Shown here piece after piece: positions 1 to 64,000 of a stretch of DNA of 64,000 bases. Origin of the DNA: an uncultured Nitrospiraceae bacterium (GTDB taxonomy: Bacteria; Nitrospirota; Thermodesulfovibrionia; Thermodesulfovibrionales; Dissulfurispiraceae); contig CAVPIW010000012.1 of NCBI GenBank assembly GCA_963705105.1, positions 128,001-192,000 of the forward strand. The letters are read 5' to 3'. The position numbers and the translations under genes are program-made. The notes beneath the pieces were generated by a model. It was not told the origin of the DNA. It saw only the letters and a list, made by a program, of their open reading frames with translations, and did not search any database. The first letter of the stretch is position 1. Each line of letters starts with the position of its first letter.

Positions 1-447
1 CATGTGGAGTGGCTCGATGCCACAGGCGCGCTGAGGAATGATCCGATCCTCACGTTCCCCGGCAACACGGGGACGGAGTGGCTCTTCCGCCGTCAGACGA
101 GGTCCCGCCACAACACCTCTGCCCCGGACATCAGGATCAAGTTGGCGTCGGTGAGATGCGCCGCGCTCCTCACGAGCGACTTCGTGCTTCATGTGCCCGC
201 CCTGAGCTTCAACGGCCGGTTGTTCTGGGCGGACTTGACCTATGTGCCGAACAGCTCCGACTTCGAGGCGACGGGAGCGGGCGTCGTGGAGAACACTGCT
301 GCTTTCAGCGGATGTCAGGCAGCCGCGCTGTCGGAGGACCTCAGCATCCATGTCCCCGTCATTGAGTTCTATGACGGACGGTATATGCTCGATCTGAAAT
401 ACAGCGGCGGAGTGACATTCACGGTGACGGGTGTCGGGTCGCTGTGA
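1..447 (+). CDS. C-terminal part of an exported-type protein ending in two tandem ~55-aa repeats (5' end outside window)
   Basis: Frame open from base 1; repeats AALLTSDFVLHVPALSFNGRLFWADLTY and AAALSEDLSIHVPVIEFYDGRYMLDLKY. Confidence 0.7.
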   Translation, partial: HVEWLDATGALRNDPILTFPGNTGTEWLFRRQTRSRHNTSAPDIRIKLASVRCAALLTSDFVLHVPALSFNGRLFWADLTYVPNSSDFEATGAGVVENTAAFSGCQAAALSEDLSIHVPVIEFYDGRYMLDLKYSGGVTFTVTGVGSL

Positions 448-452
448 GAGAT

Positions 453-659
453 AACCTTATTGTTGCAATATGCTCCCGGGAAAGGCGGGGTGTATGCGCC
501 GAAAACCTTGCTGCGGCGACACCATAATCGTTATTGAAGGAGAGGATGAAAGCCAAGATCGATGACACAAAGAGTGGAATCCTGAAACACGAAGCTGACA
601 ATGCGTATCGTCGCCTTCAGCAAGGCTTTGAGGCGCTTCGCCCCGCCTTTTCATGCAAC
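453..659 (+). repeat. MITE-like dispersed repeat, copy A (both ends present, centre replaced)
   Basis: 453-523 matches the family 5' part (aaccttattgttgcaat...gggaaaggcgggg...gcggcgacacc); 633-659 matches the 3' part (gcgcttcgccccgccttttcatgcaac). Confidence 0.8.
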
Positions 660-1228
660 TGAAAGGTATCATGCTGCATTTCCTGAGGAAACTGTTCGGG
701 ATGAAAAGACAGGAAGGCCAGACGGGCGATGCCCGGCCGAAAGACTCGAACGGGAAGAGGAAAAAGCCACGGCAGTCTTCCCCGGAGAGAACCGTAATGG
801 TCTCCGTGCTCTGTGATCTGGGCAACCCGATACCCTATCTTGAGGGCCAGGGATTCAGGGCAATACATGCCCTCCCGCGGGACCTGAAGGTCGAGCTCCA
901 GATAACCGGCGGATATTTCTCGTACATGCAAGGGGATTTCGGAGGGCACGGAAGGGCCGCGTCAGTCTTTCAGGTTCATCGTAAATCTGTCGATACATTG
1001 CGGTTGAACGAGATCGTGCAACGGGGACGGGTAATCGTTGCAACGGGAACGTACGAATGCATCCGGTATGGTTCGATCAGGCCTGTCCTGCATATTATCG
1101 GCCCGGAACCTCAGGTCCTGATAACCATTGAGAGCGAGTTGCTGGGACTTCAGGAACTGCACTCAGCGATAACAGACCTTGAGGTCGCGCTGAAATGGTG
1201 GACAGGAGAGGTGAGGTGGGTGGGGTGA
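653..1228 (+). CDS. hypothetical protein
   Basis: 191-aa ORF filling an intergenic gap; no recognised motif; start uncertain. Confidence 0.55.
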   Translation: MQLKGIMLHFLRKLFGMKRQEGQTGDARPKDSNGKRKKPRQSSPERTVMVSVLCDLGNPIPYLEGQGFRAIHALPRDLKVELQITGGYFSYMQGDFGGHGRAASVFQVHRKSVDTLRLNEIVQRGRVIVATGTYECIRYGSIRPVLHIIGPEPQVLITIESELLGLQELHSAITDLEVALKWWTGEVRWVG

Positions 1229-1343
1229 TAAAAGTACTGCAACGGCCCCCGTTGCATGGTGGGGATTGAAATGGATTTCTTTCATTGACACGGATACTGC
1301 CACTGTGTTTTCGACACCCCCCGAGAGCGTGATATAATGAGAA

Positions 1344-2677
1344 ATGAAGCGTTTGACGGCCGTTTTCATTATTCTCGCCCTTTCATTCATTACTTTCCTC
1401 GGCCTGATCTCCTCCTCCCAGGCCGAGACGAAGCCGGGCCCTGAGACGAAGGCGAGCCCCGAACGTGTCGTCCACGTTTTGACGGTAACGGCGTCATCAA
1501 CGCCGCCGCCGCGGAATACGTGCAGAAATCCCTTGACAAGTCGGCGGAAAGCGGCGCGGTGCTCTGTGTCATCGAGCTCGACACTCCCGGCGGTCTCGAC
1601 ACGTCCATGAGAAGCATCGTGAAGGCGATGAACGCCAGCTCCGTTCCCGTCGCAGTCTATGTCTCGCCCAGCGGGGCGCGGGCCGCGTCGGCCGGCGTCT
1701 TCATCACCATGGCGGCACATGTCGCCGCGATGGCGCCGGGCACGAACATCGGCGCCGCCCATCCCGTCGCCGTGGGCCAGAAGATGGACAAGGTCGCCTC
1801 CGAGAAGGCGACGAACGACTCTGTCGCCTACATCCGCTCCATCGCGGAGCAGCGGGGCCGGAACGCCCAGTGGGCGGAGCAGGCCGTGCGCAAGAGCGTG
1901 TCCGTCACGGAGAAGGAGGCGCTGAACCTGCATGTCATCGACGTGACGACGGATAATCTCGCATCTCTCCTTTCGGCCGTCAACGGGCGCTCGGTGCGTA
2001 CTGCCGCGGGCGACCGGACGCTCATGACCGCCGGCGCGAAGATCGTCCGCGTCGAAAAGGGGATCAGGCACAGGATCCTCGACCTGATCGGCGACCCGAC
2101 GGTGGCGTATCTGCTCATGCTCCTCGGCTTCTACGGAATATTCTTCGAGCTGACCAATCCCGGAACGGTCCTGCCGGGGGTCCTCGGCGGCATCTTCCTC
2201 GTGCTCGCCTTTTACGCCTTCCAGACCCTGCCTGTCAATTACGCGGGTCTTCTCCTGATCATTATCGGTCTCGTCCTCTTCATCCTCGAGGTGAAGATCA
2301 CGTCTTACGGCATGCTGACGATCGGCGGCATCCTCTCGATCGTCCTCGGCTCTCTCATGCTTTTCGACTCGCCCCTGCCCGTCTTCAAACTCTCGCTGAC
2401 GGTCGTCCTCCCTGCGGCACTCGTGACGGCCGTCTTCTTTGCGGTTACCGTCAGGCTCGCCTACAGGGCGGCGAGGAAGAAACCCGTGACCGGCGCCGAG
2501 GGGCTTGTGGGCATGACAGGCGTGGCAAAGACGGATGTCACCGGCAGCGGCGGCATGGTCCTCGTTCACGGGGAGTTCTGGACCGCCGAATCGCCCGCGC
2601 CGGTGAAGACGGGGGAGCAGGTCGTCGTCGAGGCGGTGGACGGTCTCCGCCTTCGCGTGAGACCGAAGTTTCCTTGA
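1344..2677 (+). CDS. nfeD: NfeD/ClpP-class membrane-bound serine protease; 1-nt frameshift near 1487 (probable sequencing error)
   Basis: Signal peptide in ORF 1344; LDTPGGL, ARAASAG, GTNIGAAHP, TM segment and C-terminal OB-fold (VHGEFW) in ORF 1520-2677; one extra A at gtaacggc restores V-N-G-V-I-N-A-A-A-A-E-Y. Confidence 0.88.
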
Positions 2678-2714
2678 AAAAAGTGAATTCCGTTCCTTAG
2701 AATAGTCAGACTTT

Positions 2715-3677
2715 ATGAGAGCCCTCGTTACCGGCGCGACCGGTTTCATCGGGAGTCATCTCACCGAGGCCCTTGTGCGGGAGGGATTCGATGTCACCTG
2801 CCTCGTCAGGGATCCGTCAAAGGCGGAGGTGCTCGAGGGACTCAATGTGAGAATCGCCGTCGGAGATTGCCTGAAGCGGGAGTCTCTCGACAGGGCCGTC
2901 GCCGATGCGGATTTCGTTTTCCACGTCGCAGGGCTGACAAAGAGCCATTCGCCGGAGCAGTTCCACGCCGTCAATGTCCTGGGAACGGAGAACGTACTCG
3001 ATGCGGTGAGCAGGAACAGCGAGAGGCTGAGGCGGTTCGTGCATGTCAGCAGTCTCGCTGCGGCCGGACCCTGCAGGAACGAGACGCCTCTCACCGAAGT
3101 GAACGAGCCGAAGCCCGTTTCGGTCTACGGCAAGTCCAAACTGGATGGCGAGAATGCGGTCCGTGCGCGAAAGGACGAACTGCCCGTCACGATCATAAGG
3201 CCCCCGGCCGTGTATGGTCCGCGGGACCGTGACATGCTCGTCTTCTTCAAGATGGTCAAGAGCGGCATCTTCCCGTACTGGGGAAAGTGCTTTTATTCTT
3301 TCATCTACGTCGACGATCTTGTCCGCGGGCTCATCATGTCCGCCCTCAGCAGGGAGGCGGAGGGAGAGACTTTTTTTCTCTCTGATGGTAATATGTATTC
3401 TACGGATGAAATATTCTCTGCGCTCTCTCTGGCGCTCCAGAGGAAGCCCCTGAAGGTGCTGCTGCCGAGGTGCATTCTCACCGTCCTGGGCCGCCTTACG
3501 GTGAGGACGGGGAGTGCTTCCATCATGAATGCCGATAAATTCAGAGAGCTCATGTTTACGCGCTGGTTGTGCGACGCCCGGAAGGCAGCGGTCAGGCTGA
3601 ACTTTATTCCGGGCGTTGATCTGCAGAAAGGGATGAAATGGACAGCGGACTGGTACAGGATTCATCGATGGCTGTAA
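2715..3677 (+). CDS. NAD-dependent epimerase/dehydratase (extended SDR); candidate ceramide/ketosphinganine reductase
   Basis: VTGATGFIG and YGKSK motifs; overlaps the start of spt. Confidence 0.85.
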
Positions 3678-4867
3678 AGAAAGGCGTGGATCTCTTCGAG
3701 AAGTGCCGCAGGTTTACGGCGGCGAAGGAACTCCAGAGCATCGGCATCTACCCTTTCTTCAGGATGATCGAAAGCGCTCAGGACCCCGTCGTCATTCTCA
3801 ACGGCAGGCGGATGATCATGGTCGGCTCGAACAACTACCTGGGGCTCACGAATCACCCGAAGGTCAAAGAGGCGGCCATCGAGGCGGTGAAGAAGTACGG
3901 CACGGGATGCGCGGGATCGCGCTTCCTCAACGGCACCCTGGACATCCATGTCCGCCTTGAGGAAAAGCTCGCCTCGTTTATGAGGAAAGAGGCGGCCCTC
4001 GTCTTCTCGACGGGGTTCCAGGTCAACCTCGGCGTCATCTCGGCCCTCGTCGGCAAGGACGATGTCGTCATCATCGACAAGATGGACCACGCGAGCATCG
4101 TCGACGGATGCAGGCTGTCCTACGGCGAGGTGAAGAGGTTCCGGCACAATGACGTGGCCGACCTGGAGCGCATCCTCGCCGGGAGCGACGGACGGGGCAA
4201 ACTCGTCGTCGTCGACGGCGTCTTCAGCATGGAGGGCGATATCATCAATCTGCCCGACGTCGTCACGATAGCGGCTCAATACGGCGCCCGGCTGATGGTT
4301 GACGACGCCCACGGGATCGGGGTCCTCGGCAAGACGGGCAGGGGGACGGCGGAGCATTTCGGACTTGAAAAGGAAGTAGACCTTATCATGGGCACGTACA
4401 GCAAGTCCCTGGCGTCCATCGGCGGCTTTGTGGCGGCGGACGCGGACGTCATTCACTACATCAAGCATTTTGCACGGGCGCTCATGTTCAGCGCAAGCCC
4501 GACGCCCGCTTCCATCGCGGCTGTCAGCGTCGCCCTCGACATCATCGAAAACGAGCCCGAACGGATTGCGCAGTTATGGAAAAACACCCATAAGATGCTC
4601 AAGGGATTCCGTGAACTCGGCTTCGAAATCGGCCCCAGCGAAACGCCGATCGTCCCCATCGTCGTCGGTGATGATATGATCGCCTTCCGCATGGCACGGA
4701 TGCTCCAGGACGAGGGCGTCTTTGCGAACGTCGCCGTTTCACCGGCCGTTCCGCCCGGCAAGTCCCTCATCCGGACGAGTTACATGGCCACCCACACCGA
4801 TGAGCACCTTGACGAGGTGCTCGGGGCGTTCCGGAAAGTCGGCAGGGCTCTCGGCCTTATTCCATGA
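3668..4867 (+). CDS. spt: PLP-dependent alpha-oxoamine synthase, serine palmitoyltransferase type
   Basis: [51 protein letters not shown](PLP Lys); resembles Bacteroidota-type SPT; lies next to a cerS-like gene. Confidence 0.82.
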
Positions 4868-4886
4868 GCGGCCCTGGGGCTCCGCC

Positions 4887-5999
4887 GTGAAGTCCGTCCG
4901 GGTCAGGGAAGCGGTGACCAAAGATGACATGCTCGGCTTCATCCGCTTACCCCTCCGCCTTTACCGTGAAGATCACCTGTACGCCCCGCAATTGACGAGG
5001 GACCTCCTCGTCCATTTTTCCCGTAAGAATCCCTTCCTCCGGGAAGCGGAGGTGAGGTTTTTTCTCGCCTATCACAAGGGACGCATTGCGGGGCGCATCG
5101 CCTCCATCATCAGTCATGAGCACATCGCGCTGCACGGCGAGAAGGCAGGTTTTTTCGGGTTCTACGAGTGCATTGACGACAGGGCCGTCTCATCGGCGCT
5201 GCTCGGGGCCGTCGGTGACACGCTGAAGGCGCAGGGCCTGGAGATCATGCGCGGTCCCATGAATTTCTCGACCAATGAAGAATGCGGGTTCCTGATCGAG
5301 GGCTACGAAGACCCTCCCATGCTCATGACGCCCCACAACCCTCCCTATTACCGGGATCTGATGGAGGAGGCGGGGTTTGAGAAGGCGAAGGACCTGTACG
5401 CATACCTTCACACGGTGGCCCCGCAACTGCCGGAGAAGGTGGTGCGCGTGGCCGCCCTGGCTGAGCGCAAGGGTATCAGGGCGAGGACCATCGACATGAA
5501 GAACTTCGGGTCGGAAATGCTTGCATTCAGGGAGGTCTACAACTCGGCCTGGCAGAAGAACTGGGGTTTCCTCCCCATGACCGTCGATGAACTCGGGTAT
5601 ACGGCGAAACGGTTGAAACCCCTCGTCAATCCGCGGTTGTGCATCATTGCGGAATACAAGGGCGAACCCGTCGGATTTCTCGGCATGGTCCCGGACTTCA
5701 ACGAAGTGCTGAGGCTCATGCACGGAAGGATCACTCCCGTCACTCTCCTGAAGGCCCTCTGGCACAGCCGCAAGATACGGAACCTCAGACTTCTCCTGTA
5801 CGGGATCAAGGAGCCCTTCCGGAACCGGGGGGTTGACGCCCTCATGTTCAGTGAGGGCTTTAAGACCGTCAAGGAAGGGTATCGTCATGTCGAGTTCTCA
5901 TGGATTCTCGAAGACAACGAGCCGGTGAAGAGGATTGCCGAGATGTTCAGCGCCAGACTGTACAAAAAATACAGGATCTTCGAGAAGAAGCTCACGTAA
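4887..5999 (+). CDS. GNAT-fold protein resembling bacterial ceramide synthase (bCerS/YghO-like)
   Basis: GRIA..GFFGFYE, RGPMNFSTNEECGFL, MTPHNPPYY, KAKDLYAY, EFSWILEDN motifs; GTG start inferred at 4887. Confidence 0.75.
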   Translation: MKSVRVREAVTKDDMLGFIRLPLRLYREDHLYAPQLTRDLLVHFSRKNPFLREAEVRFFLAYHKGRIAGRIASIISHEHIALHGEKAGFFGFYECIDDRAVSSALLGAVGDTLKAQGLEIMRGPMNFSTNEECGFLIEGYEDPPMLMTPHNPPYYRDLMEEAGFEKAKDLYAYLHTVAPQLPEKVVRVAALAERKGIRARTIDMKNFGSEMLAFREVYNSAWQKNWGFLPMTVDELGYTAKRLKPLVNPRLCIIAEYKGEPVGFLGMVPDFNEVLRLMHGRITPVTLLKALWHSRKIRNLRLLLYGIKEPFRNRGVDALMFSEGFKTVKEGYRHVEFSWILEDNEPVKRIAEMFSARLYKKYRIFEKKLT

Positions 6000-6004
6000 A
6001 AGAC

Positions 6005-6104
6005 AGTGTGAGTGTGAGTGTGAGTGCCAGTGAAGGAGTATTTTGTGACATTCACACTATATCAAAACCTTCCTTTCACTGACACTGACACTCACACTCA
6101 CACT
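6005..6104. repeat. Long imperfect palindrome built from GTGTGA/GTGTCA hexamers between convergent genes (possible bidirectional terminator/REP)
   Basis: 6005-6037 is nearly the reverse complement of 6071-6104. Confidence 0.75.
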
Positions 6105-7336
6105 ATCTTTTTCAGGACAAGGACCGCGTTCATGCCCCCGAAGCCGAAGGAATGGGTCATCATGACGCGCAACGGGGCCTGTCTTGCCTCCCTTGACACG
6201 TTGACGGTACATGCCGGATCAGGTTCGGACAGGTTCAAGGTGGGTGGGATGATGCCTTCCCGGAGGCTCCTGAGTGCGCAGGCGATCTCGAAGGCCCCCG
6301 ATGCGGCAAGCATGTGGCCGGTCATCGACTTGACGGCGCTCAGGGGGATGTCCGCTCTGTCCCTGAAGACCCTCCTGATCGCCGATGCCTCCACCTTGTC
6401 GCCGATCGATGTTGACGTGCTGTGCGCGCTGATCGCATCGATGTCAGCAGCCGTGATGCCCGCATCGTCTATGGCCTGCTCCATCGCGCGGACCTGTCCC
6501 TGCAGGTCGGGAGAGGTGATGTGAAAGGCGTCGGTCGTGTTGCTGTATCCGATGACTTCTCCATAAACGGGGGCGTTTCTCGACAATGCGGATTCCAGGT
6601 CTTCAATCACGAGAACGGCCGCGCCTTCGGACAGCACAAAGCCGTCCCTGTTTTTATCGAAGGGCCTGCTTGCCCCGGGGCCCTCGATCTTTGACAGGGC
6701 GCCTGCACATCCGTACCCCTCGATGCTGATCCTGCAGAGAGGCGCCTCCGTTCCCCCGGCGATCACGATCCGGGCGCACCCGTGTCTGACAAGGCGACAT
6801 GCCTCTCCGACGGCGATGGAGCCGGAGGCGCAGGCATTCGAGATGCCAAGGCAGGCGCCCCTGATCCCGAGCTTCTGTGCGACCACGGACGCCGCCATGC
6901 CGATGGTGGACGACGGCATGACGTAGGGTGAAAGTCGCGAGGGAGAGCCGGAATACAACTTCTTCGATTCCCTCTCGATCGTCATGATGCCGCCGCGGCT
7001 CGACCCGATGACGACTCCTGAAGACAGCGGAATGATATTCGTGGGCTGCCGTCCGGGGATGAGCAGCCGTGCATCCTCCGCTGCCATGGTGGCAGCGGCA
7101 ACGGCGTACTGTATGAAAGGATCGTAGCGCAGCATCTCCTTCCGGGTCAGGAAGGCGGAAGGGTCAAAATCCGTCACTTCACCGGCATATCGCCAGGGGA
7201 GCCCCGAGGCGTCGAACCTCGTGATCCGTCCGATGCCGGACACACCTCTCCTGACCATGTCCCACGATAACGCGAAGGTGCCGGCAAGAGGGGTGACCGC
7301 CCCGATGCCCGTTACGACGACTCTTTTCATATCCAT
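6098..7336 (-). CDS. fabF: beta-ketoacyl-ACP synthase II
   Basis: RVVVTGIG, NACASG (Cys), SRPFDKNRDGFVLSEG, AHSTST, KSMTGH, SFGFGG. Confidence 0.92.
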   Translation of the reverse strand: MDMKRVVVTGIGAVTPLAGTFALSWDMVRRGVSGIGRITRFDASGLPWRYAGEVTDFDPSAFLTRKEMLRYDPFIQYAVAAATMAAEDARLLIPGRQPTNIIPLSSGVVIGSSRGGIMTIERESKKLYSGSPSRLSPYVMPSSTIGMAASVVAQKLGIRGACLGISNACASGSIAVGEACRLVRHGCARIVIAGGTEAPLCRISIEGYGCAGALSKIEGPGASRPFDKNRDGFVLSEGAAVLVIEDLESALSRNAPVYGEVIGYSNTTDAFHITSPDLQGQVRAMEQAIDDAGITAADIDAISAHSTSTSIGDKVEASAIRRVFRDRADIPLSAVKSMTGHMLAASGAFEIACALRSLREGIIPPTLNLSEPDPACTVNVSREARQAPLRVMMTHSFGFGGMNAVLVLKKIV

Positions 7337-7342
7337 CCTGAG

Positions 7343-7390
7343 ACAGTGTGAGTGACAGTGACAGTGACAGTGTGAGTGTCAGTGCCGGTG
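7343..7390 (+). repeat. Hexamer tandem repeat (gtgaca/gtgtga)
   Basis: acagtgtgagtgacagtgacagtgacagtgtgagtgtcagtg; same motif as at 6005, 43675, 56183 and inside the MITE. Confidence 0.7.
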
Positions 7391-7586
7391 ACAAGAAGCA
7401 TATTTTATCGTACCATAGCCGCATGCTGAAGATGCCTTATCTTTTTTTCGTTGTCCATTTATGGTAAAGTTGTTATATAAAAACAAATTGCTTTTTTATA
7501 GTCAATAATTGCTGTCTATAACAATCAGGACCGCGCATACCCCTGGTTCCCGGGGTGGTTAGAAATCTTTTTTTGCAAAGAGCGAT

Positions 7587-8454
7587 ATGAAGAGGACATT
7601 GAAAGAACGCAGGGAAAAGCTGGGATTCTCGCTCCATGAGATCGCGCTGAAGACGAGGATCAGGGTCTCTTTTTTGAAGGCGATTGAGGAGGGGATGTAT
7701 GACGAACTCCCCGGTGACGTCTATGCCCGCGGGTATATCAAGGACTACGCCAGGTTCCTCGGCGTCCCCCCGGAAGCAGGAAATCGCTTCCTACGAAGAG
7801 CATCTCGCAAACAAAAAGATCGTGCCGGCGGAGGAGGAAAAAAAGGTCCAGCCTCAGGCCGACCGGGTAAGGAGCGTGAGGATGCCCGCAATCAGCTTCC
7901 CCCGGAGGCTCATGTGGGTCATGCCGGCGATTCTGGTCCTCCTCGTGGCGGTTGCGCTCGTGCAGTACAGGTACGGCGGAAACGCGGGCGTCCCCCGGAA
8001 GGCTTCCCCGGAGGCCCCTGTCAGCGCTCCCGTCAAGACTGACGAGAGCGTCGCTCAGCAGGGCGGCGAACAGGCCCCTTTGAAGCCGTCGCCGGAAGGC
8101 CCCGTCGCATCGGAGCGGGAAACCCGCAAGGATGGCCACAACCTCGATATCGTCGCGACCGATGCCGTCTGGCTCCAGGTCGTGATCGACAATGCCGACA
8201 AGAGGGAAATGCAGTTGCAGCCCGGTGAGCGGGTGTCCCTTTCCGCAAGAGAATCATTTGCGCTCAAGATCGGAAACGCCGGCGGCGTGAAACTGAAATT
8301 CGACGGCAGGGATTTCGAAAACCTGGGACAAAAAGGCCAGGTCATCAGGCTCCATCTTCCCGAAGCTGTCCCGCAGGGCATCACGACAGGACAGAACAGG
8401 TCCATTATCACGCCTGCCGAGGCCTCTTCTCAAACGATGCTGCGACAGCAGTAA
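7587..8454 (+). CDS. rodZ: RodZ-like HTH / TM / DUF4115 protein; frameshift near 7770 (probable error)
   Basis: N-terminal HTH (LKAIEEG..LPGDVYARGYIKDYARFLG) in one frame; TM helix and WLQV..IGNAGGV in the next. Confidence 0.85.
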
Positions 8455-8459
8455 GCCCC

Positions 8460-10382
8460 ATGAAATTCGGCACCGTCGGTGACCATCTCAATGCCAGGAC
8501 GGTCACTATATTCGCCATTCAGTTCCTCCTCGTCATGACCGTCCTCGGTTACCGCGCCTGGACGGACACGAGCATCGAGTGTGTCCGCTGCCACGGGGAC
8601 CGCCAGAAGATGGAGAAATACGGGTTCCCGGCCATGTATATGACGAGGGAGATGGTGGAGCGGGAATCGGGTCATCCCAATGTGCAGTGCCGTGATTGCC
8701 ATCTCGGCGACGGCAGGGCGAGGTCACCGGAAAAGGCCCACAAGGGCATGCTCGCCGTCCTCATTATCGACAATAACGGCGCCGTTCTGAAGAGGAAAGA
8801 CGTCCATCGTCGCGACCTCGTGCCGGAAGGTGAGGACAGGATCCGGGAGATGCTCCCGCAGGTTGCCGGGAACGGCGGACTAACCCCTCATCCCGATGTG
8901 CGGAATGTCCTGTGGCATGACAGGGACCCGGTCACGCTGAACTTCGATCCGGCCATCGCTGCGAAAACGTGCGGCAAACCGGACTGCCATCCGGAGGAGC
9001 TCAAACAATTCAGGACGACGGTCATGGGGGCCAATTTCCGGCAGAGGACCATGGTGACATGGCTGAAGCCTTACGGCCCTCAGAATTGAGGGCCCTCCTT
9101 CGCGGATCTGCCTCCGGCGGAGGCACTCACGGGAGCCGGCTTCTCATCTAAGAATACCGAAGAGATCAGGAAGGAAATCGCCGTCCCCTTTTCGCAGGAA
9201 CAGGCCGAGGCGAAACAACGCTTCTGCAACGTCTGCCACACGGGCTGCCTCGATTGCCACTACGCGCCGGACCGTGAAAAGGGTGTACACCATTTCCAGA
9301 ACAGGCCGCGCTCCGAGACCTGCGGCGGCTATGGAAGGGGCACGAGCATCTGCCATCCCGGCGCCATGCAGAGCAGGCGCGGAGAGACCTACATCGGGGG
9401 GGACTACTCGATCCCGACGGGTATGGAACCCGACGTGCATTACAAAAAGGACATCCACTGCGCCGACTGCCATAGCACCGGTGTGCGGGGCATGGGAGAC
9501 ATGCAGCGCAAGGCCCACTGCCAGGACTGCCATATCGAGATCGAAGAGGCCCATGCCGCAAGCATCCACCGCAACCTCGACTGCTCCACCTGCCATATCA
9601 ACGAACTGAGGGGCTACCAGGTCGTGATCTGGGGACCGGGCGAGGTGGCGGGCAAGGCAAATCCCTTCAAGAAGTATTCCCTCTATTACGGCATCCAGAA
9701 GCCCCCCATCCTCATGAAGGACCAGAAGGGGCGGTGGATGGCGGTGAAGGTCTTCCCGCACAGCGTCGGAAACATGGCGAACGATGTGGGACCGTCGGGA
9801 AAAGTGCAGTTCCGCTGGCCCGGCGGGGAGACGCGCGATCCCTATTACATCGTCGGGACCTTTTCCGCCCCCTCCAACAACAAACACCTCCTCTGGCTCG
9901 AGATTCAGCAGGCTTCACATCCCTACGGCAAGGGGAGGAGCTGCGGGAGCTGTCACGGTGACAGGCAGGTGACGACATCGCGGTGGGAGTATATGGACGA
10001 CCAGGGGGCGGCGGCGCCCTTCGCAGGCGGATACAGGATCGTCGCGGACAAGGACGGACTGCGCGTTGTCGATCTGCGCAGCACCTCGGAGATCAAACCG
10101 GCGCCGGGGTATAAACCGGAGGACTTCGCCGCGTGGCTCTATTTCAGGGACAAGTGGAGCATGCCCGGTGACTTCTCGATCAGCACTGAGAAGGAGAAAT
10201 ATGCGCGGTACCTGTCCCTGTCGAAGAAGATGGAGGTGGAGCTGAGAGAGATGGAAAAACGTGTCGGAAAGGATGACAAGAGGGCGCAGAAGAGATTCAA
10301 AGAGCTGAGGGGAGTGGTGCGTCACAACGAGGACAAGGCCCCCGACGCGATCGGCGCGTTCAGGGAGAAGGCGGGACGATGA
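8460..10382 (+). CDS. Membrane-anchored multiheme cytochrome c, 640 aa, read through in-frame TGA 9087-9089 (candidate selenocysteine)
   Basis: ORFs 8460-9089 and 9366-10382 share a frame; the 92 codons between have no stop and encode CNVCH and CLDCH; 8 CXXCH in total plus CX4CH and CX9CH. Confidence 0.85.
9109..9125 (+). promoter_or_regulatory. Candidate bacterial SECIS apical hairpin
   Basis: TGCCTCC-GGC-GGAGGCA; G-initiated loop 26 nt after the TGA. Confidence 0.7.
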
Positions 10383-12517
10383 CCAGGGAATCGATCATTG
10401 AGTATTTCCGGTCCAAAGTGACAAAGCCTCTCAGCTTCCACGAGATCGTCTACCTGATGCACCTCACGCCTCCCGAAAGGCGGCAGCTCAAGAGGTTCCT
10501 CAGGGATCTCGTCAGTGACGGGAAGATCGTCAGGACCCGAAAGGGTCTCTACGGGCCGCCTGAGGAGATGAGCCTCGTGACGGGATATTTCGATGCTCAT
10601 CGCGAGGGATACGGCTTCGTCGTCACCGGGAAGGCCGGGGAGCGTGACCTCTTCATTCCTGCCCGCTCCGTCTCCGGCGCCATGAACAACGACCGGGTGG
10701 TGGCGAGGATCGAGGACCGGCGACGGGGTGAGGGCAGGATCATCAGGGTCCTCGAAAGGGCTGCTTCCCGCATCGTCGGCACCGTCGACCACGGCAGGTC
10801 AGGCTGGTTCGTCGTGCCGAAAGGCGCTTCGGCGAACTTTGACGTCGCAGTCTCCCCGAAGGACAGGGCCGGCGCGAAACAAGGCGACCGGGTCGTCGCT
10901 GAGATCATCGAGTTCCCGACGGACAAGAGGATCCCCACGGGCAGGATCGTGAAAGTTCTCGGCGCCCCGGCTTCTCTCCGGGACGAGATCGAGGCGATCA
11001 TCGAAGAGTTTCATCTGCCCAGAAGATTTCCGCACGACGCACTGGATAAGGCGAAGGGACTGGATGCAGCGGCTCCCGCCGGCAGGGCGGGGCGGAGAAG
11101 AGACCTGCGGAGGCTCCCGACCGTCACTATCGACGGGGAAAGGGCGAGGGATTTCGACGACGCCGTCTCGATCGCCCGGCGCAAAGGCGGGTACCGCCTC
11201 TGGGTGCATGTCGCCGACGTGGGGCACTATGTGGGATGGAACACGCCGATCGATGCCGAGGCGCGGAAAAGGGGAACAAGCGTCTATTTTCCGGACCGTG
11301 TCATCCCCATGCTGCCGAAGCAGCTCTCCGAGGACCTCTGCAGCCTCGTTCCGCAGGAAGACAGACCCGCCGTCACCGTCGAGATGGATTTTGACGGAGA
11401 AGGCGAGCAGATCGCGTCAAAGGTCTATCCCAGCCTCATCAGGAGCGACGAGCGCATGACCTACACGTCGGTCAGAAAGATCCTCATCGACAGAGACACC
11501 GCCGAGAGGAGGAAATACGAACACCTCCTGGGCGGGTTCGAAACGATGGGGGAACTCTGCTCCATCCTCAAGGAGCGCAGGCTCCGCCGGGGCAGCCTCG
11601 ATTTCGATCTCCCCGAGCCGGATATCCTGCTCGACATTCAGGGAAATCCCGAGGCGGTCATGTCGGCGGAGAGGAATTTCGCCCACATGATCATCGAGGA
11701 GTTCATGATCGCCGCAAACGAGACCGTCGCAACGTATCTCACAAACCGGGACATCCCCTTGCTGTACCGGATCCATGAGCCCCCCGACGCGGACAAGCTC
11801 ATGGCGGTCCAGGGGGCGCTGGGCACTCTCAACATCTCCAGGAACCGGCGACAGGTGAGGGCTGCGGATATACCCAGCCTGCTGAAGGAGATCCGGGGCC
11901 TTCCCGGTGAGGACGTGTTCAATCACATGATCCTCCGATGTCTGAAGCAGGCCCGCTATGCCCCTGCCAATGCCGGCCATTTCGGGCTCGCCTCGGCCTG
12001 CTACACCCATTTCACCTCACCGATCAGGAGGTACCCCGATCTCGTCGTGCACAGGATCCTGAAAGAATTCATGAGGGGCGGGAAGACAGGTGACGCGAGG
12101 AAGCAGGAACTGGCATCAGCGCTTCCCGACATCGCCTTCCACTCGTCGATGATGGAACGCCGCGCCGATGCAGCCGAGCGCGCCGTCGTCGATGTCACAA
12201 AGGCCTGGTTCATGAAGGACCGGGTCGGTGAGGACTTCGGGGCCTCAGTCATCTCCGTCAACCCCTATGGTTTGAGGGTGCGTCTCAGGGATTTCTTCGT
12301 CGAGGCGTTCCTCCATCTCTCTTCCATGACCGACGATTTTTACCGGTACGACGAGAAGACGATGAGTCTCCGGGGGACGCACAGGAAAAGGGTCTTCACC
12401 ATCGGCGGGGAATTGCGTGTGAGGATCGACAGGGTCGACATCGAGGAGCGCACCGTTTTGGCGGGGCTGTGCCCCGAAGGAGGACGTCATGGATCTGTAT
12501 CTCGTGCAGCACGCTGA
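10379..12517 (+). CDS. rnr: ribonuclease R
   Basis: Cold-shock domains, TIDGERARDFDDA, IEEFMIAANE, HFTSPIRRYPDL, C-terminal S1. Confidence 0.95.
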   Translation: MTRESIIEYFRSKVTKPLSFHEIVYLMHLTPPERRQLKRFLRDLVSDGKIVRTRKGLYGPPEEMSLVTGYFDAHREGYGFVVTGKAGERDLFIPARSVSGAMNNDRVVARIEDRRRGEGRIIRVLERAASRIVGTVDHGRSGWFVVPKGASANFDVAVSPKDRAGAKQGDRVVAEIIEFPTDKRIPTGRIVKVLGAPASLRDEIEAIIEEFHLPRRFPHDALDKAKGLDAAAPAGRAGRRRDLRRLPTVTIDGERARDFDDAVSIARRKGGYRLWVHVADVGHYVGWNTPIDAEARKRGTSVYFPDRVIPMLPKQLSEDLCSLVPQEDRPAVTVEMDFDGEGEQIASKVYPSLIRSDERMTYTSVRKILIDRDTAERRKYEHLLGGFETMGELCSILKERRLRRGSLDFDLPEPDILLDIQGNPEAVMSAERNFAHMIIEEFMIAANETVATYLTNRDIPLLYRIHEPPDADKLMAVQGALGTLNISRNRRQVRAADIPSLLKEIRGLPGEDVFNHMILRCLKQARYAPANAGHFGLASACYTHFTSPIRRYPDLVVHRILKEFMRGGKTGDARKQELASALPDIAFHSSMMERRADAAERAVVDVTKAWFMKDRVGEDFGASVISVNPYGLRVRLRDFFVEAFLHLSSMTDDFYRYDEKTMSLRGTHRKRVFTIGGELRVRIDRVDIEERTVLAGLCPEGGRHGSVSRAAR

Positions 12518-12950
12518 AGCGAAAAAGGAGGACGAGGACCCGGCCCGGCCGCTTAGCGACAAGGGCGTCGCCGATATCACCAGGGTGGCACAGGCCGTTC
12601 TGCCGCTCCTTCACGGCATCGAAACCGTATTTCACAGCGGCAAGCTGAGGGCACGGCAGACGGCAGAGATCCTGGCCCGCCATGTGGAGCCGGCAGGCGG
12701 CATCCGCGAGTCCGACGGCCTCGCCCCTCTCGACGATCCTGCCCTGTGGGCGGAACGGTTAAAAGGCATGGACAGGCCTGTCATCCTGGTCGGTCATATG
12801 CCCCATCTCGAAAAGCTTTCCCTTGCCCTGCTGACGGCCGAAAAGGACAGGGCCATGGCGACCTTCACGATGGGAGTCATGCTCTGCCTCCGGAGGGATG
12901 ACGAGGGAACCTGGACCGTCGGCTGGCGGGTGACGCCCGGCGAGGTGTGA
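12489..12950 (+). CDS. sixA: phosphohistidine phosphatase SixA
   Basis: LYLVQHAEA, RPLS, RARQTA, LVGHMP. Confidence 0.88.
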   Translation: MDLYLVQHAEAKKEDEDPARPLSDKGVADITRVAQAVLPLLHGIETVFHSGKLRARQTAEILARHVEPAGGIRESDGLAPLDDPALWAERLKGMDRPVILVGHMPHLEKLSLALLTAEKDRAMATFTMGVMLCLRRDDEGTWTVGWRVTPGEV

Positions 12951-12963
12951 CGGGACGGCGCAA

Positions 12964-13443
12964 ATGAAGGCCCTGCTCTGGATCCTCAGCATCGCCTGTG
13001 TGGCAGCGGGTATCGCCGGCACTCTTTTGCCCGCGCTCCCCGGGGCGCCCCTCGTCTTCGGAGGCCTCCTGCTTGCCGCATGGATCGACGGATTTCAGAA
13101 AGTGGGCCTGCCGACGATCATGGTCCTGGCCGTCCTCACGGGGTTGTCGATAGCAGTGGATTTCATCTCTTCCATGCTCGGGGCACAGCGGGTCGGCGCC
13201 AGCCGGACGGCCGTCATCGGCGCTGCAGCCGGGACCGTAATCGGTCTCTTCTTCGGCCTGCCGGGCATCGTCTTTGGTCCATTTATCGGGGCGGTCCTCG
13301 GGGAGTACCGGGCGAGGAGGGATCTCGCCGGGGCCGGCAGGGCGGGTTTCGGCACGTGGCTTGGTTTCATCTTCGGCGCTGTCACGAAGCTCGTCCTTGC
13401 CTTCGTGATGGTGGGAATATTCGTCGCGGCCTACATTATCTGA
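12964..13443 (+). CDS. DUF456 family membrane protein
   Basis: GTLLPALPG...GPFIGAVLGE pattern; hydrophobic. Confidence 0.85.
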   Translation: MKALLWILSIACVAAGIAGTLLPALPGAPLVFGGLLLAAWIDGFQKVGLPTIMVLAVLTGLSIAVDFISSMLGAQRVGASRTAVIGAAAGTVIGLFFGLPGIVFGPFIGAVLGEYRARRDLAGAGRAGFGTWLGFIFGAVTKLVLAFVMVGIFVAAYII

Positions 13444-13549
13444 TAGTGGCAGCCTCTTGCAGACATTAATCCAAGGCAGATTGAATCATAGCCTCCGTTC
13501 CCGACAAACCTCCCTGGCTCAAAGTCCTCTGTTGTGCCGGCCGAAAGCA

Positions 13550-13605
13550 GCCTGACGTTCCGGTTCCGCGGCGGCGGTAAGCCGCCGCTGAACCGGTCGT
13601 TAGCC
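13550..13605 (-). other. attC-like site downstream of katG
   Basis: Minus strand GGCTAAC-GACC-GGTTCAGCGGCGGC...GCCGCCGCGGAACCGG-AAC-GTCAGGC; R' degenerate (GTC). Confidence 0.6.
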
Positions 13606-13657
13606 GACCCGTTTTTCGTCGCCCTGTCAGAAGCCCTCGAAGACGTCTATGCTGCGA

Positions 13658-15871
<2,214 letters not shown>

Positions 15872-16315
15872 TCAGCCTTTTCTGCACTTGCTGCAGAGAC
15901 CCTCAAGCACTACCTTTTTACTTATCACCGTAAACTGTTTGTTGAGTTCTTCAGGGACCGTTATGTTGTCATACTCTTTGTTGTGAAAGTCTGTTATGCT
16001 GCCGCACTGAATACATCTGAAATGATGATGAATATCCACATCAGGATCATATCGCTTTGCCTGCCCGTACCCCTCAACTACATTTGTAATACCAATTGTC
16101 GAGAATGTCAGGAGAGTTCTGTTGACCGTATCGAATGAAATATTCGGTATCTTCTTGACGATTCTCTTATAAATGTCATCAGCAGTAGGGTGATCCTTTG
16201 CTTTCAGAAGTTCCTGATAAATGATGGTTCGCTGAGGAGTTATTTTCAGCCCGTGCTTCCTGGATCGCTGATAAAACATTTCTATTTTTTTATTTTGCTG
16301 TAATTTCGATTCCAT
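15872..16315 (-). CDS. Fur-family regulator (PerR-like)
   Basis: KITPQR, DHPTADDIY, HHHFRCIQC, C-terminal CSKC; directly upstream of katG. Confidence 0.9.
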   Translation of the reverse strand: MESKLQQNKKIEMFYQRSRKHGLKITPQRTIIYQELLKAKDHPTADDIYKRIVKKIPNISFDTVNRTLLTFSTIGITNVVEGYGQAKRYDPDVDIHHHFRCIQCGSITDFHNKEYDNITVPEELNKQFTVISKKVVLEGLCSKCRKG

Positions 16316-16322
16316 ATTGTAA

Positions 16323-16351
16323 ACTATATAGTAATAATTCTTAATTGTCAA
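16323..16351 (-). promoter_or_regulatory. sigma70 promoter with a Fur/Per-box-like AT-rich spacer
   Basis: TTGACA-17 nt (ATTAAGAATTATTACTA)-TATAGT, 7 nt before the ATG. Confidence 0.75.
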
Positions 16352-16395
16352 TATTTATTTTTGACTGTCCCCTTCCAAACCGTTGAATGTTATAT

Positions 16396-16533
16396 CTTAT
16401 CGTTGCAATACACCCCCGGGAAAGGCGGGGCGTATGCGCCGAAACCCTTGCTGCGGCGACACCTTTGCCCTCCCATGAAGACGTTTTCAGGCAAAGGGCT
16501 GAAAAAGGTGACCCTTTTACGGACACTCACACT
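16396..16533 (+). repeat. MITE-like repeat, copy B (3' end missing)
   Basis: Near-identical to copies at 50183, 53194 and 62667. Confidence 0.85.
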
Positions 16534-16763
16534 TTTCTTGGAACAGTCCTGCTGTACTTCAGGTACAGGTCTTCCACCTTCGTTCTCGCCCATGGGGTCT
16601 TCCGTAAGAACTGCAGGCTGGACTTGATGCTCGGGTCATTGGTAAAGCATCGTATCTTGATGATCTGCCCCAATTTCTCCCACCCATGATGCTCCACCAG
16701 ACGGTTAAGCATCATTTCCAGCGTCACACCATGAAGAGGATCTTTATGGTGATGGGTGCTCAT
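16527..16763 (-). CDS. DUF2132/VF530 family small protein
   Basis: [40 protein letters not shown]. Confidence 0.9.
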
Positions 16764-17130
16764 GTCCATCCGTCTTTTGTGCGTATGCTTTCCGGTTCGC
16801 CGGCGCCTTTCCCTGGTCCAAAGCATCGAGGAATTCCTGAACAGGTGCGGGATCGTATTTCCGCATCAACGAGCCGATATACTGCATCTGCCGGGCAAAA
16901 GGGCCGTGTTTCTTTATGGTCTTCGCCGCCTTCACGGCATTTAGAATATCTTCGGTCAAACCAATCTGTTTGAGCTGCTCATCCGACAACTTCACCAGTC
17001 GTTCACCCAGGGCCTGCAGGGACAGCGCCGCTTTTTTCTTCTGAGTTCTGCTCAAGCGCACCAGATGCTCTCCTTGCTCCTGCCCGGCTTTCGCTGTATT
17101 CTTTAGGTCTTTTTTGCGCACCAGTCCCAT
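16744..17130 (-). CDS. yjgA: YjgA/DUF615 ribosome-associated protein (short or 3'-frameshifted)
   Basis: [30 protein letters not shown]. Confidence 0.8.
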
Positions 17131-17182
17131 ATATCCACCGTCTTATCAGATCAATTTATGCGAATTCTTTCACAACGGAACC

Positions 17183-18456
17183 CAGTAGTGTCCGGTAAAA
17201 ATTAAGAGGGTATGGCCTGAAACCCCAACTTGTTGGATAATAGAAGGCGACCAAACCTTTTACCAGCAAGGAGGAACAGGCCATGAACAAAGTATACACG
17301 ATCTTTTCGGAACTATTGAAGCTTGTCCCGAGATATCGTTTTGACAAAGCAGTTGACGCCCACGGAGCGGAGCGATACGTGAAGACGTTCAACGCATGGA
17401 GCCACTTTACCGCCATGCTATATTCACAGATAACCGGCAAGGATAGCCTGCGCGACATCGAAACAGGACTGCAGGCGCAGTCGGCCCGCTGGTATCACTT
17501 GGGATTCTCCGGTGTTCGGCGAAGCACACTGGCTGATGCCAATGCCAAGAGAGACTATCGGGTCTTTGAGGACACGTTCTACCGGTTGCTGGATCGGTGC
17601 CGTGACCTGACGCCGAAGCATCGCTTTCGGTTCAAGAACCCTCTGTATACGATTGACGCAACGACAGTTGACCTGTGCCTTTCTCTGTATCCCTGGGCCA
17701 AATTCAGAACGACCAAGGGTGCCATAAAAATGCATTGTCTGTATGACCATTCGGGAGCACTCCCGACATTTCTGACAGTCACCGACGGCAAGAAACACGA
17801 TGTGCGTGTGGTCAAAGAGTCTGATTTCCCGCTGACTCCGGACAGCATCGTTTCGATCGACAAGGCATATATTGACTACACGTGGTTGTATTCCTTGCAG
17901 AAACAGAGGGTGTGGTTTGTCACCAGAGCCAAACGCAACATTGATTGTACCGTTGTCGGACAGCATCCGGTCAGTGCAAAAGCAGTGCTGAGCGACGAAC
18001 AGATCATGTTGCAGGGCCCCCGGAGCAAGACACTTTATCCAGAGGTTCTCCGGCTCATCAGGTATTACGATGCAGAACGGAAGAAGACCTTGGTGTTTCT
18101 GACGAACAACTTCAAGCTGGCCGCGACGACGATCGCCCAGATCTACAAGTCACGCTGGCAGATAGAGTTGTTTTTCAAGTGGATCAAACAGAACCTGAAG
18201 ATCAAGTCGTTTCTGGGTACCAGCAAGAACGCCGTGCTGACACAGGTCTGGGTAGCCATGTGCTATTATCTGCTGCTCAGCTACATCAAATATCAAACAA
18301 AATACGGAAGTTCTCTGCTGCAGTTGTGCCGTGTGGTCCGTGAAACGCTCTTTGAGCGGAGGAGCCTGATCGACATTCTGACGCTCAAGCCCGATAAGTT
18401 GCTCGCCATGAAGGATCAGAGCGCTCAGGGATCGTTATTTTAACCGGACAGTACTG
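17183..18456 (+). mobile_element. IS4-family element, copy 1 (1274 bp; transposase 17283-18443)
   Basis: TIRs CAGTAGTGTCCGG / CCGGACAGTACTG; IDATT, DKAY, YKSRWQIELFFKWIKQ. Confidence 0.95.
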
Positions 18457-18477
18457 GGAATAGTGATAAAATAAGTC

Positions 18478-18708
18478 ATGCACTTCAAGATAACTGGTCA
18501 AATCAGGAACATCGAAACGATTGCTTCTGGTCATGGCATCAAGAATCTGAAACGACTGAATAGAACATATGGCAATGCAAATTGGCGAAAACTGAAGGGA
18601 ATATGTCGCGTGAAGCTCAGCGATGGAGCAGTGATGAACGCTGAAGTTCATTGGTACGAAGGGCACGGCATAGGAAAAAAAGAAATCAAAATCAAAAGAT
18701 ATCTCTAA
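18478..18708 (+). CDS. Small basic protein, first gene of a two-gene cassette (putative toxin)
   Basis: 76 aa, WRKLKG...AEVHWYEGHGIG; closely followed by a small acidic-motif gene. Confidence 0.75.
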   Translation: MHFKITGQIRNIETIASGHGIKNLKRLNRTYGNANWRKLKGICRVKLSDGAVMNAEVHWYEGHGIGKKEIKIKRYL

Positions 18709-18722
18709 CGGAGCAATTGATT

Positions 18723-18944
18723 ATGAAAAGACACTTTATGATCTGCGTTAACAATCGGGGGTACGAGGCATCACTTGAGGTCCGAAAAATATACGAAGTA
18801 CTATCGGACAAAATAGCAGCACAACATCATCAACTAAGGGTGGTAGATGAATCGGGAGAAGATTATTTGTACCCAGAAGATTATTTCTCACCCGTCCGCC
18901 TGCCTTCCGAAACTAAAGAAAAATTAGAATTAACGGCAGCATAA
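18723..18944 (+). CDS. Small protein, second gene of the cassette (putative antitoxin)
   Basis: YEASLEVRKIYEV..RVVDESGEDYLYP; stop codon lies in attC R'' GCATAAC at 18939. Confidence 0.75.
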   Translation: MKRHFMICVNNRGYEASLEVRKIYEVLSDKIAAQHHQLRVVDESGEDYLYPEDYFSPVRLPSETKEKLELTAA

Positions 18945-18990
18945 CGAGTCGCTGCGAGGGATCGGCGCGATGCTCATGCCTCCCCATCAG

Positions 18991-19390
18991 GATCAAGGGA
19001 ACGCTCTTCCCTGACGTGCCGGGCATCAGTTCCTCCGTCCGGATTCTTCGCTGTCCCTGAGCTCATGGAATCGCCTCCCTCATGTCCACGTGCGGGCCTT
19101 CCTTCCGGGTTACCGGAAGTACTATGCCGTCTGCTGACTTCTGCGTGCTGACCGGATATGTTTCCTACAGCCGCCGCATTTACCCTATCCCCTGAACCTG
19201 CGGGCTTCGTTGTGTTGTGCCAACTCGCCCGGGGACTGCGCCTTGTATGCGGTTTCTGTTCCGCGGATCAGGTCCGGGGCAGGCTCTTGCCTTCGGCCCG
19301 AACTTGTGATAGCATCCATTAGTATGAATACTCTCAGGTTCTCGTACAGTGAACGTTCACCCCATAACCTCACGCCCATGCCGGGCGTAC
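18991..19390 (-). mobile_element. Group IIC(-attC) intron remnant 1: 5' end and domains I-III, no RT ORF
   Basis: Minus strand starts GTACGCCCGGCATGGGCG; contains CAGAAGTCAGCAGACGGCATAGTA; homologous to 20070-20183. Confidence 0.75.
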
Positions 19391-19462
19391 ACGACGCCTT
19401 ACCCGGTGCAACAACAAAATAGATGCCAATAGAATCGTAATGGTAATATAATAGGCATTGAG

Positions 19463-19712
19463 ATGAGTTCGGACGTATATACATTTACTGACTACTTCGA
19501 AAAAGGAGGTCTTGAGGAAACGGCCGTATTTAAAGAAAGAATGGTGTATCCGTATAATTGAAAACCCCTTGCGTATCGAACCTCAGGAGCACAATCGTTT
19601 TCGCTTCTGGGGTGCAGTCCCGGAACTTGGGGATCGAGTAGTGCGGGTAGTCACTCTCAGCGACAAGAAGACCATTCACAACGCCTTTCCAGACCGGGGG
19701 GTCAAATTATGA
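19463..19712 (+). CDS. Putative toxin (DUF4258/RelE-like) paired with DUF2283; 1-nt frameshift in the A-run near 19500
   Basis: MSSDVYTFTDYFE + VLRKRPY...RVVTLSDKKTIHNAFPDR; overlaps the next gene. Confidence 0.65.
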
Positions 19713-19924
19713 AACTGAATTATTACCCGGACACAGACTCTCTCTACATCGACCTTTCTGAAAAACCAAGCGCAGAAAGCCGTGAGATATCTGAGGGAGT
19801 TGTTCTGGACTATGATGCAGACGGAAATCTGGTAGGCATCGATATTGACAACGCCAGCAAGAAGGTCCAGCTTAGAGAATTGAGTCTGAAGAAGTTGCCA
19901 GCAGACATTTACTCAGCAGCATAA
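19709..19924 (+). CDS. DUF2283 family protein (putative antitoxin)
   Basis: MKLNYYPDTDSLYIDL...DYDADGNLVGIDI. Confidence 0.88.
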   Translation: MKLNYYPDTDSLYIDLSEKPSAESREISEGVVLDYDADGNLVGIDIDNASKKVQLRELSLKKLPADIYSAA

Positions 19925-20183
19925 TCGGGTAGGGGACGGTAGCTAACCGTCCCTCCCCACACCACCCATCGTACGGGTCCGTACCGGGCGGTTCGCGGAA
20001 ATCATCGGGCCGTAGCCGGATATCGAATCCAAATCTGCAATGAGCACAACTGTTCTCGCTGAGACCAGATCGAGGGAAAGCATTCCCTGACGCGCCGGGG
20101 ATCGGCTCCTCCTGTCGGACTCACCGCCGTCTGAGAGCTCATACAAGCGTCATCCTCATGCCCACGTTCGGGCCTTCCTTCCG
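19924..20183 (-). mobile_element. Group IIC(-attC) intron remnant 2: domains II-VI, ORF-less, inserted in attC R''
   Basis: Domain V GAACCGCCCGGTACGGACCCGTACGATGGGTGGTGTG; domain VI ending CCCCTACCCGAT; junction GCATA|intron. Confidence 0.85.
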
Positions 20184-20371
20184 CTGGTGACGATGAGAAG
20201 CACTCGGAAACCGAAAACCGCTTCTATGCTCTCGGACAGACAGACTCTCGGAGGCTCTTGTTCTTGGTCTTTACGGTGCGCAAGGACAAATTGAGGGTTA
20301 TATCCGCGAGAGACATGAATGAGAAAGAAAGGAGGGCGTACCAAACCCATGAAGACGATTCCCCAGTTTAA
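20183..20371 (+). pseudogene. brnT: BrnT toxin, N-terminally deleted
   Basis: Reads DEKHSETENRFYALGQTD..LFLVFTVRKDKLRVISARDM; 5' end replaced by intron sequence. Confidence 0.8.
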
Positions 20372-20663
20372 GAGCGAAGAAGAAGAGAGGGATTTCTGGA
20401 AGACTCATGATTCCACGGAGTATGTAAACTGGAAGAAGGCAGAAAGGATCACCTTGGCCAAGCTGAAGCCCTCCGTAAAGACGATTTCCCTGCGTCTTCC
20501 AGAGGCCATGCTTGAGGAGTTGAAATTGCTGGCCAACAAGCGCGATGTGCCCTACCAGTCTCTGGTTAAGGTCTTCTTATCCGACAGGATCGAACAAGAA
20601 CTCACGGCAAAAAGGCATATCAAGTCGTTGCACCGGATCGCCAAAAAAGCTGGCTCCCGGTGA
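20349..20663 (+). CDS. BrnA/CopG-type antitoxin
   Basis: IPQFKSEEEERDFWKTHDSTEY..TISLRLP..DVPYQSLVK. Confidence 0.85.
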   Translation: MKTIPQFKSEEEERDFWKTHDSTEYVNWKKAERITLAKLKPSVKTISLRLPEAMLEELKLLANKRDVPYQSLVKVFLSDRIEQELTAKRHIKSLHRIAKKAGSR

Positions 20664-20678
20664 TGCCCGACGTTACGC
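20615..20678 (+). other. attC site
   Basis: GCATATC...CACCGGA..CCGGTG...GTTACGC. Confidence 0.75.
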
Positions 20679-20709
20679 ATACGTACAGTAATTGCCCGAG
20701 CGGCAGTTG

Positions 20710-20728
20710 GTATGATATTATGTCATAC
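20710..20728 (+). promoter_or_regulatory. Palindromic operator overlapping an extended -10 of the MazEF-like cassette
   Basis: GTATGA-N7-TCATAC overlapping TGgTATGAT. Confidence 0.55.
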
Positions 20729-20749
20729 TGTCGTCAGGAGGGAGAGCGG

Positions 20750-20992
20750 ATGGCCAAAGAAAAAATAGCGATTACACTGGATAAGGAGTTCATTGGCGAA
20801 TTAGATGGGCTGGTGAAGAGACATGTGTATCAGAGTCGTAGTCAGGTTATACAGGAAGCAGTGAGTGAAAAGCTGTTGCGATTGAAACGAAGCCGGCTGG
20901 CCATCGAATGCGCCAAGCTCGACCGCGTAGCTGAGAAAGCAATGGCCGAGGAAGGACTAAGTGAGGATGTGGCCCAATGGCCCGAATACTGA
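20750..20992 (+). CDS. Ribbon-helix-helix antitoxin
   Basis: KIAITLD...SRSQVIQEAV; ends WPEY overlapping the toxin gene. Confidence 0.85.
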   Translation: MAKEKIAITLDKEFIGELDGLVKRHVYQSRSQVIQEAVSEKLLRLKRSRLAIECAKLDRVAEKAMAEEGLSEDVAQWPEY

Positions 20993-21312
20993 GAGGAGAG
21001 ATTCGATGGGCAGACTTGAACCCCACGCGAGGTCGCGAGCAGGCCGGACTTCGTCCTGTCGTGATTCTGAGTCACGACATTTTTAACGAGCGTTCCGGAA
21101 CTGTCATAGCCGTCGCTATCACAAGTCAGCCCCCAAAAGCGGGGTTCCCTTTAACGCTCGAACTGAAAGCCGGCAATCTGCCAAAACAGTCATGGGTCAA
21201 GATTAGTCAGATCAGAACGCTCTCAGTAGAGAGAATCGGAAAGCTCGTGGCCAAGGCTTCTCAGGAGGAAATGATTCAGGTGGTCGAAGGTCTAAACGAG
21301 ATTATTGCGTAA
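20977..21312 (+). CDS. PemK/MazF family toxin
   Basis: RGEIRWADLNPTRGREQAGLRPVVILS..SQIRTLS. Confidence 0.92.
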   Translation: MARILRGEIRWADLNPTRGREQAGLRPVVILSHDIFNERSGTVIAVAITSQPPKAGFPLTLELKAGNLPKQSWVKISQIRTLSVERIGKLVAKASQEEMIQVVEGLNEIIA

Positions 21313-21364
21313 CCACTCCACGCAGCCGACCTCGTAAACTCGGCGGCTGATTTCATTGTCCGGT
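21307..21364 (+). other. attC site (degenerate R')
   Basis: R'' GCGTAAC is complementary to the preceding GTTACGC; CAGCCG..CGGCTG stem; ends GTCCGGT. Confidence 0.7.
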
Positions 21365-21520
21365 TTCCCAGTATACGGAACTATTATTGACCCAATGCTC
21401 TCTCGAAATCGGTTTATTTAATATTTGCCGATATCCCCAATTGGGGGATTCTATTATAAGAGACAACGGATAACATGAGACGATTTGCTGGCGTTTCAAG
21501 TCTTAAAAAGGAGAGTGGCT

Positions 21521-21963
21521 ATGGATTATTTTCAAATGACTGCCCCCTGTGGGGCCTTGACTGCCTCAATTGTCATTTCTTTTTGGCCCCTGAAGACAAG
21601 GAAGCAATGAGCACCGTTAAGACACTTTCTGAGAAGTTCAACATTCCTGTTGCACTAATGCTCTGCAATGGATGTCGTAAACACAATGGCCAAATCCCCA
21701 TACAAAAACAAATTTTCGGTGACGCACATCGTTGTGCGGCCTATGAGTGTTCCCAAAGCAAGGGTCTGAAGTTTTGTGGGGCATGCGACCAGTTTCCTTG
21801 CGACAACCTGCACCCCTATGCCGACAAAGCCAGCGACCTACCACACAACATTAAAATCTTCAATCTGTGCTTGATTAATAAAATGGGTTTGGAAAAATGG
21901 GCCGAGTCCAAGGCATCTGAAGTTCGTAAAGTCTTATTTACGAAACCTTGGACTTTGACCTAA
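21521..21963 (+). CDS. DUF3795-like Cys-rich protein; frameshift in the G-run near 21552
   Basis: MDYFQMTAPC-GLDCLNC...CNGCR..C..YEC..FCGACDQFPC. Confidence 0.75.
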
Positions 21964-21977
21964 TCAAAGGTTCCGTT

Positions 21978-23251
21978 CAGTACTGTCCGGTTAAAATAAC
22001 GATCCCTGAGCGCTCTGATCCTTCATGGCGAGCAACTTATCGGGCTTGAGCGTCAGAATGTCGATCAGGCTCCTCCGCTCAAAGAGCGTTTCACGGACCA
22101 CACGGCACAACTGCAGCAGAGAACTTCCGTATTTTGTTTGATATTTGATGTAGCTGAGCAGCAGATAATAGCACATGGCTACCCAGACCTGTGTCAGCAC
22201 GGCGTTCTTGCTGGTACCCAGAAACGACTTGATCTTCAGGTTCTGTTTGATCCACTTGAAAAACAACTCTATCTGCCAGCGTGACTTGTAGATCTGGGCG
22301 ATCGTCGTCGCGGCCAGCTTGAAGTTGTTCGTCAGAAACACCAAGGTCTTCTTCCGTTCTGCATCGTAATACCTGATGAGCCGGAGAACCTCTGGATAAA
22401 GTGTCTTGCTCCGGGGGCCCTGCAACATGATCTGTTCGTCGCTCAGCACTGCTTTTGCACTGACCGGATGCTGTCCGACAACGGTACAATCAATGTTGCG
22501 TTTGGCTCTGGTGACAAACCACACCCTCTGTTTCTGCAAGGAATACAACCACGTGTAGTCAATATATGCCTTGTCGATCGAAACGATGCTGTCCGGAGTC
22601 AGCGGGAAATCAGACTCTTTGACCACACGCACATCGTGTTTCTTGCCGTCGGTGACTGTCAGAAATGTCGGGAGTGCTCCCGAATGGTCATACAGACAAT
22701 GCATTTTTATGGCACCCTTGGTCGTTCTGAATTTGGCCCAGGGATACAGAGAAAGGCACAGGTCAACTGTCGTTGCGTCAATCGTATACAGAGGGTTCTT
22801 GAACCGAAAGCGATGCTTCGGCGTCAGGTCACGGCACCGATCCAGCAACCGGTAGAACGTGTCCTCAAAGACCCGATAGTCTCTCTTGGCATTGGCATCA
22901 GCCAGTGTGCTTCGCCGAACACCGGAGAATCCCAAGTGATACCAGCGGGCCGACTGCGCCTGCAGTCCTGTTTCGATGTCGCGCAGGCTATCCTTGCCGG
23001 TTATCTGTGAATATAGCATGGCGGTAAAGTGGCTCCATGCGTTGAACGTCTTCACGTATCGCTCCGCTCCGTGGGCGTCAACTGCTTTGTCAAAACGATA
23101 TCTCGGGACAAGCTTCAATAGTTCCGAAAAGATCGTGTATACTTTGTTCATGGCCTGTTCCTCCTTGCTGGTAAAAGGTTTGGTCGCCTTCTATTATCCA
23201 ACAAGTTGGGGTTTCAGGCCATACCCTCTTAATTTTTACCGGACACTACTG
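21978..23251 (-). mobile_element. IS4-family element, copy 2 (inverted; transposase 21991-23151)
   Basis: Identical 386-aa transposase, same TIRs and same length as copy 1. Confidence 0.95.
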
Positions 23252-23273
23252 CACTCCTCCATTTACTTCACGC

Positions 23274-23335
23274 GAATAACGCTCCGGTTCAGCGGCGGCG
23301 CGTCAGTGCCGTCCTTTCCATGCTGTTTGTTACCT
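23274..23335 (-). other. attC site (left arm degenerate)
   Basis: AGGTAAC...GGACGGCAC..GCGCCGCCGCTGAACC-GGAGC-GTTATTC. Confidence 0.6.
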
Positions 23336-23350
23336 GGCAACTTTTCTGGT

Positions 23351-24872
23351 CTATTTGACTAACTCGATCTCGCCTGGCCGCCACGTCTTGTCGAACCAAG
23401 GCTGCAGCGGGCCATAGAGCCGCAGCAGCGTATTCCAGCCCTTGCCGGGGACGGTTTGCACCCAGTTGCTTTCCTTGCCCTTCGGCGGCTTCGGCCCGAA
23501 GTAGACATCAACCGAACTGTCCGGATTGACCATCAGTCCTTTGGTCTGGCTGCTGACTGCTGGCCAGTGCTGGTCGGTCTGGAGCATCGAACGAGTCTGG
23601 TTGTCGTAGAGGATCACTGACCAGAAGTTGGCAACCGGGATATTGGGCGGCAAGCGGAGCTTGTAATTCTTGCCTCCATCGAGCGGCTTGCCTTTGGAGT
23701 CGACGAATGCCGCCATATATTGCGACCCTTCGCCTACCATCTTGGAATCCATGGCCGGCGTAACACCGGTCGCATAGAAGAAGAACCCCGCGTATCCATC
23801 CAGATGGCGCGCGCCGTTTTCCTCGAACTTGTAGCCGCCAATGAATCCCATACGCCATGCGCTCTTCGTGTCGGGATAATAGTAGCCCTCGGGCGAGCGC
23901 CAGCGGTACATGACGGCGCGAGCCGTTGCATCGCCCACCAGTGCCGCCTCGGTGAGGATTTTCTTCATCCGCGCATCAGGATTGAAGGGTTTGCCCTTCT
24001 GGATGCCGATGGATGCCCAGAGGCCAAGCGTGGTGGGGTCGACCGACTCCGTCGGCTCCTCCTGAACCACCTGATTGAGATACTCCCAGAATGGATATTC
24101 AGCCGGGCCAACCGAATTGAAATCCCGTCCGGAGACGTTGACGAAATTCAGTTTCGGCGGATTGGCCGCCTGTGACAGCGGGTAGATCTTCGTGAATTGT
24201 TTGACCCGGTCCACACCCGGCTTTGGATCGCCGTTCTCCAGGAAGGTGCGCCAGGCAATCCAGTTGCTGTACGTCGCCGACCGCACCACGAAGTAACCCT
24301 GCGGAACATCGCCCTTGTAGCCGGGCGGGAGGATCAGGTATTTGCCGCCCTCTCCCTTGTCCGGCCCCACCATGCCGATATCGGTGACGAAAGTGATACC
24401 ACATGTCGTCGAGCAACCCGAGCACCTTGGGTGGAACCTCGACGACCAGCGGACCATTTTTCAAGTCCAGCCAGAACCAGGTGTACGGCGTATTGTTGTT
24501 CGGGGTCAGGAAGAGCGAGCGGGCATTCATCATCGTCTCGAAGATCGGCACGGTGGTGTTGGCCGGCCCCACTTCGAGGATGCCTTTGCGGTTCGCCAGT
24601 TGGTTCACCGGCGCCAGACCGAGCATGTAGCCCTGCACGGCACGCTGGAAATCGAGATTGTCGTAGAGCTTTTCGACTGAGGCATCGTCAGGAAAACCGT
24701 CGAAGAACTTCAGCGTGCCCAAACGGGTGTTCAATTTGTCCGGCATCGCGATCCCAGCCGGGATTTCAGTCGTCATCTTCATCTTTGGCGGGGTTTTCGC
24801 CTGCGCGGTGCCGGTAGCCAGCACGCAAACGAATACACCGGCGAATACTGCCATCATGTGTTTAACGTTCAT
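23351..24872 (-). CDS. DUF1254/DUF1214 exported protein; frameshift near 24400
   Basis: Signal peptide, LDFQRAVQGY, GPDKGEGGKYLILPP, FWSVILYD, RLYGPL..WRPGEIE. Confidence 0.85.
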
Positions 24873-24933
24873 TCCTGTTTCCTGTTTGAAGCTTGGTGGG
24901 TGGACAATTACGTTGTGCCAAGTTTCCGCAATA

Positions 24934-25010
24934 GTAAACCGCGCCGCCACAGACCATGGCGGAAAATCGATCAACGTTATCCGGCGTCGGTCTTGACGCA
25001 GTTGTTATGG
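24934..25010 (-). other. attC site lacking its R' end
   Basis: R'' CCATAAC matches cassette start GTTATGG; the stem stops after GCGGTTTAC with no GTT core. Confidence 0.6.
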
Positions 25011-25011
25011 A

Positions 25012-25198
25012 TCATTTGATTTGTTCTATCCCAGGTCTTGCAAATCTTTCTGGCGAGATCATTGTCGATTTCGGTATGTCTCGGAATTGATGATCGTTTG
25101 TTTTCAGCGGGATTCCACCACCACGAATGACGGCTGCCTTCTCTGATGAATTCACAGCCGCATGACCGCAGATATTTCAGCAGGTCACTGCGTTTCAT
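25012..25198 (-). CDS. hicA: HicA family toxin (3' frameshift, probable error)
   Basis: MKRSDLLKYL..REGSRHS..IPRHTEI. Confidence 0.88.
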
Positions 25199-25407
25199 AC
25201 TGCTATTTTTTCTTCGGTATATCCCGGACCGACGGCAGCGATAGCCTCCAGTCGGTTAATTTCGAGTGCTTCTTTTAAGGTCTCTCTCAGAGTTTCAATT
25301 AATTCCTGTCGTGTTTTTTCCTGACAGTTTACTCCGGGAATTTCCTCAATCCAACCGATCCACCATTCTCCTGCCTGCTTTATTATCGCCGTAAATTCCG
25401 TATTCAT
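25195..25407 (-). CDS. hicB: HicB family antitoxin
   Basis: WWIGWIEEIPGVNCQEKTRQEL; 4-nt overlap with hicA. Confidence 0.88.
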   Translation of the reverse strand: MNTEFTAIIKQAGEWWIGWIEEIPGVNCQEKTRQELIETLRETLKEALEINRLEAIAAVGPGYTEEKIAV

Positions 25408-25418
25408 ATCCTTACCTC

Positions 25419-25439
25419 CGTTATAATCAAATTATAACG
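25419..25439 (-). promoter_or_regulatory. Palindromic operator/-10 of hicBA
   Basis: CGTTATAAT-caa-ATTATAACG, a perfect 9-bp inverted repeat containing TATAAT. Confidence 0.65.
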
Positions 25440-25470
25440 TAACGACTGAGCATATTAGTATTCATTCATG

Positions 25471-25534
25471 CCATAACGCTCAGCATCAGCCGCGCGGGCG
25501 GCAGCCCGCGTCGGCCTGCATGCTGTGGTTCGGT
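25471..25534 (-). other. attC site of the rsgA cassette
   Basis: ACCGAAC...GTTATGG with internal palindrome; R'' matches cassette start GTTCGGT. Confidence 0.85.
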
Positions 25535-25940
25535 GCCCTTATATCAGTCTTTCATCTGTTTTTTTGCCGTTTTAATGAATTTTCCGAAAGCCTTATCCTT
25601 CTTCCGTTTGTCAAGGTATGACATCTCATAGAACTCGGATTCCTTCTTGAGCTTGATATAGCTGGAATAGCGACCTTCACTCAATTCGCCACGTTCGACC
25701 GCGGCTCGGACAGCACAGCCGGGCTCATGCTCATGGCTGCAATTCGCATATCGACAATGTGGGGAACGTGCGACAAATTCTTCGAAACCCACGTTGACCC
25801 CATCGCCGGCACCAACTATGCCCAACTCTCGCATACCAGGCGTATCGATCAACATCGCACCTGGGCTCAGAACAAATCGACTGCCGGCGGGAAGTGGTTG
25901 TCCAGTTGCTTTTCCCGTGCCACTAACGGCTTTTTTCTGA

Positions 25941-27887
25941 CAGGAGTTTAAGGGATAAATCCTTCTTTTGAGACTAACCAGTTGATATTCTTGTCAATTT
26001 CGCTATCCTCATCGTAAGACCCCACACTATCCACTGAAATGTCCAATAATCAGGCTGCAACACTCATTTTATGCTTGACATGTAAGACCCTACTGAGTAT
26101 AATTTCACTATGGCTCACTTCCATGTTAAGACGAAGAAGGGAAGACCCTACCTCTACATCCGAGAGATAGCCAGGGTTGAAGGCAAACCCAAGGTGGTTT
26201 CTCAGGTCTATGTCGGCTCCCCGGAGCGGGTAGCCAGTCTTGTGACGGGCTTGGGGGACGCAGCGGTGAAGCTCAAGGTGCAAGAGTTCGGAGCCTTGTG
26301 GCTGGCCAGCCAGATTGATCGGGATGTGGATCTTGCGGGCATTGTCGATGAGGTGGTCCCCCGAGCTGATCGTGAGCAAGGGCCGTCGGTGGGGGAGTAT
26401 TTTCTGTATTGCATCTGGAACCGTATGTGCGAGGCCACCAGTAAGAACAGGCTGTCTCAATGGTATGAGCGGACGGCAGTACAGCAGATTCGCCCCGTTG
26501 ATCTGGGAGAGCTCACAAGCCAGAGGTATTGGGAGAAGTGGGACAGGGTGACTGAAGACGGTCTCGTTCAGATATCCAGGAGGTTCTTTAAACGGATTTG
26601 GGCTCTTGAGGCTCCCGATGCCGATTGTCTCCTGTTTGACACGACGAACTACTATACCTTCATGGCGAGCGATACGCCCTCTGACCTTGCTAAAAGAGGC
26701 AAGAACAAGGAAGGGCGGCATAACCTGCGGCAGGTCGGCCTGGGGCTTTTAGTGACGCGCGGCTCTCGGCTGCCTTTGTACTACTGCGTCTATCCGGGCA
26801 ATCTCCATGACAGCCGCCAGTTTGCTGCGGTGATGGATGAGATGTTCGGTGTTGTCTGCGGTTTTGATACGACCAAAGAGCGACTGACCGTGGTGATCGA
26901 CAAGGGGATGAACTCCGAAGGCAACTTTGCATGGATCGATGAGCATTCCCGGATTCACTTCGTTACGACCTATTCGACGTACTTCGCCCAGGACTTGGCC
27001 TCTATGCATTTGGATGAGTTCGAGCCGGCTGATACCAAGAAAAACCGTCTATTAACGGAGGGATAGGAAGACGACCAAATCCTCGTCTATCGTACGAAAG
27101 GGGAGTACTGGGGCAAGGAGCGGGCAGTGGTTGTGACGTATAATCCCGTTACCGAGCGGAAACAGACCTACACGTTTGACAGCAAACTGGAAGACATCAG
27201 GCAAGAGCTTCTTGCCATGCGGTCACGGGTTCGGGACAGGGCGCCTCATTGGCGCGATCCCGAGATGATCAAAGAGAGATACCTGAGGATCTGCGAGCAT
27301 CTCCACGTCCCAAGCGATCTGTACGATATCGAGTTGTCACAGAGGGGCGGCACGTTATCCATGAGCTTCCGCAGGAATGTGGTCCGTGTCCAGAGGAAAC
27401 GGGCTATGTTCGGCAAGAACATCATCATCACCGATAATGTGGATTGGACGACTTCGGAGATAGTGGAGGCCAGTCTCGACCGGTGGCAGGTTGAAAACCG
27501 GTTCCGGCTCAGCAAGGATGATGAGTGTGTCGCCATGCGTCCTCTTCGTCACTGGACGGACAGCAAGATACGATGTCACCTCCTTGCCTGTGTGGTTGCG
27601 ATGACATATCTGCGGCGTATTGAACTCAAACTGAAGGCAGCCGGCGTCGATCGCACCGCGGAAGACGTGATGGAAGATATGCGCCATCTGCATTCCGTGT
27701 TGATATTGAGAGACGGCGCAAGGAAGGCTGAGCGCCGTCTTGAGATCCCAACGAAGACCCAAGCCGAAGTCCTATCGGCCTTCGGCGTCTCCATAGACGC
27801 CGGTGGGGTCTTACGTCCCTCATCCCGGTAAACCCTTGTCGTTATTGACTCAAAAAGGATTATTGGTGCTTATCTCTTAAACTCCTG
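25941..27887 (+). mobile_element. IS1634-family element; transposase 26110-27831 with internal TAG at 27064
   Basis: TIRs CAGGAGTTTAAG / CTTAAACTCCTG; flanks tctga / tttga; FDTTN, IDKGMNS, VENRFR..K. Confidence 0.88.
26075..26103 (+). promoter_or_regulatory. Consensus sigma70 promoter of the IS1634 transposase
   Basis: TTGACA-17-TATAAT, 6 nt before the ATG. Confidence 0.8.
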
Positions 27888-28565
27888 TTTGAAAGGCTTC
27901 CCGGCCAATGAGGCGGTTGATAAGAGTAGTCTTCCCAACACCCGATGAACCAAGAAGACAGTATGTCCTACCAGGGGAGAGTGTCTGTTGAAACTCATCG
28001 AATCCGATACCGGTGATGTTGCTCAGCGCGAGCACTCTCACTTTGGCAACATAGCCTATGATTGAAAGCTTCTGATCCAATTCGTCCCCGGATATCAGAT
28101 CCGTTTTCGTAATAATGACGATAGGTTCAACATGTCCGTCTGCCACCATAACCAGGTAACGATCCAAGCGATGTGGATTAAAGTCGATATGGCATGACTG
28201 AACAATAAAGGCGGTATCTATGTTGGCTGCAATCATCTGATAGTCGATGTTTTCACCCGCGGACTTGCGGCGTAAGAACGTCTTTCGCGGAAACACCCTG
28301 TGGATAATGGCTGCCGTGTCATCGTTGTAATAGTATGCTGTCACCCAATCACCAACACAGGGTAGATCCATGGACCTTTCAATCTGATAAGAAAGTTTAC
28401 CTGTCAGTTCGGCCGGAACTTCCCCAGATTCGTTCTGTATAAGATACGAACTGCGGTCAACTGCGGATATGCGGGCAAAGCTGCAACCCTCCTGGTGGAA
28501 CGCAGTGGCATGATCTTCAAACCATTGGTCAAAACCCAGACTTCTTATTTCCATATCGTTGTATC

Positions 28566-28626
28566 ACCGAACGCTGCGCATAACCGGTGCCGCGGAGCGG
28601 CATCCGCGTGCATGCGCTTGTTCGGC
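28566..28626 (-). other. attC site of the ecotin cassette
   Basis: GCCGAAC...GTTCGGT with internal palindrome. Confidence 0.85.
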
Positions 28627-28653
28627 ACCTCCTGCTCGATGAGGTGTCCCGTC

Positions 28654-29129
28654 TCAACCTTTCTCCATTGCTTTTGCCTTCGCTCCGGCAGTCCAGATCC
28701 GATAACGCACCTCAACGCCTTCGGGTACATAGACCACGATGGGCAAACGGCTGTTGTATCGGATGAGATAGGGATCACCGCCAAGCGTGATAAACCGGGC
28801 CACTTTCGGCGCGTTTGGATCGATTGCCATAAGCGTGCTGCCATCGGCCCAAGCTTGCTGACAATGTAACGTGGGAATCCCCACCCCTGGATGGTTTCTT
28901 CCTCGATTGTCCCGCCGAAGAAGTAATTGTTCTTCTCGTCAACGTGAACTGTCTTTCCGACGATCAGCTCCACTTTGAAAGCGGATTCGTCATCTTGTGT
29001 CGGAAGTTGCAAGACATATCGAACCTTGCCCTGATCCGCTGGGGGAAACGCCTTCATGTTGTCCTTCGCGTAGGCAGGCAACATTGAAGAGAGTAGCAAG
29101 ACTGCAATCAATGAACACATCTTTTTCAT
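28654..29129 (-). CDS. eco: Ecotin family serine protease inhibitor; frameshift near 28838
   Basis: Signal peptide, KVELIVGKT, EETIQGWG, TLMA, RYNSRLPIVVYVPEGVEVRYRIW. Confidence 0.88.
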
Positions 29130-29142
29130 GTTATCTCCTCAT

Positions 29143-29160
29143 GCCGAACAATTATTGTGC
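29143..29160 (-). other. Collapsed attC (R'' and R' only)
   Basis: GCACAAT-AATT-GTTCGGC; each half matches the partner core of the neighbouring cassette. Confidence 0.7.
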
Positions 29161-29168
29161 TTTTATTT

Positions 29169-29663
29169 TTATTTCAATATCTTAGCAATTTCGATATGAA
29201 ATCGTTTTTGTTGACCGCTTGACGGGAATGGAACTACAATTCCTTCGTTTAAAACGCGAAATCCCTTTAATTTAAGTTTATCTTCAAGCAACCGGCAAAT
29301 ATTAGCTTTAATCAAAAATAACTGGGATTCTTTTCCGTTAATGTTCTCAAGATCATCAATTAGATTTCTAAAGTCTGAAAGGATTGTAGCCTCTCGTTCT
29401 TTGTTCTTCATTTTATTGACCGGTTTGTAAGTTGAATCAACCAAGATAAACCCTTGATTCTTAAAATATTCAAGACCATCATTTTTATCGACAGGTTTAT
29501 AATGAAGAGCCTTCATCATCTCATTGTACAAAGGCTCAGTCGTTGATCCCGTTTCATCATAAAAATATTTGCCAGATGCAGGAGGTGATTCTAAAATGAA
29601 AATAATCCTCAAGATTTCAGGCAAATATTTGTTTCTTAATTTCAGATAATATTCTTTATCCAT
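29169..29663 (-). CDS. Low-GC cassette protein, possibly uracil-DNA glycosylase-like fold
   Basis: IIFILESPP, GFILVD..PVN, VPFPSSG motif order. Confidence 0.6.
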   Translation of the reverse strand: MDKEYYLKLRNKYLPEILRIIFILESPPASGKYFYDETGSTTEPLYNEMMKALHYKPVDKNDGLEYFKNQGFILVDSTYKPVNKMKNKEREATILSDFRNLIDDLENINGKESQLFLIKANICRLLEDKLKLKGFRVLNEGIVVPFPSSGQQKRFHIEIAKILK

Positions 29664-29683
29664 TGCTTATCCCGGCATCTGAA

Positions 29684-29773
29684 GCACAACGCCATGCCTC
29701 ACCCGCGCATGGACAGACAAAAGCCGAAACCAAAAACGCCTATTATGCGTCGGTGTGGAGGCAATTGTTCTGA
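29684..29773 (-). other. attC site
   Basis: TCAGAAC-AATT-GCCTCCACACCGACGCAT...ATGCGCGGGTGAGGC-ATGGC-GTTGTGC. Confidence 0.8.
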
Positions 29774-29779
29774 GGTCTT

Positions 29780-30295
29780 TCATTTTATTTGTATTGTTCT
29801 CTTCTGCTCCCTTGGATACCATTCTGCATCCGGACCCTCAAGCCGCAGGCTGAGAGAAATAATAAGACCGCCATGCTTCGGTTTTGTAATTTTATAATCA
29901 TAATACCAGCGTGACATTGGTCCGGCACCTTCGGAAATAGGAATGCGGGCGTGTTCGATTAAGTTTTTATTGATTTTATAAACGGAAAGATATTCAGAGG
30001 TGGCATTTGTTCCTCGGCCCTGACCAAATTTCAGCGTAAGATAATTTTCTCCGTGAGTATCCTTTATAATCTTTGCGTCGGCTTTTCCGTAGCTTGAACA
30101 AAATTCATCAGTTATTTCTTCTTTATTAATTTTGATTTTGAGAATAAGTCTGTCCTCTGAAAAGCCGCCACACTCTTTTGTTTCTGGGTTGAGATCTGAC
30201 CATTTCTGTAATATTGTGACCTGGGGTTCCGCAGAAAATGCAAGACCGGCGAGGGCTATAGATAGAGCCGTTATTATGCCTGTTATCTTTATCAT
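29780..30295 (-). CDS. Exported hypothetical protein (cassette)
   Basis: Signal peptide; ATG just after core GTTATAA (30307-30301); followed by attC. Confidence 0.75.
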   Translation of the reverse strand: MIKITGIITALSIALAGLAFSAEPQVTILQKWSDLNPETKECGGFSEDRLILKIKINKEEITDEFCSSYGKADAKIIKDTHGENYLTLKFGQGRGTNATSEYLSVYKINKNLIEHARIPISEGAGPMSRWYYDYKITKPKHGGLIISLSLRLEGPDAEWYPREQKRTIQIK

Positions 30296-30518
30296 TTTAC
30301 TTATAACGAAAAGGTCACCTGCTGGCGAAAGGTTGGTTATTTGGATTGAAAAAGAAATAATGTTAGAACAACTTTTATAAATATGAAAGTGTAGCTAACT
30401 AAATATAATTTATTATTTTTGTTTGTTATTGATATAGATTTGAAGGAGAATAAATTATTTTTTTTGATTATTGAAATTTTGGTTATTAGAAAAAGAATAA
30501 ATTAAGGAAATAAAGGAT

Positions 30519-31942
30519 GGCGGTGGACCCCAAAAACTGGACAGTGTGCTAAGCTCTGATTCAGACCACTCATGGAGGATCTGAGATGAGCAAGAAACGA
30601 AAGCAACACAGTTCCCAATTCAAGGCGAAGGTCGCGCTGGCCGCATTACAGAACGAAGAGACCACCGCTCAACTGGCCAGTCGCTTCGACATCCACCCGA
30701 CAATGATCTCCACCTGGAAGCGGCAGCTGCTCGACAGCGCCGCTGAGCTTTTCGACAAGAACCACAAGTCCCGCAAGCAGGTCGAGGGCCAGTTCGATGA
30801 GCTCTACCGGCAGATTGGCCGGCTCAAGGTAGAAAACGATTTTTTAGCACGAAAGCTCGGCTCTTGAGCAGCCCGCAGCGAAAGCAGATGATCGAACCTG
30901 AACTTCGCGAGCCGAGCATCTCCCGCCAATGCCAGTTGCTGGGATTGAGCCGGTCCTCGTTCTACTATGAGCCGTGCCCGGTTAATCCCGAGGACCTGGA
31001 CCTCATGCGCCTGATCGACGAGCAGTACCTGAAGACCCCGACCTACGGCAGCCGGTCGATGGCGCGGCATTTCCGCCGACAGGGCCGTAAGGTCAACCGC
31101 AAACGCATCCAGCGGCTGATGCGACTGATGGGCATCGAGGCGATCTACCCCAAGCCGCACACCATCCGGCCCCATCCGGAGCACATAATTGTTTGTGTTA
31201 TTAAAATGATGTTGTATTAGATTCGATTCAATCCCATTATGATACGTATCAATCGACAGAGAGGGGCGGTTTTCCCCCAGATCGATTCCCTCCGGTGCCC
31301 TTCGGCGGATATCTCTTAATGCACGCCCATAATTTATCCCTATCTGCTCAGAGACCTGAGGATCGATCATGCCAACCAGGTGTGGGCTACCGATATCACC
31401 TACGTTCCCATGGCACGTGGCTTTATGTACCTAGTGGCGGTCATGGACTGGCACAGCCGCAAAATCCTGTCCTGGCGTCTTTCCAATACCCTGGACTCGG
31501 ACTTCTGCAATCAGGCCCTCCAGGAAGCCCTGAGCCGCTATGGGGCGCCGGAGATTTTCAACACGGATCAAGGAGCACAGTTTACCAGCAAAGGTTTCAC
31601 TCAAATCCTCAAGGACCACGGAGTCGCCATCAGTATGGACGGCCGCGGTAGGTGCCAGGACAACATCTTTGTTGAACGGCTATGGTGGACCATCAAACAT
31701 CACTACCTTTACCTGCATTCGTTCGGCGGCGGCTCCGAGCTGCGTCAGGGGTTAAACGACTGGATACGCTTTTACAACGAACAGCGCGGGCACTCTTCTC
31801 TTGACGACCGTACCCCGGATGAGGTTTACTATGGACTGCCTCACCCATTCGCCGAGGCTGCCTGATGCTTCATACAGAATTTAACAATGAACTCAGAGCT
31901 TATCCCACCCATCAGGCTGTCCAAACAATAGGGTCCACCGCC
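30519..31942 (+). mobile_element. IS3-family element A, copy 1 (orfA 30586-30867; orfB interrupted at 31191-31334)
   Basis: TIRs GGCGGTGGACCC / GGGTCCACCGCC; WATDITY, NTDQGAQF, DNIFVERLW. Confidence 0.9.
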
Positions 31943-32193
31943 GGCGGCGGAGCCAAATATAATTCTTTTACTAAAAAAAAAAAAAAATTCAAAAAACCCC
32001 CAAAAATAAAAAAAAAAAAAATTTTTTTTTTTTTCTTTAACAATTTAAAAAAAGGAAAAAACCCCAGGGAAGATAAAGGATAAAACCCCCATTGATGGAA
32101 TTCAAAATCCGTGGGCCAACTAGCCCAACAAACAAGCCAACCAAGGCAATCCAATCCATCCTTTTATCGGGTAAGATACTCATTTTAATTCCT

Positions 32194-32274
32194 GCATAAC
32201 GCTTGGCATAACCGGCTGGCTTACAGCGGGCGAAGCCCGCTGTAAGCCAGTCCGTGTTGATGGATGGGTTAGCC
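32194..32274 (-). other. attC site
   Basis: GGCTAAC...CTGGCTTACAGCGGGC-TTC-GCCCGCTGTAAGCCAG...GTTATGC. Confidence 0.9.
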
Positions 32275-32672
32275 GTGGGCATGCAGGTCGCCTCTTTTCG
32301 GCTCTTTGCGCGAGCCCAATCGATCAGCCACCCAAGGCCGCCATAAACAGTTGCCCAAAAAACTGCATCAATTGCAGCCAAGTAGAGATGTCCAACGCCT
32401 CCAACGACTTGATGCGAAGGAATGATGCCGAGAGCGATGGCCAAGTTATAACCAGGTGCACTGTGAAACATGGTGGACATTAGCCCAAGAATGCCAGGCA
32501 CAAGACCTACATAAGGGATAAAGAACGTGGCGTACAGCCCCAGACTGAATGGCGAAATTACCGAACCAAGTGCGAGGCCAGAAATAAGAAATACACGGTT
32601 CGGGTAGCGACGACGCGCGTAGCGAAACGCAATTATGGGAACAACTACTAGAAGAAGTAGGAGAAGGAGCAT
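32270..32672 (-). CDS. Membrane hypothetical protein (cassette); 3' end uncertain
   Basis: Several hydrophobic helices between two attC sites; the annotated frame runs through attC, probably an error. Confidence 0.6.
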
Positions 32673-32685
32673 TGGCTACTTAAGC

Positions 32686-32774
32686 GGCTAACGACGTCTT
32701 TCAGCCGCCAGCGTAAGCAGTTTCACCAAAAACAAACTACGTTTATTGTGGTCGGCTGGAAAATTTTGTTGGGC
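32686..32774 (-). other. attC site
   Basis: GCCCAAC..TTTCCAGCCGACC...GGCGGCTGAAAG..GTTAGCC. Confidence 0.85.
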
Positions 32775-32777
32775 ATT

Positions 32778-33030
32778 TTATTTGGTGTCTTTTCCATTAT
32801 TCTTCTTAGCCCGAAGTGTATTGACTATAACACCACTACCATACGCAATTGAAAGACTCATTGGGAGGGATAAGGCTGCGACAGATGCGCTCATAATGGG
32901 TAGCCACATTAAATTCTTAGCTGCATGCACCGAATCAGTGAGCGCAAAATACGCAAAAGTAGATATGCATATGATCTCTGAAATTATACCGCTCCATATT
33001 AAACCTTTGATGAATGACAAAAGTAAATGC
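32778..33030 (-). pseudogene. 3' remnant of a membrane-protein cassette truncated by IS3 element B
   Basis: Hydrophobic frame ends just before attC; 5' side abuts the IS end. Confidence 0.55.
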
Positions 33031-34306
33031 TGAGGTAGGATGGAAAAAGTGGACACCAAAGTCGGTAAATTAAGAAAGACGGAGGTGTCAGAATGAAAGG
33101 GATTCCGCAAGGACGGTACACGAAGGAATTTCGAGAGGAAGCAGTGAAGATGATTGTGGAGACAGGCATGTCATTACCTGAAGTGGCCCATCGGTTGTCG
33201 TTGCCGCCATCTACGTTGGGCAACTGGGTCAAGGCGTATAAGGCCGGCAAACTCAAGGACATCGGCAAGAACTATCGGCCCCTCACCGAGATAGAGATGG
33301 AACTGGCAAGAGTCAAGAAAGAGCTTATAGAGACGAGGATGGAGCGGGACCTGTTAAAAAAGCGGCCGCGTACTTTGCGAGGGAGTCGCAGCCAGGTACG
33401 CGATGATGAATGAATTGCGACTCGAGTATCCGATCCCGTTTATGAGCCGTGTTTTTGATGTATCGGCGAGCGGTTATTTTGCCTGGGTCAGTCGGCCCGC
33501 GTCCGCCCATGCCAAAGAGGAGGCGCGGTTGGAGGTCGAGATACAGGCGGCACACGAGCGCACACGAGGGACGTATGGTGCGGAGCGTCTGCAGAAGGAT
33601 TTGGCAGCCCACGGGGTGAAAGCAGGAGTGAGCCGAATGAAGGGATACGCAGGAAATTGGGGATACGGTGCAAACAAAAGCGGCGGTTCAAGGTCACAAC
33701 GGACTCGCGGCATACGTTACCTGTGGCGGACAATCTGCTACAGCAAGACTTTGAGGCGACGGCACCGGGCCGCGTGTGGGTCAGCGACATCACGTATATC
33801 CCGACGGAGGAAGGGTGGCTATATCTTGCAGCGCATAAGGACCTTTTTGCGGGAGAGATTGTCGGGTATGCGATGGGGGAGAGGATAACACAGAACCTTG
33901 TCAGGGAATCGTTGTTACGAGCAATCTGGGCGAAACATCCTCCTGCAGAGCTCATACACCACTCTTACCGGGGCAGTCAGATTGTGCGCATGACTACAGG
34001 AAGCTGCTGAAACACTGAAGATGAATGCCTCGATGAGCGGGACGGGCAACTGCTATGACAACGCGCCGATGGAGAGCTTCTGGGGAGTGTTCAAAAGTGA
34101 ACTTGTGCATCACAGGCGGTCTGAGGCAGAGGACGAGAGGCGATTCGGGAGATCACCGAGTATATCAAGAGGTGTTCTACAAATCGGCAGCGGCGGCGGG
34201 CAAGACTTGGGTATACTTGGCCTCCCTACTCTTTTTGAAAAAGCATACCATATGAATGCACAGGCAGCATGAGAGGTTTGGTGTCCACTATTGACAACCG
34301 ACCCCA
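33031..34306 (+). mobile_element. IS3-family element B (frameshifted)
   Basis: Ends TGAGGT..AGTGGACACC / GGTGTCCACT..ACCCCA; YTKEFREEAV, WVSDITY, CYDNAPMESF. Confidence 0.88.
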
Positions 34307-34905
34307 GGGTCAGTCGGCCCGCGTCCGCCCATGCCAAAGAGGAGGCGCGGTTGGAGGTGAGAGAATACAGGCAGCACACGGCAAGGTCCCCGAGGGACGT
34401 ATGGTCCGGAGCGTCTGCAGAAGGATTTGGCAGCCCAGCAGGGGTGAAAGCAGGAGTGAGCCGGATCAAGAAGAGGATACGCAGGAAATTGGGGATACGG
34501 TGCAAACAAAGAACGGGGAGTTTGAGGTTCACAACGGACTCGCGGCATACGTTACCTGTGGCGGACAATCTGCTACAGCAAGACTTTGAGGCAACAGCAC
34601 CGGGCCGCGTGTGGGTCAGCGACATCACGTATATCCAAACAAGGAGGAAGGGTGGCCATATCTTGCAGCGCATAAGGACCTTTTTGCGGGAGAGATCTGG
34701 GGTATGCGATGGGGGAAAGGATGACACAGAACCTTGTAGGGAATCGTTGTTACGAGCGATCTGGGCGAAACGTCCTCCTGCAGGGAGACTGATACACCAC
34801 TCTGACCGGGGCCATCAGTATTGTGCGCATGACTGCGGGAGCTGCTGAAACACTTGAAGATGAATGCCTCAATGGGCAAAGGCGGACTTGTTATGACAAC
34901 GCGGG
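34307..34905 (+). mobile_element. Partial, noisy second copy of IS3-B orfB
   Basis: Repeats 33485 onward (gggtcagtcggcccgcgtcc...) directly after the right end of the first copy. Confidence 0.75.
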
Positions 34906-35230
34906 GGTGAAGCTTGTCGGGAGTGTTGAGAAAAATAAACTATAATCACAGCAACGAGCAGTAGGAAATAACGGTGAAAACGATCCAGTGAGGCAGAAAA
35001 GCTTCATTATAATTCACCACTGCTTTTGTAAAAGCCTACTACTCCATCTGATCCCACCAGGTGAGAGGTTAGATAAACATTTTAGAACGACCCAGACTGA
35101 ATGATCTTAGGGTCTAGGTTGACCAGGCTTACAATGACTGAGCAAGCTGAGAGGAAATAATTCCTTTAATTGGGATATGCCATTGTTTTCCAGTAAATTA
35201 TTATTTGAAAATCTTCTCATTTCCTCATTA

Positions 35231-37832
35231 GAGGCCAGATAAAAAGTGTGTAAATGGGTGAAAAGGCGGTGTATCCTTAATCTGTTGACTTGGAACAAGA
35301 ACAGAGAAAGGAGACACCACCATGGAAAAGAGTATCAGCGAGGCGGTCGAGCCGTCAAAGGCGACATACGAGGCATTGAAAAGATAGTTCGGCAGAGAGT
35401 TCAGGAGGATATTCAGACATATGGAGGAAGAAGTCGAGATATTTTTAGGGAGGAGCAAATCCGAGAGGATCAAGAAGGTGGACGGCACCGGGGGCAGTGG
35501 AACGGACACGGGAAGCGGAAGAAGTTCAGGCTGATGAACGGGACGAGATGCCGGCGGCCCCGTGTGCGCGGAGCAGAGAGAGATTTGAGAGCGCGGTGTT
35601 GCCTTTTTACATGGTCGGTCAAAGAAGTGGGGCAGTTCCTGCCGGAACTGTATCTCCACGGACTTGCGCAGGGGGATTTTGAACTTAGTGCTTCGGGGGT
35701 TATTGGGAGAATGGGCGGCGTTGTCGTCCTCGTCGATCCAGCGGCTGAAGGGCAAGTGGTGGTGCGAATACGACGAGTGGAAGGGTCAAGATCTTTCCGG
35801 GCTTGAGGTGTCTATCAGTCGGCGAACCGGATATAGGTGAAGGCCGGATAGGAGAAGGACAAAGCAGCATTGCTGGTGATCTTCGGTGCACTGGTGACAG
35901 CGGAAAAGGCGCTATTGGCCTGCAAGAGCGGGTATCGGAGAGCAGGAATCCTCGGCGGCGGACCTGAGGGATTGACCGCTGGGGACTGAAGCTGGCACAT
36001 TGACGGTTGCCGATGGCCATTTGGGAATATGGTCAGCTTGGTGAGCTTCATCCCAAGGGCAAAGAGCAGCGGTGCTGGAACCATAAGATAACCAACGTGC
36101 TGGATGCGATGCCCAAGAGGATACGTGCCGAGGCGGGAGAGTATCTCACCAGGATACCCTATGGGAGACGCAGGAAGTGTGGAGGCTCCGGGACAGCTTT
36201 ATCAGCCGGTATGGGAGGGATTTCCCGAAGGCGACGAAGACCCTGAGGAGAGATTGGGAGCGAATGGTGACGTTCTATTCATTGCGAAAGAGCACTGGGT
36301 GCATATCAGGACGACCAATGTGGTGGAGTCACCGTTCAGCGCGGTGCGTTTGAGAACGGATGCGGCGAAGCGGTATAGGAAAGTCCAAAACGCGACGGCA
36401 ATGATCTGGAAGTTGCTGGGAGTCGCTGAGAAGAGATCCGCAGTTCAAGGGATATTGGTTACTCAGGGATGTCTACGAGGGGAAGCTCTTGGCGGTGACC
36501 CCAAAAACTGGACAGTGTGCTAAGCTCTGATTCAGACCACTCATGGAGGAGCTGAGATGAGCAAGAAACGAAAGCAACACAGTTCCCAATTCAAGGCGAA
36601 GGTCGCGCTGGCCGCATTACAGAACGAAGAGACCGCTCAACTGGCCAGTCGCTTCGACATCCACCCGACAATGATCTCCACCTGGAAGCGGCGGCTGCTC
36701 GACAGCGCCGCTGAGCTTTTCGACAAGAACCACAAGTCCCGCAAGCAGGTCGAGGGCCAGTTCGATGGCTCTACCCGCAGTTGGCCGGTCAAGGTAGAAA
36801 ACGATTTTTTAGCACGAAAGCTCGCTCTTGAGCAGCCAGCAGCGAAAGCAGATGATCGAACCTGAACTTCGCGAGCCGAGCATCTCCCGCCAATGCCAGT
36901 TGCTGGGATTGAGCCGGTCCTCGTTCTACTATGAGCCGTGCCCGGTTAATCCCGAGGACCTGGACCTCATGCGCCTGATCGACGAGCAGTACCTGAAGAC
37001 CCCGACCTACGGCAGCCGGTCGATGGCGCGGTATTTCCGCCGACAGGGCCGTAAGGTAAACCGCGAACGCATCCAGCGGCTGATGCGACTGATGGGCATC
37101 GAGGCGATCTACCCCTAGCCGGCACCAACCAGCCCGTCGGGGCACAAAATTTATCCTATGTGCTCAGGGACCTGAGGATCGACCATGCCAACAAGGTGTG
37201 GGCACTCAATCACGTACGTTCCTATGGCACGTGGCTTTATGTACTGGTGGCGGTCATGGACTGGCACAGCCGAAAATTGTCCTGGCGTCTTCCAATACCT
37301 GGACACGGATTCTGCGATCAGGGCCTCTGGAAGCCCTGAGCAGCTATGGGCGGCGGAAAATTTTCAACACGGATCAAGGAGCCAGTTAACGAGCAAAGTT
37401 TCACTCAAATCCTCAAGGACCAGGAGTCGCGATCAGTATGGACGGCCGTGGTAGGTCCCAGGACAACATCTTTGTTGAACGGCTATGGTGGACCATCAAA
37501 CATCACTACCTTTACCTGCATTCGTTCGGCGGCGGTTCTGAGTTGCGTCAGGGGTTAACCAACTGGATACGCTTTACAACGAACAGCGCGGGCACTGTTC
37601 TCTTGACGACCGTACCCCGGATGAGGTTTACTATGGACTGCCTCACCCATTCGCCGAGGCTGCCTGATGCTTCATAAAGAATTTAACAATGAACTCAGAG
37701 CTTATCCCACCCATCAGGCTGTCCAAACAATAGGGTCCACCGCCTTCACTGACGGCGTTGCCATCGAGCAGGAAGGGTCTGTCGAAAGGATCGCCGCCTG
37801 ATGGCTTTTTACACACCTATTGACATGACCTC
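35231..37832 (+). mobile_element. IS256-family element (frameshifted) containing a nested IS3-A
   Basis: Ends GAGGCCAG..AAGTGTGTAAA / TTTACACACC..ATGACCTC; QRCWNHK, HIRTTNVVES; the frame resumes after 37744 (FTDGVAIEQEGSVERIAA*). Confidence 0.8.
36491..37744 (+). mobile_element. IS3-family element A, copy 2 (many indels)
   Basis: Same TIRs and ORFs as 30519-31942; flanked by TT on both sides. Confidence 0.88.
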
Positions 37833-37857
37833 TATTCATATCCTTTGGTCAATATGT

Positions 37858-37951
37858 GCATAACGCTGATGCTAAGGGGCGCGGAGCAACCACGCCAGAA
37901 CTGAAAATGAAAAACGGCAATCCTGCATCCCTCTTTAGCACCTTGTTATGT
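37858..37951 (-). other. attC site
   Basis: ACATAAC..TGCTAAAG...CTTAGCA..GTTATGC. Confidence 0.85.
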
Positions 37952-38249
37952 TTAGCCTTTCATTCTTATTGTCAGCAGTGCCAGCAGAACGCCAATTGCG
38001 CTCAGTCCCAAAATAATAATTCATGTTGGCGACCTGTAATAATGCCTTTTGATAGGATGCACTTTTCCATACCCATTTTGCATATGGAATCATAGCTGCA
38101 AGAAACATGACGTTAAGACCGACAAGCACGATTCCATTCCGTAAATCAGTCTCCTCAGATTTCAGCATGAAAACCGTCGAAATCTGAAAAACCACTAAGA
38201 TAAACAATAGGATGTCAAATATAAATTGTTCTTGTTTATTCCAATACAT
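37935..38249 (-). CDS. Two-TM hypothetical protein (cassette)
   Basis: ATG within core GTTATGT; bounded by attC sites. Confidence 0.55.
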   Translation of the reverse strand: MYWNKQEQFIFDILLFILVVFQISTVFMLKSEETDLRNGIVLVGLNVMFLAAMIPYAKWVWKSASYQKALLQVANMNYYFGTERNWRSAGTADNKNERLNITRC

Positions 38250-38336
38250 AACAACCGAAATGAGGCGCAGGGGCAAAGACCTGAAACTGAAAAAGAACAG
38301 GCGTTATTCCCTGTCGCCGCGATTTTTTTGTTAAGG
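38246..38336 (-). other. attC site
   Basis: CCTTAAC..GGCGACAGGG...CCCTGCGCC..GTTATGT. Confidence 0.85.
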
Positions 38337-38339
38337 CTC

Positions 38340-38914
38340 TCCCTCTTTTTGTTGTTTTCTATTCTTCATTTATTGCAGAGATATGAGCCAGCGAAGGCAA
38401 AAAAATAAGTCGCGAGAAACTGGCCAACCAATACCATTATAATTTTCTGATTGAGCGATATGTGAAGAATAGATTGAAACCGGATGACTGGATCGTTTAC
38501 GGCAAAGGAAATACCGGGAGAATACCTGCGAATATCCATGTTTTTGTCAATGCACCGCTGATTAGTCCGATTAAGCCAAATACGATTAGACAGACGAAAA
38601 AGGCTGAGCCAAAGGTTACGATTTCCTCCATTTTTACAGATTGCATAATTATATTTTCAAACTCCTTTTTGTCCTCGGGAGAGAGATTTCAAGCCAGGCT
38701 TTGCTTTCGCTTCTTGAGGCTGATTCGGAAATGCCGTGCTTTTTCATGAATGCGGTTACTTCATTTAATTTTGATGGATTTGAAATGGCTTGCCAATCTT
38801 TATGCCGCCAAGTGCGCCATGCAAACCACCCCATACACCCTCCGTAAGAAGCCACATGACCGGAATTAGCAACAGATAGACAATGAGCAGCCTTTTATAA
38901 GTATCCTTATTCAT
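38340..38914 (-). CDS. Cassette with one or two small membrane proteins, frames broken
   Basis: Hydrophobic frames from ATG ~38914 and ~38646, both interrupted; bounded by attC sites. Confidence 0.35.
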
Positions 38915-38925
38915 ATTTATTTGCA

Positions 38926-39016
38926 CCTTAACGAAATGGCTGAGCCGCAGGGGAAATATAATTAATAAAAAAATACCTACAGTTAATCCCCTGGCGGATC
39001 GAGCCAGGTGTTATCT
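38926..39016 (-). other. attC site
   Basis: AGATAAC..CCGCCAGGGG...CCCCTGCGG..GTTAAGG. Confidence 0.85.
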
Positions 39017-39032
39017 TTTGAGTTTTATTTTT

Positions 39033-39257
39033 TCATTGTTTGTTTTTATTCTTGTAGCCAAAAAGGACAAGGCCGGCAAGACCGCCTAATATTGCAGAAG
39101 CAAATGTGGCCATGAACCACCAGCCGTATGGATTCCAGCCTTCAGTTTTGTCCAAGATATAGAAACATACACCAGTAATAATGGTAGCGAGGACCATTCC
39201 CGAAATGACGAAGAGGATAGGATTTCCTTTTTTAGTATTTTGCCCTATATATTCCAT
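39033..39257 (-). CDS. 74-aa two-TM hypothetical protein (cassette)
   Basis: Two hydrophobic helices; fills its cassette. Confidence 0.7.
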   Translation of the reverse strand: MEYIGQNTKKGNPILFVISGMVLATIITGVCFYILDKTEGWNPYGWWFMATFASAILGGLAGLVLFGYKNKNKQ

Positions 39258-39276
39258 TTGTCTTATTTAATTTTGA

Positions 39277-39366
39277 AGATAACGCCGCGATTCATCGAGT
39301 CGCGGCAAGTAAAGTCTCCATTTCGACGGCCGTCGACCGCGACTTCGATGCAATCGATTGTTCGTC
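39277..39366 (-). other. attC site
   Basis: GACGAAC..CATCGAAGTCGCGG...CCGCGACTCGATG..GTTATCT. Confidence 0.88.
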
Positions 39367-39368
39367 GA

Positions 39369-39776
39369 TCATTCGGAGTTGCGCGTTCGGTTAGGCCATC
39401 CTCGCGTAGCACCTGGTCCATCTGGAGGATCGGTCAAGTATACCGCACGAATGGGTTCTGCAATTGGCGTAAACGATGGATCATTTACATCAATCGGCGT
39501 CCGCGTGCCACGGAAGTACACGGTTCCGCCATGAGCAAGGAATGCTCGTAGTGCCTTGCGAACCAATTCGATCGCAAGGCACAACGATTGAAACGAGTCT
39601 TCGCCACCATGTCGAGTTTCGGGAAACAAGGGTTCCAACGCAACGGGACATTCAACGTAACTTCTTCCGCTTGTATTCGTTCGTTCCAGAGGACGACCGA
39701 TTTCTAGCGTCGCGACAAAATCTACGCCGTGTTTGTCACGGCAGTCAAAAGTTGTTGTCGCAATGATCTCTTCCAT
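39369..39776 (-). CDS. Hypothetical protein, DUF6968-like (cassette)
   Basis: LEIGRP..CPV..GGEDSFQSLCLAI; fills its cassette. Confidence 0.65.
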   Translation of the reverse strand: MEEIIATTTFDCRDKHGVDFVATLEIGRPLERTNTSGRSYVECPVALEPLFPETRHGGEDSFQSLCLAIELVRKALRAFLAHGGTVYFRGTRTPIDVNDPSFTPIAEPIRAVYLTDPPDGPGATRGWPNRTRNSE

Positions 39777-39787
39777 TGGTTTAATTC

Positions 39788-39845
39788 GACGAACGATTGA
39801 AATCAGCGGGGGCGATAAGCCATCCGCTGGAGTGATTTGTTATGC
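39788..39845 (-). other. attC site
   Basis: GCATAAC..CAGCGG...CCGCTG..GTTCGTC. Confidence 0.85.
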
Positions 39846-39856
39846 ACGGAATTGCA

Positions 39857-40078
39857 TTACTTTGGTCGTGAAGTTGCTTCCGCTTTTGATTTTGCACAAG
39901 TTGTGCATACTATTTTCATTGGGTTCTTGGTTCTTGATAGTTGGTATAGTGCTCCAACTCCAAAACAGATCCTGCAGGTTAGTCTATTGCATTCCGTGCA
40001 AATACCGCCCCCGAGCGTATCGAAGTTTGCTCCGCAAACGTGGCATATCCAGGGTATAATCTCTTTTTTATTTTGCAT
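39857..40078 (-). CDS. 73-aa zinc-finger-like protein (cassette)
   Basis: Four CxxC pairs: CHVC, CTEC, CRIC, CTTC. Confidence 0.75.
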   Translation of the reverse strand: MQNKKEIIPWICHVCGANFDTLGGGICTECNRLTCRICFGVGALYQLSRTKNPMKIVCTTCAKSKAEATSRPK

Positions 40079-40137
40079 AACATACGGCTCACCTGGAGCC
40101 GGCTTTTTCGGCGATCAGGTGCAGCCGGTCGTTGGGC
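40075..40137 (-). other. attC site of the first cassette
   Basis: GCCCAAC..GGCTGCACCTG...CAGGTGAGCC..GTTATGC; R'' matches GTTGGGC at 42014. Confidence 0.88.
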
Positions 40138-40264
40138 AATTGTATCATTTCTTCTCCTTGTCTTCTGTCAAGGGCTGACCCCACTGCTCTCCTTGTTATT
40201 ATTCAGTATTCAGTTTCAGCTTGACAGGAGGAATACAGGATGTCCCCTATTTTCCCGCTCTTGC

Positions 40265-40942
40265 TCAATAGCCCGTTATTGACACCGGTATATCCGATCC
40301 GGGACTCACCCCTTTCTTTCCTTTCGTCTCACAGTCCCGCTTCTTATAGGTGCAAAAGGCCCCTGCCTTGTATCGGTTGGTCACATTCTTCCCATCCCAG
40401 CACACCGCCACCATCCCCAGGGTACTGGCATTGCATCGAGCCGGCTCGGGATTGGAGGAGCCTTCCAAAAGGACATCGTCATAGCCTTCACAGGGATCTC
40501 CGAGTGACTCGTAAACCCACCTCCTCAGGCTGGGAGGCTGGCTGGCTGAGCGCTCACCGCTATCAAACATCTCACTCTTGCCGAAGTCTCTAGGGAATAA
40601 CTCGATGTGTTTTGGTTTTACTCCAGAATGTTCAGCAATAAAGATCCTGACAATCGGTTGAGGACGAGGGCTGGTACGGCGGGCATCAAAAAAGACCTCA
40701 TTCCTCCCATAAAACAAGAAATTATACAAAGATTTCTTTGTATTTGGAGGAACCTCCTCCACTCTCTCTACATTGGAATGACGATCGGTTGAAATGACTG
40801 TTATTGTGGCATTGGTGTTGTTGTGGACAACCAGGACTTGAGATGATGCGGCAGCTAAACTGGGCAGGAGGTATAGTGATAATGTCACAATCATGAAGAC
40901 CATTGTCATGAGATTTAAAGCATTCCTGTAGATTCTATGCAT
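40265..40942 (-). CDS. Exported protein with a Cys-rich C-terminal domain
   Basis: GGAGG RBS, signal peptide, five Cys in the last ~70 aa. Confidence 0.7.
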   Translation of the reverse strand: MHRIYRNALNLMTMVFMIVTLSLYLLPSLAAASSQVLVVHNNTNATITVISTDRHSNVERVEEVPPNTKKSLYNFLFYGRNEVFFDARRTSPRPQPIVRIFIAEHSGVKPKHIELFPRDFGKSEMFDSGERSASQPPSLRRWVYESLGDPCEGYDDVLLEGSSNPEPARCNASTLGMVAVCWDGKNVTNRYKAGAFCTYKKRDCETKGKKGVSPGSDIPVSITGY

Positions 40943-41098
40943 TCTGTTCCTCCTTTTTTGAGTTGCTCTCATTAATTTGGGCAGCAATGATTTCTTCCCA
41001 GCGCCCTGCTGGTTGTTGCAGCCACTCATTCTGATTCAGCCTTTCTGTAGCGAAGGCGGAGCATAACCTGTTGGCAATGGAATCTTCGACGGACAACA

Positions 41099-41977
41099 CT
41101 ATTGTCTCTCCTCCGCTGCGAGCATGAGATATATGAAAGCCGTTGCCTCTATATGCATTTCCCCGTTCCCGAAGCTGTCTAGACATTCGTGAATCTTCGT
41201 ACCGAAGGTATTGGCAGCCTTTCTGAGCGCACCTCGATCTTGAGCTGACATTCGGCAAATGAAATACTCCCGGCAACAATCATCACCGATGCCATATCGC
41301 AAGGCCAACGGTATCAGTGTGGCGAACTGACTCGGAATGTTATTCGTTCTGAATGACTTGTTGAGAGTGTCACGAAATTGCCGGCAGACTGTCGACTCGT
41401 CTTGGCGCAACTGGCTCCTTCGTGTAGCACTGTGAGAATTGAGAATTCTTTCTTTCTCGTCCCATACCCACGAATCAAGTAAGTGGCGAGTACGGATGAA
41501 GGCGTTCCGAACCACAGTCTCCGGATCAGCGTCGAGACCAGCACTTAAGAGGCCTCTTCTAACTGAGGCAACGTCAACCCCTCGGCGCTGTGCAGCCGAT
41601 GCAATAAGTCGTATGGTGTCTTCCGTGCGCCCAGTCAAGCACATCAGCGTAATGAAGTACACTTCATAGATTCGATTGCGGGGATTGAGGCTAATATGTG
41701 CCTTGCCCCATTCAGCAGTTGCCTCTGCCATGGACTTGTCATTGTCAACAAGAAGTCTCCCCAGTGCTGCATGAGCTCTTACATGTCTTGGTGATAGTGC
41801 TATTGTCTTGCGGAGAGACTGAATGGCTTTGACACGTGATGCTTTGTTGTTGGTTCGCAGGTGCCTGTTCAGCAGTAAGATGCCCAGCTCGTATTGAGCC
41901 ACTGCCCTATCAGGAGCAGAATCCGCCGCCTCCTGAAACTGCGATAGTTCCTTCATGGTGAGATCAGGATTATTCAC
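41099..41977 (-). CDS. TPR-containing protein (first gene of the array)
   Basis: AQYELG..LRKTIALSPRHVRAHAALG TPR-like helices. Confidence 0.7.
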   Translation of the reverse strand: MNNPDLTMKELSQFQEAADSAPDRAVAQYELGILLLNRHLRTNNKASRVKAIQSLRKTIALSPRHVRAHAALGRLLVDNDKSMAEATAEWGKAHISLNPRNRIYEVYFITLMCLTGRTEDTIRLIASAAQRRGVDVASVRRGLLSAGLDADPETVVRNAFIRTRHLLDSWVWDEKERILNSHSATRRSQLRQDESTVCRQFRDTLNKSFRTNNIPSQFATLIPLALRYGIGDDCCREYFICRMSAQDRGALRKAANTFGTKIHECLDSFGNGEMHIEATAFIYLMLAAEERQ

Positions 41978-42007
41978 GGGTCATCTCGAAGTCATGTCCT
42001 TTGTTCT

Positions 42008-42190
42008 GCCCAACAGCGGCCCCTGATGGGGCGAGGCCTCCTTATTGTCGTTCATAGTCCCTGCCCATTGTATTTGTCGTTATTTATCGTGGGCAGGGAT
42101 ATTTTAAATATCCTCGCCCCATCAATTAATATGGCAAATCGGTATTTCTTTCATCCCATAACTTTACCACAAAAAGCGCCGATAACCAAA
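42008..42190 (-). other. attI region (exact site unresolved)
   Basis: Lies between intI and the first cassette; candidate cores GTTGGGC (42014), AAAGTTATGG (42162), GTTATCG (42186). Confidence 0.55.
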
Positions 42191-42279
42191 GAAAAAAGAA
42201 AATACATTAAAACAACGGAAACGAATTTGAGTTTATGGTAAATTGTGGTAATATATAGAAAAGATAAAGTTGGTATATT

Positions 42280-43593
42280 GTGAGAAATGCGTCACATGAC
42301 AGCCGGGAACAGCTTCCTGATTTTCAGTCCTTTCTTCGGGAACGTAAGCTCGTGCCCGAAAAGAACATCCCCTATTTCGCCTATTGGGTGAGCCGCTTCC
42401 TCTCCTTTGCGCGAAAGCGTGACATTGACGCTTCGGAATATCGCGAATCGGCCGTCATCGAGTTTGTTGAATCGCTCAGGGCCGACACGCGCGTGCTCGA
42501 CTGGCAGCCGCGTCAGGCCGAAGATGCACTGAAGCTCTACTACGTCAATTTTCTCGGCAAGTCGCCGGCGCCTGCTGCCGGGGCAGCGCAGTCCGATTCC
42601 GTACCGGCGGTGCTCAAGGAGGTCAGGCGCCACCTCAGGCTGAAGCATTATTCCTACAGCACGGAGCGGACGTATCTGCAATGGGCGGAGCGGTTTTTCT
42701 CGTATGCTCTGCAATCCGGACAGAAGGGCATCGCCGATTTGTCTTCAAAGGATGTCAGGGACTTTCTCAGCCATCTCGCCCTGAAGCAGAGGGTTTCGGC
42801 CTCGACGCAGAATCAGGCCTTCAATGCGCTCCTGTTTCTCTTCCGCCATGTCCTGGGCAGGGAAACGGGGGATCTCGGTAACACGGTGAGGGCGAAGCGG
42901 GGCCCGAAGCTGCCCGTCGTGCTGACGGTCGAGGAGGTGAAACAGCTCCTTTCCGCCATGAAGGGGACGACGCGGCTCATGGCGGAGCTGCTGTACGGGA
43001 CGGGCCTCCGTCTTATGGAGCTTGCCCGTCTGCGCGTCAATGACATCGACTTCGATGCATATACCGTTTTCGTGAGGAGCGGGAAGGGCGACAAGGACCG
43101 GTCGACGATGCTGCCGGAGGCGGTCAGGGAGCGTATGCGGGAGCATCTTCAAGGGGTGAAGGCGGTGCACGAGCGGGATCTCGGCATGGGATACGGGGAG
43201 GTCCACCTGCCCGATGCCCTCGGCCGCAAGTATCCGAATGCGGGGAAGGAATGGGCCTGGCAGTTTGTGTTCCCGTCGGTGAAGCTGTCCGTCGATCCCC
43301 GGACGGGAAGGGTGGGGCGTCATCACATCAGCGATACGGCGATCCAGGAGGCGGTGAAGCGTGCGCTGGGGAAGGCCGGCATCGCTAAGCACGCGTCGGT
43401 CCACACGCTCCGCCACAGCTTTGCGACCCATCTGCTGATGGCCGGGGTGAACATCAGAGAGGTGCAGTCCCTTCTCGGTCACAAGAACGTGGAGACGACG
43501 ATGATCTATACGCATGTGCTGAGGGACCTGTCGAATGCGCCCACAAGCCCGCTCGATGCATTGTATACGACCCAGCCTTCCGAAGGTCGATGA
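42280..43593 (+). CDS. intI: Integron integrase with N-terminal extension
   Basis: SASTQNQAFNAL, YGTGLR, GKGDKDR, IntI-specific VHLPDALGRKYPNA..WAWQFVFPS, HTLRHSFATH, LGH..TTMIYTHV. Confidence 0.97.
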   Translation: MRNASHDSREQLPDFQSFLRERKLVPEKNIPYFAYWVSRFLSFARKRDIDASEYRESAVIEFVESLRADTRVLDWQPRQAEDALKLYYVNFLGKSPAPAAGAAQSDSVPAVLKEVRRHLRLKHYSYSTERTYLQWAERFFSYALQSGQKGIADLSSKDVRDFLSHLALKQRVSASTQNQAFNALLFLFRHVLGRETGDLGNTVRAKRGPKLPVVLTVEEVKQLLSAMKGTTRLMAELLYGTGLRLMELARLRVNDIDFDAYTVFVRSGKGDKDRSTMLPEAVRERMREHLQGVKAVHERDLGMGYGEVHLPDALGRKYPNAGKEWAWQFVFPSVKLSVDPRTGRVGRHHISDTAIQEAVKRALGKAGIAKHASVHTLRHSFATHLLMAGVNIREVQSLLGHKNVETTMIYTHVLRDLSNAPTSPLDALYTTQPSEGR

Positions 43594-43639
43594 GGGCGCA
43601 TTTCTCCGTCTTGCTCATCACTTCTCCTCACCCGGCTTT

Positions 43640-43807
43640 GCCGCAGGAAAGGCGTGCCGAAGCGCACTGAAAAACAGTGTCAGTGACAGTGTGAGTGTCA
43701 GTAAAGGTTCATTTTTTCAACAGTCGGTAAGGTGTCGCCGCAGCAAGGTTTTCGGCGCATTCACCCCAGCCCCGCCTTTCCGGAGACCCTATTGCAACGA
43801 TAAGGTT
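43640..43807 (-). repeat. MITE-like repeat, copy C
   Basis: Reverse complement of the family sequence with an internal deletion. Confidence 0.85.
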
Positions 43808-43972
43808 CACTCTTCCAGGGAATGGCGTCAACTCCCGGGACAATGACGGCTGCAGTGGCGGCGCCGGGAGGAGGATAAGGTATAATTAAATCAGCGTTGT
43901 TCGGCTTCAGCGACTCCATGATCTCAATGACTTAATCGACTCAATCAACTTAATTACTTATTACTTCGTATT

Positions 43973-44761
43973 ATGCAGATCGACGATCTCCGCACAATCG
44001 GCAAACGTCTCTTTTCGGCGATAGGGCAAACGCGCCTGTCGCCCTGCGATTCCGCGTCGATCGGCAAGGGCGCGGGGGGCGATAAGACGTTCCCTATCGA
44101 CAAGACGGCTGAAGACATCATCATCTCGTCCCTGCAAGACCTCGGTGAACCGCTCAATGTCATCTCCGAGGAGGCCGGCCTTCTCGACATGCGGGGAGGA
44201 GGGTACAGAGTCATCATCGACCCCATCGACGGCAGCAAGAATGCCATCAACGGGATACCCTTCTACTGCACGTCCATCGCCGTTGCCGGGGGCGCCGAAA
44301 TGGGGAGCGTTTTCCTCTCCTATGTCATCAACCTTCTCACGGGCGACGAGTTCTGGGCCGAGAGGGGAAAGGGGGCCTTCTTCGGCGGCAGGAGGATCAC
44401 GACGCAGCAGGATGACATCCTCCGTCTCGTCGCCTATGAAGCCCAGACACCGGGACGTGACATCCCCGTCATCATGCCGCTCCTTGGGGCGTCCCAAAGG
44501 ACGCGGTGCCTCGGCGCCACCGCCCTCGATCTGGCCTATGTGGCATACGGGGCCGTGAGCATCTTCATCGCCCCGGCCATGTCGAGGAGCTACGATTTTG
44601 CGGGCGGCTGGCTCCTCGTCAGAGAAGCCGGCGGCGTCTTCACGGACCTTGACGGCAACTCCCTGGAGCATCTCGAAATCAGCCTCGGCAGGAGCGCCCC
44701 TCTCCTTGCCTCGGGCAACGAGGCCCTTCACGACAGGGCCCTCCGCCTGCTCCATGCCTGA
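43973..44761 (+). CDS. Inositol monophosphatase / FBPase-IMPase family
   Basis: ISEEAG, IIDPIDGSKN, YDFAGG. Confidence 0.9.
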   Translation: MQIDDLRTIGKRLFSAIGQTRLSPCDSASIGKGAGGDKTFPIDKTAEDIIISSLQDLGEPLNVISEEAGLLDMRGGGYRVIIDPIDGSKNAINGIPFYCTSIAVAGGAEMGSVFLSYVINLLTGDEFWAERGKGAFFGGRRITTQQDDILRLVAYEAQTPGRDIPVIMPLLGASQRTRCLGATALDLAYVAYGAVSIFIAPAMSRSYDFAGGWLLVREAGGVFTDLDGNSLEHLEISLGRSAPLLASGNEALHDRALRLLHA

Positions 44762-47378
44762 CACCATCCCCTCCATGGTGCTGAAGGCTGCGGCGTCCTT
44801 CGGAGACCGAACAGCCTTTCACTTCTTTGATGAAACCTGGAAGACCATGTCGTACGGTGAGCTCCTGGAACTCGTCCGTGCGGGCGCCGGATACCTGAAA
44901 TCCCGCGGAATCGTTAAGGGCGACCGGGTGGCGATCGTCGCTGAAAACAGGCCTGAATGGCCCGCGGCTTATCTCTCGATCGTTTTTTGCGGCGCCGTCG
45001 CCGTGCCGATCGACATTCAGCTCGGGCCGGACGACATCGGGAATCTCGTCAGGAATGCCGGGGTTGCATGCGTGATTCACAGCATAAAGACGGAAAAAAC
45101 AGTGCTCCGCTGCATCGAAGGGACGGAGATCATGGCGGTCGCCGTCGAAGCGATGAAGACAGGTGAGCCGCTTTCCCGGGGATATGAAGGGGCGGGAGAG
45201 ATTGAACCGAGTGACCTCGCCTCGATCATCTACACGTCGGGGACCACGGGCGTCCCCAAGGGCGTCATGCTCAGCCATGAGAACTTCTGTTCCGACGCGG
45301 CGGCCGTGCACGGGGCACACATCGTGTCCGAACATGACAATGTCCTGTCCGTGCTTCCTCTCCACCACACCTACCCATTCATGTGCACCTTTCTCGTCCC
45401 CCTGTCCATCGGCGCCTCCGTCACCTTCTCGCCCGGACTGAAGGCGGCCGATATCATCGCGGCAGTGCGGGAGACGGGAGTAACTGTCATCGTCGCCGTC
45501 CCGAGGCTGCTTGAGCTGATCAGGAACGGCGTCGTCGCGAAGATGAAGGAACTGGGCGTTATTTCCCGGCCTCTGATGGGCCTGATGCGTCTCTGCGGAG
45601 CGCTCAGGAGACAATACCACGTCAATGCGGGCAAGGCGATCTTCCGGTCAGTCCACAGCAACTTCAGGACCCTCCGGTTCTTCACGAGCGGCGGCGCCCG
45701 TCTCGATCCGGGGCTCATGACGGACCTCGAAGCCCTGGGTTTTACTATCCTTGAGGGATACGGTCTCACCGAGACGGCGCCGATCGTCACCTTCAACCCT
45801 CCCGAAAAAAGGGTGCCCGGATCGGCGGGGCAGCCCCTGCCGGGCGTGCAGATCGGCGTTGCCGATGACGGCGAGATCATGATCAAAGGCCCCATGGTGA
45901 CGAGCGGGTACTACCGGAACGAGAAGGCCACGGCGGGTACGTTCCGCGACGGCTGGTTCCTGACGGGCGATACGGGATACCTGGACGACAGGGGATATCT
46001 CTTCATTACGGGCCGGAAAAAGGAGGTCATCGTCCTCAGCACCGGGAAGAACGTCTATCCCGAAGACGTGGAGCGCGCCTATCTCGTCATCCCCCTCATC
46101 AAAGAGATCTGCGTGACCGTCCCTCCCCGGGGCGCGCCGGCCGATGCGCTCCATGCCGTCATCGTTCCGGACCTCGACTATGCGAGGAAATCCCACATCG
46201 GGAACATGGCCGAGACCCTCCGGTGGCAGATCAACGAGGTGAGCCAGGGGCTCCCGGAATACCAGCGGGTCCGGGGCTTCACGCTTCACGGCGAGCCTCT
46301 GCCGCGAACACCTCTGGGGAAGCTCAGGAGGTTTCTCGTGACGGCGATCCTCGAGGGCAAAGAGCAGGGGGCTCCCGAAAAGGGGGAGGACGGCTCGCTC
46401 CGTGAGGACGAGATCGGCAGGGGAGTCGTCTCGTGCATCATTTCCATCGTCGGTGACGAGAGGCCGGTTCATGGTTCGGACAACCTCGAGCTCGATCTCG
46501 GTTTCGACTCGCTTAGGCGGATAGAGTTCGTCTCAGCCGTCGAGAAGCGCTTCGGCATTTCCCTGCCCGACACATTCATGACCGAGGTCCAGACCGTCGG
46601 GGACGTGGTGACGAAGATCAGGGAATCGGGAGTCGAGGGTGGATCGGCACGCGACAGGGAGGCACGCGACTGGTCGGAGATCCTGCAGATCGAGCTGACC
46701 GAAGAGGATGCCCGGAAGGCCGGGTTTTCCCACGGCCCTCTCGAACTTGCCTGGCTGTCTGTCGTCTTTCCGCTCGTGCGGCTTTGCTTCCGGGCCTTCT
46801 TCAGACTCCGCGTGGAGGGCAAAGAGAACGTGCCGTCCTCGGGGCCCTTCATTTTTGCACCGAACCACCGGAGCTACCTCGACGGGTTCGTTGTCGGGTT
46901 CTCCTTTCCCTTCAGCACGTACAGGAACCTCTCCTTCCTCGGACTGCAGCAGTTTTTCCGCGGACGGACCGGCGCATGGATCGCGAGGATGAGCCATGTC
47001 ATCACCATCGATCCCGAGACCTACTTCATGCGCTCCCTCCAGTTGTCGGCCCATGTGCTCAGAAAGGGACGCTCCCTCTGCATCTTTCCCGAGGGGGGGC
47101 GGTCCTTCAGCGACGAAGTGCTGCCGTTCAAGAAGGGGATCGGCGTGCTCGCCGTCGAGCTGGACGTCGCGGTCATTCCCGTGTATCTCGAAGGGACCGG
47201 CGAGGCCCTGCCGCGGGGCGCCCGCTTCATCAGGTTGAAGCCCCTTCGTGTCATCATCGGAAAACCCCTTCGGATGCGCGACATCGACATGTCGGCAAGA
47301 CCCGGGGGTGTCGATGCCTATCAGTATTTCGCAGACACGCTGAGAGAGCGGGTCATCGCGCTGTCACAGCAACGGTGA
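44754..47378 (+). CDS. Acyl-CoA/ACP synthetase + ACP + PlsC-type acyltransferase fusion
   Basis: IYTSGTTGVPKG, EGYGLTE, TGDTG; LGFDSL (Ppant Ser); NHRSYLD, FPEGGR. Confidence 0.92.
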   Translation: MPDTIPSMVLKAAASFGDRTAFHFFDETWKTMSYGELLELVRAGAGYLKSRGIVKGDRVAIVAENRPEWPAAYLSIVFCGAVAVPIDIQLGPDDIGNLVRNAGVACVIHSIKTEKTVLRCIEGTEIMAVAVEAMKTGEPLSRGYEGAGEIEPSDLASIIYTSGTTGVPKGVMLSHENFCSDAAAVHGAHIVSEHDNVLSVLPLHHTYPFMCTFLVPLSIGASVTFSPGLKAADIIAAVRETGVTVIVAVPRLLELIRNGVVAKMKELGVISRPLMGLMRLCGALRRQYHVNAGKAIFRSVHSNFRTLRFFTSGGARLDPGLMTDLEALGFTILEGYGLTETAPIVTFNPPEKRVPGSAGQPLPGVQIGVADDGEIMIKGPMVTSGYYRNEKATAGTFRDGWFLTGDTGYLDDRGYLFITGRKKEVIVLSTGKNVYPEDVERAYLVIPLIKEICVTVPPRGAPADALHAVIVPDLDYARKSHIGNMAETLRWQINEVSQGLPEYQRVRGFTLHGEPLPRTPLGKLRRFLVTAILEGKEQGAPEKGEDGSLREDEIGRGVVSCIISIVGDERPVHGSDNLELDLGFDSLRRIEFVSAVEKRFGISLPDTFMTEVQTVGDVVTKIRESGVEGGSARDREARDWSEILQIELTEEDARKAGFSHGPLELAWLSVVFPLVRLCFRAFFRLRVEGKENVPSSGPFIFAPNHRSYLDGFVVGFSFPFSTYRNLSFLGLQQFFRGRTGAWIARMSHVITIDPETYFMRSLQLSAHVLRKGRSLCIFPEGGRSFSDEVLPFKKGIGVLAVELDVAVIPVYLEGTGEALPRGARFIRLKPLRVIIGKPLRMRDIDMSARPGGVDAYQYFADTLRERVIALSQQR

Positions 47379-47598
47379 CGGTGATGAAGCGAATCGCGTC
47401 GGGAATCCATTTGAAAAGAGAAAGATTCCGGACAAGCCGGAATGACAGAATCTTATACTGACCGTGGCTCTAACAATGAACCCATTAGTATCTCCCGGCA
47501 GCCGCACAGGGATATGGCGAGCCCGGTGAGCATGAACACACCCAGGATGACCCTGATCACCGTGACCATCACGAGGGCCGCCCCGGTCCGATGGATGC

Positions 47599-47931
47599 CT
47601 ATTTCACGTCCCGGAATTTCGCCTCGATCGCGCTGATGTCCTCGATGCGCACAAGGGCGTCATAGAAATCCCTGCCGGCGAGCTTTTCGATGTGGACGAG
47701 ACCGTTGCCGACGGACTTGACGTAGCCCTGGAACGTCTTCCCGGATCTCAGATGGACATGAACGTTCTTGCCCGTGTAGAACGTGAGATTATCCGCCAGT
47801 GATTCAGCGGTATTGAATTTTACTCCCTCCAAAGCAGTTGCATCTTTGGCCTGCGCCCCGGCAGGAAGCATTCCCCAGCTCATGACGACGGCCAATACCG
47901 CAGGCAGAAAAAGCCTGACACTCTTCTTCAT
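47599..47931 (-). CDS. Small exported protein (Sm-like strand pattern)
   Basis: Signal peptide; GKNVHVHLRSGKTFQGYVK. Confidence 0.75.
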   Translation of the reverse strand: MKKSVRLFLPAVLAVVMSWGMLPAGAQAKDATALEGVKFNTAESLADNLTFYTGKNVHVHLRSGKTFQGYVKSVGNGLVHIEKLAGRDFYDALVRIEDISAIEAKFRDVK

Positions 47932-48096
47932 GGTTCATCTCCTCTTTGCCCGTGTTTCGTTTTTATTGTCAGTGTCTATCACTGCGAGACAGCGCCGTTA
48001 CCTGTCAACCTCAGCCGATCATGTTGCAGTCTGACTCGAATTGCAGCGGGTTGCCACGCTTCAGATCTTCTGTAGCTGCGGAAAACAGGCACACCA

Positions 48097-48152
48097 GGGC
48101 TTTTCGGCGTATACGCCCCGCCTTTCCGGAGTGCTTATGCAATGATAAGGTT
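48097..48152 (-). repeat. MITE-like repeat, copy D (5' fragment)
   Basis: Begins at the TAA of the upstream gene: TAAccttatcattgc..ggaaaggcgggg. Confidence 0.75.
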
Positions 48153-48696
48153 ACGGGGGCGGGGGTGACCCGGGGTAAGGCGAATACGAGGACGGCGGCG
48201 GTGCCCCGTAGTCAGGCGGCGGAGGGGGGGTCCTCTGGTAACGACGGGTCCGCTGTGTCATGCCGGGAATCTGGTTCCCCTTCGCATACATGCACTGCAG
48301 ATAGGCGATGTCATACCGCCGCTGCGCCTCCCACCCGTAGACCTGGCCTGCGCCGGCCCCGCTGGTCGCTCCGAAGAGGAGTCCCGTGCCGGCTCCGATG
48401 GCCGCACCGGTCCCGGTGTCGCCCGAAGCGGAACCGATGGCCGCCCCGAGGCCCGCTCCAATGATCGTGCCGATGACGGCCCCTGCGGCGGTGTTCTGAT
48501 TGATCGTATCCTGGGGGGATATCCCGATTTGCTGCGCCGCCCACTGCCTGCAGACGGCATCCTCTGCCCGGAATTGATCGAAGGGTTTATCAGGGGCCGG
48601 CAGCACCATAACGCTGGGTCCAGCGGGTACGGTGGCGCACCCCCCCATCGTCAGCAGCGCGACCAGAAGCAACAAGACTTTCCCTTGCTTCAACAT
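48151..48696 (-). CDS. Glycine-zipper lipoprotein (YMGG-like) with Pro-rich tail
   Basis: Lipobox MGGC, GAxxGAxxG repeats, QRRYDIAYLQCMYAKG. Confidence 0.88.
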   Translation of the reverse strand: MLKQGKVLLLLVALLTMGGCATVPAGPSVMVLPAPDKPFDQFRAEDAVCRQWAAQQIGISPQDTINQNTAAGAVIGTIIGAGLGAAIGSASGDTGTGAAIGAGTGLLFGATSGAGAGQVYGWEAQRRYDIAYLQCMYAKGNQIPGMTQRTRRYQRTPPPPPDYGAPPPSSYSPYPGSPPPP

Positions 48697-48700
48697 TTTT

Positions 48701-49120
48701 TCACTCCTCCCAGTCCGGCGGCGGAGGAGGCGGAACGACTTTCATCCAGCCGCCGGGACAGCGGTTGACATAGGGATAATAAGCCCGGGCATCGGGGCAG
48801 TAATACCAGAACGTCTCTTCCTCGGCCTCGGGCTCCGGAGCCTGCTCCTCATAGCGCGGCAGGGGCTGCTCGACGACAGGTGGCCCCGGATAGTAGTAAG
48901 GATAGCCCTGCGCACCCCACCACCACGGTCCCCAGACACCCCAGCCCCATCCCGGCCCGAGCACGACACCACCGCTGAAGGTGAAATGTGACCCGTACGC
49001 GTCCACAAAACCGGCGCCTGTCAGAAGCAACGCCGCGATGAGAAGAAGAAGGAGAAGGCTCAGCCGGCCCGCGGCTTCTTTGCATCGTAATGAGGATGTA
49101 AGGAGAGGATGAATATGCAT
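48701..49120 (-). CDS. Pro/Trp/Tyr-rich exported hypothetical protein
   Basis: Hydrophobic leader; WYYCPD..YYPYV..CPGGW; start uncertain (49126 or 49120). Confidence 0.75.
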   Translation of the reverse strand: MHIHPLLTSSLRCKEAAGRLSLLLLLLIAALLLTGAGFVDAYGSHFTFSGGVVLGPGWGWGVWGPWWWGAQGYPYYYPGPPVVEQPLPRYEEQAPEPEAEEETFWYYCPDARAYYPYVNRCPGGWMKVVPPPPPPDWEE

Positions 49121-49374
49121 ACACATATTTTATCACGATTTCATTTCAGATCCCACACTGTCGCACAAGCCTGGTCAATTTGACAGGACACCCGGAGAGA
49201 AGTAAAGGATCGTGCTCGTATTGAGATTCTCCCTCTCCCGTGATATTATCGAATTATACTGAAAGAGCGGTTTCTGCCGGCTGCAGCCATCGGTGCTGAC
49301 GCCGGAGCATCTCATTTTCTCTCCATTCACCCCGTGCGGGCCGGTGCATACCGGCCGAAAGCAGGAGGCTTACC

Positions 49375-50184
49375 ATGGATACGACAACTCTTCTTGCAAG
49401 CCTTAACGCCATGTTGATCAGCATCGGCTGGAAGCTTCTCGGCGCCCTGGTGCTGTGGGTCGCCGGCCGCATGCTGATCCGGTTCACGATGCGCCTGCTG
49501 GGCGGAGGAATGCGTGCCAGGGGCATCGAGGCCACAATCATCCGTTACGTGCAGAACACGGTCAACGTGCTGCTGACGATCATCCTGGTGATCGCCATAC
49601 TCGAGGTGTTCGGAGTCCAGACCACCACGTTCGCCGCCCTGCTTGCCGGTGCGGGCCTGGCCGTGGGGGCAGCCTGGAGCGGCCTGCTCTCCAACTTCGC
49701 CGCAGGCGCTTTCCTGGTCATCCTGCGCCCCTTCAAAGTGGGAGACTTCGTCACCGCAGGAGGAATCACCGGGACGGTGGAGGAAATCGGGTTGTTCGTC
49801 AGCACCATCAACACGCCCGACAACATCCGTACCTATATCGGGAACAGCAAGATTCTCGGCGACAACATCCAGAACTTCACAGCCAATCCTTACCGGCGCG
49901 TGGACATCACGGCCCAGGTGGCCCATTCCATGGATCCCGTTCAGGCTATGGAAAAGATCGCCGAAAGAGTGAAAAAGATCCCCAACGTTCTGACCGAGCC
50001 GGCGCCGGACCTGAAGATTTTGGCTCACACGCCGGCGGGATGCGTTCTCGCGGTGCGGCCCTATTGCAACAACAGCAACTACTGGCAGGTCTACTTCGAC
50101 ACGCAGCGCGCAATCCGGGAAGCCCTCGGTGCAGCCGGATACCCTGCGCCCGAGTTCGTCGTCGAGCTGAACGCCATGGGGTAA
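49375..50184 (+). CDS. mscS: Small-conductance mechanosensitive channel
   Basis: AGAGLAVG..LSNFAAG..RPFKVGD..GTVEEIG. Confidence 0.93.
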   Translation: MDTTTLLASLNAMLISIGWKLLGALVLWVAGRMLIRFTMRLLGGGMRARGIEATIIRYVQNTVNVLLTIILVIAILEVFGVQTTTFAALLAGAGLAVGAAWSGLLSNFAAGAFLVILRPFKVGDFVTAGGITGTVEEIGLFVSTINTPDNIRTYIGNSKILGDNIQNFTANPYRRVDITAQVAHSMDPVQAMEKIAERVKKIPNVLTEPAPDLKILAHTPAGCVLAVRPYCNNSNYWQVYFDTQRAIREALGAAGYPAPEFVVELNAMG

Positions 50185-50431
50185 CCTTATTGTTGCAGTA
50201 GGATTTCCGGAAAGGCGGGGTGTGGGCGCCGAAAACCCTGCTGCGGCGACACCTTTGCCTTCCCATGAAGACGTTTTCAGGCAAAGGGCTGAAAAAAGTG
50301 ACCCTTTTACGGACACTCACACTGACACTGTTTTTCAGAGCGTTTCGCCCCGCCTTTTCATGCAACAGAAAGATTAACCTTGCCGTTGCATAAGCCCCGC
50401 CTTTCCCGGGAGTGTGTTGCAACGATAAGGT
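50183..50431 (+). repeat. MITE-like repeat, copy E (full length 50183-50366) plus an inverted 5'-end fragment (50394-50431)
   Basis: Imperfect TIRs GTTGCA..AAAGGCGGGG / CCCCGCCTTT..TGCAAC. Confidence 0.88.
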
Positions 50432-50475
50432 AAACAATCATGCTCGCTGCAAAATATTTGGACAGGGGTGAAACT

Positions 50476-53049
50476 CTATTTATGTAGCTCGATGACCGAT
50501 ATGTCTTTACCGAGCTCGTTGACAGGGTCGACGATGATCTTGTCCTCTGCGACTGAGTACACGTAGTCGTCCATGAATATGCTCCGCTTTACGACCGTCT
50601 GAGGCTGGGTCCACCAACTGCCGCACATCTGCGGGGCCTGGGGCGATAAAGGGCTGACGTGGGACACTCCTCCCTTGAAGGAAAACCCCGATCGCACCGA
50701 GACGTCATAGACGAGCAGGCCGCTGAAGGTCATCGTGGTGTTATACATGTCGCCTCCTGCGACGCCCTCGCAGATCGTCGCAGGTATCGCGAGAAGGCCC
50801 TTCGATGCGAAGTAGTTGAAGGCAAGATGGTTCGTCGCGGCTTCGGAGGCCGTTCCCCTCGTGCCGATCACTTCCCTGTGCATGAGGCTGGGGTTCGCCA
50901 TGTCGCCCACATCGAAGATCTGGAGCATGATGCCCTGAAACCATGCGAAGTCTCCCTGGTCCGCGGCATCATAGCCGATGGTCAAAAGATGCGACTCATC
51001 CATAAGATGCATATACGTGGAGTACCCCGGAATCTTGAGCGTCCCGACGACCTTCGGTGATGCGGGAGAACTCAGGTCGAGAGAAAACAAGGGATCGGTC
51101 TTCTTAAACGTCACCAAAAAACCTCTTTCGCCGTAGAACCTGGCAGAGCGTACATCTTCCCCGGGTGCGATGTTGTCCACCTGACCGGCAAGAACAAGCT
51201 CACCATTCGTCTCCTGCAGTATGCTTACAGTGCTGTGCGTTCGCGGATCAGGCAGGTGGCCGCTCGTTGAGGCGATCCGGAAATGCCCGTCCCATTCATC
51301 CATGGAGAACTGGTTCAGGACATTGCCCTTCACGGAACCGCTTGCAGTGTATACGTTCGCGGCAGGGTTCGATCCGATGCTGAATTTGTGCACCACCGTC
51401 GACTCCTTTGGAACCTCCGGCATTCCGAAGACCGGGGCAAACGGGATTGACGCGTGCTGCCTTGCCGCGACATAGAGGGATGCCGGAGTGGCGTAGACCG
51501 CTCCCGGCCGCCCCAGAATCGTCGTCGCCTTTACATCGTCATTCCTGTCCATGTCCAGGGAGAGGACCGACAGGAACGACTGGCCGTCGGGCAGGACTGT
51601 TGAGCTGAAATCCCGGCAGTCGGCGAGTATGTTGTCCGTGCTGACCGTGGTCCCGTCGATGTGGCGGATGTCTTCGATACTCGGCAGCACGTCCGATATG
51701 TCGGCATTCTCTATGGCAAGACGATTCGTTGTTTTGAGATCCTCCAGGGCCGTCACCACTTCCTCAACCGACGGTCGTGTCGGCGCCCCGGGACCATATG
51801 TCCAGCAGTGGTTCATGATGTCGGGCCAGTAGGAGACACCAGGGAAGGACGGGGGAGGGAAGGTCGCAACGGTGTGGACGGCCGTGCCGATCCTTCGCGC
51901 ATTTATATAGGACCCTGAAAGTCTCAGCTCGCGCTGGAGCACAGGGTTTGCGGGATCGGTGATGTCGAAGACCGATATCTTCGTCTTTCTGCCGTCACCG
52001 GTGAAGTCGCAGTCATACCCGTAGGAGCACTCCGGCACTCCCGGATAGAAGGCGCCGAGGGACCCCCAGGGGCTGTTGTACGGGCCGGAAAGGTCGATCG
52101 ATCCGAGGCTGGAATACACGAGGGCCTTGCCCGAAGAAACGAAGAGCTTCCTCGGTTCCCCTTCAATCGCCTGGGAGCCGATCACCCTGCTCTCCTGCGG
52201 AGGCCAGGCGTCGATGATCTGGAAGCGCCCGTCGGCGACGATATAGATGAGCGAACCGTCGTTCTTGACGAAGTCCGCCTCATCCACGCCTGCCACCTGG
52301 ACGTTCGTTCCGGAATACTGTGTCGCGCCGCCGTCGGCAACGGGCGCAGCAGGCGGGGGCACAGGGCCGGCGGAGAAATAGACTGGTATGGGACAGACGC
52401 CGTAGTTGAGCACGTCCTGAGTCAGACTGAAGATGGTCTCCTCCATCTCTCTCACTGCCCGATCCTTCAAAGACTGCAGGACGGCATCGCATCCGTTCAG
52501 GGGAGTGAGCGCTGAGAGGTGTTGCGCTACCGCCCGGGGCGAGGAATCGAAGGACGTCTCCCACAGGAAGTGCCTTTCCTGACTGCCCGCAGGAGTCACG
52601 GCGACATAGAATTTATATTCCCCGGGAGGAAGGCTCGACACCTGAATGCTGTCGAAGACAATCTCCCTGCTGATTTCCCGTATCCCGGCTTTCCATGGTT
52701 CAAGACCCTGGGAGGCGGGCTGCAGGCGGCCGTCCCCGTTCAATATGTAAATGTTCTTATCATCGACTGCCGCAGAGAAAACTCCGACATACAGATCGAC
52801 GGGACCGTCAAACCTGCTGAAGGCTGTCTCCACAGACAGCAGGTCTCCCCTGAAGGAAAGACCGAGCGGCCTCGCCTGGAGAGGATCGGCACTCGTGACC
52901 GGCATGGACAATGGGACGAACTGAAAAGCGTCTCCGCCCCCGGGGACTGACATAGCCGGAGCCGGCGATGAAATCGACAGGCAGAGAAGAACAAACGAAA
53001 CCATGACAAACCCTGCCATGATCCTCCCGAAAAGAGTGCCTCTGGTCAT
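50476..53049 (-). CDS. Secreted beta-propeller domain protein with an extra N-terminal domain
   Basis: YSGTNVQVAGVDEADFVKNDG, LNQFSMDE, VTFKKTDPLF, LKIPGYSTYMH. Confidence 0.9.
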   Translation of the reverse strand: MTRGTLFGRIMAGFVMVSFVLLCLSISSPAPAMSVPGGGDAFQFVPLSMPVTSADPLQARPLGLSFRGDLLSVETAFSRFDGPVDLYVGVFSAAVDDKNIYILNGDGRLQPASQGLEPWKAGIREISREIVFDSIQVSSLPPGEYKFYVAVTPAGSQERHFLWETSFDSSPRAVAQHLSALTPLNGCDAVLQSLKDRAVREMEETIFSLTQDVLNYGVCPIPVYFSAGPVPPPAAPVADGGATQYSGTNVQVAGVDEADFVKNDGSLIYIVADGRFQIIDAWPPQESRVIGSQAIEGEPRKLFVSSGKALVYSSLGSIDLSGPYNSPWGSLGAFYPGVPECSYGYDCDFTGDGRKTKISVFDITDPANPVLQRELRLSGSYINARRIGTAVHTVATFPPPSFPGVSYWPDIMNHCWTYGPGAPTRPSVEEVVTALEDLKTTNRLAIENADISDVLPSIEDIRHIDGTTVSTDNILADCRDFSSTVLPDGQSFLSVLSLDMDRNDDVKATTILGRPGAVYATPASLYVAARQHASIPFAPVFGMPEVPKESTVVHKFSIGSNPAANVYTASGSVKGNVLNQFSMDEWDGHFRIASTSGHLPDPRTHSTVSILQETNGELVLAGQVDNIAPGEDVRSARFYGERGFLVTFKKTDPLFSLDLSSPASPKVVGTLKIPGYSTYMHLMDESHLLTIGYDAADQGDFAWFQGIMLQIFDVGDMANPSLMHREVIGTRGTASEAATNHLAFNYFASKGLLAIPATICEGVAGGDMYNTTMTFSGLLVYDVSVRSGFSFKGGVSHVSPLSPQAPQMCGSWWTQPQTVVKRSIFMDDYVYSVAEDKIIVDPVNELGKDISVIELHK

Positions 53050-53193
53050 GTTGTCCTCCCTATTAAAGAATTCGCAAGCCTCGCCCCTTTCACGCCGATG
53101 CATCCGGGTTTCGGTCTTCCTGGCGCTGTGCATCGGCGCAGGCGGGAACTTCCGGTCTCTCTCCAGAGCATCCCTCAGAATATCACATTCACA

Positions 53194-53379
53194 TTATCGC
53201 TGCAATACACTCCCGGGAAAGGCGGGGCTGGGGTGAATGCGCCGAAAACCCTGCTGCGGCGACACCTTTGCCTTCCCATGAAGACGTTTTCAGGCAAAAG
53301 GCTGAAAAAGGTGACCCTTTTACGGACACTCACAATGACACTGTTTTTCAGAGCGCTTCGCCCCGCCTTTCCATGCAAC
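53194..53379 (+). repeat. MITE-like repeat, copy F
   Basis: Near-identical to copies E and G. Confidence 0.88.
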
Positions 53380-53554
53380 AGGAAGGTTCAGTAACGCGGA
53401 GGTGGTTGAGTTCTCGCAAAGAAACAAGGAGTTCGTCCCAGTCTTGACCGTCATGTCGATGCCGGGCTTCCTGCGGTTTTCAGGGTACAGGGTTGGAGAA
53501 GAATGACTCTTATATGGTACATTTAAAGAAAGTGACAATTGGGAAGGGAGCATT

Positions 53555-53908
53555 ATGGGAAATTTTGTCTACAAGGAATACACGCCGGAGGAGAGCGAGA
53601 TATACGAGGCGGCGCTCATGCAGATAAAGAAGTCGGTGAAGGACGGGTTGCCGTTCCACGATGCCTGCACCGCCGTCTGTATCGAAGATACGGAACTGAA
53701 AAGCTTCATCGTTTCCGACGCCCTGAAGATCCTCATCGCGGAGCTCCACTTCGTGGGGAATCTTCCCCTTGATAAAGTGGGCGAACTCCTCTGTTTGACA
53801 AGAACGGAGATCGGCACTGCCGTGAAAGAGATGCTCGAAGATGTGGGGATATCCTCGGCTGAGATGTTCAAGAAGCTCAACCCGGACAGCCCGATCGGCA
53901 ACGCATAG
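53555..53908 (+). CDS. Hypothetical protein, first gene of the redox operon
   Basis: RBS; 117 aa; co-oriented tight operon. Confidence 0.75.
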   Translation: MGNFVYKEYTPEESEIYEAALMQIKKSVKDGLPFHDACTAVCIEDTELKSFIVSDALKILIAELHFVGNLPLDKVGELLCLTRTEIGTAVKEMLEDVGISSAEMFKKLNPDSPIGNA

Positions 53909-53916
53909 GAGGTGTG

Positions 53917-54177
53917 ATGGGAGATCAGAACAAGAGAGTCAGGGTTTACGGTCTTACAACGTGCCCGTCCTGCAAGAGGGTGAAAAAATACCTCGAAGAG
54001 CAGGGCGTCCAGTTCGAATACATCGAAGTCGATGCCCTTGACAGCGGCGAGCAGTGGCTCAAGACAAAGGAGCTGAAGCAATACAATCCGCAGGGCACCT
54101 ACCCGACCGTCATTGTCGAGGATGTCATCCTCGGCCTTGATGAGGCAGGACTGAAAAAGGCCCTGAACCTGTCATGA
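53917..54177 (+). CDS. Glutaredoxin/NrdH-like protein
   Basis: CPSC active site; TYPT cis-Pro motif. Confidence 0.9.
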   Translation: MGDQNKRVRVYGLTTCPSCKRVKKYLEEQGVQFEYIEVDALDSGEQWLKTKELKQYNPQGTYPTVIVEDVILGLDEAGLKKALNLS

Positions 54178-54503
54178 CACCGGAAAGGCTTTTTGAAGTC
54201 CTGACGAAATACGCCCAATCCAAGGGCACGGAGCTGAACGCCGACAAGGAGTTTGTGATGGAGATCCTCATGGGTCTTCTGAAGAATGAAGAGCGGTACG
54301 GCTACCGGTCCTGTCCCTGCCGTCTCGCAACGGGGTTGAAAGAAAAGGATGCCGACATCATCTGTCCCTGTGCATACAAGGATGCCGATGTGGCGGAGTA
54401 TGGCAGCTGCTACTGCGCGCTCTATGTATCAAAGGAATGGAATGCCGGCTCGGTCGAGCACGTTTTCGTGCCCGAGAGAAGACCGCTGGATAAAATGAAG
54501 TGA
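54174..54503 (+). CDS. Ferredoxin-thioredoxin reductase catalytic subunit
   Basis: YGYRSCPCR, ICPC, CYCALY. Confidence 0.92.
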   Translation: MTPERLFEVLTKYAQSKGTELNADKEFVMEILMGLLKNEERYGYRSCPCRLATGLKEKDADIICPCAYKDADVAEYGSCYCALYVSKEWNAGSVEHVFVPERRPLDKMK

Positions 54504-54527
54504 ACCCACAGGGGAGGAAGTGACGTT

Positions 54528-54899
54528 ATGATGTTTCAAGATCTGTTGACGTTCAAAGATGTCAAGGACGAGCCTTTTATCATTGAGCATGTTCTCTGGG
54601 ATATGGAGCCGAAGTGCCTCATGGCGCCGCGTATTAAAACGACGGACAAAGGCTCGGAATTGCGTGAGCCGATCAAGGGTTACATCTTTTATATCGACAC
54701 GATGGGCGATAAGCTGCAGCTTCTCCTCATCCGCCATACCGCCGCTGAATACGGCGAGACCCTCGCCCAGGTGGACGAGGCGCCTGAAGAACTCCTTGCA
54801 GAGGCCGTCGAGGAGGGCAAGGAAAAGATGTGCTTCGGCATGTGTCCGCTGAACGATAAGGTCAAGTCCTGGCTCAAGAAAGAACTGGGCGTGCAATAA
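54528..54899 (+). CDS. hypothetical protein
   Basis: RBS; 123 aa in operon. Confidence 0.75.
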   Translation: MMFQDLLTFKDVKDEPFIIEHVLWDMEPKCLMAPRIKTTDKGSELREPIKGYIFYIDTMGDKLQLLLIRHTAAEYGETLAQVDEAPEELLAEAVEEGKEKMCFGMCPLNDKVKSWLKKELGVQ

Positions 54900-54975
54900 C
54901 CGCTCCGTCCCGGACAGGGAAAGCCGGCCGGAGGTCCCGCTGTTTCTTTGCGGCGGCATCTCCGGCCGCAACATT

Positions 54976-56109
54976 ATGATGGTTCACAGCCTCTACATCC
55001 ATATCCCCTTCTGCCTCAGGAAATGCCCCTACTGTGACTTCTGCTCCGTCCCCTATGACGAAGAACCGGCCCGCCGCACCATCGCAGCCGTCATGCGTGA
55101 ACTGGAAATGCGGAGCCGCGACGCCTGCGAGCTTTCGACGGTCTACATCGGCGGCGGCACGCCGACGATCGTCCCGGCCTCTGAACTGATCAGACTCATA
55201 GGCTCGGTCAGGGACTATTACCGCGTCGCGCCTGATGCCGAAATTACTGTCGAAGCGAACCCGGGCACCGTAACGAATGATTCCGTCAGGGCCCTTGCCG
55301 GTGCCGGCATCAACCGGTTCAGCCTCGGTGTCCAGTCCTTCGACGACGGTGAACTGAAAGCACTCGGGAGAATATACGGCTCCGGTGATGTCCTGAGCGC
55401 TGTCGACGCCGTGCGAGGCGCGGGAATCCGGAACCTGAGCCTCGACCTCATGTACGGCATCCCGGGGCAGACCCGGGATGCCTGGTCCGCCCATATCTGC
55501 AAAGCGATCGGTCTTGGCCCGGAACACATCTCGACCTATGAGCTGACCGTCGAACCGGGTACCCCACTTGAAGTCGCCGTGTCAAAGGGCCGGACGGAGA
55601 AACCCGGCGACGACACGATCGTTGCCATGTACGAAGACGTCATCGACAGGCTGACCGCCGCCGGCTACCGTCATTATGAGATCTCCAACTTCGCCAAACC
55701 CGGTTTCGGGTGCCGTCACAACATCAACTACTGGAACAGGGGGGAATACATCGGCGCCGGCGCCGGCGCCCACAGTTTCATCAACGGCAGGAGGATCAGG
55801 AACTTCTCGCGCATCGATCGATACAACGAAGCCCTGGAGCATGGGCGTTTACCTGTCGAAGAGGAGACGGAGACGGGGCGAGTCGATGCGATCAAGGAGT
55901 TTATCATGCTCGGTTTGAGGAAGACGGGGGGTGTGGATCTGAGACTGTGCAGAGCGGAATTCGGCTTTGATCTGGCCGGGTCCTGCGCCACGATGATCGG
56001 CCAGGGGCTGATGACGACAGGGGACGGCTTCATCAGGCTCACCAGGAAAGGGATCATTCTTTCAAACAGCGTCATCGCCGAGCTTTTCCGGGCAGCAGAG
56101 AAAACGTAG
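54976..56109 (+). CDS. hemW: Radical SAM heme chaperone HemW (HemN-like)
   Basis: LYIHIPFCLRKCPYCDF, GGGTP, HYEISNF, HNINYW. Confidence 0.9.
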   Translation: MMVHSLYIHIPFCLRKCPYCDFCSVPYDEEPARRTIAAVMRELEMRSRDACELSTVYIGGGTPTIVPASELIRLIGSVRDYYRVAPDAEITVEANPGTVTNDSVRALAGAGINRFSLGVQSFDDGELKALGRIYGSGDVLSAVDAVRGAGIRNLSLDLMYGIPGQTRDAWSAHICKAIGLGPEHISTYELTVEPGTPLEVAVSKGRTEKPGDDTIVAMYEDVIDRLTAAGYRHYEISNFAKPGFGCRHNINYWNRGEYIGAGAGAHSFINGRRIRNFSRIDRYNEALEHGRLPVEEETETGRVDAIKEFIMLGLRKTGGVDLRLCRAEFGFDLAGSCATMIGQGLMTTGDGFIRLTRKGIILSNSVIAELFRAAEKT

Positions 56110-56395
56110 CCCGTCCCGCAAAACGAAAAACGATACTCAAGACAGTCTCACGCAAAGCCGCAAAGAGCGCAAAGAAAGACAAGACAGTGTGAGTGTCAGT
56201 GTCTGTGAGCGGATCGTCGAATGCCGACAAACGATCACCCTTTGCCGTGTGGACAGACGACAAATGACCGTCAGGCAACAGGCGCTTAACACCTTGAGAA
56301 GTCTCATCATCGCATTGGAAAGGCTTTGAACCATGTTGCCTTCCCGCCGGCAGCTTCGCTGTGAGATGGCAAGAGGGTCTCCGACTGACGGCTGT

Positions 56396-57994
56396 TTATT
56401 TCTTGGCAGTTTTTATGTCCATCCAGCAGAAGGGGTCACGCTCCGCGAAGATATCCAACCCATAACTGTACGAGACGGCGAGGCATCCTCCGCAGGCGGC
56501 CCTGACGGGGCAGCCGCTGCAGGCGGCGCATCCGTCCCGGTAGCGCCGGGCCTCCGGAGAATCGAATATTTCAAGCAGGCTTTGTTCATAGATGTTGCCG
56601 ATCAAGGAGGGCAGCTTCCTGCAGGCGTGGACCTCTCCGTCGGCGAGGACGGCAACGAAATTGAAAGCCGCGCCGCACCCGTAGCCGGTGCAGCCGCCGA
56701 ACAGCTCCAGGTCGTCGTTATATCGCAGAATATTGATGAGATTGTCCTTGAACTCGATCACGGGATTTTCCTGGGCGGCCATAACGAACTCGTCGAGGAA
56801 CGCCCTGTACTCTTCCGGATCAGGGAGCTGCAGGTTCGCCCCCTCGCCCACCATGGACAGGCGGTTGAAGAGGAACGAGTCCGCCTTCCCTCTCAGCATC
56901 TCTGCAAGGGGTATGATCTCATGCATGTTGTCCCGCGTCAGGGTGAGCATGACCCGTGAGCGGACGCCCAGGTCACGCAGGAGGGCGAGGAATACCTCCA
57001 TCCGCGCAAAATGGCCTTTGCCGCGCATGTAATCGTTGTGTTCGGGCAGACCTTCCAGACTGACCTGGTAGAAGGAAGGGTGCTGAATGGCGATCAGTTT
57101 CTCCATCTGACGCCGTGTGGCAGGATTGCCGAGAATGGCCGTCAGAAAGCCGCGGTCGGCGGCTGCACGGTAGATGTCGTAGAACCGGGGGTGGAGAAAT
57201 GGATTGCCGCCCGTAAAAGACACGGCGCCGGTGACGCTCTTTTTTCCCGCAAAGAGCCTGAGGTCATCGAGCACGCCTATGGCCTGCTCCAGCGTCGGCT
57301 TTTGGCGGTCGCTGCGGTCGTAGCAATGCCTGCACCTCAGGTCACAGGCCTGCGTGATGTGCCACTGCAGGGTGAAGACATCCGTGCAGAGGAGGGCGTC
57401 GTCAACGGGATGACCAGGGGCGAGGATCCGCGGGTCACGCCTGATCAGTGGGGGAGGCGTGAGGAGGATGCCGGCGGAGACGGCATCGTCGATGACCCTG
57501 TCGATGATCCTCGGGGGAAGGCCTTCGGCCCGGGCGACGTCGGCCGGGTCGAGACCTTCGGCGACGATCTTGAGGGCAAGGAGGTCCCTGTCAGAAGCGG
57601 GTCTCATGCGGGCCTCACCGGTCCCTGCGTTTTTCCACAGGAGGACCAGTTCCTCTCCACGCACGGGGACCTCCCCTTTACCTTTCATCATGACAAAATC
57701 GGCGAGGCCGCGCCACGACAAGGGGAGCAGACGGAGACTCGGATTGACCGTCATCCCGTCGACGGCGACGTGTATCTCGGCATGTTGGAGAGCTTTAAGA
57801 TGAAATTCGAGGCGTGAAAGGTCCGCCAGGAATCCGGGCAATGCGACGTCGACCCGCCGGGCCAGTATCTCCCGGAACTCGTCGGGATCTAACGCCTGAG
57901 AATGTCCGCCGAAAAGCTGCTCCCAGAGATCAGGGCCTATGACGGTGCGGCAGACAGGGAATGAATCGTCGGGCTGCAGGTTATCCATTGTCAT
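56396..57994 (-). CDS. sbtM: Radical SAM/SPASM peptide maturase, selenobiotic (SbtM-like) family
   Basis: LQWHITQACDLRCRHCY; SPASM GCTGYGCGAA..HACRK..CSGC..CGGC..DPFC; long N-terminal extension; precursor directly upstream. Confidence 0.88.
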   Translation of the reverse strand: MTMDNLQPDDSFPVCRTVIGPDLWEQLFGGHSQALDPDEFREILARRVDVALPGFLADLSRLEFHLKALQHAEIHVAVDGMTVNPSLRLLPLSWRGLADFVMMKGKGEVPVRGEELVLLWKNAGTGEARMRPASDRDLLALKIVAEGLDPADVARAEGLPPRIIDRVIDDAVSAGILLTPPPLIRRDPRILAPGHPVDDALLCTDVFTLQWHITQACDLRCRHCYDRSDRQKPTLEQAIGVLDDLRLFAGKKSVTGAVSFTGGNPFLHPRFYDIYRAAADRGFLTAILGNPATRRQMEKLIAIQHPSFYQVSLEGLPEHNDYMRGKGHFARMEVFLALLRDLGVRSRVMLTLTRDNMHEIIPLAEMLRGKADSFLFNRLSMVGEGANLQLPDPEEYRAFLDEFVMAAQENPVIEFKDNLINILRYNDDLELFGGCTGYGCGAAFNFVAVLADGEVHACRKLPSLIGNIYEQSLLEIFDSPEARRYRDGCAACSGCPVRAACGGCLAVSYSYGLDIFAERDPFCWMDIKTAKK

Positions 57995-58008
57995 ATAGAA
58001 CGGGAAGA

Positions 58009-58029
58009 GGCCCGTTCAGGGAACGGGCC
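58009..58029 (-). terminator. GC-rich hairpin between precursor and maturase
   Basis: GGCCCGTTC-3 nt-GAACGGGCC followed by a weak pyrimidine tail. Confidence 0.5.
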
Positions 58030-58077
58030 CCGGGTGTGTATCAGTCTGGCGAGTGCGAACCGCACTCGGCTGTCATC

Positions 58078-58380
58078 CTATCAACTGCTCTTCGGTGTCT
58101 TTTCCTCCGCAGAACCGGTCGACTTCTTCTCTTCATCGGACTTACCGGGCTGCGCAGGCTTCTTGTCCTTCTCTTTTTCTTCGGTGCTCCCGGCACCCTG
58201 CTGGGAGCCGCCTCAACCGGATTGAGCGGGCTTTTTCTCAGTGCCGCCGGCACTGGGCTGTCCGCTGCCTCAGCCGCTCTGGCTGGCAGCGTAGCTGTCC
58301 GTCGGGCCGAGGTTCGCACCGGCAATCAGGCTCGCGATTCCGACACCTGCAAGGATCTTCATCAGATCGCTCTTGTCCAT
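58078..58380 (-). CDS. sbtA: SbtA-like RiPP precursor with three in-frame UGA (Sec) codons, 100 aa
   Basis: GGAGGTG RBS; leader MDKSDLMKILAGVGIASLIAG; TGA at codons 37, 56 and 100, then TAG; a hairpin after each TGA. Confidence 0.85.
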
Positions 58381-58586
58381 TGTTCACCTCCCTTGCTCAG
58401 AATTGAAATGCTCCGCCTGTGCCGAAGGCACGGCGCTCCGTCTTCCCTGATGATCGGCCGGTATGGGAGAAAAAGGTCGACTTTCCAGATGATGGAATGT
58501 GATACCCCATATTAATGCCGGCCCGATCCCGGCGACTTGTCTCTATAGTACAGGAACCGTGATGAAAATTTCCCATTCACAATCCC

Positions 58587-59072
58587 TCATCCCTCGACGA
58601 TGCCGCGCTCTTCCCACATAAACCAGTTTCCACTATCGTAGAGATAGGAGTACGTGTTCTGAAAGATGGCGAAATGCTCCTCTTCGTCCTTGACGAGGCA
58701 TTCGAAAAAGGCCCTTTCAGTCGGAGAGGAGGCCGCGGCAAGGGCCGTCCTGTAAAAGTCGATCGCTTCTTTCTCCATCGTCATGGCGGTCTCGAGTGCG
58801 GAGATTTCGTCGGCCGTCGAAGCGACCTGTTGCAGCATCGTTTCTTTGTGCTGCTCAAATATCTCCTTCATGTCCTCCAGTGGTGTCGCATCGGAGGGTT
58901 TGAATTCGCCTCCCCGCGAGACCTGGATCGCGCACTCCTTGTGGTATTGCTCATCTTCAGCGATACTGAGAAACATCTTTTTCCCGACGGGGTTGCTCGT
59001 CTTCTCCGCGCATTTCCTGTAAAAATCGATTGCCTCCTGCTCCATCTTCATTGCCATTTCAACAGTGTCCAT
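58587..59072 (-). CDS. Rubrerythrin/ferritin-like diiron protein
   Basis: Two E..A..FY / E..H helical pairs (EDEQYH, KDEEEH). Confidence 0.9.
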   Translation of the reverse strand: MDTVEMAMKMEQEAIDFYRKCAEKTSNPVGKKMFLSIAEDEQYHKECAIQVSRGGEFKPSDATPLEDMKEIFEQHKETMLQQVASTADEISALETAMTMEKEAIDFYRTALAAASSPTERAFFECLVKDEEEHFAIFQNTYSYLYDSGNWFMWEERGIVEG

Positions 59073-59449
59073 CGCTTTTCCTCCCAGATAAAGCGTTTTC
59101 ACGCACCAAACTCGGTTGCCGTCCTGACCGAATCGCCGGCGTCCAAAATAATCTGACACGACGATAGGGCATGATTTCTTTGCAAAATGTACCACCTTTG
59201 CGCTTGTGCATGCCTTGTTATGAAGATACAGGGTATCGCACGTTCACCTGTGCGGCTCCCCGACCGCTTCCGCCTCCGACTCCCGCCGCCGTGAAGATTA
59301 CCAGTGAAATCTTCTTCAGAAACCAAACTCCATCCTCGCTTTCAAGGTTTTGCCGTCAGCAATTCCGGACGCCGGCATGACCGGATATAGGTCTTCTTTC
59401 CAGCGCCACCATGTATAATTATACAGAATGCGAGGCGACAGGAGGTATC

Positions 59450-59995
59450 ATGAAAACACTGGTCAGTGCGGCTCTGTCAGTTGCGGTGATTCTCTGCATG
59501 AATCTTTCCCCTCTCTGGGCTCAGACTCAGGTCGTCGACGGGTACACCTTCGTAAGGGGATTGTCGGGAGCGAATGTGTGTCTCGGCCAATGGGTCGATC
59601 AAAGAGACGGGACAGGCTCCTGTGAGGGACAGCTCGTTGACGTCTTTCAACTCTCCGCCGTGTCATCGAGGCTCACCGCCGACAGGATGGACCAGATGCT
59701 CACGGTGCTGTCGGCGATAGACGAGAAATTGTCCGCCGGAAATGCGCAGATGGAAAAGCTCACTGATGTGACGGTGAAAGCACAGGAGTCCCTGGAGAAG
59801 CAGGTTCAGCAAACAGGAACGCTCCTGCAGGAGGCGATCGCCGGAAGGTTCGACAAGAGGCTCAGTGAACTGCCTGTGGAAATGCTGGCAAGTGAGGAGT
59901 TTCGGCTTGCCATGGAGGCGCTGAAGCAGGACATCCTCGATGAAGTGGAGAAGGTTTATCTCCGACGTCCCGCCGTCACGACCAAACCGAAGTGA
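59450..59995 (+). CDS. Exported hypothetical protein with coiled-coil C-terminus
   Basis: GGAGG RBS, signal peptide. Confidence 0.75.
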   Translation: MKTLVSAALSVAVILCMNLSPLWAQTQVVDGYTFVRGLSGANVCLGQWVDQRDGTGSCEGQLVDVFQLSAVSSRLTADRMDQMLTVLSAIDEKLSAGNAQMEKLTDVTVKAQESLEKQVQQTGTLLQEAIAGRFDKRLSELPVEMLASEEFRLAMEALKQDILDEVEKVYLRRPAVTTKPK

Positions 59996-60270
59996 ACCCT
60001 TCAATTGCCTGAAAAGGCCGGGCGAAGCGCATGAAAGCATTGCTGACGGCGACGATGTGAATGAACGTCACGACCCGTCAGGAAATAGAAGACTGCCGTG
60101 CCGGCGGGGTATCCGATGGGTCCTTGACGAAACAAAAGGTGTTCAGGTATTCTATACAAAGAATCTTAGAGGTTTTTGCGTCAGCTCAAGAGGCCACAAA
60201 GACTTTTAACTCTGTGGTCTCTTTTTTGTTCCACCCCTCTGAGATTTGAGTAAAAGAGAAGGAGGAAAAA

Positions 60271-60471
60271 ATGGCACAGGGAACAGTGAAATGGTTCAAT
60301 GACAGCAAGGGTTACGGCTTCATTACGTCTGAAGACAACACCGATGTTTTTGTCCACCACACATCCATCCAGGGTACGGGCTTCAAGAGCCTCGCCGAGG
60401 GTGACAAGGTCAGCTTCGATACTGAGAAAGGCCCCAAAGGCCCCAAAGCGATCAACGTCGTCAAATTATAA
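60271..60471 (+). CDS. cspA: Cold-shock protein
   Basis: [20 protein letters not shown]. Confidence 0.97.
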
Positions 60472-60484
60472 TTGACCACACAAT

Positions 60485-60515
60485 GGGCCCCTCTTCGGGA
60501 GGGGCCCGTCTTTTT
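60485..60515 (+). terminator. Rho-independent terminator
   Basis: GGGCCCCTC-TTCGG-GAGGGGCCC then GTCTTTTT. Confidence 0.8.
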
Positions 60516-60527
60516 CCCGGAGGAAAA

Positions 60528-60887
60528 ATGAACAGGAGCACGAATGCTGCACGGCTGGAAAGGGCTCAGGAGAGACGTGATGCGGGATCGATGGAAGAGC
60601 GGTTTCCCGAAGTTGCGAGCATTGTGCTGACCATGGACTACCGTCACAGGGGCCTCACGTCGATTCTGCGCAGTTTCAGTTACGACCCCGCCAGCTTTGC
60701 CTATTTCAGGGTCAGTTGTTTATGGAAGGAATGCGATGACGGAGGCTTTGACCTGACCCGTGTCATCACGTCGATGATCAGGAACCGCAAGCAGTTCGAA
60801 AAAGGTGAGCTCGACTGCGAACGGAATGAACCGGGAGCGGGCCACTCGCATATTCTCTATGAGGTCGGCATAAACTACAAGGCGTAA
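60528..60887 (+). CDS. Hypothetical protein (possible metal-binding C..C..C..H)
   Basis: GGAGG RBS; CLWKECDDGGFDL. Confidence 0.75.
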   Translation: MNRSTNAARLERAQERRDAGSMEERFPEVASIVLTMDYRHRGLTSILRSFSYDPASFAYFRVSCLWKECDDGGFDLTRVITSMIRNRKQFEKGELDCERNEPGAGHSHILYEVGINYKA

Positions 60888-61339
60888 GATCGACGGCAGC
60901 TGACGTCCGGACTGCGCTGCATTGCAGATCACACCGTTTTTCCGTGCCGCCGGGATCGTTCCTCAGTTCTCTGCTACTTCCGCGCGATCGTCTCCCCCGC
61001 CCTTTCAAGAAACTGCAACGTTTATTTAATTCTCATCGCGCCGATCTCCGGCAAAATCTGTCACGGGGTTATGGGAATTATTGACACATAATCTGTCCAG
61101 GAATGCCTTCACATGCGCCCGATTTCTGAAGGCGACTCCGGGGCCCCCATCTCAGATGCTTCTCAACATCAGTGGATTAAAAGGGCCGGCGTTGAACCAT
61201 ACCTTAATGGAACGAAACTTGCCATATCTGTGCTATTATTTTATAAAAATCTCGCCAGGGTCATTGGGGGTTGCTCCCGCGTTTCCCCCGTGAACGTCAA
61301 CTGTATGCTCCTGAGAGGTTCCTCAGGAAAGGAGGCATC

Positions 61340-62182
61340 ATGTTCAGGAAGGGTTGTTTTTCAATTCTCGTCGTTGCACTCGGCTTGGTGGTCCTTGCGG
61401 GTACGCAGGCGTATGCCGTTTCCGGCAATACGGCTGATGCCCTGGCCTATGATTATTACGCGCTGAGAGGGACGGCGAACATCATTTCGGTAGGCGGGGT
61501 GACAACCGCGCCCAGATGTGTGATGCCTGTCCCGTCGGATAAACAGGCGTTCACCTATACCCCTGTTGCTGAGCCTGTCATCGACTGCAATCCTGCCCTG
61601 GCAAAGCCGATCGGCGTGGGCGGCGTTGCCGTGGGCAGAGGTACGGTCAATATCAAGGTGGGCGTCGGGCCGTTTGAGGCCCCTGTCGATGTCTCGATCG
61701 GCATATTCATGGCATCTTTTGATGCGACTGACATTTACTTTATCAATGTCCTAAACCAGCTCACGTCGCTCCAGGAGGAACTTGCTGAGGAATTTGAGGC
61801 GGAAGCGTTGTCGGATGCGAATGCGTCCTCGAAGGACAAGGACAAAGACAAGGACAAGGACAAGGGCAACGGCAATGACAACAACAACGGCAACAACGGC
61901 AAGGATAATGGTAACGTCAACAATGGCTCTGATAACAGTGACAAACAGCCTCCCGCATCAGATGACCCGAAACCCAAGAAGAAATTCAAGAGACTGACCG
62001 TTTGGAAGGGTGATGTGATGGCGGTGTACGAGGTAATCCTCGATGACGTCAAAGTCGATGTCCTCCCGTCAGGCCTCTACGTGATCATTTTGAACGTCAC
62101 ACGGGTGAGCCCGGCGGACAACAATTTCGACCGGTTCTATCGCTGGGTGACCTATTTCATTGTCCCCGACAAGACGCAGTAG
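61340..62182 (+). CDS. Exported protein with a D/K/N low-complexity insert
   Basis: RBS, signal peptide; shares a domain with the N-terminus of the 50476-53049 protein. Confidence 0.8.
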   Translation: MFRKGCFSILVVALGLVVLAGTQAYAVSGNTADALAYDYYALRGTANIISVGGVTTAPRCVMPVPSDKQAFTYTPVAEPVIDCNPALAKPIGVGGVAVGRGTVNIKVGVGPFEAPVDVSIGIFMASFDATDIYFINVLNQLTSLQEELAEEFEAEALSDANASSKDKDKDKDKDKGNGNDNNNGNNGKDNGNVNNGSDNSDKQPPASDDPKPKKKFKRLTVWKGDVMAVYEVILDDVKVDVLPSGLYVIILNVTRVSPADNNFDRFYRWVTYFIVPDKTQ

Positions 62183-62279
62183 AGAAACCGCATGGAGACC
62201 GGCTGTCTCATGGCGTGACTGGGACGGCCGGTCCCCGCTCCCTCAGTTGACCCGGCAGGTCTGACACTCATGTGCCTGA

Positions 62280-62612
62280 TCACCGCTTCTTCAGGTAATC
62301 GCCAAGCAATCCCCTGCTGTGCTCGTCGTCGTGGCAATAGACGCAGAGGTTCTCCCAGTTGGAGCCGTCGGGGGGGTTGTTGTGATGGTTCCCGTCCCTG
62401 TGATGGACCGTCAGCAGGCGCCGGTCCTTCTCCTCGAACTCCCTGCCGCACTTGGCGCAGATGAGGCCGTGTATGCGGAGTGACTGCTCCCTGTAGTCAC
62501 CCGACCGCTGGCCCGCCTCCTTCAGTTCCTTCACGATTTCTTCCACGGACTTGCCGCTGTCCTTCTTCGGGGACGTCTTCATCCTGAAATCTTTCCGACC
62601 GTATTTTCTCAT
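62280..62612 (-). CDS. yajD: YajD-family HNH nuclease
   Basis: YREQSL..CAKCGREF..LTVHHRDGNHHNNPPDGSNWENLCVYCHDDEH. Confidence 0.9.
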   Translation of the reverse strand: MRKYGRKDFRMKTSPKKDSGKSVEEIVKELKEAGQRSGDYREQSLRIHGLICAKCGREFEEKDRRLLTVHHRDGNHHNNPPDGSNWENLCVYCHDDEHSRGLLGDYLKKR

Positions 62613-62666
62613 TATGGATTCTCCCCTTTCCTCTCAGAATGCAGAACAGACAAACATATAATATTA

Positions 62667-62855
62667 AACCTTATCGTTGCAATACACTTCCGGGAAAGGC
62701 GGGGCGTATGCGCCGAAAACCTTGATGCGGCCACACCTTTGCCTTCCCATGAAGACGTTTTCAGGCAAACGGCTGAAAAAGGTGACCCTTTTACGGACAC
62801 TCACACTGACACTGACACTGTTTTCAGCGCGTTTCGCCACGCCTTTCCATGCAAC
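62667..62855 (+). repeat. MITE-like repeat, copy G
   Basis: Near-identical to E and F, with more hexamer units. Confidence 0.88.
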
Positions 62856-63030
62856 TACAATGTAAAGTGTACCCGATAATCGCCGGAGATTCAAAAGCAC
62901 ATCCCTGCTGAGCGATGCCGGGGCCTCACATCAATGGGGGAGGCTCCGTGTGGCGGACATCACGAGGCATCACGTTGAGGGTACCAGTGAATTGTTGCTT
63001 CAGAAAAGAGCTATGAGCTAAGGGCGGTGC

Positions 63031-63270
63031 ATGCCTAAGAATATTCCCTCCCTGAAGCCAAGGGAATTGATCAGGTTATTGGAACGATTTGGATGTGCTT
63101 ATTATCGCGAGGGCAAGGGTGATCATGCATTGTAAACCCGCATCCTCGGAGGCAAGAAGAGAGTGGTTCCTATAGACATGGGTGCCGCTGAACTCTCCCC
63201 GCCCTATGTTCTCAGAATACACAGGCAATTCGGCTTCACCGATGATGAGATCGACCGTATCCTGGTGTAG
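63031..63270 (+). pseudogene. HicA-family toxin with internal TAA (63133-63135)
   Basis: IPSLKPRELIRLLE..REGKGDHAL*..VVPID..VLRI..QFG. Confidence 0.7.
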
Positions 63271-63644
63271 GACACGACAGCCCAGTTTCCTTCCCGCCCC
63301 GTCCAACAGTATCGCAGGAAGTTCTTCTGTCTTGCTCCACTCAATTGGGCTGCCTAATGCCCCTGCGGCAGATTAGCGGCCGCCCACGGGCTTTGTGTGT
63401 ACACGGCAGACACGGCAAAGGGCGGTCCGGAGATGCTCTCGGGGTATCTCGTGAGGCAAGGCGCTGCGCCTTGCAGTTTCAATGAGGTTTCAGTTATTTT
63501 GATCCATCTGCCTTGCGGGAAAGCCTTGTAAAAGATGTGCATGGTGCGCGTGCAGAAGCAACGGCTGCGCGTCTCTGTGCCGGAAGATCTCATGGTCGCA
63601 GTATGGTGCGTCACCACAAAGGCGGGGTGATAGGAAAGGAGGGC

Positions 63645-64000
63645 ATGATGGAATGCAGTCGCAGGGTTTTTCTCAGGGGAATCGCTGCTTTGGGCGGTAT
63701 GGCCGCTCTTTCCGACATGGGCGCCCTGGCCCGGGCTGTCGAGAGGGCATCGGGAAAAGTCGGCGATCTGCCGGCTGAAGTCAGACACGTAAAGACGACC
63801 TGCGTGCATTGTGTCGTCTATTGCGGTATCGACGTCACCGTCAGGAACGGGGTGATCCAGGCCATATATCCTGATGCGGAGCGCGCCCCGTACTTTAATC
63901 GCGGTATATGTCCCAAAGGTGTCGCCGGTCTCTTCAACACGTATAATCCCTACCGCCTGAAGAGACCGCTCAAAAGAACCAACCCGAAGAAGGGACGCGA
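63645..64000 (+). CDS. Tat-exported molybdopterin oxidoreductase catalytic subunit (5' part)
   Basis: SRRVFL twin-arginine; CVHCVVYC..CPKG Fe-S motif; RLKRPLKRTNPKKGR. Confidence 0.88.
   Translation, partial: MMECSRRVFLRGIAALGGMAALSDMGALARAVERASGKVGDLPAEVRHVKTTCVHCVVYCGIDVTVRNGVIQAIYPDAERAPYFNRGICPKGVAGLFNTYNPYRLKRPLKRTNPKKGR

Follow-up and report, generated by a model that had tools for sequence, protein, structure and literature searches.

We describe here a selenocysteine-containing RiPP precursor, SbtA, and its maturase, SbtM, encoded within a 64,000-nucleotide stretch of DNA from an uncultured Nitrospiraceae bacterium (the window), and propose a rereading of the pair that extends to their whole family. 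On balance we favor a model in which SbtA is modified in the cytoplasm and exported as a poly-selenooxazole protein that may well bind soft metals, with the system as a whole forming an O2-independent selenium counterpart of the MNIO-PME1 pathway. The sbtA gene is mis-called and is otherwise an ordinary member of a curated family. Two family-wide properties underlie the model, a probable export signal in the SbtA leader and a PME1 module in SbtM. In the literature searched, to which the primary family papers (Lewis et al. 2021; Haft & Basu 2011) do not belong, we found no description of either, SbtA not being linked to a signal peptide nor SbtM to DUF2063/PME1. The combination of export signal and PME1 module offers a testable rereading of the whole family.

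The sbtA gene occupies positions 58380-58078 on the minus strand and encodes a thio(seleno)oxazole precursor of 100 residues with three selenocysteines (Sec) and a TAG stop. This is exactly the frame proposed in the first-pass annotation, with TGA at codons 37 (58272), 56 (58215), and 100 (58083), and a strong RBS lies just upstream (58394-58385, minus strand). UGA 1 (58270..58272) corresponds to Sec37 in the context SQSG-U-GSG, UGA 2 (58213..58215) to Sec56 in AQSG-U-GGS, and UGA 3 to a putative C-terminal Sec100 in KSS-U with the UAG stop immediately after it (58078..58083), and a charged low-complexity linker with 18 charged residues of 43 spans residues 57-99 (58084..58212). The product scores 30.7-32 bits against TIGR04081 (cut-off 30.5), and sbtM, located downstream (56396..57994, minus strand) and coding for a 532-residue radical SAM/SPASM enzyme with CxxxCxxC at 217-224, scores 698.6 bits against TIGR04082 (cut-off 350), so the SbtA/SbtM assignment made from the sequence alone is upheld by both profiles. 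The genome has selA, selB, selD, and tRNA-Sec (selC), as the selenoprotein reading demands, and its selD contains a TGA. It also has a second sbtA (G000:C17:58033-57794, minus strand), which is of the lipoprotein type (LYGC), has three UGAs with hairpins, the third of them beyond the stop, and lies upstream of a second sbtM. With a leader above cut-off, SGUG-type cores, a SECIS for each UGA, an adjacent SbtM, and a Sec-using host, the window pair is a member of the SbtA/SbtM ('selenobiotic') family.

Within this family the window copy is unexceptional. In a phylum sample of 301 genomes, whose counts ignore kinship so that relatives are not independent, sbtM is present in 38, and 37 of these 38 have selA, compared with 154 of the 301 overall. 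The set assembled here has 114 sbtM loci, drawn from the best 80 of 177 and from further searches, with precursors in 105 and no precursor match at nine; the 115 precursors reduce to 105 distinct sequences and to 104 after removal of one with an N gap, and where translation ran on beyond a genuine TGA stop it was cut back by an ad hoc rule. Nine of the 104 have no Sec, 11 have one, 42 have two, 34 have three, seven have four, and one has five; at least three Sec are therefore found in 42 of 104, and seven end in Sec. The nine all-Cys precursors have Cys at the same cores, which is the substitution expected of homologues if the TGA positions encode Sec. The first-pass annotation's description of a multi-core, tri-seleno precursor with a long charged linker is correct in that the three UGAs and the linker are real, but none of these is distinctive, and SbtA precursors commonly have three Sec, charged linkers, and a SECIS in the 3' UTR. 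Reviews put the number of Sec in SbtA at 'at least two' (PMC9204691) or two (PMC13188914), and the window copy departs from these counts in having three, the last of them C-terminal, which within the family is ordinary.

The N-terminal part of SbtM, residues ~4-182 (57449..57985, minus strand), is by profiles and structure a DUF2063/HvfC/BufC-like (PME1) precursor-recognition module with an RRE, shorter at its N-terminus by ~45 residues than stand-alone PME1 proteins; the first-pass annotation identified the radical SAM/SPASM enzyme correctly and missed this module. The N-domain of the window SbtM alone is below HMM cut-offs, with no DUF2063/HvfC match in Pfam or NCBIfam, and a profile search with it against the sequences of solved structures returned nothing significant. 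However, among 71 homologues of the domain 13 match HvfC (NF050145) at E<=0.1, the best at 3.4e-6, and five match DUF2063, and the first Atlas match is an HvfC-family cluster (0.88), which we take as a lead only. The modelled domain (pLDDT 91) has as its best structural match NGO1945/3DEE (E 2.8e-6, Z 12.4, rmsd 3.5, 164 aligned), a protein named as PME1 (10.1101/2025.11.18.689057), followed by the TglHI partner chain (Z 10.9) and then RRE domains. The domain profile also retrieves stand-alone proteins of 220-260 residues; 20 of the 150 such matches listed were chosen by length and match position, and all 20 are above the DUF2063 cut-off. Alignment of the SbtM N-domain with the stand-alone profile by hhalign gives a probability of 100 and an E of 4.7e-44 over 186 columns. 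Named stand-alone relatives come from Myxococcus, Corallococcus, and a planctomycete, and in a quick tree these group with the SbtM domains (support 97) apart from the same-phylum MNIO partners (99), although the relatives were picked by similarity to SbtM, which makes the grouping partly circular and gives it no direction. These profile and structural comparisons show the N-terminal ~180 residues of SbtM to be a PME1 homologue fused to a radical SAM/SPASM core.

Modelling suggests what this module does. A predicted complex of SbtM 1-185 with leader residues 1-36 scores 0.63 against 0.02 for the best control, with contacts agreeing to at least 86% and a partner pLDDT of 70-73; the mark used is reached by 116 of 157 solved pairs and 2 of 215 mismatched pairs, and resemblance to solved RRE-leader structures may account for the pass. 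The predicted leader contacts, L10, I15, L18, and I19, make up its hydrophobic stretch, and it is likely that the PME1/RRE module of SbtM grips the leader. We note that PME-type 1 partners go with precursors bearing general-secretion signals, and have been speculated to mask the signal until modification is done (PMC12452194).

The closest known parallels are bufferins, oxazolin, and captophorins, which are made by an MNIO (BufB/HvfB) with a PME1 partner (BufC/HvfC) and share the 5-thiooxazole ring chemistry (PMC11626156, PMC12452194, 10.1101/2025.11.18.689057). Bufferin-type systems resemble SbtA/SbtM in their DUF2063+RRE partner, in precursors of signal-peptide or lipoprotein type, as SbtA probably is, with repeated small-residue Cys cores in flexible chains, and in having no dedicated protease or exporter. 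In contrast, SbtM employs a radical SAM/SPASM catalyst instead of an O2-using MNIO and has the partner fused to the catalyst, SbtA has Sec for Cys and no EGKCG, DUF2282, or six-Cys pattern, and the system has no doxX. Searches of the sbtA product for Buf1 (DUF2282), Buf2 six-Cys, and EGKCG repeats found none of them, and the product has no Pfam match and only TIGR04081 in NCBIfam. Because no MNIO (DUF692, PF05114) is matched in the 99%-complete genome, SbtA/SbtM is not a member of the MNIO-PME1 class and only 'works like' it. MNIOs need O2 (10.1101/2025.11.18.689057), and bufferins are exported and need their rings for copper binding (PMC11626156). An MNIO occurs in 21 of the 301 sample genomes and overlaps with sbtM in one of 38, a partial match, and this exclusion tracks lineage and is not an independent observation. 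We take the named sbtM hosts to be mostly anaerobes, and the myxobacteria to be aerobes.

One of the stand-alone PME1 relatives was traced to its surroundings, and all three loci (L125-L127; L125:1741-3705) have the order precursor-MNIO-PME1. At these Myxococcus-type loci, both MNIOs scanned score above the BufB bufferin-maturase cut-off, and each precursor is of the lipoprotein type, with GSCG/AGCG/HGCG cores, charged linkers, and a G-x-K-K end. The Myxococcus/Corallococcus cassettes (P0100, P0117) have the PME1 closest to the SbtM N-domain among those found and a precursor that resembles the lipoprotein-type SbtA, and they differ from SbtA/SbtM in being Cys only, MNIO-dependent, and equipped with a stand-alone partner. 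An HMM of the SbtA leader gives no significant score on Myxococcus-type or same-phylum MNIO precursors, and the likeness appears to be architectural; homology is not claimed. The Myxococcus-type lipoprotein precursor has no NCBIfam precursor-family match and has 43 homologues, and a plasmid search with the stand-alone PME1 relative gave weak partial matches only. As a tentative scenario, to which we would not yet commit, SbtA/SbtM could be an anaerobic, selenium-using branch of the bufferins/captophorins, in which a radical SAM/SPASM enzyme acquired a PME1 module and its exported multi-core precursor and Cys was then exchanged for Sec in sulfate-reducer-type bacteria. If so, two unrelated enzyme chemistries would share one recognition module and arrive at the same ring, one with the help of oxygen and the other without it.

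We propose the following sequence of events. SelB would read each UGA as Sec by means of the hairpin 20-21 nt downstream, the last of these from the 3' UTR, to give a chain of 100 residues with Sec at its C-terminus. The PME1/RRE module fused to the SbtM core, for which homology is shown and binding predicted, would hold the hydrophobic leader in the cytoplasm and delay export, and the radical SAM/SPASM core would oxidise Gly/Ser-Sec to 5-selenooxazoles with a loss of 4 Da each, presumably in a processive manner. The chain would then exit by the general secretion pathway, with signal peptidase I removing residues ~1-31 of the window copy, and with lipoprotein-type copies being lipidated and cut by LspA. 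The product would be a flexible periplasmic chain of ~69 residues carrying three selenol-bearing oxazoles. In one family member SbtM abstracts hydrogen at the Cys/Sec beta-carbon to form a -4 Da thio(seleno)oxazole (PMC9204691), and by analogy a selenooxazole at Gly-Sec37 and Gly-Sec56 is highly probable. The SbtM product shares the ~305 nm 5-thiooxazole signature with copper-binding peptides, and its ring is of the 5-thiooxazole class seen in bufferin, oxazolin, and fontiphorin. According to PMC9204691, most clusters of this kind have yet to be assigned a final product or a function. Again by analogy, binding of soft metals such as Cu(I), Ag, or Hg by mature SbtA is a serious possibility, short of one that we would assert. 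Selenooxazoles would then be a new natural metal ligand, and periplasmic and lipid-anchored soft-metal sponges could bear on Cu, Ag, and Hg handling in sulfidic sediments. No copper gene or regulator was seen to mark the window locus, and over 80 loci the metal link of the neighbourhoods is inconsistent, with CusB/TolC-like heavy-metal efflux genes beside two related loci.

The role of the product could be a different one even if its biosynthesis and export are as proposed, and we consider it unlikely, though deserving of attention, that SbtA serves selenium/sulfur or redox physiology, as a selenium store or sink or a periplasmic thiol-type redox buffer, and not toxic-metal capture. The sole conserved operator found is a LysR-type two-box element, in which a conserved TTGAC promoter is overlapped by ATA.-N7-CTAT-N14..16-ATAG-N7-C.AT, and it is present in 11 of 101 upstream regions (L007, L019, L024, L032, L034, L040, L085, L096, L102, L122, and L124; shuffles gave a mean of 0.115 and a maximum of 2), including that of the C17 sbtA copy. 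All three LysRs that turned up in the genome are of a selenium-metabolism/YeiE-like kind, one of them next to selD, and because the operator is LysR-type and the LysRs are of this kind, an Se/S rather than a Cu role is indicated. Neighbours that include rubrerythrin-like, glutaredoxin, and MerA-like reductase genes point the same way, and sbtA RNA seen without sbtM RNA fits a bulk product weakly, missing sbtM cover in RNA contigs being no evidence of non-expression. However, the operator is absent from the window copy, and in an operator-based regulon search of the genome single boxes (n=26) occur at about the chance number and do not mark sel genes. Moreover, the all-Cys versions (9/104) imply that selenium is dispensable, and the SAM cost of aromatising Sec is hard to square with storage.

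Several features of these neighbourhoods are recorded here in their own right. A rubrerythrin/ferritin-like gene in Cys form lies directly upstream of sbtA (58587-59195, minus strand), and a glutaredoxin and ferredoxin:thioredoxin-reductase-like pair, also in Cys forms, is at 53914-54503 (plus strand). Genes for a MerA-like flavoprotein, DUF547, and VTT-domain proteins are beside sbtM in eight of 80 loci (L013, L015, L016, L019, L028, L034, L036, and L040). The selD gene and a selenium-metabolism LysR scoring above the NF040786 cut-off are transcribed convergently (G000:C11:79300-81435), and a second such LysR is on contig C6.

Export in the favored model rests on the leader. Residues 1-31 (58288..58380, minus strand) have the features of a dual leader and signal peptide, with a hydrophobic h-region and, at residues 29-32, the candidate signal peptidase I site S-Y-A|A of the non-lipoprotein type, where cleavage would be expected. 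The calls that follow derive from a PROSITE-style lipobox pattern and the -3/-1 rule. A hydrophobic 12-residue stretch is found in 102 of 104 precursors compared to 421 of 1647 control ORFs, and a lipobox in 56 of 104 (a few probably false) compared to 44 of 1647, with Cys at residue 29 in 37 precursors. Where G-[C/U] directly follows the h-region the residue is Cys in 48 of 48 cases, including 42 precursors using Sec elsewhere, whereas the later cores of lipobox precursors that use Sec have 124 Sec versus seven Cys. The chemistry of lipidation would demand Cys, and not Sec, at the lipobox position. Lipoprotein-type and non-lipoprotein precursors are paired at eight loci, or at nine by pattern if the doubtful L121 is counted; the host genome carries one sbtA of each type, and both LepB and LspA are present. 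A strict A-x-A rule is satisfied by 23 of 48 non-lipobox leaders versus 11 and 10 in downstream windows, a partial enrichment, and the n-region net charge of 0 in the window copy and in 33 of 104 precursors is a weak feature of the signal. The loose -3/-1 signal peptidase rule was set aside as uninformative (47 versus 42 and 38 of 48), and a prepilin-type leader was rejected by eye, there being no basic residue at -2 and no Glu at +5. We conclude that the SbtA leader is most likely a general-secretion signal, the pattern being strong for the lipobox at family level and weaker for the A-x-A site of the window copy.

The first-pass annotation observed that no protease or transporter is adjacent, which profile scans of the window bear out, and regarded processing as unexplained. 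If the leader is an export signal, as is most likely, the absence is accounted for by housekeeping export, and it is fairly likely, judging from these sequence features, that general secretion and housekeeping cleavage suffice with no dedicated protease or exporter needed. We consider it doubtful that SbtA is instead a classical multi-core RiPP (a 'selenobacteriocin'), whose leader is only an enzyme handle and whose cores are released by distant proteases as short selenooxazole antibiotic or signal peptides. The repeated S-G-U-G cores suggest such a design, as does the binding of leaders by the RRE fold in ordinary RiPPs, and PMC13188914 enters the family under the name 'Selenobacteriocin'. 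Nevertheless, no recurring protease, exporter, or immunity gene was found around 80 loci, where the scan covered 134 of the 303 cluster representatives, and no genuine cluster is conserved in more than five of the 80, antisense frames over sbtA and sbtM having been set aside. The linkers have no conserved cut site and core spacing tracks the SECIS elements, as described below, and an invariant lipobox Cys, present in about half of the family, implies that these members are anchored in the membrane. The multi-core reading, in which a protease would release several small cores, is therefore less probable than a single small protein that is exported.

As the first-pass annotation claimed, each TGA has its own hairpin; the first begins at 58255, the second at 58197, and the third at 58068, and their loops lie 21, 20, and 20 nt, respectively, beyond the TGA. 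SECIS 1 (58239..58255, minus strand) has a 7-bp stem and a GGC loop and encodes PSAGGT, SECIS 2 (58183..58197, minus strand) has a 5-bp stem and a CGGGA loop and encodes GAGST, and SECIS 3 (58050..58068, minus strand) is in the 3' UTR, wholly beyond the TAG, with an 8-bp stem, a GTT loop, and no U-tract behind it. All three contain GTGC-N5-GCAC and have G at loop position 1-2, and all three fit the bSECIS model (loop of 3-9 nt, G at position 1-2, stem of 4-16 bp, 16-37 nt after the UGA; PMC13188914), as does the selD of the host genome. Applied to 1581 genuine TGA stops of long ORFs in the genome, the hairpin rule fires after 185, and at 17-22 nt after 51, and synonymous recoding of the 54 nt that follow TGA1 and TGA2 produced an equally good hairpin in six and seven of 1000 trials, respectively. 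Folding z-scores for the 48 nt after each TGA (-1.05, -2.86, and -1.53) are modest and are not used as support, and the minimum-energy fold of the TGA2 region is a competing hairpin. Across the precursor set hairpins follow 182 of 235 core TGAs and none of 12 other TGAs, the remaining 53 core TGAs being without a hairpin by the rule used. From this pattern we have little doubt that UGA 37 and UGA 56 are decoded as Sec. Stem-pair counts (113 of 127 distinct hairpins, several pair types) were not taken as covariation, because the stems are paired by construction.

The hairpins also appear to shape the protein. An A-G-S/G-type linker motif follows 93 of 147 Sec versus none of 45 Cys, and the core spacing has a median of 20 residues from U to U and seven from C to C. 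Because the motif follows Sec and not Cys and the spacings differ in this way, we read the A-G-S/G-T linker motif as the protein footprint of the SECIS, and the repeat structure as largely imposed by the RNA. Two UGAs lie 3-5 codons apart in precursors of five loci (L036, L048, L095, L098, and L122; SSUSSU, SGUGQSGU), and at L095 a single hairpin is 33 and 18 nt from the two, such that one SECIS may serve both codons.

The third UGA merits separate consideration. A hairpin accompanies the last Sec of the precursor in 87 of 95 relatives, with its loop beyond the stop in 76, so the earlier proposal of a C-terminal Sec served by a 3'-UTR hairpin describes a layout common in the family, and decoding of UGA 100 as Sec is very likely by comparison with these relatives. 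A product with two Sec, in which UGA 3 is the true stop of a tandem UGA-UAG and hairpin 3 a relic or an RNA stabiliser, is improbable. Tandem stops are common, a terminal Ser-Sec has no precedent shown as an SbtM substrate, and the base at 58070, beside hairpin 3, differs in one RNA run. However, hairpin 3 has the family signature at the same 20-nt distance and no U-tract, the last core lines up with the S-S-U-S-G/S-G-U-S endings of family members, and the S-U-stop ending recurs in six other precursors, each with its own hairpin sequence.

That sbtA is a pseudogene or a sequencing artefact, with the TGAs as nonsense changes and only a 36-residue peptide made, would agree with standard translation ending at codon 37 and with a TIGR04081 score barely above cut-off, but this is largely refuted by the agreement of four public runs on the TGAs, the exact hairpin geometry at all three, the intact Sec machinery, and a paralogue of the same design. 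In the contigs of two DNA and two RNA runs, from four studies, there is no alternative letter at any of the TGAs or at the TAG. Of three coding variants in sbtA across the runs two are synonymous and one is K>N. The RNA contigs of two runs cover sbtA, at 58038-58528 and 58071-58521. That they start at 58528 and 58521, whereas DNA contigs extend further, is a weak hint of a 5' transcribed leader that includes the RBS (58381..58528, minus strand). Their ends at 58038 and 58071 fall short of an 11-bp GC-rich hairpin between sbtA and sbtM that is a candidate terminator/attenuator or RNA stabiliser by its fold (58007..58031, minus strand), a weak hint that the sbtA transcript is short and ends before this hairpin. 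A terminator scan did not pick the hairpin, and a promoter scan gave no sigma-70 promoter. The window sbtA has a candidate -10 element, TACTAT (58550-58545), and immediately upstream of it an imperfect palindrome, GTGA-N14-TCAC (58580-58559, minus strand), which is a possible operator.

Elsewhere in the genome, tRNA arrays on contigs C3 (five genes) and C4 (23 genes, C4:10181-12340) duplicate the dispersed tRNA set, and C3 has a GC content of 67% and is possibly foreign or contaminating DNA. A 96-nt tRNA called as Cys(GCA) by ARAGORN is tRNA-Sec-like and lies directly downstream of a rhodanese-like gene that has an ATAG-N7-CTAT box upstream (G000:C10:176596-177706); it presumably resembles the selC*-type tRNAs of deltaproteobacteria. 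Lastly, a repeated non-coding element occurs in the window at ~50200-50450, 53170-53480, 56100-56350, and 62600-62900, with further copies upstream of both selD and the C17 sbtM; similar short frames recur among the ORFs, and the summed contig depth exceeds 1500 at 56300-56380.
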